Notes: a model not told the origin generated them from the sequence alone. DNA of 55,845 bases, filler included, from Asterionella formosa (GCA_002256025.1; 5 parts of 5 records of this genome joined end to end with filler, not necessarily neighbours in it); one strand, 5' to 3'. Shown: positions 1 through 55,845, counted from the first letter of the whole stretch. Program-made: numbers and translations.

Positions 1-538
1 CTTGAAAGTTCTTGTAGCACGCGTATGCGAGAAACTTCGCTTTCCACATGTGCCATTTAGCATCTTGCCCATCGAATGTCGGCAACCTCACTGACGTGTC
101 TTCGTCACTTCCCATCGTTCCTGAGTAGCCTGTGGCCTTAAAGTGAACGCTTTAAAGCGTGTTGAAAGGTCTCGTACTCCTTCCCGTCTGACGGGTTCCT
201 CTTATGTAGAACTTACCTGCTATACCACTAGTATTGTTATCTTCTTTCTGCTGCTAGCCTTCGTGCTAGTTTTCGCTATTGACCTTACTCTGTCAATTCT
301 CACTGTTTCTTAATTATAAGATTAAACTAAAACTAAGTTTCAATCCCATTCATCACACTTCGAGAACCTGTTCTTCGTGTTCCCTTTTCGTTGATGTAAA
401 CCTTCTTCTGATTGATCTAAGACATCAATCTCGTTAGCAAGCTTCTTGACATGGGAACGCACCATTTGACTCATTGGACTATAGTCGAGTCCACAGTCCT
501 TGTGACTCATTATAGCCATTGATGCTATATTCTTGACA
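1..538. mobile_element. LTR-like repeat, probably a solo LTR; left end uncertain or beyond the scaffold edge
   Basis: About 174-538 aligns by eye with about 26775-27153 (shared GGGAACGCACCATTTGACTCATTGGACT). Both copies stop at the same point, ...TATATTCTTGACA, a CA end typical of LTRs. Confidence 0.6.
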
Positions 539-701
539 CCAGGAGAGACCTATTCGTAGCTACCGGTTGGTGTTATTAGCAGTCCGTAAACGAATTAAAA
601 TCGTACGTTTCTCTTAACCAAAAAGCTAGTTATTAGAGCAATGACGACGAAATCAAGGCAATTCAAGAGACAGGGTGATGTGAATTAATACCTCAACTCC
701 A

Positions 702-2483
702 CTACTTTGTCCGAAACTGCGTAAAGAAGGAATCAATCTTCTTCCTTTTCTTTGGGCGTTGATCAAGAATTGCCAGAACGTTGTGCTCTCAGTCATACTG
801 TTGCTGTAGTTTCCTAGCCAACTCAAGATCTCTGTCAACGGGTTCCTCTGGCCCTGTTCTAGGGGCCATTTTAACTGATTCACCTTGTTTATCACAATCG
901 TATTGTTTCTGGAGTTTGAGAGCCAACTGCTCATCGCCATCAGCGTTGCTGCTTGAGTTGGATAATTCTGGAGAACCAAGGGAACCTGTGATAGGTATCG
1001 ATCTTGCTGTCATGACCGAAGCTTTCCCATCTGGGGAGTGGGTAGTCTTGAAAAAGGAAGAAATGCCGCCCACGAAAGATTGCATCTCGAAGTTCATGGC
1101 ACATAAGCCCACACGGTACAACCAAATATTTTCGCCTTCCTTGCTGACTATCTCGCTCTTCGTACGCTGTACCAATGAATCAATTCTTCGCGACGCGTTA
1201 TTATCTCTTGGAAATACAATGCGAAGGGATCTAGAAGTGCGTGTAATTGTTTCTTGGGAGTAGTTATAGTGAACCGTACATGACTTTGGAACTCGATGGT
1301 TACGGTGAGAATCCGTTTCCACTCGTCTCACAATGTCCGCCGCCAATAATCTCAACCAGGGATCGATACCATCCACCCTTGCTCGTGGAAAAGACTTGAA
1401 GGATGTTATACTCTTTACAAGTGCGTTTTGTGTCGACTTGACAGGTTCGGAATCCATTCCCCTCGCCGCATCAAAAACAAGTTGGGCGGAAGATGGTCCC
1501 AACTCCTGTACCAGCATTGGGAGAGACAGATGTTGCGACACTGATCCCATAGTCTCTTTTTCTCCTCCAGGCAACATGCGACAAACTATCTTTCCGATCT
1601 TTCCTCCAAGGTTACGGCATTTGGATATCATGGTGGCAGCCATGACAGCCGGAATTCGAGATGGCACGATCAAGGCTTGACCGTTGGGTTTGCCGTAGCT
1701 AGCACCGAGCTTGGCGGTCAGCTTACTGGTAGATATCCCTGCCGAAATAGTAAATCCAAGTTGATCGAATACCGCAGCTCTAATTTCGGATGCTACCCAG
1801 GCACCTCGATGGAGAGCTTGTACTACGCGCGGATCATCGTCTTGACTGCAATTGTTATCGTGGGCTACTAAGCAGGTTTGCCTCATGATGTGTCGAATTT
1901 TTTCGCTTTCTTCAACAGTCCTACTATACGAATCTTCCCAACAGTAGTCTGTGACATCAATGAATAGTTCGTCAATCGATGCTCGTTCGAGAATGAATTG
2001 TTGACTTAGGCGCTCCTCTAATGCTTGCAGCACAACCCCAAAAATCCGAGTCGACGCCAATCGGTAACGCTCTAAACAAGCCTTCCCTTCAGAGTTCTGC
2101 CGGCGGCGTCCAACTTCTCTTGTAAGAACACGCTGACGTTCTTCGTGGCTTAATTGGAACACTTGCTCGTACGCTGCTTCGACTGTGTCGTCAGTTGACG
2201 CCGCTCGTCCCTCTGCCTTCAGTTCGGTCAGGAGAGGCAAATGTATCGCCAGGCACTGTCCATTGCTCTTGGCTTGCACTTGATCCCAAGAGTCGCCCCT
2301 TTTGATGTCAAATAGCTCTCTCGCAGGGTAGGTCACGGCAAGAACCGAGTTCCATTGAAGTAGTGCCAAGGAAGTGGTGGCATTTTCCAACCCCAAACGG
2401 ACGCGTTCACATTGAGCGTAAAAACAATCAAGATCTAGGAGTAAAATGACTCGGCAGGGATGATCATAACACGGAGATGGCAT
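702..2483 (-). CDS. POLH: Y-family DNA polymerase eta, with an in-frame TGA at 789-791 before the C-terminal NLS/PIP tail
   Basis: Motifs LDLDCFYAQCE, LAVTYPAR..IKRG, LERYR.AS, ERASIDELFID, SAGIS..K..AKL...KPNGQ, LGGKIG. First ATG at 2483. The same frame continues past the TGA as EHNVLAILDQRPKKRKKIDSFFTQFRTK to TAG at 702-704. Confidence 0.88.
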
Positions 2484-2859
2484 GCTGGCTGATGACAATG
2501 CTCATACCGCAAGCAAACGAATTATTCACTCATTCGGAGTCATCGTTCGTAGCCAGAATTCCATCGTCACCTCTTCATAAAACAATGTTTTTTTAAACTA
2601 GAGTTACCGTAGATGATGTACCAGGTGTCCAGCTATACAGGTTTAGTTATTGAATACCGGTAATACCGATTGTACACGTATCTGTCACTGTACCGCCCAG
2701 GAAGGCCCAGTAATTAATGCACGTTATATTCGCACCTGCTTTTCAATTACGATTCATTCCCAATGATTCGTCCCATGCCTGCCAGATAAGATAGGCCGGC
2801 TTTCAATGAACATAATATTCCTTGAGTACTTTAGGAAAACAATCCTGATACTCGCAAAA

Positions 2860-3230
2860 GTACAAGTGCATACCTTGCTACTACTGGAGCACGCTCCATG
2901 GTGACTTGGTCATCCAAAGGATTGTAGAACATTCTAACTTCACAGAAGCTGAGTATGTCAGCCTCAGTGATGGTGTCAAGGAATACTACATTTGTTACAA
3001 ATTTATTGGATGAGGTCTATTTTATGGAACTGCCTGCAAATATTGCTGAGGATAAAACTGGACTGATTCTCATAAGCAAGAACCAATAAGTTATATGAAG
3101 GACAAAGCATATTGATTTCAGATATCATTTTATACATAAGAAGACTAAGGATGGGTATGTTTGTTGTGGTCTATGCACAGACATGCAAAAATAAAAGTGA
3201 CCTTCTTTCAAATATTGTAATACAGAAGGT
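2860..3230 (+). mobile_element. Degenerate Ty1/Copia RNase H remnant
   Basis: Translates, with stops and frameshifts, to TEAEYVSLSDGVKE and RTKHIDFRYHFI, the Copia RNase H signatures. Confidence 0.8.
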
Positions 3231-3236
3231 ATACAA

Positions 3237-3400
3237 GGGGAATGGCTTAGTGGTTAGTACACCTTTCTGCAGTGGCAGGTTTGATTCCTACATTCTCCAC
3301 CTGTATATTTCATGTAGTCCCTAGGGTTCCAGGGGGTGCGCTGACAAAAAGACAGGTCCTGTTGTACCGTACGGACAGATAAAACCGGTACTAATTGTGT
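3237..3400 (+). mobile_element. tRNA-Ala-derived SINE-like repeat, copy 1 (best-preserved head, 3' truncated)
   Basis: Acceptor stem GGGGAAT...ATTCTCC-A, A-box TGGCTTAGTGG (3243-3253), B-box-like GGTTTGATTCC (3278-3288). The following body is shared with the copies at 3550 and 5770. Confidence 0.7.
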
Positions 3401-3549
3401 CCATTTATTTGGGCCCGAGGAGTGCAATTATTGGATGTACTATAAAATTTAATTGACATTTTTTAACACAGAAGCTAAATGAATCTCATGCATATGACAT
3501 TTAATGCATCTGAAGAAAATAGGAGAGGATCATTATAATATCACTAATA

Positions 3550-3880
3550 GGGAGATTGATTAGAAAGTTAACACGTCTTCATAGTTGGTGGGTTCGATTC
3601 CTGATTCTCCACCTATCTTTCTTTTTCATGGTGTAGTAACTAGCTAGGGTTCTGGGGTTGCGGCTAATGAATGAACAAAGACAGGTTCCTGTTATACCAT
3701 ACAGACGATTCAAACCGATACAGATCCTCGCGCATCAGCGCCCGAAGTCACAACGTTTGTTGGGATGGCTGATCCTGGGTTGGCAAATAACTTCATATGT
3801 ACAAAAAATTCAGGGCTGGCAGCGCGAGGAAGCCCTAAGCGGTCTACACATCTAGCAAATGAGTAATCTTCAAGCGCTTA
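3550..3880 (+). mobile_element. tRNA-Ala-derived SINE-like repeat, copy 2
   Basis: Perfect B-box GGTTCGATTCC (3591-3601), then ATTCTCCACC and a body of about 270 nt alignable with about 5795-6061. Confidence 0.7.
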
Positions 3881-4356
3881 ATTTAAGTGAGGTTCATTTT
3901 TATAATGTCACTAAAATTGACAACGAAAATGGAAGTTGTCAATGGCGCATTTCTTCACGTAGCTAGCTTCTTGTGTTTAAGACATGGAAGGCACCACGAG
4001 CAGGTTGTTTTTTGAACAAGAAGCGGCACCACTGGTGCTGCAAATAAGTCTATGTACCTGCAAGGGCCTCAAAATTCAAGTAAACAAGAATATGAGTGGT
4101 CTAAGAAACTTGGCGCTATTGGTGTTTTTTCGCCACTATATTTCCCTTACAGTCAACATTGAAAACATATTTTAGATACTTTGTACTATGTTGGTTCCAA
4201 AGTGGCCCATTGCCCGTCAAAAGGAATTTTTAATATATTTCATAACATTCAGTTTTTGGATAACTGTACTTAATTCTGCGATTGCCGCATGTTATTCAAA
4301 TTAAAAATAGTGTTGACAGCAATTCCAATATATACATCCCTGCAATCTTCGAGCAT

Positions 4357-5460
4357 CATCTAAGCCGCGAAATAGGCCACTTTTTCGAAATTTTATCTTC
4401 GTAGGAGTGTTAATAATGTTACTTCACAACAATTACTGCCACTCATCCCGTAAATAAGGTTACTTTTAACGGTTTCATGTGAAGTTTTCACAATGAACAT
4501 TGAACTCGAGACTGAATTAGTTGATGTTTCTAATAATTCATTTCAAAGTTCAACAAAGATCCTGCTCTTGTAGCTAATACGACAAGCATCTTCATTTGTG
4601 AAATAGTAAGGATATTTGTGGTGTCTTATTTCATGAATGGAAAATCTACAGTTTATGGTTGTTCAATTTAAGTAAATCATGTGAGCTATCATAGTGAGCG
4701 AACCAGATGAGTTTTTGCCATGGTGTTCTGTTGAAAGCAGAAGTAATAGAAGGTGAAATGATGCTATATTTTTTCAGCAATGGAGGCTTTTAAGGAAAGC
4801 TTAATCTTCATGTTTTGTCATCACATCAGCAAAGAGATCGATAAATCACACGGTTCTGTTATAGTTCTCTACATTTTTTACATTTTAGCCGTCCATATCA
4901 CAGCAGAAGCATTCTTTTGTAAATATCAGTGATTTTGGTGCTGCTTGGCTATTGCCGGTGTATTCCTGTCAATGCGACTGCTCCATAAAACAGTTGAATA
5001 CTAGCAAATGTGTGCGTTGCTTTCTGCTGTGGTTGCTAGTGCTATTAAATGAATTACTAAACAATGTTGTTATGTCAATCTTTGCAGGTTTTCAAGGACA
5101 AGAAGGAATCCAGTGTGATGCTTTCCTGTTGCAATTTCGTACCATGATGCCTGTTCAAGAGTGAATAATTTTCCATTCAGAATGAACGCACGGCTTCTGT
5201 TCATCTTGCATTTTCCTTACAGACTTCTCATAATGCCTGCTGCCTTGTTCTCAAGACTGAAGATTCCTTTCTGAAAGAACAGCTTTGTTTGCTTGCATAT
5301 CGAGATTTTTTTCCATTAATGTGAAATAGTTGAATTGGTCAGCGACATTATTTGATAGTACTTTGAAAATTAGTTGGAAAAACTTAAGGAAATGAGTTGA
5401 ATGACCTTCAGAAAATTACGTAAACAAAATTATTGAATTACGTGAACAAAATAATACATA
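4357..5460. mobile_element. Truncated copy of the CATCTAAGCCGCG-TIR DNA transposon family
   Basis: Starts with CATCTAAGCCGCGAAATA. 4357-4660 is the reverse complement of about 32720-33040, and about 4780-5450 is the reverse complement of about 30400-31115. Confidence 0.8.
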
Positions 5461-5769
5461 ACGTCGTCAGATATGATCAGTAATTTAATTTAACTCTAAT
5501 TCTGTTGCATGTTTTGTACGGGTCCTACACTATCTCAAATCAGATCTCGAAGCTGCTTTTATTGCCTATTTGTTGGTTTTATCCGATGCTCTATAATATT
5601 AGTGTTTCATCGTTTTCTAATCAAAATATTGAAGTTGTTACATTTATATGATTACCTATCGTGACAACGAAAGATCAACAATCCTGATGAAAATATGCTA
5701 ATACCAGGTGGTCTGAATCGTTATCTCGTATTTTGGGTTTGGTTCGCGTGTTGCTTTCAAAGGTGCTGG

Positions 5770-6061
5770 CGTGTATAATTCCTGCATTCTCCACCTGCTT
5801 TTGTTCTTTTTCATGCAGTCCCTAGGGTCCCAGGCGGGGTGAGGCTAATGAATTAAAAAGAAAGGTTCCCATGATCCTGTATGGACGAATAAAACCGGTA
5901 CTGATCCCCGCGCACCGCCAGCGCCTGAAGTCACAACGTTGTTTGGGATGATCCTGGATTGGTAAGTAAGTACTTAAGTACATGGACATCAGGGCTGGCA
6001 GCACAAGAAAGAGCTATGCGGTCTACTCTTTCTGGAAAATAAGGAGTCTTAAAAAGCGCTT
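5770..6061 (+). mobile_element. tRNA-Ala-derived SINE-like repeat, copy 3 (head degraded)
   Basis: ATTCCTGCATTCTCCACC followed by the shared body CTAGGGT...GGCTAATGAAT...AAACCG...GAAGTCACAACGTT...CAGGGCTGGCAGC...GCGGTCTAC. Confidence 0.7.
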
Positions 6062-6565
6062 GCCCTTGATAAAAGTGAATTGAAATCTTAAGCACGTATT
6101 TTACAAGCAAGCGAGGACAGCAGGAAGGTGCTTATTGATTGTTGTTGTCATTTTCAAGTTGTTTACCTTGTTCCCACCACCATGGTCGATCATACTAATT
6201 ATACTGCGCCGCCTATTAACATTATCCTATTGCCGAAAATTTTTTTTTCATGTCCTTCCTTTTGAATTTTGGAGTGATGATGAGGCTTTCAATGACACTG
6301 ATTCTGGACCCAACTCTTTTTCAACTGAAAAATATATACCATGCCACCATGATCCTCTCCTTCCTGCCAGATAGCACCAGCACAAATGACTACTATCAAG
6401 CTGTTTCTCCTCCACATCTGCTGCCACCACAATTCAAAGTCGTTGCAGCACCCACTCCCTGCGAATCAATTGATTTATCAGTTCCTGCTCCTCCAACCAG
6501 GCCGGATTTGAACTTTTGTGACATTTCATTTTGACGACAACAAAAGAGTGTAAGCTACAGTACTA

Positions 6566-8317
6566 CCGTAAACTTCATTGTCCTGCCCCCCCCCCTGAGG
6601 TTGCGCCCCCTAATAAAACACGTCACTTGGTTAAGGAGTTTTTATCAATAGTCGAATTTTTCGTATTTTTCCCCACTGCATCGACCAAATCTTCATGTGA
6701 CGATGAAGTAAAGGGCAGCAATAGCGAGCCATTGAATGGCGACTGCTTCTACCGCTTCTGTAAAATGCGGCAAGAAAACGAGAAGGTAAAGTCGGCTTAT
6801 GTAGTTTTTAAAATATTAGCATCCTCGCCTTCCCTTTAAGGGTCCTTATTCTTACGAAGCTAGTACTACGCCTATCTGATGCTACCCATCAAAAACTACT
6901 ATGACTATGCATTTGTATATTAGTATTCTAGAATTGGACAAACTCTCTTCCGTTTTCCTATTTTGGTTTAAGCTAGGGGAATAGCTAGCTTAATAATTGC
7001 TCGTAATAGTAGCGTTAACATTTTACTAATTTTATCATTTGCCTGCTTTTCAGAATCATATACTACATCAAAATGATCAGTGCTTGTGAATGACAGGTCG
7101 TGCATCGATCGAGTACTCCACTGTGGCATTATGTCCATGAGCGGCAGCAGCAATAGTCAACGCATTGAAGCCGGTCTTGGAGAATGCATTGGCGCACTAC
7201 TTATTTGTGCGTTGCTTCTTCTATTTGAACATTTTGGCTTCCTTGCTGCAACTTTTGTAAGTCCCATGATGCCAGCTTCCATGATCAATGCAGTTATACC
7301 ATCCTTGTCAGCTGCATTCTTGAAATTTGCCCTCTACTTTTGCCAAAGCTTGAACATTTCCAAGAATCCGGAAGAGGCAGATGGAACGAAGGCATTCAGT
7401 TCATCCCAGTCTATTATAATGACACTATTACTTCTTCGAGAAGAGCTTGAATCGCTTTCTTGCCTCTGTCACTTGCAGTTCCAATAAATCTGGCAGCGGG
7501 CGACGATGTGGCAGTAGCTAATATCCCAAGCCGATGCAAACTAACTTTTCGTCACTGTTACATGGTGCCGACTTGACTTCTTCTTTGCCGACTCGGATCA
7601 ACAAATATGACAATCAGCTGCAATCAACAAGATGTAACCATGTTTGCTAACGCCCAAAATATTCCAGTCTTTGGCAACATAGTGTGACAACTTGGGAACA
7701 ACAGTTGGCAAAGTCTCGTTCTTGTCGCAATCCTTGGACAACGTCTTAATCAAGAAGAAGCAACCTAGCGACCATTTCTGTCAAGAGAAGGTCAACTGTC
7801 AAGGACCTGAAGGACTGCGCTACACCCATGGATTGTAGTAAGGCAAGAAATCTTATTTAATGTGATGATTGTATATTATAAAGCTGCTGGCATCAGCCAT
7901 TCAAAGTTAGTTCATTTTTTGTCTACATTACTGACAAGGAGTACGGTATATGTATTGAAATTATGTAATTATGTATGCACTCATTAAACCATAAACATTA
8001 GGTTGCCGGTGCAACCCACAATCTAAACCAATAGAAATGCTCCTTTTATTTGGCTATGGTTGGAGTCTAATCAACCAAATACCTGATATTTGCTTGATAA
8101 GGGGGGTCGTCTTTGACCAAGACTAAAGCATATTTGGTCTTGGTTGATGCAGTGGCTAAAATATTTTTGCTTTTTTTGACCAACACAACAATGCATCATG
8201 ACCACATGTAATGACCTGCTGCTTCAATTGGCTTGGTATTTGGTTGATGCAGTGGCGATGCTCTAATTCAGTCTTGGCAGCAGTGTACATTGGGGGGGAG
8301 GACAATGAAGTTTATGG
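6566..8317. mobile_element. Non-autonomous Tc1/mariner (pogo-like) TIR element
   Basis: TA|CCGTAAACTTCATTGTCCT(G)CCCCCCC ... GGGGGGGAGGACAATGAAGTTTATGG|TA, giving a TIR of about 26 bp and a TA target duplication. Confidence 0.75.
6672..8263. mobile_element. Nested PIF/Harbinger-like element, left terminus clipped
   Basis: Right end TTGGTTGATGCAGTGGCGATGCTC|TAA. Its inverted partner CCACTGCATCGACCAAAT lies at about 6673-6690. Confidence 0.5.
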
Positions 8318-8429
8318 TATGTGCAATTTTTATTGATATCATTTTATGTGACAATCATTCTCATTTGTTCGATGCTTGTTTTACCATCATCAATGCAAAA
8401 TATGTATGTATTTCAAATGTTCTGATTAC

Positions 8430-8704
8430 TGTCATGCTAAAAAACTGCAATTTGCTTTAATGCATGCTGCCGAAAATTCGATGTGGCTCATATTGCCCCT
8501 AATTGAGAATGACTGAACAACTTACTTAAAGCCTAAATATTACTTAGATTTATCCGAAAAGCAAGCAGACGATACAGCTGGAGCGGAAATCCCTATAATT
8601 ATTTGCATATGCACGCACTTAACAAATTACCTATAGACTAAATATTACATTGATGTGACGGATGAAAAGCAATCAGACGATACAGCTGGAGCGGGAATCA
8701 CTAA
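8430..8704 (+). mobile_element. Helitron-like 3' terminal region with a duplicated terminus
   Basis: 8430-8590 aligns with about 21200-21345. AGACGATACAGCTGGAGCGG(A/G)AATC occurs twice, and the second copy ends CTAA|T (CTRR|T). Confidence 0.45.
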
Positions 8705-9160
8705 TATTTTTTACACATTTACGGACCAGCAACTGCGAGGGCTGATGCACACTTTTGCTACTTAAAACCACTGTAAGTAGCGGTAGAAGACGGTTTTTTA
8801 CTAGAGGCAGAATGAAGCTAAACTTCTCCAATACTATACTACTTGCCGCAAACTTGATGATACCGGTAGTACTGGTATTTGTTTGCTTTCCAAGCATCTG
8901 CTTGGAGTCAAGCACCGGCACTCAGTACCGGTTTCAAATTATACACTGTCACTACACGAAGTTCGACGGTCCGTTGTTGGTCATGGCTACAGGTAACCAA
9001 CAAGGCAACTGAAAAGGAGAATGCTAGGGATTCACATGCGTCCATCACAATCACTACATACGGTAAATCATTTTAAGAATTTGATAAAAACAACAAAAGT
9101 ACTTTTTCCCCTTGAGCATTCTCCTCCTTTCAATCTAAACTACTAGGGGTCGACAACAAA

Positions 9161-10072
9161 ATGCTGCGTAATTCGTTCGTAGACGATCGTCATGATCTTA
9201 TTAGAGATCATCACGTAACGGATGAGAACACTTCCGACCTCTTTCATGTAAACTATAAGAACACCTCCGACCACGTTGATCGCCAACTTCTCCATCCTAA
9301 ATTAATTCAACAGGACGAAGCCAAAAAGAGTGCGTTTATCGGCTGGGCTATGCTGCCCCGCCTCTTTGAGATTTGGGACTTCGATGGCAGCGGGTACATT
9401 GACCGTAATGAACTTCTTTTCGGTGTCAACGAATATTGCACCTTAACGAACATCACTTACGACAAAGAAGTAATTTTCGCCACAATGGACCAAGTCGATG
9501 CAAACCACGATCATCAATTAGACTTTCACGAGTTCTCTCTCTTTCTGCACAGATTTGTTAAACTCGTTGATGCTCACTTGGATGATCTAACTTACTTTAT
9601 GTTGGAAATTCTAGATGCAAGGCGATTCGCTAGAAAATTTCCTTGCAAACCGGCAGTAACGAACAATTATTTCTCGCTTGTACAAAAACTTCAAAAAGCG
9701 TTCAGAATTTCAAAAAGTAATGCTGAGGCCAGTTCATTAACAGCTGAAATTTCGACCGATGATAGAAGTCTTGTCCTTGCCGACATCCCGATGTTAGAAG
9801 ACTTTCAACCTGTGCGTTTAACTAATTTCTTGTGTAACTTTTTGAAAATGTTGTGATATATTGCAATTGACCGTCTTATGCATCATCGACTCACTTTATT
9901 TATGCTTCTTATATAGAAAATTCGAGAAAAACGATTAAGAAAACTCAAGATGATCATCAAGATGAAGATGCCTGTGAAAGCGGAAGTATCACCACAATGT
10001 GCGGTTGAATTATTTGCAGAGCCCGAGAGATTTCACGTCATGGATAATGATTCTGTTTTCCCCTTACTCTAG
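9161..10072 (+). CDS. EF-hand calcium-binding protein; exons 9161-9811 and 9917-10072
   Basis: Two EF loops, DFDGSGYIDRNE and DANHDHQLDFHE. A predicted GT..AG intron at 9812-9916 extends the frame to TAG at 10070-10072. Confidence 0.75.
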
Positions 10073-10846
10073 AAAAAGTTTAACCGAACCTTTTGCATTC
10101 TTTCTGTTGTTTGCAACTTTGCCGCTTCATGTTTTCTAAAGCTATTCAAAGATTCACAAATTATCACGGAGACTGCCGAGAAAATGCAACACTTTCAATA
10201 TTCTCCCTGCCTCGAACTTCTACCTTTCATGCATTGCATTTTGGGACTAGAGTACTAGTAGTACAACGAAGCTCATGCATGCCCGTCCTTGGATATTCAT
10301 GGCTTCGTCGTATGTGGGTCGCTCAAGGCAATGTTAAAGAAAGGATGAACAAGTAGGACTTCTGCGCGGACCTTTCTCGTTTGGGATAGTTGTTGATTAG
10401 ATGATGTCGAACGCTTCGTGGAACTTATTTAATAGTTATTCGCAACCCTAGCTGGATCACAAATGCTGTCTTAAAAATGAGACATTATCGGCAATCGATA
10501 TGTGTCGATAAAAAACAACATCAACTGACTGTGCGCACAAGAATTAAGTATTTCGTCACTTTTCAAGAAATTTGGATCCGACCAACGATAAACTGAAAAC
10601 GGTATTTTTGTAGTCTGGAATCTGTTTTTGCGTGTTTTCTTGTAAAATGCTGATCCTGTCTAAGATCGCCGAACAAAACGCTTGCCCGACAGATCCGCAT
10701 ATTTTCTAAAACAAGTGCACAACGCTGGAGTTAAAAGGATTTTACAATCACAACGACAACAGAAAAAAAAGTACTCTGTTTCAAGTCAGGCCAGATAGAT
10801 TATATGTTGCTATACTCATATCCTGTGATCGCTCATTATAGCATTC

Positions 10847-11123
10847 CTAGATGCTATCCAAAATATCATTAAGAGTTTTCGATGGATTCATGGCTGCGTG
10901 AGCCTTGTCAGCGTCAAACAAATAGTATCCGCCGAGGTCAACCGCCTCGCCTTGGCAAGCCTTGAATTCCTCAACTATAGCAGCTCGGCCTTCGCTGAGC
11001 TTTGAAAAGATTGGCTGAAAAGTTGCATCTTGTTGAGCCAAGGCTTCGGCCCAATATAAAGCAATGTAAAAGTTTGTTGCTCGATTGTCAATTTGATTCA
11101 CGACACGCGACGGGGACTTTCTG
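10847..11123 (-). CDS. icd: Monomeric-type NADP-dependent isocitrate dehydrogenase, C-terminal fragment cut by the scaffold end
   Basis: RKSPSRVVNQIDNRATNFYIALYWAEALA...VDLGGYY...AMNPS matches the C-terminus of monomeric IDH. Confidence 0.88.
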
Positions 11124-11223
11124 NNNNNNNNNNNNNNNNNNNNNNNNNNNNNNNNNNNNNNNNNNNNTTAATTAATTAANNNNNNNNNNNNNNNNNNNNN
11201 NNNNNNNNNNNNNNNNNNNNNNN
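11124..11223. other. Artificial scaffold-joining spacer
   Basis: N44-TTAATTAATTAA-N44, with stops in all six frames. Confidence 0.97.
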
Positions 11224-12433
11224 CGTTTATTTCCCCGTTCTGAATGATTGGACCATTAATAGCAGCAGCATCATGATCTACTAAACTATCAAGGAATAAA
11301 CCATTATCATAGTCATCGGCATCAAAACAAACTGTTTGAACGAAATCAATGGCTGCTGGCGATTGTTTCAGGAATTTTGCAAGGGGGTCTTGAGAGTGGT
11401 GTCGTCCATCTCTTCGAGAAGTCGCTACCAGCCATTGATGATGTCTGCGATGCTTGAATGTGAGATTGAATCATATCTTGTTGCCCACACGAGGGGCTGT
11501 GTATGTGATGACCACGAATTGATTTAAAAGGACCTTTACCACAGAATTTACATTTGTCCTCGTCGTTATTGTCACACAGATCCATGATATTTACTGTCAT
11601 TGTAGTGCTGTGTTGGCGAGAGAAAAATAAGAATAACCGGTAGCTAAAATAATGGACCTTGTTTGGCACATATTTGGCAAACAATACTACCTGGTACCAT
11701 CCTCATCAGTAGACATCATTCCACCAGTGTTGATTTTGAGTAATAATAATCACGTAAAAAAATTGGGTTGCCTACCACTGGCTAGTAGTACATTTACCTA
11801 GTACCGGTAATAACCTACATAACATGAAAACTGGGAAGAGGGAGCTTTTTTACCGGTAAGTGTGAGTTCTTCATGTGATGTGTACAACCGTAAATTTTTT
11901 CATGTGATGTGTACAACCGTAAAACTTTGATCTCAGATGGATGACATTAGACACCACAAATAACCTTACTATTTCATTAAGTAAAATGCGTGTTGCGAAT
12001 GTATTAGCCTCAAGAGCAGGATCTTAGTTGAACTTTCAAATGAATTATTTGAAACATCAACTAATTCAGTCTCGCGTTCAGAATTCATTGTGAAAACTTC
12101 ACATGAAACAGTTAAAAATTCACATGAAACCGTTAAAAGTAACCTTCTTACGTGAAGAGTGGCATTAATGCATGTGAAGTACCACATAATTAACACTCGT
12201 ACGTAGACGAAATTTCGAAAAGTCAAATGAATTATTTGAAACATCAACTATTTCAATCTCGCGTTCAAAATTCATTGTGAAAACTTCACATGAAGCAGTT
12301 AAAACTTCACATGAAACCGTTAAAAGTAATCTTTTTTACATGAAGAGTGGCATTAATGCATGTGAAGTACCACATAATTAACACTCATACAAAGACGAAA
12401 TTTCGAAAAGTGGCGTATTTCGCGGCTTAGATG
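11224..12433 (-). mobile_element. End of a CATCTAAGCCGCG-TIR element carrying the start of a putative transposase ORF
   Basis: Ends ...TTTCGCGGCTTAGATG at 12433. 11945-12433 is homologous to about 32740-33040 and has an internal tandem duplication. A minus-strand ORF from about 11600 has a Zn-finger-like CKFC...GHHIHSPSC. Confidence 0.7.
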
Positions 12434-12486
12434 CTGACCAACCAACCAAGTCAACATACTTTCATCTTTGAACAGTTTGGCCTCAA

Positions 12487-12918
12487 GTGACAACGACATT
12501 TTCTCGTGAGGATATGTTTCAGTTGGAAATATCTGTTCTTCAATTTTGTATCGACAAAATTTTGACATCCTATTTAGATTTAAAAATGTTGAACGAAGTA
12601 TTTGGACGAGTTCCTTGCAACTCTTCTTTCAAGAAGGATGAAGTTGTCTATGTAAAATCCATGATACAACAACGTAATGACAAACTTGCTCCCTTCAAAT
12701 GGTATAATCATGCACCTCTTGGCCAAATTTCTGGATGCATCAAAATTGACAAAAAGTTGAAAGAAAATTTTGTATCTGATGATTGCCCCCCTTCTGGAAT
12801 CAAGTTGAAGAAGTTTGAAGACTCATATCGAACTGCAGTTGAAAAGTGGAGAAGCAAAGTTTCGGACAAAACGAGAAGGACCATCTTAGGTTCTTTGGGA
12901 GTGAAAAAGAACAAATAA
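12487..12918 (+). CDS. Hypothetical ORF, probably transposon-associated
   Basis: 143-codon open frame in AT-rich DNA, converging on the Plavaka-like ORF. No recognised motif. Confidence 0.3.
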   Translation: MTTTFSREDMFQLEISVLQFCIDKILTSYLDLKMLNEVFGRVPCNSSFKKDEVVYVKSMIQQRNDKLAPFKWYNHAPLGQISGCIKIDKKLKENFVSDDCPPSGIKLKKFEDSYRTAVEKWRSKVSDKTRRTILGSLGVKKNK

Positions 12919-13039
12919 TGGACCATTGGATAATCATTTCTTACGAAATTGTAGTTTGTGAAAACCTCATAATAACCAATTTAGTACTATGCGAAACTAT
13001 ATTGGTACCATTATCATTTATATTATTCTTATATATTTA

Positions 13040-14047
13040 TCAACGTTCGCTTGTTAGTTTTTGGTCCCACCCGATTGATTTCCATAAATTGCGTGGAGGC
13101 ATGGCAACATAAAAATTATCTTTCCGTATCTGTTCCAAAACTTCTTGCGGTTTCACAGATTTCCTTGATTCCTGTGGTTTCAAAGCAGGAACCACAAATG
13201 CTGCCAAAAGTATGTTATGAAATTCAACAACGCTCAATTCAGTTGTATCATTGCACAAGGTGTCTCCTCTTGCAAAAAACATACGTTTATGAATTTTCAT
13301 TTCATTTGAACTTTTCAAGGAACGAATACACGCTAAGAGAATGGTTGTTGAGTTGGAGAAAATAACATTTCCCCAAAGAAGTAGTTTTGCAGGAACTGTG
13401 TTGAAACTTGATCCATCTCCCTTCTCCCAGTTCACTTCGACCCAGTCAAACCATTCACGACCAGAGATTCCTGCATTTGAATCATTATTCCATTTCGGAT
13501 GGCTTCTGAAAATAGTAGTTGTTTGGCCGGGAACGTTACTTTCAATTTTAACATGATAATAAAATTTAATCCTTACAATGGACACAGGCCCAACCCCATC
13601 TTCAAGACTTTTAATTCTTGCTATTTCTATTGATGAATTCGCAATGCTCTTTACGTAGTTGGCCCCCTTCGGTAAATCAGGATGAACCAATTGAGACAAG
13701 GGTGCATCCTTACTCCGTGATACATGCCTAATCTTATTTGGGACACCTGCTATAGTCCATAGACCATTTGATGATGAAGCAGAAAATTGAACTTTAACAG
13801 GAAGGGCTGGTGAAGGGATTTTGGTAGGCGATATTCCGAAATTTTCAGGCGACCTACTAGGCAACATCATTGTATCCGGAATCATTCTTTCGAAATCAAT
13901 TTCTATTGAAATACCCTCAGTTACATTGATGTATACTTTACTCATCTTCTTTTGTTTGTTTTCTGTTATTAATGTCATCATCGACAGGAGCCATTTTGCT
14001 TGTATCAACAACTGAAGTAGAAACTTCATCATTGCTGTCAGTATCAA
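13040..14047 (-). mobile_element. C-terminal part of a Plavaka/CACTA-like transposase
   Basis: IFRSHPKW...REWFDWVEVNW...VPAKLLLW...VVEF..I...AFVVP resembles the C-terminal region of Plavaka-type transposases. No catalytic core is visible. Confidence 0.55.
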
Positions 14048-14322
14048 TTACGGGATCCTTTGTACTAGTAGCTGATGGTGTCCCCATCGACGATGGGGTA
14101 TTACCCCCAACGTCTCCCAACCGCCGATGGGGTTGCTTTGGATAATCGCCTATTTCGCTTTTTCTTTGTAAACTTATTTTGGAACTTGCTTCTTTGTTCA
14201 ATACCGGCAGTATTTGCCACGTGTCGCTTGTTTCCATGAACCTCTTTATGGTTTCTTGAAGACATTGTACTACTAGATAACTGTTGTCGTTGTCTTCCTT
14301 AAAGTTCGATGATCTTAAATTC

Positions 14323-14670
14323 ATTTACTGTCCCGCGGCTGCAGTAGCAGAAGTCATAGACATATGGTGTTCTATTGCTTGCTTATTACTCCGACTACAG
14401 CTTTTCAGTTTCACGATCATACAATCCTAAAACTATGATAATTTACTATCCCACTGCAGTAGCAACAGTCCTGATTATATGGTGTTCTATTGGTTTTTAG
14501 TTTTACGATTATACGGTACTAAAACTATGATGATTTACTGTCCCACTGCAGTAGCAACAGGCCTGAACATATGATGTTCTATTGGTTTTTAGTTTTACGA
14601 TCATACGATCCTAAAATTATGATGATTTACTGTCCCACTGTAATTGCAACAGTCATGAACATATGGTGTG
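14323..14670 (+). repeat. 92-bp tandem repeat, about 3.5-4 units
   Basis: Units beginning ATTTACT(G/A)TCCC start at 14323, 14441, 14533 and 14625; the first unit is longer. Confidence 0.9.
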
Positions 14671-16640
14671 CGTACCACTATAGATCCAGACAATGCCACT
14701 ATAGATTCGAAGCCTATAATCTTAGTTCCTGCGTTAACTGCATCCTGTCTTGCAGCCTCCTCCCCTCCAATTCCGATTATCTACTCCTTCCTTCACCGGC
14801 TCCCATCATTCTTTACACTGGCTGTACCAGTCACTTCCTGATGATGAAAGGACCGCACATAGACGCCCATCGCGTCAGCCCTGGCCTTGATGTTCGCCTA
14901 CCAAGTGGCGCCACCATCACGTCCTCGCATCAGCCAGGCCACCCTCGACATCCCAACACTACCACTGGTGGCATGCCAGTGCCACCTCTTTCCCAACCTC
15001 ACCTCGGGTTCCCTCATTTCTGTGGGACAACTCTGTGATCATGGCTGTATAGCTCAGTTCACGGCCAAAGCAGTGGACATAATTCATAACAACATTACTG
15101 TCCTCCACGGGACCCGCACACCATCTTCCGGCTTATGGCATGTTCACTCACCTCCGGCCACAGCGCTCAATCTTGTACCCACAATCACGCCGCCAACAAC
15201 CCGCCTAGCTGTCACCCATGAGTGCCAGCTCATCACTGGCTGCGACCGAGCTGTAGCCGAACGTGTCGTGTTCTACCATGCAACCATGTTCTCACCACCA
15301 CTGTCTACCTGCTGGATAGCGGCTGTGAATGCCAGTTTTCTCACCACCTGGCCGGCTCTCACAGCAGCGCAAATCCGACGCCACCCTCCTTTCTCATCTG
15401 CCATGATCCAAGGGCACCTAGATCAGCAGCGTACCAACCTTCAATCCACGCAGGCCAACAGCACCACCAGGCCCCCAACAACTGTCACGGAATCACAGCC
15501 CCATTTGATCCAAGACACAGCCATTGACTCAATGATCCCAGCCCCACTCCGCACCCACACCATCTTTGCGGACTGCCACCTCATGACAGGTAAAATTGCC
15601 ACAGACATGACAGGGCGATTCCTTGTCTCCTGCAGTCGGGGCAACAGTTACATGCTGGTGGTCTACGATTACGACAGCAATTACATCCATGCTGAACCCC
15701 TGTGCTCTCGCTCCGGAACTGACATCCTGGCAGCCTACAAGCGCAGCATCGCCTTACTCAGCCCACCAGCCGTGGCCTCACACCACGCCTCCAACGTCTT
15801 GACAATAAGGAGGCGTCCCAGGCACTCCAACATTTCTCACTGACGAGTCCATCGACTATCAACTGGCGCCCCCACATGTCCACCATCGCCACTCTGCTGA
15901 ACAGGCCATCCATACGTTTAAGAACCACTTCATCGCTGGACTCAGTGGTACTGATCCCAACTTTCCCCTACACCTCTGGGACCGTCTTCTTTCACAAGCC
16001 GTCCTTACTTTGAACCTACTCCGTGCCTCTAGAATTAATCCCCGACTCTCCGCCCAGGCTCAGCATGGCGCGTTCGACTTTAATCGCACGCCTCTTACTC
16101 CCGCAAACACACGCGTCATGATTCATGAAAAAAACTCCATGCGGCGGGGTAACTGGGCACCACATGCAGTCCACGGATGGTACTTGGGTCCAGCAATGCA
16201 TCATTATCGGTGCTACAAGGTGTATGGCAAGGAGACAGCTGCTGAATGCATTGCTGACACCCTTGCCTGGTTTCCACGGCTTGTTTCCATGCCAGTCCAG
16301 TCCAGCGTGGACGCTGCCATGGCAGCAGCCCAAGCTCTCATCCATGCCCTACTTCACCCAGCACATGCCACGCCAATAGCCACCATCAGCAACCAACAAC
16401 GTGACGCCCTCACACAACTAGCACACATCTTTGCCAACGTGACCTCCCCCTGCCCGTCACCCCAAGTTCTTCCACTTCACATTCCAGCAAACCACGCGGC
16501 CCCAATTGTGAGGGTGGCCACACCCCTGACACATGCCCAACAGCTGCCGCCGCTCCCCACCGCACCAATGCCGCTTGCCCCTGGGCCACCACCACTGCCC
16601 CTCCTGGCTCCACCAACTGCTTTCCCAGCACCCTTAGAAG
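14671..16640 (+). mobile_element. Degenerate Ty1/Copia (CoDi-type) pol fragment: protease, integrase and Pro-rich linker; no RT or LTR
   Basis: Protease ILYTGCTSHF (D->Y) and SLISVGQLCDHGC. Integrase GKIATDMTGRF...YMLVVYDYDSNYIHAEP, IHTFKNHFIAGL, FPLHLWDRLL, GWYLGPAMHHYRCY. Several frameshifts. Confidence 0.92.
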
Positions 16641-17473
16641 AGGAATGATGGGAATGATTGGATGAAGTAGATGAACATTTTCTTTTCTTTGAGCCAACAG
16701 TCTTTGATGATAAGGATGAAGATTTGGTACTATCAGTACTTTCACAGAATGATGATTTTGGAAGCAATAGAACAGCAAAATTGAGAAGGTGAGGAACTTG
16801 GCACAACCATAAATGGTAGTAATATATATAAGGTCGGCTTCCAACAAATTTAACAAATTCATAATGACTTCCTGTCTTTTTGTTGTTCCTGTATGCAATT
16901 TGGTAATGATATTTAATGTACCCCATAGCCATAGAAATTTCGACAGAGGACAGAGTATCATACTACGCACGTCTTTGGGTAACAACTGTCTATTCCCATT
17001 TGTTCCCAATAAGGATCTTGTGAAAATGCAAGATTATTGCTGTCATCATCTTCATCATCATAGAATGTAGTTATGAGTCTATCGAAAATGGTTATTGAAA
17101 TGAACAAAGGAATTAATTTGGTTCAAGCAGTCAACCGAAGAATCAGGCCACGATTGTTGAATGTTGTCAACAATTTTCAACAGAACAAGTAGTACTGACA
17201 CTACTAATAGCTAGCTATTCATTTCATCTACATTCTATCATTTGGTTGAGGTTGAAATGAAGTGATAGTGAGTCGTAATTTACATATTGTGTGTATGCTA
17301 GCATAGTTACAATATTTTTTGTCATCTGCTCCACCCTGCAACGTATTATCAGTACTTTCTGTATTAGGTATGGATGGGTGTGGTCCGCCCGAGGTAGAAG
17401 TCGTTCTCGTGTGTACATTTTGTACCGACCATTTTTTAGGTGTCGGTTTGACCTAAAATTCAGGGTGTGAATA

Positions 17474-17520
17474 AGAAGTACCCGAATGGCAAGACGATAG
17501 CTGGAGCGGGAATTGCCAGT
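17474..17520 (+). mobile_element. Helitron-like 3' terminus, same family as 21304-21348
   Basis: AGAAGTACCCGAATGGCAAGACGATAGCTGGAGCGGGAATTGCC differs from 21304-21347 at one base. Confidence 0.5.
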
Positions 17521-17942
17521 GCGTAACCTTTCGCGCTAATGGCAGGATCCTTGGAATTTTTTGCTTGTTCAATGTGCTATGCAATTCTCGCCATCTAATG
17601 CCGGTGATCATTTACATCTAAATAATCACCGGCATATATCAAGACACGTCGGCCGTGTCAACGTCAGTCGATATCAGAAATATCCAACAAGGGCAGAGAA
17701 AAACAATACTTGTACTTCATTGACATTGACGCTCCATGTACGCTCTCTGACATCCAGTAGTGCACTTATACAGGTACCGGTACTTGAAAAATTTCCATTA
17801 TCAACTTCATTCCTTTTGCTTTCCTTCCTTTTGATTAGCCTCTTTACCTTTCGTCCTGCTCTTTCAACTTCGTTCTCATCAATATCTTCACAGTGCTCCT
17901 CCCAAAAAGTGAGATTGGGAAAAGTAAAATATAACAAGAAAG

Positions 17943-19152
17943 ATGAATATTTATTTCATTCTTCCAGTGATCGGCTCTATTCTCTTTCCATCTGTGTTGG
18001 TTTATGGTACTACATCACAGCTGCTCAACAATCATGCAGATTCAATGAACAATCTCCTGAACAAGCATTGGAAAATATCCCCTGATCAATACAATGAGCG
18101 ATTGAAAGAACTTAAAGCTCAATTTCTCTCCCCCGCTCGAAAGGAAGATGAGCCATGCCCATCCACACCTTTGAACGACTGGGCTATGCGAGAGTTTGAA
18201 GCCATTGGCAATGAAACGCTTTCCTTGTTGAGCTATTACCAAGTCTTTGAATTGGCAACTTACTATGGAGTCCATTTTCGAAAGACAAGTGATCTGAATG
18301 AGTATTTCTACCATGATGGGAGTCGTACCAATGAATTTGAAGCCCTACATCGTGACGCCAAGGCCTTCTGGGACATTCCTTCTTCTGATATCCTACTTTT
18401 GGGGATGCACGGACGACAACTTGATGACCTTGATGTACTCACTGACATCTACTCAGACCTTGAGTTTGAATCACCACAGGATTCGGCTTTATTTGTTCAT
18501 AACCTCATCAACACCACCAAAGGAAGATCAATATGATGATGACACAATTGATGACCAAGTTATCAGCCAATACAAGGAACTACTGGACCGCATTATGATC
18601 GGTGAAGGTATTTTGAAAGCCTTTGACACTCTTGGATACGGGGAAACCACACCAGGATATCTCTATGCTCATGAATTTGGTCATCATATTCAATTCGAAC
18701 GCGACCTTTTGGGAATCAATGCTACCTTAAATGAAAGCAATCCTTTTGATGTTCGTGAGATAGAGCTTCTGGCAGATGCCTTCGCTGGTTACTTTCTGGC
18801 TCATCCCAAAGGAGGAAATTTCAATACAAGCATGGTACATGAATTATTGCAAGACGCATTCCTCATTGGTGACTGTTCGTTCAACGCAACTGAGAATACT
18901 GGCTCTCACGGATCGCCCAATCAACGCGAACGTGCAACTATGTTTGGAACCAAGAAAGCCACAACTTTCAAGTCGACAAAGAAAATGAGGGGTTCGAAAC
19001 GTTCGAAACTGAATCCAGTCAGTTCCAAGCTTTCATCCACAGCGTTCATTGAATTGTTCTATGATGCCCTGCCTGATATCATTGAACCTTCCACTGCCCA
19101 AAAGAGTAAATCGAAAGGTAGTTCGAAGACGAGAGGTGGTCACCATGACTGA
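17943..19152 (+). CDS. Secreted neutral zinc metallopeptidase (YpfJ/Zn_peptidase-like), split by a frameshift near 18520-18536
   Basis: N-terminal hydrophobic signal in ORF 17943-18536. HEFGH, ELLADAFAG, IGD and HGSPNQR in ORF 18298-19152. No GT-AG intron seen at the junction. Confidence 0.78.
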
Positions 19153-19494
19153 GGGACTGCTCCATATATGACTCTATGGTCTTGCTGAACTGAAGACGTG
19201 AATATTAAACAGAATTCGATACAAGTTATAGTTGCATTGCTCTGCTGTCCTGTCCTGTGAGGTGAGAAATAAATAGTGTGTGTGTATGTATTGGAAAGCA
19301 ATGCATTAAAGGGTTGAATCTATAATACTATTTGGTTTTATAATATTTTTTGTTTTCTTTGCATGTTTATAGTTTCATGCATTTTCTAGCTAGTATACCA
19401 GAATACGGACCCAAAATTAATACACTTTGAGGCATCAAGTTTGTGCTTGAGATTTGTCATCATATGCTAACACTGTTGCTGAGGCAATTCACAA

Positions 19495-21350
19495 ACTTGC
19501 CATCATCGCGCCATTTGCTTACCTACGTCCCTCTCATTGAGTGTAAATGTCAATTTTAGCTCGCTACGAAATTTGCCAAAGGTCCGAAATTGCCCATCAT
19601 TAAAATATATTTTGTTTATTTCCTATGTTCGCATTTTGACAAAACAATTTGTACCAATTGCCCCTCTGTTTTTGAGCCCTGGGATAGCCGAAATTGGCAA
19701 GGGGTTTAATTAAGGAAACCATTATCTAGAATTCACCTCGTTTTTGTTTGTCGCCAGACAACTGGACTCCGGCAATTCACCTTTTACCATGCCAATCGTC
19801 TTCCATCACGACTGATGTGAAGCGAAATCAGTTCAGTGATGACGCCAGCAGCAATTCATTGTCTAACAGATGCGGTTGGTTGTTGGATTGCTTGTCTTCT
19901 CAAGGAAATCATGTAGTTGCATCGTCCATATTTCGCCGGACAAACAATGATATCGATACATCTGATGTCGGCGGCAAGTTTTTGCTCCAGTCATGCATCT
20001 GATGATGCTGGATACGGTACTCAACCAGTAGTCAACTAGCCTACATACGTACGTGGTACTAAAAACAACCATGCATGGTTTAAGCTATGCTTTAACGCTT
20101 ACTTTGAACACATTATAATATTATCTCTGTAGACTCGGTATTATTTTTACGAGACCTGAAATGTTAAATTATGTTGTTCACATATTCATTGATTTTACAT
20201 ACCATATGCACGATTTCGTCCTCACAAATATAGTTCTCTCTCTATCTTGCCTGCCTTTGCTCTATTCGGGCTTGCAATAGGCAACGTTCGTCTTTCTTTT
20301 ATCCCATCGTCTGCTGCTTGTTATGCTAGTTGAAGCGGATCGGTGAGTACAACAGTGAAATACTGAATGTGGATTGTAGATTGTATTTATCGACTTTCCG
20401 ATTTGATTGCTTCCGTGGTTTGTTTTGATCGCTTCTATCGTTGTTTGTCGTTACGCACTGTAGTTTTGTTTCGATTGTACATATCTACATAAGAACCAAT
20501 GCATTTATCAATGACTACTCATTGAAGATGTGGTATTGTGCCGTTGTTGATCGTATTTGTTGATTTGCATAGTCGTTGACAATGATGTCAATATTGCCAC
20601 CAAGCAATGCTTTTCTTGTACTAAAGCGCTTTGCAACATTTCTACTACGAGTTCGTATCAGAAGCTACATGAATACTCAGCTAGAGAGAGTCAATAGTGC
20701 TGGAGCAGCGTGGCGATCACGCTTGCTCAGAATGGAATGATCAGGGTTGCTTGTTTGGTGGGTGGAGGCATGATGACTGTGGAGGAAATACTTCTACTGG
20801 TGTCAGGCTACTACAGCGATGTGCATGGTTGCAGCAACCAGAAAATTTACGCTACATAACGATGCAGTTCTAAATTGGGTTCAGCTTTTTTTCTTCTTCT
20901 TTTAGTCTATGATTGTGTGGTGCTGATGGAAAGTCAATTGTGCCTGGCTGTGTAACAACTACTACTACAATGATTCACAATGCATATGTCTCCATTGACA
21001 TTTCTATTTTTTACTTCATTTTCTAACCCAAAACAATTTTTTCTATTTCTCATTTGATGCTACTTATTACATCACATTTCATACTTTGGTTGCTCCAAAC
21101 ATCATGTTCAATTTTCATTGATATTGCATGTTGTTTCAATCATTCTCGTGTGTTTTACGCTTGTTGTACCATCTCTATGCATATTACCTTCATTCTGGTT
21201 GTCATGCTAAAATCGGCAATTTTATTGCCGAAAAATTCGATGTGCCCCATATTTCTCCTAAATAAAGTATTTTTAGAAATTACTTAGAGCGTAAAAATTA
21301 TTTAGAAGTACCCGAATGGCAAGACGAGAGCTGGAGCGGGAATTGCCGGA
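19495..21350 (+). mobile_element. Putative non-autonomous Helitron/Helentron-like element
   Basis: 3' end is shared with 17474-17520 and 8430-8704. CTTGCCAT near 19496 is inverted to ATGGCAAG near 21316, a possible sub-TIR. Left boundary tentative. Confidence 0.4.
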
Positions 21351-21554
21351 CTATTGTCCAGGAGAACGCTGTGAAGGTGATCATTCAATCTTCGGTATGA
21401 TATCTTCCAACGAAAATTACTACGGTACCAGGTACCCGGTACGGTATCAAAGGTCCTTGATGCTCTGACCAAGTACAACACCAACTATACGCGATGGCTT
21501 GAACTCTTATACCTTTATCCTGAGCATTCTACCTTTCGGCCGGTTGATATCGCA

Positions 21555-22326
21555 TTGCATTACCTTCAAGGCTTAGGCTCCAATGCTCACTACCTTCAAG
21601 AAGAATTATTTGCATTGCGTTCTCTCAAATCTGATGATCTACATCTTTATTCTACTCATCGGAAAGCGCACGCAGTTCCTCTACGTCTCCAAGTTGAAGG
21701 TCTATATTCGAAACATAAATCATTGCTGCAGTACCTGCCAACCCCACGAACGCACAGATCGACCAATGCAATTCACTTGGGTAATCATTCCTCAACTCAC
21801 ACGCAGGTATTAATCCCTGCAATTGATGTTGAACACACTTTGGAATGTGCTCTTGCTGGCAGCTTATCTCTTGATCCTACGCAACATCCTATTCATTCCC
21901 TCATTGTCTCTGCTATTCAATGAGCTCGCTCAGCAAATCCACATGGTGCATGCCAGTACTCTTGGTGTGGTGTCAAACATGATCCCCTTTGTTGTTGTAT
22001 TTGTTTTGGGACAAACTATAAGACGCCAGATTGCTGGCACCTCAATGGACTATCTGACACCAGGAAAGAGCTATTGGTCAAAGCAAAGACTGCCCAGGCG
22101 GCTCAACTCCCACCTTTTGACAGTACCCCATCAACTCTTCGTGCATCTTGTCAATATCTACAGACAACATCTTCACCCTCTCGTGCACTACATGTCAATG
22201 CAATCTCATCCACAACCCATGAAGAATCACATGCACCACTAGTTGATTCCTTGCTCGATGAGGTGCGATCTACTTCAGCTGCAGATTTCGCTTCATCTCT
22301 TGAGCCTACTCCCCATGTCTACAGTT
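21555..22326 (+). mobile_element. LTR-retrotransposon gag-like remnant
   Basis: ORF 21555-21923 continues in frame past one TGA into CCICFGTNYKTPDCW, a CX2CX4HX4C knuckle with H->Y, and on into ORF 22074. Confidence 0.6.
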
Positions 22327-22426
22327 NNNNNNNNNNNNNNNNNNNNNNNNNNNNNNNNNNNNNNNNNNNNTTAATTAATTAANNNNNNNNNNNNNNNNNN
22401 NNNNNNNNNNNNNNNNNNNNNNNNNN
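22327..22426. other. Artificial scaffold-joining spacer
   Basis: N44-TTAATTAATTAA-N44. Confidence 0.97.
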
Positions 22427-24739
22427 GGGTTACTATTAAAATTACAAGGGCATTTATCAAAATTATTAGATGATATAACGAAAAATTATGATCAGATGAT
22501 CATAATCATCCTATGATGCATCATAGGAATATGATGGTTTTTATTTGCAGACGTCAGCAGGTACTACATAGTACTCTGTACATGAATCCAGTCATACTAA
22601 GTATAATATAGATATGCAATATAGTAGATTGTTTACTTCATCTTACATAGTATGCTATGCTGACCGGTACACAGTATAATTAGCTATATTATTATTTAAG
22701 TGGTAGTACTAGTGGGTGTCACGGTAGCTGCGTTGAAATGATAATGTCACACAATAATCAAATTGCTACTTTAAGGAGCAAACGCACTTTAAGCAAAACG
22801 GTCCTACATTAAGCAAAACCAATGGAAGCAAATGGCAGAATAATCAAAACTGATTGGGCTCAATATTAAGCTAAATCAGATTAAATCAAAAAATATATTT
22901 GAGCAACAAGTCGGCCGGGTTCTTTTTAAACGGATATCAAGAAGAGACATCTTTATCAATTTGGAAGTGGAATACGTATTGCTGGTACGAAGTCTTACAT
23001 GGAAGTGGATGCAGAAAAATTACCGCAACTTGTTGGTACCAGTTTCCCCCTTTCCAATAACAGTTGCATCAATCAAATTCAAATTTCTCCAGCTGGGACA
23101 TTTTGACTCCAACAATTTTGTCCTGCTTAATTGACTTTTGAGCGGCTTCCTCTGAACTACAGATCCATGCAAATAAAATAAATATAGAACGATAAACATT
23201 GGCAACTACATTTAAAAAACCTTCTTGGGTTTTTTTGGTATTCACTTTTTGCTATCTCAAGCTATGGTAAATGCTTGCACACACGCACCTTGCTGGGTTT
23301 TTAAAAATCTTGCGAATTTTCAGTTTCGCGTTTGTTGGCATAGTATGAATTCTTTTGAGAAGCATTTGGATGAACTTCTTGAAAGAATTCATGGCTAGAG
23401 TTCTTGGCTGAAAACGTTTGCTTGGACTGCCTGCCAAAATCAGTTTCAATTCACAGTCATGCTGATATGATGACTCCTTCAACTGCAAATGTTTAAAGAT
23501 CACTTTCAACTTCCTTTTATCAACAAGCTGGTTTAAATGGCTTGGGTACATAATGCAATATATTCTACGAGCTACACGCTACTACCTGGTAGTAACCATG
23601 TAATAGTATCATGTACTGATCATGATCAGTCCAATGTACATGTATGTGTACTTAATACATCATAGTCGTAATGGTTCTTCATACTACATATATAGCTAGT
23701 GTAGAACTTACATTATTGATAAAAAATTTATCCAACAAGCGGTAGAATTACTATTATCTAAATGACCATCAATTTCAAGGATTTCCTCCTGAAATGGCAT
23801 CTTCAATCTTGACGAATTCATCTAGAAACGCAACCCCATGACCTCACATGTTCATTTGCCTTTTCTTTAGCTCCTAAGAGTCTTTTAGCAGCTCAACAGG
23901 CAGCTACAGCAGTATGGTCAACATAATGCAATATCTAGAACATGTCATCTGAAATTCTCCTGAAGAGATAGTCTGCGGCACCTTTGACATTATGAATGGA
24001 GGTCAGAATCCAGTATCAATTGGATGGCATCCTCAAGTTCTTGGAGAAACTTTGTCCAGCACTGCACACCAATTGACCAAGTCCAAAGATCCAACTTTCA
24101 CTGTTGATCCACAACAGTGATGATGGGCACAGCTGCATCCATTGTTGCTTGCAATCAAGCCAAGTATTGCTGACCATCAGAGACAAGGATGTCATTCATG
24201 TCAACATCCATTTTGATGATAATTATGATGATGAATGAAATCAATCAAACTAGCAAAATCAATGCATGAGAATTGCTATATCTATACATTTACCCAATGA
24301 ATCTATGCTTGCTCAATTGTTTTCGATTTTTTATTTAGATGCTAATAATTTAATTACAGAAATATAGTTTAAGCTCATATCTATGTTACTCATAAATATT
24401 GCTTTTTTGAATAAGCTGACCCCCATCTACATAATCACACCAAAAATATGCTGCTTGGCACATAAGTCATGGAAAATCGTTGCATTTCTTATTGGATAGA
24501 GGGAGTACCAGGTACTGTATCATGATCAGCCACAATAGTATCCTCCCTCTCTGCATGACAAAGCAAGTGATGAAAAAGATGCATGGAATCATTGGGAACC
24601 TGGTAGACAACTGGGGTATTAGCTATTTAGAAGACAGTATTGCAAAATAATAGCCATGTAATTCCAATAACCCAAAACCAAGAGTAACCCAAAACTGTCA
24701 GAATGGATGTTCGACTCACTGTAAATGCCCAAGTTGCCT

Positions 24740-25312
24740 TTAGCCTTTTAATTTTCTGTCAAAGTAAATGCAATCCAAAATCGCCCTGACTGCAGGATGC
24801 CCACTAGGCTTTACACTAGGTAGCGACCACTGGGTACCCAGTCCCTCTCTGCCATGAAAGTAGGTGGAATCCTTGCGTATAGCGATCTGCACCTTTTCTG
24901 GTAACTCGGGTGATTCCAGGTCATAGGCGTGAAAAGATGCATGATGCAGCAATATTGCTGGGTCCTTCCAAGATTTTTGATTCTTTCCATGATATTCTTC
25001 GTCATTCAATGCCCAATTTGTCTTGGCGTCATTCGTTCGCTCTACAGGTCTCTCCGTTTGCTGTGCCATTTCCTTACTTGTGACCGAGTGGTTCGATTTT
25101 TTCTTTTTTGATGATGCCTTTTTCGAACTTTTCCTGGCTGAGGTTGAACCAGCAAAAGTCTTGGAAGCTTTGACGTAGTTTGGTGTAGATGAATGAAAAT
25201 GACGAAATAATACCATGCTGCTTCGCTCGAAACCTTTTCTCGCAAGGGTCAGTGAGAACTCTTGGATGGCCAGGGTGGTTAGGCGACGCGCTCTACTCGA
25301 TGATCGGAACAT
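24740..25312 (-). CDS. Hypothetical protein with an Arg/Ser-rich, mitochondrial-presequence-like N-terminus; possibly a truncated or decayed gene
   Basis: ATG at 25312 gives MFRSSSRARRLTTLA...RHFHSS. A GTGAGT donor-like site lies shortly after the TAA. Confidence 0.45.
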   Translation of the reverse strand: MFRSSSRARRLTTLAIQEFSLTLARKGFERSSMVLFRHFHSSTPNYVKASKTFAGSTSARKSSKKASSKKKKSNHSVTSKEMAQQTERPVERTNDAKTNWALNDEEYHGKNQKSWKDPAILLHHASFHAYDLESPELPEKVQIAIRKDSTYFHGREGLGTQWSLPSVKPSGHPAVRAILDCIYFDRKLKG

Positions 25313-26760
25313 TGTGTACTTCCTCCGTGTATCGGTATGCTGATTCAAATGGGCTGATGGTCGTATGCCCGTCTCAACCAGTAGCTTCCACCGCAACAAT
25401 GTCTCGTCGACTCTTACTCAATAAATAATCTCAAGCGTTGCTTCCATCAAATTATCATGCAGCGCCAGTATAACCGATAGATCAACCCACGACTGGTCCG
25501 TGTTCCAACAGAAACGTCGCTACATATTTTAAGCTTGCTAAACAAAATGCGCGTGCTTGTTTGTGTTTTTTGGTATTGCAACCGCTGTCCTCACGGCATT
25601 ATTATTCATGAAGTTTATAAGCACGAAAATTATGTAGGAATATTAATATTTATATTCTGAAGTCTGCTATGTAGTCTGTGGTACCGTTACCAAGTACCAG
25701 TAGAGTCTACTGGTACATGAGGTCAACTGTTAAAAGCTTCGTTTTAGAGCAGTGATCACTTTAGTTTCTCAACTTTATCTGATTGTCGCCTAATTTAGCA
25801 GGCTTCCTTGCCCCTTGTTTGGATGACTGCACCTTCGACTCACAATGGTATTCACCATGTGAATTGCTTGCACTTGTTAACAAGTTTTTTGTTGACAAGA
25901 ACAAATTTCATCCAGAATGATAGCTAATCAAGATGTCGTTCTTGTTGCGAGTCTAGAAACAGCTACTGCGCTAGACAACAGCAGAAACTCTATATTTCTA
26001 GAGGCTATATCGACTACAATTAATGGTCAAGAGTTTGTCCCTCTAAAAATGGGAATTTCGGTTTGTTGGATGTCAGCCCACACACTGAATGGCGGGAAAG
26101 GCCAAATGACCCCTCCTCCCCTGCTGCAAAAGAACCCTTGTCCTACACCCTTTCCAGCATCGACCTAGTACTTCCCCTTGCTGCCTCATGCATTATTCAT
26201 TGAAATTGACCACCAGCTGATGGTGATTTATTCTTCCTGCCTGTTCCCTGCCACCAGTGAACATCGAGTAACAGTGCAGCAGCCAGTTGCATTGAGCAAG
26301 AATGCCTCTGCATGGACCGGTATTAGGAATAAAATCGTTGTCGTTCTCAATGGTGAACGATGAAGGTGTTCTTAATGAACTATAATAGAACTCGGATTGA
26401 TCATTAGCTGATATATCATCATTTTTATTACTTAGAAATTTTGAATTACCCCCTTTTCACAAATGGTGACAACGACATATTGGAGGCGATTTCTAACTTT
26501 TAAAATATTGACTTTAACTGGTAAATCTTGTCTGGGTGCTGCATGTTGCTGGAGTTGGAGAACCACCATATGGAAGCAAGGCTTAACAATTAAAGCCATG
26601 ATTGTTGAGAGAGTTTTATGTGTCGCTATTTGCTGAGGGGTGATAATCCCTTTTCTGATGGCCATAAAGTTAAAAATGCCGGTATTTAGCATACATTAAT
26701 CTTTCTCGTGTTAAAATCAATTTTATATTGCTGCCCTGGCATTCCAAATCCTATCCATAA

Positions 26761-27153
26761 TGACAAGTGCTCCATGTGACTCCCTCCCGCATGCGGGTAT
26801 CTCCTTACGCAGAAATTGCCTTTTGCAGTACTAGTATTTTCATCATTTCCTGCTAGCCTTCTTGCTAGGTTTTGTTATTGACCCTACTCCGTCAATTCTC
26901 ATTGTTTCTTAAATTATATGCTTTACCTAGCTCTAAACCTAGTTTTAATCCCATTTATATCACTTGGAGAACGTATTCGTTGTGTTCCCTTTACGTTGAT
27001 ACAAACCTTCGTCTGATTGATTCAAATATTTAGTCTCGTTAGCAAGCTTGCTTCTTGAAGTGGGAACGCACCATTTGACTCATTGGACTGTTTTAGAGTC
27101 TACCGTCCTCGTGACTCGTTCTAGCCATTGATGATACTGTTATATTCTTGACA
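26761..27153. mobile_element. Solo-LTR-like repeat, 393 bp
   Basis: Termini TGACAAG...CTTGACA (TG..CA, imperfect inverted repeat). Homologous to about 174-538. No clear TSD. Confidence 0.65.
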
Positions 27154-27659
27154 GTCAACATCAGTCGTCACTCTCCGTGACATATCCAAATTTGTGGTAC
27201 TGCTTAGACTACATACTGGTACCTGGTACAGTCTTTCATTTACTTAAAATATGAATAGACTATGTAGGGACTGCCGATAAGCCTACGGGTAGACTCCCTG
27301 GATAAGTTTCCCCGGTAATTGTGGTCAACATCATATTGCTTGTAATACGTTTGGCATGCATTAAACCGGTAGTACCTTGTAGCTTTAATAGCTTTAAAAA
27401 ACTATAAAAAATTAAGAAGTCGAACAAAGGAAACGATCGTCTCATGGTTTTACCGGTAGCAGACTATATCTTGAGTCCCGTATACAATACCGGCAGGAAG
27501 ACTTTCGCACGAGGACTTGCTCACTCTTTCGTTCTATGATCAGTATACCGGTAGTCTACCTGCAAATAAATGGTTCATAATGGTTTCCTACATATCATAT
27601 ACTTGGAGTTCATTTGCATCTAAATCTAATATCCCTATGTCAACTAATTGGCATGGCAT

Positions 27660-28641
27660 TCATACGAGATCCGAGAAGGCATTTCCTGAAAGAGGTCGAA
27701 CAATTGTGTTAGACCTGATTCTCATTTGCGCTTTGCATTTCGACACGCTAAAGGCAACTTACTCATTCCGCGAACGAAAGCGGAAAGATCATCCGTCTGG
27801 TTCAGCCCATCTGTCATTCTCATTAAAGTCGACGTTGGAATAGCAGGTTGGCAGTTGTCCACTTCGTAGACTTCGTCATCATTCACTTTGAGCTGAAAAA
27901 AAAATGTGCGCGATGGTTCGCCGGCGTCCAGCTGTGTGAATGTGAATCTGAAAAAAAAGATGTTTGGCAGGTTGTTGAGACACCTGATACTACGATCTCA
28001 CCACTCCACTCAAGAAAACAACGATATCATAAAACGTACCGCAACTTGTTCCCCTCTGCCTTTTCAAAGTCTAGTCCCAAGTACTTGTAGTTCACAATTC
28101 CCCTCGTCAAGTCATCAACGGTAGTTTTCTTCGCCTCTTCCACTTTGGCCTTCATGTCACGAACATCCGCCGCCCTCAGTTGATAATCCGCTTCCTCCTT
28201 TCGCATTGCTACATAATAGTTTCGAGAATCGCATGGGGGAGGTGAGAATTTATTTCGACCAGCAAAAATAAGCAAGCAAATGAAGATTTACATACCTTCT
28301 AAATCTTTCTGTCGCTTGGAACGTTCTTTATCCAATTTCTCAATTTGTTCTTTCAGTTTGTTTTGCTGAGCGAGCATTTCTTCTTTACGTTGAACAAGAC
28401 CTTCGGGGGTTTCGTCTGCGGCAGCTAGTCCACGCTCTAATTTGAGAGCTTCGAGACTGTCTGCAAGCTGATCAATCAAGCTTTGCTCTTGCGAGACTTT
28501 CTGATTGTACGCAACAACCTCAGAATCAACGGCGGCATTCTGAGCTTCAACAAAAGCACGAACTTTGACACGAGATGCCTTTAATGTCTCCAATAACGAA
28601 GACGTGAAACCCAAGGAGACATCTTCGTTGAATGGTGGCAT
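27660..28641 (-). CDS. SPC25: Kinetochore NDC80-complex subunit Spc25; exons 28641-28296, 28208-28040, 27947-27763, 27685-27660
   Basis: Three GT-AG introns (87, 92, 77 nt) join a coiled coil to YKYLGLDFEKAEGNKLRFTFTQLD..EPSRTFFFQLKV....YEV.NCQP...LN.T.DLSAFVRGMRNAF*. Confidence 0.9.
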
Positions 28642-29903
28642 GATTATCAATGGACGACGGAAGTTTCGTCGAGGTTGAAATAGAAGGGTGGAGCGAGGAA
28701 ACAAGCAACAATCAAAGCTTGACGTAATTTTGAGTGTTTTTGGTGTGTTTGTTTGTTTGATGTTTGCCATACACACATGTGTACATCCTCAGTAAACATG
28801 GAAAATGATAGATGGCTGCTACTTCGGTGTACCTCGTCATCCCCAACGGCGAAAACGAGGGAGATTATTTATGGTTCAAACACGCCTGTGGTACCATGAT
28901 GATGGTTTGCCCGTTGTACCTACCGGTATGTGGAACTATGACTATCAGGTACCGGTACCTGGTACTCGGAATACTCTGTACCAGGGTACCAGTACCGGTG
29001 ACCACCGTAGTATGATCATGTATTGATTCGAGCCGGTAAAAGATGTTTGAAAATGAGACGACCCTGATTTTATTCTTGATTCTACGTACAGTATCATATT
29101 TGCAAACTGTACCAGTAGTTGCACCGATTCTTTGAATTGTTTTCACCGGGGCCATTTCTGTCGACCCCTACGATTTTCTCCGACTACAACCTGGTGCTCC
29201 TAGCACTGGGAGTTGCCGGAAACGCCCATAGGCTGTGTGGCAAAAAATCACGTAGAAAATAGGAAAGAAAAAATCGGGTAGAGGCTTGTTTTTATTTGTG
29301 TATTAAGAGAAATCCAAAGCAGAAGCGAAGAAGCAGTGGGTTGACAGACACCTCACAGTGTCTACGGCAAAGAAAAGAAGAGGAGTTGAGGGGTCAGGCA
29401 ACCGCAAAAGGGCTCAGTAACATGTCAATGCAATATCAAAAGATGAATTGCAAAATTATAACTACCAGTACGTGATGTATTATTCTACTGTAGGTAGGTA
29501 GGACAGACGGTTCAGCTGTATATCACACTGACATGCTTATATTAGTGATGTAATAAAACAGGTCGTGGAGATATTGTGAAGCCCTATCCCTAATCCACCA
29601 AATTTGGGGATAGGGATAGGTTTCGTGATGTCATCGGACACCAAAATAAATAGCAAAAGACACCATACAAATAAAAATTTAGTATAAATACAAGTTTAGC
29701 CACATTATATACTGGTACACGCACATGTTGTACATAAATGAAACCATGTAAAAATTTGACAGTGGTGACAACTAAAAGTAATGCAATGTAGTTAATGAGT
29801 GAGCCAGCCATCATGTTAAAGAGTGAGAGCATCCCAAGAACATTCCCATGGTCATAAAAAGTACGAAATCAAGGAAGATTTGGTATACATTAATTTCAAC
29901 CTC

Positions 29904-29989
29904 AAGTAGCCACTATTCGTAGTATATTGATAAGTAGCCACTATTCGTAGTATATTGATAAGTAGCCACTATTCGTAGTATATTGATAA
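29904..29989 (+). repeat. 28-bp perfect tandem repeat, 3 copies
   Basis: AAGTAGCCACTATTCGTAGTATATTGAT three times with no spacers. Confidence 0.95.
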
Positions 29990-30146
29990 ACAAAGTTATA
30001 TGAAAATCAGTAGTGGGACACAATCGTTAGCAAAATTTGGGTTGCTTTGATATAAGATGGTGTGGTGACATCAAAGCTTTTGAATATGGTACTAGTTGCA
30101 TGAATGATATATTGATAGTAACTTATTGTATACTATCTTCAAGTGA

Positions 30147-33040
30147 CATCTAAGCCGCGCATTACGTGAAGTGACCATCATGTAAAAAAGCCTAGTAGAT
30201 TTTGAATGGATCACATGAATTAATTGAACACATCAAAATGATAACTTGAATATATCTAGATATTACTATCTGAATACATCACATTAATTATTTGATCAGA
30301 GTATCACACATGCATTCCTGATCATCACTATATTACGTGATCACCTTCACGTAATTATTTGAAATACTTCAATTAATTCTGTAATTTAGTTCACATTGCC
30401 TTATAATTTTGTTCACGTAATTCTATAATATAGTTCACGTAATGTATTAAATTTGTTTACGTAATTTGAAAGTACTATCACATAATGTTGATTCCTAATT
30501 CAACTAGTACCGGTATTTCACATTACATAGGAAAAAATCTGGATATGCAATCAAAAAAAGCTGTTCCATCAGAATGGAATCTCCAGTCTTGAGAAGGCAT
30601 GCTTTATGAGGCACCTGTAAGGACAATGCAAGACGAAGAGAAGCCATTCATTCAGAAGGGAAAAATTATTCACTCTTGAACAGGCATCATTGTACGAAGT
30701 TGCAACATGAATACATCACACACTGGCTTCCTTCTTGTTGTCCTTGAAATATTTCTTCATTGACCTGCAAAGATTTACAAAACAACAGTGTGTCAGTAAT
30801 TCATATGATAGAACTAGCAACAGCAGAAAGCAACACACACATGTAGTAGTATTCAGCTGTTCCTCAGGGCAGTCGAATTGAAACAACAAACCGGCAACAA
30901 CCAGGCAGCACCACAACTCACTGATGCGTTCAAAAGAATGCTCCTGGGCAGCACCACAACTCACTGATGCGTTCAAAAGAATGCTCCTGTTGTGAAATGG
31001 ACGGATAAAATGTAAAATAAATGTAGACAACAATAACAGAGCCATGTGATTTATCGCTCGCTTTGCTGATACAATGACAAAAACTGAAGATTGAGCTTAC
31101 CTTAAAGGCCTCCATAGCGGGTCTCCATTTCTATCATTTCACCCTCTATCACTCATGCTTTCCAAAGAACTCTCCTTTTCTGAAAAGGCCTGTTCAAATG
31201 TCAAATGAATTTTGTAAAGAACAGCATATCAGTATAGTTATCCTTTGCTTGGTGATATGATAGCAAAAATAATAAGCAAATAAATCTTACCTTAAAAGCA
31301 TCGATTGCTTACGATCTCAATGTTGCATCATTCCACCTTCTGTTGTTGCAACAAACAATATGTGAGTTCTTGGCTGATGTAGGATTTGTTAATGGTGAGG
31401 CACTGAAAAGCTAGAAGGGGATGCTGGTTTTAAGGGTCGCCCCATGTTGAAAACTTATTGTGCACAGTGGTGGTTAAATGTTGTCTTTATGAATTCAGAG
31501 GAGGTCAAAAATCCTGGCGCAGCCATGACTTCCTCTTTCTACCAACAGAACCTACAATCTACACGAAAAAACCTGGTGCAGTCTTACTTCGTCGGGACAA
31601 ATTCTGATGCTACAAGTGTGACCTAAAACAAATATGACAAGAAGGAGAGGACACAGCCAATGGTTACTCTTAATAGATTCACAGTACAAACGCCATATTC
31701 TATTGTAATAAGGGAAAACGGGAATGCCGGTAGGGCAAAGCAACCTACAGTTCCACAACACGCACGTAGAAATGAGAACAATTTCACAGTACGAGCGGCA
31801 TAATTCCTATGGTAACAAGAAGGGGAAGACGGAAATACTGGTAGGGCAAACCTACAGTCTCACACTTGTAACGACGACCTGGTTCCTACCAGCCAGGAGT
31901 ACCTGGTGGTACCATACAGTATAGCTATTTGTTAGTATGTCTGAGTGCAGGGTCAAAAGACCCAAGGTACCTGGTAGCCCTGGTACCTGGCACTGGTAGT
32001 ATGTATCATAGCCCTGTGTAGGCCTTCTAAACTGGTACCTGGTCCCAGGTACCTTGTACCATACCTATTCATTAGCTGAGGTCAACAGACTCAGCATCAC
32101 GATGCTATTCCAGACATATTCACAATACAGGTATGTTGTTCATATACTTTTTCTATCTTTAGAATTCATAAGAAATATAGTTTATGTAAAAGAATAAGAG
32201 AATTCATATTGGATGCTGACAATATCGATGATAAGGATGATTGTTGATATACTTCATGCACCCAGTTGCCGACAACCACATTGCTTCAATTTTCTCCATC
32301 AATTCATGCCTGATAGCACTCCCAAAATTTGCATTCGATAACACACACTGATTGGAATGGATATTTAGTTTAGTATTTTAAACTCAATATTAAATGATTC
32401 GTTCCATAACTGTTTTGTGCTCATTAGGGCTGGTTGTTGCTTGTTGCATCACGTATCATGTCGCGATATTTCTCGAGATCCATTGCGCTCCGTTTTTCTC
32501 AATCAATCAAGGGCAGATTTCAATCAAACAATTAGTAGTGAAGTTGTCTTTCGCAATGATATATCCTCTAACAATTTTATCTTAAACATTTAAAATATTT
32601 AGTTGTAACATCAACTAGTCCTGCCTCGGAAATAACCATATGATTGTGAACCATGACGTGAAACCACGACAAGTAATCTTGTTCAGTATAAGAGTAAATA
32701 TTATTTACGTGAAGTGCACAACCATAAACTGTAGCATGAATTAAGACACCACAAATATCCTTACTATTTCACAAAGGAAGATGCATGTCGTAAATGAATT
32801 AGCCTCAAGAGCAGGACTTAGTTGAACTTTGAAATGAATTATTTGAAACATCAACTAATTTAGTCTCGAGTTCAAAGTTTTTTGTGAAATCTTAACATGA
32901 AACCGTTAAAACTTCACATGAATCCGTTAAAAGTAAGCTTTTCTACGGGAAGAGTAGCATTAATTCATGTGAAGTACCACATAATTAACACTCCTACATA
33001 GAGCAAATTTCGAAAAGTGGCTTATTTCGCGGCTTAGATG
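30147..33040. mobile_element. Complete non-autonomous DNA transposon (2894 bp) with 13-bp TIR CATCTAAGCCGCG and 2-bp TSD GA
   Basis: GA|CATCTAAGCCGCG ... CGCGGCTTAGATG|GA. Subterminal TTCACGTAAT/ATTACGTGA repeats at 30160-30470. Homologous copies in two other scaffolds. Confidence 0.85.
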
Positions 33041-33523
33041 GACTTGCAAAATGATTGTCACTTATTGTACAATATCTTCCAGTGAATTGAATCATTCAAC
33101 ATCATATCTTGGATGCATAAAGATAGAGATACAGAAGAATCAGTAGCAAGGAGGATTAGGTGTGCGACATTGATATAGAATTGTATACCGACCAAATCAT
33201 GAAGATGGTACTGGGCGCGCTCTGATAATAAAAAATTATTATATCATGTGTATTATAACACAAATCGTTGTACCCATAACCCCAAAATTTGGTCAACACA
33301 AACACAAATTTTTTACAGTTATAAATAACAGTGCATTATATAAAAAGATGTTTAGACATGAATGACTATAAAGAATTTCCCGGAATATTTCAAGACTTGC
33401 TTGCTCATACTCAAAATGGCTTGCTCTTGCCAAAATAGGTATGCATATACATATGCATATCGTTACATATCAATCAACCTCCTCAATAAATCGATCGTCA
33501 TCGCTTTTAGATTTCGGCCATGT

Positions 33524-33623
33524 NNNNNNNNNNNNNNNNNNNNNNNNNNNNNNNNNNNNNNNNNNNNTTAATTAATTAANNNNNNNNNNNNNNNNNNNNN
33601 NNNNNNNNNNNNNNNNNNNNNNN
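33524..33623. other. Artificial scaffold-joining spacer
   Basis: N44-TTAATTAATTAA-N44. Confidence 0.97.
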
Positions 33624-33875
33624 CCAGGTACCAGGTACCTAAGATACTCGGTCAGCATCAGCAGAATTTGCTGCGATTCACGGTCCTGCCTTCGCTCGTC
33701 ACAAAGACGTCAGCCATTTCGCTCTAGCCGGCGACCGTTAGTCACTTGATCTCGTGACTGAATCTTACCACTTACCTCTTCCTGGTTTTTCATTCCATCT
33801 CGCACAGCATAATATTCAAGCCCTCGCGCCCTGGCCCGCCACACCTACCATCAATAAAGGCATTGCATCGCGACA

Positions 33876-34562
33876 ATGAAGACTGTACTTGCCACCCGTT
33901 CCATCGAAATCCCTGCAGGAGGTACGTTGGAGTAAAGGGGGAGAAGCAAGAGCTGCAGAAAGATCGGGATTTGGACAATTACTTAACTCACAAATCTACT
34001 TCCTTCACACCTCACAGTCACTGTGGAGATTGCCGCACGCAAAGTCACGGTCACTGGACCACGTGGGACTCTCACTCGTGAATTCAAGCACATTGCCATG
34101 GATCTCATGAAGGTGGGAGAAACGGATGAAGAAGGTGTCACCAAGGACTTTGTCCGTGTGGACCTTTGGTTCGCGTCCCGTAAGCAACTCGCCTGCGTCC
34201 GTACCGTTTGCTCGCACATTGACAACATGTTTGTCGGTGTCACTCAAGGATTCCTCTACAAGATGCGATTCGTATATTCCCATTTTCCTATTAACGTGAC
34301 ATTGACTGGAAATGTTGTGGAAGTTCGTAACTTTTTGGGAGAAAAGCGTGTCCGAAAGATTCCGTTGTTGGACGGTGTCACTTATGTTCGTACGGCCAGT
34401 GTGAAGGATCAAATTGAGCTTTCTGGGAATGATATTGCTGCAGTCTCGCTCATGGCTGCCAAGATCCAACAAGGTACCAACATTCGTAATAAGGATTTGC
34501 GTAAATTCCTTGATGGAATCTACGTTTCAGAAAAGGGACCAATCCCTCCTGGTGAAGAGTAA
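33876..34562 (+). CDS. RPL9: 60S ribosomal protein L9 (uL6); exons 33876-33921 and 34018-34562
   Basis: MKTVLATRSIEIPAG / V.V...VTGPRGTLTREFKH...GFLYKMRFVYSHFPIN...RNFLGEK...KDLRKFLDGIYVS. Intron 33922-34017 (GTACGT..CACAG). Confidence 0.97.
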
Positions 34563-37144
34563 ACAATGGTCCTTTTTGTAAGGGAACTGTTGGACAGGAT
34601 TGGAACGTGGTTATTGCTATGATATCCTAGATGTATAATAGTAACCTCTTTCATAGACAAATAACTTCTCTTTAAAGTATTTGTGATAATGCCAACCCTG
34701 GCTGACAGTAGGAACAATATGTAGCTGACTGGCTTCAATCCCATGACCTACATGCATTCATACAAGGAGTTCTACATAGTGGGCTTCTTTGGGACTCACA
34801 CTGTTGTAGGAACAGCCTTTCATTTAACATCCTCTGAACCTGCCATGCATTTGGAATCATGATTAAATAGGAGCCGATTAAATTATGGAATATAGAATAT
34901 TCGGTGGATGGTAGATTGTGATTACAAGCAAAGTATACTGGTAGACCTAGATGGTCATGTTGGAGATTGGTATTCTGTGGCTGCATAATGTCACAACAGC
35001 AACTTCCGAGGTTGCACTTCTTCATGGGAATATGAAATAAATGGAAGTCAATCCTTGGTGTACAAAGGGTTGGCATTTGTTTTGATTTTGATACATTGGT
35101 TTCAATCACCATTTCATTCGGCACTTATTTGGAAGGAAGCCTCATGATGCAGTTGGAACCTCATTGATGATTTTTTTTGTCATGGTACTACAGTTTATAG
35201 CAATTGCTTTCTGCATCTTATATATAATTCAATTTCAAAATAGTAGAACAGTGTAATGTTTGAGGGAGTGAGATCAATGCCTGTCAGGAAACAGGTAGTT
35301 GTTGCCCCACCCTGCACTCTTTCTTCCGAATGATCTCCTAGGTGAATCACTAGTATAAGTGGTCAATCAGACTGAAGCAAGTACTGAGTTTCTTAATAGA
35401 AAATGATTGCAAATAAGCCAGTCCTTGATAGCATCATTGAAACTGAAAGGTAGCAGTTCGGGAATTGTGAGTCTTTATTTGAAATTGTTTGGTTTTAAAG
35501 AAGTACTAAGGACTATGTATTGTTATTGAATACTGTATCAGCTAGTTCAACAGCAATCAAAACAAAGGAAAATGAATGCTACCCAGCAACCGGAGCCACG
35601 CTTGTTACAAGAAGGATCCACAGTTCTGCTTCATGCTAATATGATAGGCCCTATTGCTATGAAGGCAAGCTACGAAGTCACAAACTGTTTGTTACAATAT
35701 TTGTTGACATATGCATTGCCACAACTCTTGTAAATCACCTCTTCATTCAGCAATTTGGTGAATGAATTACAGTCGAGAAAATGGTTCCTGTTCTGCTGTT
35801 CAGATGGTTATTATTTGTGTAGTTGTGTAGTTGCTTTGATTGTGGGGGAGGGGAAGAGGATTTTGGTGACAATGACCACCAATTCTGATTTTCATTGCCA
35901 AATTATTTTCGATGACCTCATGTACACCACTTCCAATTTCAGAAACAAGACAACCACCACTGGAATGCAGCATATTGCTGTTGCTGTTCTTGTTGTGTGT
36001 AAAAATTTGTTNNNNNNNNNNNNNNNNNNNNNNNNNNNNNNNNNNNNNNNNNNNNNNNNNNNNNNNNNNNNNNNNNNNNNNNNNNNNNNNNNNNNNNNNN
36101 NNNNNNNNNNNNNNNNNNNNNNNNNNNNNNNNNNNNNNNNNNNNNNNNNNNNNNNNNNNNNNNNNNNNNNNNNNNNNNNNNNNNNNNNNNNNNNNNNNNN
36201 NNNNNNNNNNNNNNNNNNNNNNNNNNNNNNNNNNNNNNNNNNNNNNNNNNNNNNNNNNNNNNNNNNNNNNNNNNNNNNNNNNNNNNNNNNNNNNNNNNNN
36301 NNNNNNNNNNNNNNNNNNNNNNNNNNNNNNNNNNNNNNNNNNNNNNNNNNNNNNNNNNNNNNNNNNNNNNNNNNNNNNNNNNNNNNNNNNNNNNNNNNNN
36401 NNNNNNNNNNNNNNNNNNNNNNNNNNNNNNNNNNNNNNNNNNNNNNNNNNNNNNNNNNNNNNNNNNNNNNNNNNNNNNNNNNNNNNNNNNNNNNNNNNNN
36501 NNNNNNNNNNNNNNNNNNNNNNNNNNNNNNNNNNNNNNNNNNNNNNNNNNNNNNNNNNNNNNNNNNNNNNNNNNNNNNNNNNNNNNNNNNNNNNNNNNNN
36601 NNNNNNNNNNNNNNNNNNNNNNNNNNNNNNNNNNNNNNNNNNNNNNNNNNNNNNNNNNNNNNNNNNNNNNNNNNNNNNNNNNNNNNNNNNNNNNNNNNNN
36701 NNNNNNNNNNNNNNNNNNNNNNNNNNNNNNNNNNNNNNNNNNNNNNNNNNNNNNNNNNNNNNNNNNNNNNNNNNNNNNNNNNNNNNNNNNNNNNNNNNNN
36801 NNNNNNNNNNNNNNNNNNNNNNNNNNNNNNNNNNNNNNNNNNNNNNNNNNNNNNNNNNNNNNNNNNNNNNNNNNNNNNNNNNNNNNNNNNNNNNNNNNNN
36901 NNNNNNNNNNNNNNNNNNNNNNACTTATTTATTTTATACTTTTAACATTTATCACTGCTAATGCGGAAAAAAGCCTCCCCAATGTGCGCTAGAGACAGGC
37001 GCAAAAAATAGCTATTTCAATGAAGCAATCAACACATCATACGAACCAGGTACACCTGGTGCCCTGGTATCGGTATTGAAAAACTACTTGCTGGTACTTT
37101 TGATCGCAACTGCATTCTTATAATATATATCGATAGGCCAACAT

Positions 37145-37939
37145 ATGTCTTTGCCTTCTATGCATATTCAAAAGCTGCGAGATTTGCTTCTTCAGCCTCG
37201 TATCGGTCGAATAAGGCGTCTCATCATTACTGTCGTTTCTGTCATGGCGGTAATTTCGATGCGTCGTTTCGTTGGGACACTGAACACCTCCTCCTATGAT
37301 CCAAAAAAATGCGAAAAGATGGTTGACGGCCATTGCGAAGATGAAAATGGAGGCGCATGGTCCTACAAAAACGACGATGGGGCATGCAGCCACAAAGAAG
37401 AGTCGGCTCCGCGAGACTGGGGTGCAGCTGCCACATTCCCAACTTTGTTTCCTAGCGTTGCAAGTGTCATGGATTTTGGTGGAGGCCTAGGTCCGTATTT
37501 AATTGCATTCCGAAATAAAGGTGTTAAAGAACTTGTTGTAATGGAACCTCGGTCGTTCGGAAAATGCCTGTTTCGAGGACTGAAACAGGATACGTCCGAT
37601 GTGATCAATACTGATCTGAAGCGATTGCCCAAGCAAAAGTTTGACTTGGTGATGACAATAGAAGTTGTTGAACATATTCCAGTTGAATTTCACCCACATA
37701 TTATTGATTTCTTGGCACAAGCTACCAAAAAGTATATTCTGTTCTCGGCTGCACATCCTAAGCAAAAAGGACAGGGTCATGTTGGTCCGTCAATGAAAAC
37801 GAGAGATCAATGGGTGAATGATTTTATATCAAGGCAACCTGATTTCGAAGTGGACACTGAAATTACAAAGGAACTTCATGCCGCAGCCGGGTATGTTCTG
37901 AAGGCTAATGGTGTTGTGTTTCGCAAGAAAGTGACGTAG
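37145..37939 (+). CDS. Class I SAM-dependent methyltransferase with an N-terminal membrane anchor
   Basis: Motif I VMDFGGGLG, FDLVMTIEVVEHIP and FSAAHPKQKGQGHV. Basic residues followed by the hydrophobic LIITVVSVMAVISM. Confidence 0.85.
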   Translation: MSLPSMHIQKLRDLLLQPRIGRIRRLIITVVSVMAVISMRRFVGTLNTSSYDPKKCEKMVDGHCEDENGGAWSYKNDDGACSHKEESAPRDWGAAATFPTLFPSVASVMDFGGGLGPYLIAFRNKGVKELVVMEPRSFGKCLFRGLKQDTSDVINTDLKRLPKQKFDLVMTIEVVEHIPVEFHPHIIDFLAQATKKYILFSAAHPKQKGQGHVGPSMKTRDQWVNDFISRQPDFEVDTEITKELHAAAGYVLKANGVVFRKKVT

Positions 37940-38279
37940 AAGTGCAACGACGGAGACGTTGATCTCATGTAATGATCATTTCAAACACTCCAGGGAATAG
38001 TGATGAACTATAATATAAATAGGAACTTGGCACAATGCAGCAATTCTTTCGCCTTAACTTCTGTCAATTTCTTAACTTAAACTCATGTACCTCTCCCCCT
38101 CCCCCCCCGATTTGGATAGCACTTAGCAAGGTTTCAACTCTTTCAACACCATTAACATGTGTGAAATGTTGATGGAAACGTTAAGTTGATGAATCTAAAT
38201 CGACTAGGGAACGCACATGAATATGAGATACAATCAAGGGCTAAAGTAGTTAAGAAAATTGTGCGGTTTAGAAACAACT

Positions 38280-41200
38280 TTAACCTGAACAAGCCTCTTC
38301 GAAAGTGCGATTTCCTGTGGCAATTGGCACAGGGTAACCATACTCGGTGGTGCACTCACAAATATACGGACGTCCATTTGATCCACATGTGTACATGATT
38401 TCGCACCATGTCCGTTCAACGCTATGGCAGTCCAGGAGATCATTCACATCGGCATTGCATCGGACTCTTTGAGAGAGTCGGGCTATGTCATCGATATGTG
38501 CAATTATGTCGCGGTCTGGTATAATATTGAATGTGAGCGTATTTAGTTGTTCCTGCGTCAGCTTTGGCATGAAGGATTGGCGAGACAATAGGGCATTTGG
38601 CCCAGACACACCGAGGCCTGGAACTCCTGTTTGTGCTGCTGAGATGATGGCTAGTCCTCCTCCAAGAGAATGACCAGTGATCGCCAAGTTGGTGTAAAGA
38701 TGCGCATCTTTCAAGTAATTCACAAAACTAGTGGTTTCCTTGTAGTACGCAAGTCTATTGAGCGTCGGTGAATTAAGCCATGAAAGGCCAAGAATAAGGT
38801 CATCTATGATAGGTGTCCACATTTGACCAAACGGCATGGCGGCTCGCAATCCCTGAAGAAGCCATGCAGCGCTCCACAATTGTGCATCTGCAAACAAATC
38901 CCAAGTATTTGAGGTACCTTGAATTGATACGATCGCCGAGTTCAGGCTGGTAAACTCAAAAAGTCTATATACAACTGGAAAGTTGTAGCTTCCCGTTAAA
39001 TTTCGATATTCAGTAACAATATCAGCCCGGTTCAGGACGACATTATCGCCAAACCAAGAATTCAGTTGATTCTGAGTAGCGTTATTGGCCCTGTATGACA
39101 TCAAGGCTGAAAACACCAAGTCGACCAACTTTGTCACAGGGATATCCTGAAATATCTGTTTCCCATAGTTGCAAGTTTGATATGGAAGTTCAGGTATTGG
39201 AAAATATTCGAAGTCATCGACATAGGTAAATTGTTTATTTGAGCTAGAGAAATCGGTATTAGTTGTGCCACTAGCAATTGTAGCAAATGCGACGAAAAGG
39301 CAGCAGGCCAGCAACAACGACAATGCACCAATCCATCGGCCCTGTGCGCGAGCAGTGGAAATGTTCGAAACAATATTGTTCATAATGGCTTGGCGTTCCC
39401 TCTTTTCATGAAGTCCTTTACTGTGTATCCCATCTAAACTACCGATCTCCTTGATCATTACAACGGGATTGAGCGCACGTCGCATGAGAGTGAAAATAGC
39501 AACACAATCAAAGATCAAATCAACAGCCAGATTGCCAAGGGCCAAAAGAGTGATGGATGGCCAAAGAAAGAACACGAAAAATTCAATAACAAGAATTATC
39601 CAGCACCAACGTTCGGTCAGCTTGACTGTGCGCCAAGAACCAAAAACGGTAAACACGGCCTCATTTTCGTTGTCAGGCCTGTCACCTTTAGCTGTATCGG
39701 GGCCTTCTGCTTGTGACTCTCCCCGATCCATTGTCACTTCCAAAGTTGCATCAGGTAGATCTGGAGACTCGTCAAGATCATGGTGGACTGTGAGATTCAA
39801 AGCATTAGCAGCCTTGGATAAAACGTTTCCCATTTCCTCAGCCNNNNNNNNNNNNNNNNNNNNNNNNNNNNNNNNNNNNNNNNNNNNNNNNNNNNNNNNN
39901 NNNNNNNNNNNNNNNNNNNNNNNNNNNNNNNNNNNNNNNNNNNNNNNNNNNNNNNNNNNNNNNNNNNNNNNNNNNNNNNNNNNNNNNNNNNNNNNNNNNN
40001 NNNNNNNNNNNNNNNNNNNNNNNNNNNNNNNNNNNNNNNNNNNNNNNNNNNNNNNNNNNNNNNNNNNNNNNNNNNNNNNNNNNNNNNNNNNNNNNNNNNN
40101 NNNNNNNNNNNNNNNNNNNNNNNNNNNNNNNNNNNNNNNNNNNNNNNNNNNNNNNNNNNNNNNNNNNNNNNNNNNNNNNNNNNNNNNNNNNNNNNNNNNN
40201 NNNNNNNNNNNNNNNNNNNNNNNNNNNNNNNNNNNNNNNNNAAACAATACCACTTCGAAGCTGTGCCTTGTTAAGTGCGTCGGGACCACGAATAATAGCA
40301 ACAAATCTCGATTCAGTAGTTTGACAGAAGATTTTCTCAAGACTCCAGGAATGCCTGGTCCAAAAAACGTGATAGTCTTGAACTTCGTCCACTGAGTACA
40401 TCTTTTGGGGCGTTTCAAGCTTTAAAAACATGCCAATTTTCTGAAAACATTTCATTTGAACAAATGCGGAGTATAAGGAAGTACGCTTTCGACTTGCGTC
40501 AGTGGGATTTTGAACATCCAAGTCCATTGCATCGGTGAGAGCACCTGCGGTCAAGTATGAAATGCGGGTGTATCCAGAATATACATTCATTTGACGAAGA
40601 ATTAAGGCCAACTTCATCACATGGAGAAAGCTTGCATTATCTTCACAATAATGATTTCGAATGAGATCAATGCAACCATTTGTCTCGTAGTAGACACATA
40701 CAATAGCAAAGACAATGTAGAAAATCAAAACAGAGCAAAACCACGTCAATCCTGTCCATTCCCACCAGCGATCGGATTTGGTAAATAATCCAATGCACAT
40801 GACAAACAAGGGAACTCCCAAAAAAGCAAAAAATGCGACCCACTCTGTGACTACACCAGAGTAACGACCAAAAAGAAATGTCTTGAAAAGAGTGTGACCA
40901 TTCCAGGTATCAAGCAAAAAATCTGTTAAGCAAACGAAAAATATCATGTGAGGTCTGAGCACAGCTCGAAGCAAAGAACTTTTATTTGGAATCAGGTATG
41001 ACTTACGACCAGAAATGACCAAAGCTGTCGCCATTCCATATATAAAGGCCGGGAAGCTCAGCAACATCCCAACCGAGTGAAAGCCTTGGAGATTTTGAGC
41101 TGCAGTGAAACCAGATGCAATCGTAAATTCCGTCATGAGAATCAACATGATTTGAAGGCAAAACACAAGCAAAAATCCAGAGAAGAAGAATACAACTATG

Positions 41201-41556
41201 GTATAGGTCAATCGAAGGAGAGTTAGGGTTGACGTGCCATCCCGAAGTCGCTTCATGTTGACATGATGCCTCCCCCGTGCGTCTTGTCTGGATTCTAAAA
41301 TGAGCTGCGTGTGCGTTTCGGAGTAAATGCGAAATGTGGTCGGTGTTTTGGATCGAAACCTTACGACACTGGATGGAACCGAGATGGTGAAGTGATCCTT
41401 GATATTTGTCACACCATCAGTGTCCGTTTCCACACAGATTGTAGAGCAGTCGGCATTTTCGTCCTCGTTGGTTTCACAATCGATGCACAGAACATTTTCG
41501 TCCTCCCCGGCTTCGAGTGCGAACGATCTGAATACGGGGGGTTCCCCGTTTTCATC
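38280..41556 (-). CDS. Multi-pass membrane protein with a C-terminal class-3 lipase domain (Atg15-like); interrupted by gaps, 5' end missing
   Basis: Nucleophile elbow ITGHSLGGGLA, SIQGTS...DLFAD, NIIPDRDII..ID and CHS. Many TM segments upstream. Intron 40923-41006. Confidence 0.85.
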
Positions 41557-44459
41557 NNNNNNNNNNNNNNNNNNNNNNNNNNNNNNNNNNNNNNNNNNNN
41601 NNNNNNNNNNNNNNNNNNNNNNNNNNNNNNNNNNNNNNNNNNNNNNNNNNNNNNNNNNNNNNNNNNNNNNNNNNNNNNNNNNNNNNNNNNNNNNNNNNNN
41701 NNNNNNNNNNNNNNNNNNNNNNNNNNNNNNNNNNNNNNNNNNNNNNNNNNNNNNNNNNNNNNNNNNNNNNNNNNNNNNNNNNNNNNNNNNNNNNNNNNNN
41801 NNNNNNNNNNNNNNNNNNNNNNNNNNNNNNNNNNNNNNNNNNNNNNNNNNNNNNNNNNNNNNNNNNNNNNNNNNNNNNNNNNNNNNNNNNNNNNNNNNNN
41901 NNNNNNNNNNNNNNNNNNNNNNNNNNNNNNNNNNNNNNNNNNNNNNNNNNNNNNNNNNNNNNNNNNNNNNNNNNNNNNNNNNNNNNNNNNNNNNNNNNNN
42001 NNNNNNNNNNNNNNNNNNNNNNNNNNNNNNNNNNNNNNNNNNNNNNNNNNNNNNNNNNNNNNNNNNNNNNNNNNNNNNNNNNNNNNNNNNNNNNNNNNNN
42101 NNNNNNNNNNNNNNNNNNNNNNNNNNNNNNNNNNNNNNNNNNNNNNNNNCTATTTGTTTAGAACTTTTATATCATTTTTACATATTGTTAGTGCTCGGAG
42201 TACATCGTCATTCTCGCCTTCGTTTCTTCCGGCATTGCGGCGGTCTCGTCAGAAAGATATGGCGTCCTGCCACTACCTCTATTATATTCCTCCTCTTCCC
42301 TTTAAGTCTCGTTGCATGAATCATACTCCTTGGGGTCACACCTCTCCTTTAAAGCATGTGATTATATTATGATGTGTAGTAAATAGACTCCGCATAAAGA
42401 TGAATCGTCCACGGCACCGTGGAAACATTTTTGGTTACCTTCCTTAAAACGACATACACACAACAATGAAGGTATTTTCAATGTACAGGGAAGGAAACAA
42501 TAAATTTGAACTAATCCATCATGTCAACAAGAAAAGAATCGACGCAACGAACTCAGGAATGGATCAAGCGAGGGCGATACTATGGTCATCCAAAGAAAGT
42601 GTGTTTAGGTGGGGTTGTTGCACATCAACTGCTGCCTTGTGACGATGCTGCTAAGGAACAGAATGTCATGCTACTAGCAGACATTGACAAGCGACACAAT
42701 CGATCGTTTATACAAATTGCCATGGCAAAAATCTTTCATTTACCTCAATTGGCCATGGCGAATGCTGAATCAAATCGTAAACAGGCGATTGGTGTCGTCA
42801 TTGTTGCCGCTATTCAAGTGATTCGCCAAGAGGCTCCGGATAATGCTGCTGCAGCCGTTATTCAAGTTGATGAAGGTGTAGTGGTGAAAAAAAACATGAC
42901 AACGAGTGTTCGAGAAGGTTCAATTTCCAAGGCCAACGCTGCTGCATCAACTGGAAAAAAGCGATACTTATTGAAAGGTGCTGAAAAACCTTCAGGAGTA
43001 TGCTGAACCCGAGCCCATTAGTTCCGACTTTTTTGAGTTTGTGGCGACAAAGTCTTTGATACTTGGCAAAAGTAGCTGTATTTGTCTCAGATTACAAGCT
43101 ACTCTCTTCGCCGCCTGTTCTAAAGTGATGTTGGTAATTTTTTAAGGGTACTCATATTGCATTGATCTACATGAATAGTAATCATTTCTATAGTGCAATA
43201 GAACTAGTCTATTTCTAGATTTGTCCATGATGTGCACCATGGCCCACCCATATAAAGGGGCAGTGGATATTTTGAAGGGTTTTAGTCTCTTCTCAAATGG
43301 AAGTCTAGAATACAAAAATGGTGGGTTGCATTGCTATTGCCCCATTCCGTGGCTGAAAGTTTCATGTCAGCTGGAGAATGTCATCCACCAAAGTGTGGAT
43401 TATTTTAAGGGCTATTTTGTGGGCCACACTTGGTTGTTTTCTGAAGTTGTGATATGCTCTTTTTGATCATAATAGAACAGTTAAATATCTGGCAGCAGTA
43501 TGGTCGATGTAAATGTAAAAACTGTAGAAACTGTATGGAACGACCGTTATTCAAACGACAGTATAATTTGGACAGTGAATTGTGTTATTCCGTTTCCCGC
43601 TAATATTTTAGGCAGTGGTCGGCCGATGTAAAACGCACAGCATTTGGTTCTGGATGAACTTTTCCGATTTTCAAACTGGTAATGTATAAGCAAGGGCCTT
43701 TTTACCAATTAATTATTTACTGATATCAGTACTTATTATTTGTGCTCTATAAATTAATTGCATGCCGTGCTGGAAATACACACTGCCGGTCATAGCAGTC
43801 GTAGATCCGCCATTCACTCAAGTCTGGGCACATACATACAGCAAATGTCATATTGGTCATACTACATGACATCACCATACTGCTACGAGTAAAAACCTGC
43901 TATGACCCACAAGTTTGCTATCAAAACTTATGTAAATGTAAATTCTGAGAGTTCTGACGCTTTCCCGATTATGTAGGCTAGTCAGCTATGTATTTATTTT
44001 GAGATTTGGAGTCAGCTGATCATCTAAATTGATTGCCGGAAATAGTGAATCGACCGAAAAACATGGAGAACATGGATTAGGGTAAGTTTGGAGTTCTCAT
44101 CATCATATAATAAACATGAGGGTGATGCACAAGTACCAAATACAAGGCAGCAGCTGCTTCAATGGTACATCGATGCTTGCCATCATGGGGAGCAGATTCC
44201 ATGAAATGCATTTGCTGCAGCACAGCTTTGTGATCCTCAAAAGGCTGCTGAATATGCAGGTGATGCTGTGGCCAATAGGATTGCAATGATCTGACCATTA
44301 GACTTGAAAGTCAGAGGAACATCATGATGGTGGAAGGTGTGTCATCATGAATATATGTATAGTAAAAAGGTAAAATGAAATAAAAGTGCATTAACACATG
44401 ACCTAATCCATCCTCGAAAATGTATATATATGTACATACATTTATCAAGAAAAGAGTAT

Positions 44460-44666
44460 AAACTGCCATGACCCATTCGAAATCACTTCTCAGCTGTTTT
44501 ATTGTATTATATCTTTTGATGTAATTGTTCAATTAGAATTTTAATAAGGCAGCTTGATTGATTGATGCTGTTTTGACATTCTGACACTTATGAACAAACG
44601 GATCCGAAATTCGAAGGAATTTAACTTTAGTCGGAGAAGTCAAACAAACATGGGTCATGGCAGTTT
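44460..44666. mobile_element. Small MITE-like element, about 207 bp
   Basis: 17-bp inverted repeats AAACTGCCATGACCCAT / ATGGGTCATGGCAGTTT. TSD unclear. Confidence 0.55.
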
Positions 44667-44699
44667 TTTACTTGGCACCAGGGTACATACCAGTGACCA

Positions 44700-44799
44700 N
44701 NNNNNNNNNNNNNNNNNNNNNNNNNNNNNNNNNNNNNNNNNNNTTAATTAATTAANNNNNNNNNNNNNNNNNNNNNNNNNNNNNNNNNNNNNNNNNNNN
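44700..44799. other. Artificial scaffold-joining spacer
   Basis: N44-TTAATTAATTAA-N44. Confidence 0.97.
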
Positions 44800-44801
44800 A
44801 A

Positions 44802-45002
44802 GATCTGCAGAGGCAGATTGAATCTGTTGAATTCAACTTTTCGCATCCAGTTTGGTGTAAGCGATCCAAGGAAGCACAGAATTTCGTATCGTCGTTGCTA
44901 CGAAGAGAACCATCCAAGCGACCAGATACAAGACGAGCCCTCAAACACCCCTGGCTCAGAATCGATGTCAACAAGAATGGTACTTTTCCCTGTTTTCATT
45001 GA
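44802..45002 (+). CDS. 3' end of a CAMK-group Ser/Thr protein kinase (not in the ORF track)
   Basis: DLQRQIESVEFNFSHPVWCKRSKEAQNFVSSLLRREPSKRPDTRRALKHPWL...* corresponds to kinase subdomains X-XI. Confidence 0.85.
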   Translation, partial: DLQRQIESVEFNFSHPVWCKRSKEAQNFVSSLLRREPSKRPDTRRALKHPWLRIDVNKNGTFPCFH

Positions 45003-45410
45003 GAATGATAATGAAAGCAAGGAGTTCAACATGAGTCATACCGGATTAGTATTCCAGCGAGATGCGTCGAAGGCATTGCAGTCACTTTGTCGCTCGTTGT
45101 TGACACGAAAAAATCACAGTAACATTTCAATTTGGTTTACTTTATAAGGATACGATTTGTAACTTGAATACGCACATTATGTTGCGTACATATATAGAAT
45201 GGATGTTGTGATCAGTTTCCGGGGAATGCCACCTTCCATACTCGATTACTTCCTCCATGACATTTAGTGGGATCCTGGTGATATTCGGATAGAGCTCAGC
45301 ATAATTCTCAAGTGCTTCCGTAACTTACACAATAATTAAAAACAAAGACAGTGAGATAGCTGAAAACGGATCGGTATGCCGACATTGTACTTGTCCCTCG
45401 TGTTACTTAC

Positions 45411-46103
45411 CGTGTGACTTCCATCAGGGTTTAAAGTGGTTGTGATGGTCGTTTTCGTTCCATCTGGCTAAATGATAGTTTTGATCGTGAGGGTTCTGGG
45501 TGTCTCCGTATCTTGGATTGTGCCAGGAAGGAAATCGTCTACATATGGAGGAAAATTGCAAACCACAGCAGCCGAGAGGAGGGCAAGAATCATAGCAGCC
45601 ACACCTGTTCCGGATCGTGCACTAAATGAACAGGCGAAGGTGCGGCAAACATCGCTGGAATAGATGATGAAGACCAAAGATTCAAAAAAGAAACCAAAGA
45701 ACAATAGCAGGCCAATCACCTTGATAATCTTAGCCGGCAAAGCCATACACGTCATGCAAATGATGGAAATCATGGAAATTCTGAGGCAAACGTTTGCACA
45801 AACCGCCATCCACGCAGCCGCCTTCCATTTGACATCCAATATTTTGTCGTACGCGCTTTGAGTCCCCGTGACACAATCGTCATTCTGAAAAGTTTCCTCA
45901 AACCTAGAGAGGCCAAGTCCAAAGGTTTGACCTTGAGGTGGATACCGGAAGATACTATCCAAGGCTGGTGCTGTGTCTCCAGAAACCAAGTGGCAGTCAT
46001 AGGTTGTATTCACAGCACAGCCATATGCAGCAATGCTGAAGATAAGAGCGATAATGGTATGTGATTTCCCATAAGGGAATTTGCTGGGAAAGGAAGTGTG
46101 CCG
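45411..46103 (-). pseudogene. Four-TM (claudin/tetraspan-like) membrane protein with a PDG-repeat tail, probably disrupted
   Basis: Four hydrophobic segments with a GLGL..F loop and Cys residues. The tail TIKTII*PDGTKTTITTTLNPDGSHT continues past TAG 45468-45470 to a GTAAGT donor at 45410. Confidence 0.6.
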
Positions 46104-47051
46104 CTGTGTGAGTAACAGGAAAAAATGAGCCCAAAATTCACATTGATATCTCCTTGACGTCTTCAGGGTCGATGAACAACGTCGTTTCGAAACGAGATAG
46201 ACAATCCAGCTCCAACCTACCAGCAGCCTTTGCAAGACATGGTGAATGATATATGAAAGGTCGAAAAGGTGGAGTGAAATCACACTGCTGTCAGTAACAC
46301 CGAAGTGGGATTGTAACGCATACACTGGTCTTATTATGAGATGCAATTTCTTCTGTTGATGTTCGAGTTTATCGTTTGAAAACATTTCCCATACGTGCTG
46401 TTTTTAAAATTTCTTGCGCTTCTTGCTAGCACGCTCCAGTCCTGCACTGGAATTGCTTACGGTACCGTTCATGATTTTTCTTGTGTCTCTCAAATCCATA
46501 TAATTTTGCTACAGTATTTATAGCACACGCTCAGTGATTAACCCGGATCTATCCACGTCCTTCAAAGAAGTTGCTACGCGAGACGATGCAGGCTACGGGT
46601 ACATTGGTTTGATTACCGTAGTATATTTAGGCGAGTATTTTTAGGGCCCCGTACCGGTATGCATGTGCATCATTTAGGCCGTTGCTAACGGTGGACCAAA
46701 ACGCCAACCAAACAGTGTTTTGGTTTCGGCAACCCTAAAAAAAGATGCTATCGGGAGTGAAAAACCCAACGCAAACGCATTACGTTTAGGGGATTCCGTG
46801 CCCATATCCCAATAACTTACCGAAACGCATTACACTTAGGTATTTTTTCCAAAGTTACCTAAACGTAGGATTCCATATTGACTACTTTGAATGTAGTCAC
46901 TAGAAACCCAAATACCGGTATTATTATCATCGTTGAATCACTACATATAGGACGCATATAGGACGCATCATAGATATCATATATACATATACAACAATAG
47001 ATATAGCTATAGCTACGGTACTCTGGTAGCAGGTAGAAGGGTACCACTCTG

Positions 47052-47100
47052 GCAAGAACAAGAGCAAGAGCAAGAGCAAGAGCAACAGCAACAGCAAGAG
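47052..47100 (+). repeat. (GCAAGA)n hexamer microsatellite, imperfect
   Basis: About 8 units visible. Confidence 0.9.
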
Positions 47101-47209
47101 TACTTGCAAGTGAAGTTCAAAAGGGAAAACTCCGTCCAAACTGGACCAAATACCTTGGAGAAGTTAATTCAATTCTGAACCGACAATGTGGTTGAGCCAA
47201 AAATGATGT

Positions 47210-50200
47210 TTCTGCATATGAAACCGTTTTTGGGATTGATTTTGATCTCATTATGCCAGATACCAGAGACAGCATCCGCAGATGCACAACTATCCAAGAG
47301 CGCATGGATGTGGCAGCTAGCAGTAGATTCCTTGCTGTTGTGGAATCCATGTTTGACTTGACCCTTAATCCCAGTGACCCCAATGACTCTGTCTCCATGG
47401 AATTGCCATTGCCACAGGATGGCAATCTCTGTGACACCACTTTCACAGGCTGTGACTTTTCACAACGTTTTGCTGAAATTTTAGAAGGACCTGATATTAG
47501 CAACAGTGTTCAAGCTCAATCAACAATTGATTATGAGGAAAGCAGTGAATATGATATCAGCAGCAGGGATGATGAAAAATCTGAGAGAAAAGAGCATTCT
47601 TTCCACATCTACTGCCACAGTAAAGATGGAATTCTGCATCACAACGAAAATCTGGGTAATCACTTGTTTCAACAGCTACAGCTAGATTGTGGCACAGACA
47701 ACTTGCTGCCGTCTCCTTCCACAGGCAACTCAGTCAAAGGCATAGACAACATGCTGCAATCTTCTGCCTATTGCAACACAGAAGAAAAGGAGCCGGATAG
47801 GATTGTATAAGTTATGAAATCATTGTAGTTCCTCCAAAAACAAGAAAAATAAAAATGACAACAACAAGAAGAAATGCCTTATCAGTTCAAGAAGAATTGG
47901 AATTAGGTGAAGGGTCAATTCATATTTGGGGAGGACAAAAATTCAAAAGGTTACATCCCACAATCAATTGCATCTCATGTTACTTTTTTAAGAATACCAT
48001 TTAATCACAGTTTGCAATGAAGCATAGTACTCTAAATGTGAGAATACCAATGCCTGGTATGAAACTGATTTTATATCAAGTTTTGCAGCACTGATTGCTC
48101 ACAAGAACCATGTTGGTTCCTTTCAATTTGTTCATTGTCTGATACCGATGGAAAAAATACTAGAATCGCAAATGTGCAAGAAATTGAAGGTCAATGTAAA
48201 AAGGGTTGTAAGTGTCTTTCATGGCAATCATCACTTTGCAGTAATGGTGAGCAACCTTGACACCAATGTCATAACAATTTATGATGGCCTCAATCCAGGT
48301 CTTAACAACTGTTTCCACCATATCACCAATGTGCTTTAACAGACGAAACTAATCGGAAGGAACTCTTTGCCAACTTTCCATTCCAATGGTAAAACAGAAT
48401 TTGAGCTGGTTACTGATAAGGATCAGAAGGAACTCTTTGTCAACTTACCATGATTCCAATGGTAAAACAAAATTTGAGCTGGTTACTCATGAGGAGGATA
48501 GAATGGATCAATTCAAAGTCGATCATTGTACATCAAAAAGATGGGTAAAATTGCGGCCCGATTGCTTGCCTCATCCTGGGTTCGATTTTTGAACCAGAAA
48601 TTGTTAACATATCAGCTATTTCTCCACATAACTATCGCCCCTTTGTTGTAATAATGTTCAAGAAAATGGTTAATCAATTCAATACTGAATTGATCTTACC
48701 AAGTGACCGACATGATACTGTTTCAATGACACAGCAAGTGAATACTGAGCAAGTGGATTTTGATGGTGAACTGATGCTAAATGAAATGGTAGCAAGAAAG
48801 AAAGAATACAATTTTTGCATAAAAGTGTCGGAAAATACATAAACCGTCAGTCAGGGGAGTTCGTGATCATTTCCGCAATGCGAAGTTTTTATTCGCATAA
48901 AGAACAAGCAGTGCTATTGTAAACTGTCAAATGACCTTATCAAGATTCCATAGAAATATGGAACACGACAATTAGCGTGTACATGAAACTCACTACAAAA
49001 TTGACATAGAAGAATTTGTTGCATCTTGAAATGTTGTTCCCTCTCCGAGAATACTGTCGCTCAAGTTTCTTCATCTACTTCTACAAAACATAGAAAACCT
49101 TATCGAGTCAAAGTTATTAAGCTAATCATCGCGGACTCAAAACTGTCGTTACTTTGGTCATATCTTCAAAACTGAGCAAATGACGACCAAAAACAACTTC
49201 CAGCGCCGATTTCAAGTTGTTGTTGTCAATATTAGTGCAAAAAATTTATTTTTCAACGATAATCTCTTCTATGTTAGTGTACATACACGTGCCAAATAGG
49301 AATTGCTCATTGTCAATATTCGTGAAGATATTCAACTCCATTATTTCGTCATGGTCAAGATAGAGTTGCTGTCTCATCGACCCCATACCACAGGCAGCTG
49401 TACAAACACACATGCAAGTACTGGTAGTACATACCCAGTAGCATGTATGCCAAGCATATATACTACCGGTAATATGTAACGCTATATACGGAATGTACAA
49501 AGTATATACAAGGTTTGTTGCATGTGTGATGTTTTCCATGTCGAAAATGTAATTACATCTGATACATTATACATCCGATTTCTTGACAAAATGAACAGTA
49601 GTACAAATATATTTTTATTTTTCGATTTTCAATATACAAAGTAAAAAGAGTCATTGAATATTTAGTTAGGAAAAGTTTCTATCATTGATAGAAATTAATA
49701 TTGATTTGCTACAAATTTAGTCAAAAAAGTTATCCCGAGTTCCCCCGAATAACTCATTATGCATTTTCGGACACTTTTATGCAAAAAGTGTAATAGACCT
49801 AGAAAGAAAATTACGTCGTGGGAATGAGAACAGATGTGCAAGACATGCTATGGAAAGAGCAGTTAAAGAAACGCCCATGAAATCAATGAATAATATGTTA
49901 GAGCACAACGACAGAAGGATCAAAGCAAATACATGAAAGGCAGACATATCCAGTCAAGGCAAAAGGCAACTATTGGGTCTATTGTTACACTTAAAATGGA
50001 CTACAGAGATGTAAGCAACAACCCACATGGAATTCCTGCCATTGTCTTCGCCCTATCTACAAATGAACTTGGACGAGGAATTCAAGCAGTAACTGATCAT
50101 GGCATTGTATGTTCTGGAAAAGGGAGAAATGAGAAGACATACTTTATCCCTCAAGAAAGATGCATTGTCCATCCTAATATGGCAGTCATTTCACCATATT

Positions 50201-50425
50201 TGAATGAAAAGAGACAACCCATACTTGATGGAACTTTCGCTTGTGAAAATTATAGAAAATGAGTATGCAGCAAGCTCATGCTTTGTGCTATCCTCAAGAT
50301 AGCAAGTCAAAACGAAGGTTTATGTGTCTCAAAGAATGCACAAATGCTTGTGTATGCTTTAAGGAAAAGCATGGTTGCAGTGTGTCTTGCAAATGTTCTG
50401 CGAAATGTATGAACAAATTCAATAA
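47210..50425 (+). mobile_element. Decayed transposon-associated gene: Ulp1/C48 protease domain plus a Ginger/KRBA2-like C-terminal region with a Cys cluster
   Basis: HHFAVM (about 48230), TIYDGL (about 48275) and QKDG*NCGPIACL (about 48535) form an H/D/Q/C catalytic set. Downstream IGSIVTLKMDYRD..NPHGIPAIV..TDHG and CLKECTNACVCFKEKHGCSVSCKCSAKC. Confidence 0.55.
48809..49790. mobile_element. Tc1/mariner-type non-autonomous element (982 bp) inserted in the Ulp1-bearing gene
   Basis: TA|CAATTTTTGCATAAAAGTGTCGGAAAATACATA ... TATGCATTTTCGGACACTTTTATGCAAAAAGTG|TA. The imperfect inverted repeat extends to about 60 bp. Confidence 0.85.
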
Positions 50426-51241
50426 ACAATTATAAGTCATTATGAGGTAAAAATACTTTTTCATAAGATTTTTTGTCATGTAAAAATCTGGTGAAACAGC
50501 AGTGTATAGGAAACTGTGGTGAACAGAGCAATCAGTGTGTACTAGGTACTCCTGGTCATGCGATACGCTACCATTGGTATTATGCATACTAGTACTTCCA
50601 GTGTACGTACCGCAGGCGTATTTGTTATGGAACCACCCCTATACCAGGGGTCAGGATGGTGATTTTCTTAGCTAAAAAAGCATTTAATTAAAGTTAAATT
50701 GCCTCCGAATTGCCTTGAAATTTTATCCACGACTCCAACAAGATGGTCGTGACAGTGGAGTGTATTCACAAAATAAGCGCTCGTATATAGATACTGCGAC
50801 TTATCGCTTCAAATCTGATGAATGAAAGGACCCGGAAAATAAATAAATAGCGCCGATTCAGCAGATTTTTTTCAGAGACGACGTAACAGATCGAGACCAT
50901 ACTATTCCAGTGCATGCTTTGTACGTCATGAAAGTAAACTACTAGTGCGCTAGCTTCCACTACGCCTAAAAATAGTAGCAGTAATTGCGGGTACAAAGAA
51001 TTAATTGTCAACAATACGGTACTGGGACAATTTTCGTAATATTTTGCTTACAGGTAGGTAATTTGAATGCCGGGAATGTCTCGTAACATAATTTCTCTAA
51101 CATAACGGTTTTCTGTTTATAGCATCCCATGTTGCAGGAGTCCTGATCGAGGATTGTCTGTACACAATACAGTATACAGGAATAGATGCTACCGCTACAG
51201 CTGAGTTGGACACATCTACTAGCCTGTGCAATCCTCTGTCC

Positions 51242-52035
51242 ATGACAAAGACGACGACACACGTGGCCGATGGCTCGTCGTGGCCAACGATGAAGCCTTC
51301 CTTGCGTCCAGACCTGATTCAACGGGATAAATATAACGCGATTGTCTCGGTTCCCACGCTAATGAATTACGTTACGAAAGAAACAATGAATGCATACACT
51401 TGCCGAAATGAAACTGGCTCGGATACCATTTTGAAGGGTGTGGAATGGCAACCAGACGAAGTATCGATTAACAGCGGCCGTGTTGGTGCCGGTACTCCGC
51501 AGCAGTACACGATGGATGACAATGGATTTGAGCTAATGGAATCCTTAATTCTTGAGCATATTGACTTTTATAACCAGAATCACATTTTGGATCAATACTA
51601 CCCCCATTGTGAAGCCCTTTTGGCCGGTAAATTCGACGGCGCTGCAATTGTCGTTGCATTTGATCATAATGTTCGAAGCAATGGATTTCGCCGCACTCTC
51701 GACCATGCTGGCCAAGCAATAGTGCAGAATCCACTCGGAGTTGTTCATGCAGATTATACTCGCATCTCGGCTCCCAGGAGATTGCAACAGTTATCAAGTG
51801 AGCCAAAGACTAATGATGTTTGGAAGCGTGTCCTGTTGGACCCAAAAATCGCGGAGGAGTGTTGTCAAGGGCGACGACGTTTTGTTTTTTGCAATGTGTG
51901 GAGAAATATTAAGGAAGAACTAGTGCAGCAGCTTCCACTTGCATGTATCGATGCCAAGTCAATTCATTGGAATGATCTGAGGACGTTTCAAATTCAATAT
52001 GAGACCGAATTGGGGAGAATTACTTCTCTTGTTAA
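51242..52035 (+). pseudogene. AsaB/CmcJ/NvfI-like oxidoreductase, frameshifted and 3' truncated
   Basis: GFEL, YYP.CE.L, FDHNVR, VHADYT, NVWRNI and PLACIDA. DRIGENYF lies in another frame from 52003 and is followed by TAA. Confidence 0.7.
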
Positions 52036-52433
52036 TGATTTTCTAATTGCATCATATCGTCAGTCATTTGTTTCTTCATCTCCAACCTCTTTATGGTCGA
52101 ATACAAAGTAGACTAACTCATCCTTCATTTCAATTGTTGTTGTAATCGTCAAAACGAAGTGTATTCATAAATGTATACTATCCCGGCTGCTCAGCAGCAT
52201 GCGTTAGAGCTCGTCATCAGTGAGTTGAATCTTTGCGCCTGTCCGTCCCCCATTTCAGTTAGCGGCATGGCTGCTGCTGGGACGATGACCCTTCACAGAT
52301 TTCTTTTATGCTTCGTCAATGAAAGATAAATGAGGAATGATCGAGAAGAATACCGGTAGGAGAAGAACTTTATATATAACAATAGTCTATTCCTGCCTTA
52401 CTCTTTCTTAACGTTAAACGCTTGATATCCCGA

Positions 52434-52736
52434 ATGATGTCATCAAGATCCAGGCGCATCCTTCGTTTTTTCTCAAGCGAGAGACGATTCTTGTCGTCCC
52501 ATCTGTCCACGCTTTACCTTCACGTTGGTCCCAGCGGAGATTGCTGGACCGGTTCTTCGATCTATGCAGCCAAACATCTGCAACCTGATTATGTTAAGAG
52601 TATTCCATTGCCATCCAATGTTGATGTCGACTTGCTCCTGGAAAGACTGGGAGAACAATCCCAATTGAGCCAGCGAATTTATGATAGTGGTGAGTTTCCT
52701 AGTGGCCTATTGGAAAGTTTGAAGGAAGAAAAATGA
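52434..52736 (+). CDS. Small hypothetical protein with a mitochondrial-presequence-like N-terminus
   Basis: MMSSRSRRILRFFSSERRFLSS followed by a protein-like core YLHVGPSGDCWTG..IYAAKHLQPDYVKSIPLP. Clean ORF with gene-like composition. Confidence 0.6.
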   Translation: MMSSRSRRILRFFSSERRFLSSHLSTLYLHVGPSGDCWTGSSIYAAKHLQPDYVKSIPLPSNVDVDLLLERLGEQSQLSQRIYDSGEFPSGLLESLKEEK

Positions 52737-53889
52737 AAGCAGGTACCACCATAGTTTAGTTGGTAAAAGTTACATCAATTAAAAGATGACATGTGCAAGT
52801 TGGTGTATGCTATGGTTAGAAACTGGGGAACCTATTTTGCCTACTGTCCCTGGTCATCTTCCATGGACTTCTGAAATGGCGAATTGGTAATGATATGATG
52901 TGGTAGTTGCCATCTAAGAAGTTTGATTGTGAAGTAATAACATGGTATCTCTGTATATGAAATGATTATTACAACCTGCTGTAATATGCAGTATACTTCG
53001 AACTAGTGTTAATAGCTGTTACTTCTTGTTTCATAAAGGCATCTTGATAGCACTTTCCCAAAAAAATGAGCTTTTATGAGGAATATCATGTGTTGTGGTC
53101 TTGTGATAATAAGTTACACGTGAATTATATACCTATTCATGGTTGCATCCATAATATTATTGCTGATTGACAGCCAATAAGACCCATTCAAGAGACCCTT
53201 GCTGGCCTCTATCTAGTCTGATACCTACTCCAGAGTATTAAATAATCATCATGGTAAAAATTTAAAAAGTTCACATTTCACATTTCACGTCACTTCATGA
53301 CATTACGATGTATAGCTTCCCCTAGCTCAAACTATCTGGAGAAGTATTACTAATTGTCGCTTGTTTGCCATACAAACTACAAAACAATTGGTTAAAGCTT
53401 GAAGCCCTTGATGACGGGCGGAGGTTCCTGGTTGACTACATACCAGTACACCCGGTACCAGGTACCTGTTACCCTGGCTGGTACATACCAGACCAGCTAT
53501 CCTCCCTCATCAGAGGAAGGTCCAGTAAAACACGTTTTTAACTTAGGAAAGGATTCAGCTAAATATCTCAATTACTAGACCTTCCAGGTACTACTGGTAC
53601 CATTAGTATATTGGGTTCTTTCCAGCTCGACAGGCTGATGTCAGTCTCCCTTTACAGCCCAATATGAAAACCTTAACATCTCCTTCCTTTAAGTTTATAT
53701 ACATCATTAGATAGTACTTTTCTCCTGAATAAAAGAGCTATATATGTTAAAGACAAAGAATTGAATTTTGAATTAGTAATACTTAGCCATGTGTCAGTCA
53801 CAACATGGAAAATTCAGCAGACACGTATCAGTCTGGACTGGAGGGACTCAATGCTGCTCCCATGGAATGATGTAAACAAAAATCAACAC

Positions 53890-55030
53890 AATGATAGACA
53901 CCCATGGAGCATATACAAACATGTCCGAGTCTTGCATGTACTTTGGGGGTGGGAAATTTCAGCATCCACAACCTCTGTCCCGAAAAATGTCTTGCCTTTG
54001 CTTGGGTAGCCGGAAAACTCTGTGCTCTGCAGTTTTTGTCAATCTCGATGACCCTCTAGGCGATTCGTCTTCTTCTTTGTAAAAGGGATTACTTACCAAT
54101 ACCTCTGCCAAAACTGTGCGAAAACCGAGCATGCCATCAACCTCTTCCTTGCAGAAGTGTTTATATGCCAGCATGGCAATTACTTCTGTGACTGACAAGA
54201 TGAATGCAAACACTCCATTTGGTCACCATTTTGTCGCCCATACCAGTGCCACCTCCAAAATGATTGGGGAATGCCTCTTTGCATTATGATCGTCAACAGC
54301 ATGCTGAAACTTGTAGTGGTTGTGGATAACCTCAGTATGCATATGTAACCTGTTTTTGGCGCTTTGTTCCTTGTACCACCCAATTTCTCATTGAAACCTT
54401 GCCAATTGGTTCTAACAAATGGAATACAGTCAGTTTCAACTGAGTTGGAAATAATGAAAGTCTTGGATTGCAATTTGAAGCACCAGTCAGTCTCCTATAG
54501 CAAATTCCTGAGTATCCCCACTCATCCTCAAACAAATTGTTTATTACTTCATTGGAATGAACTACATTTTCAGGTGCTGGGGTATTGTCATCATCAATAG
54601 CAACAAATAGATTTGCAAAGGTTTGTCATTAGTAGCATCATAAATTTTGCCAGTATCTTTAACAAGTTCAAAGAGCTCGGAAGGCATCTCTTCATCATCT
54701 ACTGCCTCCTCAGGTACATAATAGCCTTCACCATTGTAAAAGTAGTCTGGATCACCCTCAGTAATGATCTTGAAGTGCTTTTCAAGAGCATACAGCTCAG
54801 TTGTATCAGCATCATCCACAGTCCCAGGAGCTGTGACCACAATGGCCATCACCTTGTCTTTACCTCTACTTTTCTTGAGCTCCCTCTGCAGAACTGCCAC
54901 TCTTTCAAGCTGATGAACTTTTCCAATTTTCAGATGATGATTTTGAAACCACAGTGACGTGTGAATTTTTGTGGATAGGCATGAAACGACAGCACCTTTG
55001 TCCATGGTCAATTTTCGATTTTGTGCCATC
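53890..55030 (-). mobile_element. piggyBac-like transposase remnant, internally deleted
   Basis: AVDDHNAKRHSPI.LE...W.TKW*P..VFAFILSVTEV...AY..F at about 54150-54300 matches the region around the third catalytic Asp. Many stops and frameshifts. Confidence 0.7.
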
Positions 55031-55845
55031 CTGCACAGATAATTTTGAGAGTTTTTCTGCTGGTAGTAGGCTTCTCATATGACTGCGATTCTTTAGACCT
55101 ATAAGCTTAGTATTTCCATGCATACCTTCAGAAACCTACAGTTCTTTAGATTTAGATTAACCTTTCAGAAATGAAATATCCATTGAATTGATCTAGGGGC
55201 AAGGGATTGAAAACCCAGACTGAATCCAGTCTATTAGACTGAAATCAGCCTAGCGATCCGACTTCATAACAGTGAGATGAATCCCGCTTATCATGCTATC
55301 TTCGCTCGGGATCGGATGATTTATTCGTGTGAGAAGTTTGTTGCTCTGATGATAATACTACCGGCATAACAGCTTGGTTGTACACTGTACTGTAGAAGCA
55401 ACGTGCCGTACCAGGTACACCCGGGAACTAGGTGTACTTGGTGGTACCTGGTATATACCGCAAATGGAAAAGAACTGTGGACAATATATATATGATACCT
55501 GGTACCACTTAAAAACTGTAAGCCACCGCTATTTTACTCTATCTTTCGACTAAAAATATTTATGTAATTCAACGATCAAAACTTGACGCAAGTACAAAGC
55601 TTATGTTAGACAATGCTCTCTGCTATACTATTAAGGAATCAGTTTTGATTCAGTGTATCTAGCCATGAAGAAATAATTTTTCCAAAGTCACTAAGATTAT
55701 TGCATAGCGGTGGCTTACAGTGCATATTTTTCTATCTGTACATGTATATATTTTCCCCCCAAACCGTGTTTATTTTTACTCCGTTAATACTACAAAAATT
55801 ATTTTCTTATTACTTTACGTTTTACACTTTTGCAGGGCAGCATCA

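What the first reader, a model, noticed from the sequence alone, without database searches (positions are those of the whole stretch)
3237..6061. tRNA-Ala-derived SINE-like family, three copies, in a probable diatom
Seen: three diverged copies (3237, 3550, about 5770) share a tRNA-like head and a body of about 270 nt. The head has acceptor stem GGGGAAT/ATTCTCC with a G3.U70 pair and A73, an A-box, and a consensus T-arm GCAGG-TTCGATT-CCTGC; the anticodon arm is collapsed. Established: G3.U70 is the alanine identity element, and GGGGAAT...GCATTCTCCA matches eukaryotic tRNA-Ala. A Pol III tRNA head plus an unrelated body is SINE architecture. Inference: this is a retroposon family, and to my knowledge SINEs are scarcely described in diatoms. 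Caveats: no TSD or simple-repeat tail is visible, and a T5 run follows the head in two copies.
Basis: partly seen in the sequence, partly recalled or inferred. Interest (0 to 1): 0.72.

Follow-up and report, generated by a model that had tools for sequence, protein, structure and literature searches.

The report
Two tRNA-headed SINEs in a diatom
The three repeats are copies of two related short jumping elements (SINEs) that start with a shrunken alanine-tRNA copy and end like a resident LINE retrotransposon, a familiar design in animals and plants that has hardly been described in diatoms.

Summary
Real and dispersed, but two families, not one. Copies at 3550 and ~5735 belong to family A (341 nt); the copy at 3237 is a complete member of family B (236 nt). 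They share a head derived from the host tRNA-Ala(AGC) gene and a ~100-nt core, then diverge. Both families end in oligo-T; 5'-truncated copies occur. Rough copy numbers: B ~260, A ~60 or more. Both tails align end-to-end with the 3' terminus of a decayed RT-RNase H LINE group in the same genome (z 5.0 and 5.5; core control -0.2) and keep its 6-bp stem through two-sided changes, at only ~65-70% identity. Duplications tend to start T-R and end Y-A, suggesting two nicks with one preference. Pol III transcription is untested, and a conserved T5 just after the head needs read-through. The host is a diatom. The scan noted these families and the LINE lead before on other pieces of this genome; I took that lead from there and tested it. 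A new member of a known kind.

The parts
3237..3463 (+). Copy 1: full-length SINE of family B (consensus 236 nt), 86% to consensus, with a 9-nt deletion in the tail
3237..3299 (+). tRNA-Ala(AGC)-derived head of copy 1; A-box-like 3243-3253, B box 3278-3288 (one change)
3300..3391 (+). Core shared by families A and B (long hairpin plus small hairpin in the folded consensus); origin unknown
3392..3463 (+). Family-B tail, LINE-like; stem arms 3421-3426 and 3436-3441; ends in a T run
3218..3236 (+). Left TSD of copy 1 (14 of 19 with 3464-3482)
3464..3482 (+). Right TSD of copy 1
3550..3901 (+). Copy 2: full-length SINE of family A (consensus 341 nt), 84% to consensus; B box 3591-3601, internal T5 3622-3626, LINE-like 3' region from about 3825
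3533..3547 (+). Left TSD of copy 2 (14 of 15 with 3900-3914)
3900..3914 (+). Right TSD of copy 2, overlapping the terminal T run
5735..6089 (+). Copy 3: family A, 80% to consensus over 5752-6089; head and B box decayed; internal T5 5807-5811; start approximate
5716..5734 (+). Tentative left TSD of copy 3 (15 of 19 with 6084-6102)
6084..6102 (+). Tentative right TSD of copy 3

Best explanation
Two tRNA-Ala-derived SINE families with a common head and core and different LINE-derived tails, copied by target-primed reverse transcription with the enzymes of a now-decayed RT-RNase H LINE group of the same diatom. Shown: architecture, tRNA source, dispersal, TSDs, 5' truncation, subfamilies of different age, tail similarity to the LINE end. 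Inferred: RNA polymerase III starts at the head from internal A and B boxes, reads through the T5 behind the head in part of the transcripts and stops at the terminal T run; the LINE protein binds the stem-loop of the tail, nicks the bottom strand after Y-A, primes on the oligo-U end through one or more A-U pairs, and nicks the top strand 13-21 bp away, again preferably after Y-A, which leaves the TSD.
For: Head: 53 identities in 60 aligned positions (A) and 47 in 62 (B) to the host tRNA-Ala(AGC) gene, L055. Sharp ends, unrelated flanks. TSD score above the 99th percentile of cross-paired flanks in 64 of 78 non-redundant full-length copies, 50 of 56 B and 14 of 22 A; lengths 13-21 in the 21 of 22 B copies. 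10 of 27 loci found by the B 3' end begin past consensus position 20. Subfamily distances from own consensus 3-15%. LINE group: 102 RNase H matches, 167 candidates for its 3' end, RT, RNase H and 3' end in order on six contigs. End-to-end alignment of SINE tails with 24 LINE ends: A z 5.0, B z 5.5, 0 of 500 shuffles each; core z -0.2. The enclosing 6-bp stem has pair 3 C-G in LINE and A but U-A in B, and pair 6 A-U in LINE and most B, U-A in A, G-C in 5 B copies. Target: T before the first non-T base in 25 of 29, A as last TSD base in 21 of 34, C in 0 of 34, pyrimidine before it in 26 of 34. Internal T4/T5 followed by C is described in mollusc SINEs as favouring read-through (PMC4758252, passage).
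Against: No Pol III transcript shown. A box imperfect and only 23 nt from the B box (32 in the tRNA gene). A T run of 4 or more lies behind the head in 67 of 78 copies, and host tRNA genes end at T4-T6, so full-length transcription needs read-through. Tail identity to the best LINE ends is only 51 of 73 (A) and 45 of 63 (B) aligned positions with 14 and 19 gap positions; single pairs are often not significant (L328 z 1.5 and 1.0; z of 3.8 or more in 11 of 24 ends for A and 4 of 24 for B); the LINE-end HMM reported only 10 of 23 A copies. The stem counts use patterns that partly select conforming arms (20 of 24 LINE ends, 10 A, 31 B counted). No TSD could be shown for 6 LINE copies, so the two target signatures were not compared. 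The RT of the LINE group rests on a homologue (P0296) that Pfam and PDB do not recognise and a custom RT profile scores at E 2e-6 (best of 50 shuffles 0.008). No endonuclease domain was located.
Confidence: 0.72

Rival explanations
1. SINEs as above, but moved by another non-LTR element (an RTE-clade LINE now lost or unassembled, or the young poly(A) APE-RT LINE); the likeness to the RNase H LINE end is old ancestry or AT-rich convergence.
For: T-ended tails and TSDs starting with T are the plant Au/RTE pattern (PMC6007223, results part 1; PMC13295347, results). RTE-like elements are reported in two model diatoms (PMC2806351, passage). Tail identity to the RNase H LINE is modest.
Against: No RTE found: RVT_1 gave 150 matches, those examined being Gypsy-like, telomerase and one APE-RT family; PF14529 0 of 42 candidates. 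The RTE T run near position -10 is absent (T 0.14-0.34 at -8 to -5; highest 0.45 at -8). The young LINE ends in poly(A), lies in tandem and shares no sequence with either tail.
Confidence: 0.14
2. A SINE-shaped retroposon whose full-length template is not a Pol III product: it is cut out of longer Pol II transcripts, the mini-cloverleaf giving the exact 5' end through RNase P, while Pol III stops at the internal T5.
For: T5 sits where a tRNA terminator would. The head of the young subfamilies folds as a four-arm cloverleaf. The 5' end is exact.
Against: The B box is conserved in all subfamilies. The 3' end lies at a T run, as a Pol III stop would give. Read-through of C-followed T runs has precedent. 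No direct evidence for processing.
Confidence: 0.09
3. Solo LTRs of a tRNA-containing TRIM (Helenus type), a MITE or a Helitron end.
For: Copy 1 lies at the end of a Copia-like RNase H remnant (motifs recalled). tRNA-containing LTRs exist (PMC10886601, abstract and section 4.1).
Against: TSDs are 13-21 bp and variable, not 4-5 bp; no TG..CA ends or terminal inverted repeats in either consensus; flanks unrelated; copies lose the 5' end and keep the 3' end.
Confidence: 0.03
4. Retroposed tRNA-Ala pseudogenes with 3' flank.
For: Head ends in discriminator A plus CC; a T5 follows.
Against: All copies share indels absent from the tRNA gene and a 170-280 nt body unlike the gene's flank; 0 of 30 head-bearing loci end at the T5.
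Confidence: 0.02

Closest known systems
tRNA-derived SINEs as defined in SINEBase (PMC3531059, Definitions section read)
   Same: Under 700 bp, interspersed, tRNA head, body of unknown origin, LINE-like 3' region, simple tail, subfamilies. By that definition A and B are separate families, since their LINE-derived regions differ.
   Different: [quoted passage not shown] The head is only 62-63 nt. Pol III transcription not shown here.
Plant Au-like SINEs and Sauria SINEs with RTE/Bov-B partners (PMC6007223, PMC13295347; results read)
   Same: T-ended tail, TSD starting with T (often T-A), a 3' hairpin shared with the partner and kept by compensatory changes.
   Different: No T run about 10 nt upstream of the nick; a Y-A preference also at the far end of the TSD; the candidate partner carries RNase H and is not RTE-like.
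SINE superfamilies with a shared core and exchanged tails, e.g. mollusc Vhc and Snail SINEs (PMC4758252, passages)
   Same: Same head and core with different 3' parts; internal T4/T5 followed by C.
   Different: Core seen only in this genome and in 4 metagenome contigs (3 with core); homology to known central domains untested.
Putative SINEs of Phaeodactylum tricornutum, Cyclotella cryptica, Skeletonema costatum and Pleurosigma (PMC5859163, PMC7466962, PMC8147415, PMC12803021; passages)
   Same: SINE class reported in diatoms.
   Different: In the passages read they are repeat-table classes (P. tricornutum: 13 'putative SINE', 1,454 bp) with no source tRNA, TSD or partner given; supplements not read.
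Ambal clade of diatom LINEs (domain order APE-RT-RNase H recalled, not read; the label LINE/Ambal seen in PMC12803021)
   Same: The candidate partner is a diatom non-LTR element with a divergent RT followed by RNase H and a Cys-rich motif; a relative is annotated in Fragilaria crotonensis.
   Different: No Ambal reference could be compared, so the name is a lead only.

Membership tests
tRNA-derived SINE (SINEBase) | Short (<1 kb), interspersed, non-tandem repeat | tested here: met
   341 and 236 nt, unrelated flanks
tRNA-derived SINE (SINEBase) | At least 100 copies | tested here: met
   For B and for both together: 96 exact head 22-mers, 93 exact B-tail 14-mers, exact head word in only 12 of 35 B copies found otherwise, giving about 260. 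For A alone inconclusive: 41 matches, about 60 by recapture (11 of 16 sites were). The assembly holds some allelic duplicates.
tRNA-derived SINE (SINEBase) | At least 60% identity to a tRNA over at least 60 nt | tested here: met
   A 53 of 76 columns (70%), B 47 of 73 (64%), gaps counted, against host tRNA-Ala(AGC); Rfam tRNA 26.6 bits, E 0.0012, below the cut-off of 29
tRNA-derived SINE (SINEBase) | Distinct from tRNA pseudogenes (body, shared diagnostic changes) | tested here: met
tRNA-derived SINE (SINEBase) | Transcribed by RNA polymerase III from the internal promoter | not testable with these tools
   Only contigs of RNA runs were available; they hold SINE-like pieces but show no start, end or strand
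Non-LTR retroposon (TPRT product) | Variable-length TSDs, 5' truncation, simple 3' tail | tested here: met
   64 of 78 with TSD; 10 of 27 truncated at 5'; T run 2-8
Stringent SINE-LINE pair | 3' end shared with a resident LINE, with a conserved stem-loop | tested here: met
   z 5.0 and 5.5, 0 of 500 shuffles; stem pairs; identity only about 70% of aligned positions
Stringent SINE-LINE pair | Same insertion signature in SINE and LINE | tested here: inconclusive
   No convincing TSD in 6 LINE copies
RTE-related SINE (Au/Sauria type) | T run about 10 nt upstream of a T(A) nick, and an RTE partner | tested here: not met
   T at the nick yes (25 of 29), upstream T run no; no RTE found
Helenus-type TRIM | Two LTRs, PBS and PPT, 4-5 bp TSD | tested here: not met
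Deu/Nin/Meta/CORE/V superfamilies | Homology of the central domain | not testable with these tools
   No SINEBase or Dfam library; supplements of PMC3531059 not readable
Ambal clade (partner LINE) | RT phylogeny with Ambal references; APE-RT-RNase H order | tested here: inconclusive
   RT-like then RNase H then 3' end in order; APE not located; no reference sequences; definition recalled

The most novel reading that the evidence does not exclude
The element has two products. Pol III mostly stops at the conserved T5, giving a short RNA that is trimmed to a 62-nt four-arm mini-tRNA which keeps G3.U70 and A73 and can be charged by alanyl-tRNA synthetase (which reads the acceptor stem, not the anticodon; recalled). 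Read-through gives the retroposition template, recognised by a diatom-specific RNase H LINE that nicks both strands after Y-A. This would be a SINE whose master genes were selected to keep a chargeable tRNA mimic, and a first SINE partner for this LINE clade. The head of subfamilies B1 and B3 folds that way as its minimum-energy structure, and the short stem is kept while its loop differs between subfamilies; B2 and B4 heads fold otherwise.
Probability: 0.1. Interest if true: 0.75.

Novelty: new member of a known kind. Interest (0 to 1): 0.5.

Why it matters
In the papers read, diatom SINEs appear only as software-assigned repeat classes, and SINEs were thought absent from most unicellular eukaryotes. 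Here the source tRNA gene, both ends, TSDs, subfamilies, a tail exchange and a probable partner LINE are all defined in one diatom. If the partner is of the Ambal clade, the SINE copies give a first look at that clade's target preference, which the decayed LINE copies do not show well. Hundreds of insertions of different ages could serve as presence/absence markers between strains. The design itself is textbook.

Tried and rejected
ARAGORN found 0 tRNA genes in the window. Rfam on four A loci gave nothing above chance; no ribozyme seen. The whole A consensus is not more structured than shuffles (z -0.6; head z -2.1). Partner searches that missed: RVT_1, Exo_endo_phos, PF14529, PF20049 (no control rang, uninformative), exact B-tail word (29 matches; the 27 new loci were all SINE or truncated SINE). 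The young APE-RT LINE was examined and rejected; a 13-of-15 antisense likeness to the A tail was judged chance. My first reading of copy 1 as a 3'-truncated A copy was wrong. My first guess of an RTE partner was not supported. Homologue search of the RNase H piece against longer proteins found none; Pfam scans of the piece alone gave none, although the genome search scored it at 28.8 bits, above the cut-off. No RNA holder was listed; contigs of three RNA runs hold SINE-like pieces mostly under 95% alike, one bin at high depth in X2, which cannot show Pol III transcription. LINE TSD search gave chance-level scores. The Copia-like remnant was not named by the Atlas or the plasmid set. Literature searches for a characterised diatom SINE or SINE-Ambal pair listed none; the library lacks most subscription papers and Repbase Reports. 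Longer LINE stretches could not be fetched, so RT-to-end order rests on coordinates.

Full report
Setting. Window places 1-11123 are one contig (C8824) of a 68-Mb assembly in 15,436 contigs. The gene beside the repeats (789-2501, minus strand) is DNA polymerase eta, and all named top relatives are diatom proteins, so the host is a diatom.

Observation. The three repeats are real. A search with copy 2 gave 41 matches from 40 scored of 176 candidates. Thirty loci align over 341 nt with sharp ends and unrelated flanks; I call this family A. Copies 2 (3550-3901) and 3 (5752-6089, start probably near 5735) are 84% and 80% identical to its consensus. Copy 1 matches only positions 1-165. The sequence after it recurs at other loci, and a search with it gave 394 candidates that define a second family, B, of 236 nt. 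Copy 1 is a full-length B copy, 3237-3463. Of the first 30 of 96 exact matches to a head word, 28 were B and 2 were A. Rough copy numbers are about 260 for B and about 60 or more for A (11 of the 16 sites were among the matches; my count); the assembly includes some allelic duplicates. A metagenome scan found 4 contigs with B-type heads, 3 of them with the core.

Head. Among 36 distinct tRNA sequences from 29 loci of this genome, the head matches tRNA-Ala(AGC) best (77.5 against 53): 53 of 60 aligned positions for A and 47 of 62 for B. It is about 10 nt shorter than the gene. The B box is intact; the A box is imperfect and 23 nt from the B box instead of 32. G3.U70 and A73 are kept, and B has A-U where the gene has G.U at pair 5. 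In subfamilies B1 and B3 the minimum-energy fold is a four-arm cloverleaf without variable loop; B2 and B4 fold differently. Groups differ from their own consensus by about 12-15% (A), 11.5% (B2), 10% (B4), 5% (B1) and 3% (B3, 3 copies), which points to successive source copies.

Insertion marks. With cross-paired flanks as control, 64 of 78 non-redundant full-length copies score above the 99th percentile (50 of 56 B, 14 of 22 A); lengths were 13-21 bp in the B set. In the window, copy 2 has 14 of 15, copy 1 has 14 of 19, and copy 3 a tentative 15 of 19. Both families end in a T run (2-8 in B). Ten of 27 loci picked by the B 3' end lack the 5' part, several with TSDs by eye. Among 46 stringent TSD calls, the target had T before the first non-T base in 25 of the 29 that directly follow the tail (background 0.30), and in the 34 with an exact right end the last base was A in 21 and C in 0, with a pyrimidine before it in 26. 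Read on both strands this is a nick after Y-A at each end (inference). The T run about 10 nt upstream that marks RTE partners (PMC6007223 and PMC13295347, results sections) is not seen.

Partner. My own searches first found only a young, GC-rich, poly(A)-ended APE-RT LINE in tandem arrays, which shares nothing with either tail. Earlier notes of this scan on other pieces of the genome pointed to an RNase H LINE. I tested this. An RNase H search found one decayed copy; it has 102 matches genome-wide and 167 candidates for its 3' end. With a long homologue (P0296) as query, RT-like region, RNase H and 3' end lie in order on six contigs, most matches with stop codons. Pfam and PDB do not recognise this RT, which explains the earlier miss; a profile of LINE RTs does, weakly (E 2e-6). 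Twenty-four LINE ends were aligned. Both SINE tails align to them end to end (A z 5.0, B z 5.5, 0 of 500 shuffles; core z -0.2), with 51 of 73 and 45 of 63 aligned positions identical in the best pairs and many gaps. Single pairs vary: z of 3.8 or more in 11 of 24 for A and 4 of 24 for B. A 6-bp stem near the LINE end is kept in both SINEs, with two-sided changes at pairs 3 and 6 (the patterns used partly select conforming arms, so only the differences between families count). No TSD could be shown for 6 LINE copies. The partner is therefore probable at the level of the LINE group; the exact subfamily is not found. The name Ambal for such elements is recalled and untested.

Transcription. A run of 4 or more T lies just behind the head in 67 of 78 copies (T5 in 51), and nuclear tRNA genes here are followed by T4-T6. 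None of 30 head-bearing loci ends there, so templates ran through it. The run is followed by C, a context reported to favour read-through and seen in mollusc SINEs (PMC4758252, passage). No RNA holder was listed, and contigs of three RNA runs cannot show start, end or strand. Pol III transcription is inferred only.

Comparison and novelty. The elements meet the three SINEBase criteria (PMC3531059, Definitions read), family A alone being uncertain on copy number, and fail those of Helenus-type TRIMs (PMC10886601, abstract and section 4.1). SINEs are reported from four diatoms, in the passages read only as repeat classes; their supplements were not read and may hold more. Seven searches listed no characterised diatom SINE or partner, in a library that lacks Repbase Reports and most subscription papers. 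This scan has noted the same families several times on other pieces of this genome; those notes are not independent support.

Verdict. A real pair of tRNA-Ala SINE families with exchanged LINE-like tails and a probable RNase H LINE partner: a new member of a known kind, interest 0.5.

Noticed in passing
L008 (C15127 about 20170-20545), L009, L249, L016, L004, L289: Another repeat with a tRNA-like T arm and an end resembling the same LINE terminus; in L008 it splits a family-A copy and duplicates consensus 306-321 (16 bp). Probably a third SINE family using the same partner (by eye).
   Followed up: no
L060-L073, L094, L301-L303: Young, GC-rich (about 56%) single-ORF APE-RT LINE of 1475 aa, near-identical copies in head-to-tail arrays with poly(A) and a B-box-like hairpin in the 3' UTR; named relatives in brown algae and a chytrid. 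A few telomere-like repeats lie between units in L303. Could be subtelomeric or from a co-cultured organism.
   Followed up: partly
window 2880-3236 and 3480-3535: Decayed Copia-like RNase H end and a purine tract; copies 1 and 2 sit inside this relic (motifs recalled, not named).
   Followed up: partly
window 789-2501 (-): Intact DNA polymerase eta ORF, ending about 700 bp from copy 1.
   Followed up: yes
L119 (C10287), 1058-aa ORF: Telomerase reverse transcriptase-like ORF among the RVT_1 matches (by eye).
   Followed up: no
window 4357-5433, 11882-12436, 30403-33040: Another dispersed repeat with 21-bp subrepeats, several copies in the window.
   Followed up: no
window 6564-6591 and 8292-8319: 28-nt inverted repeat 1.7 kb apart, also seen next to a truncated B copy in L245; possibly a DNA-transposon end.
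   Followed up: no
L246/L247 (C3686): B copy with its last 71 nt duplicated in tandem, as from re-priming during reverse transcription.
   Followed up: no
window beyond 11123: The window joins several contigs with N spacers; only 1-11123 is contiguous with the finding.
   Followed up: yes
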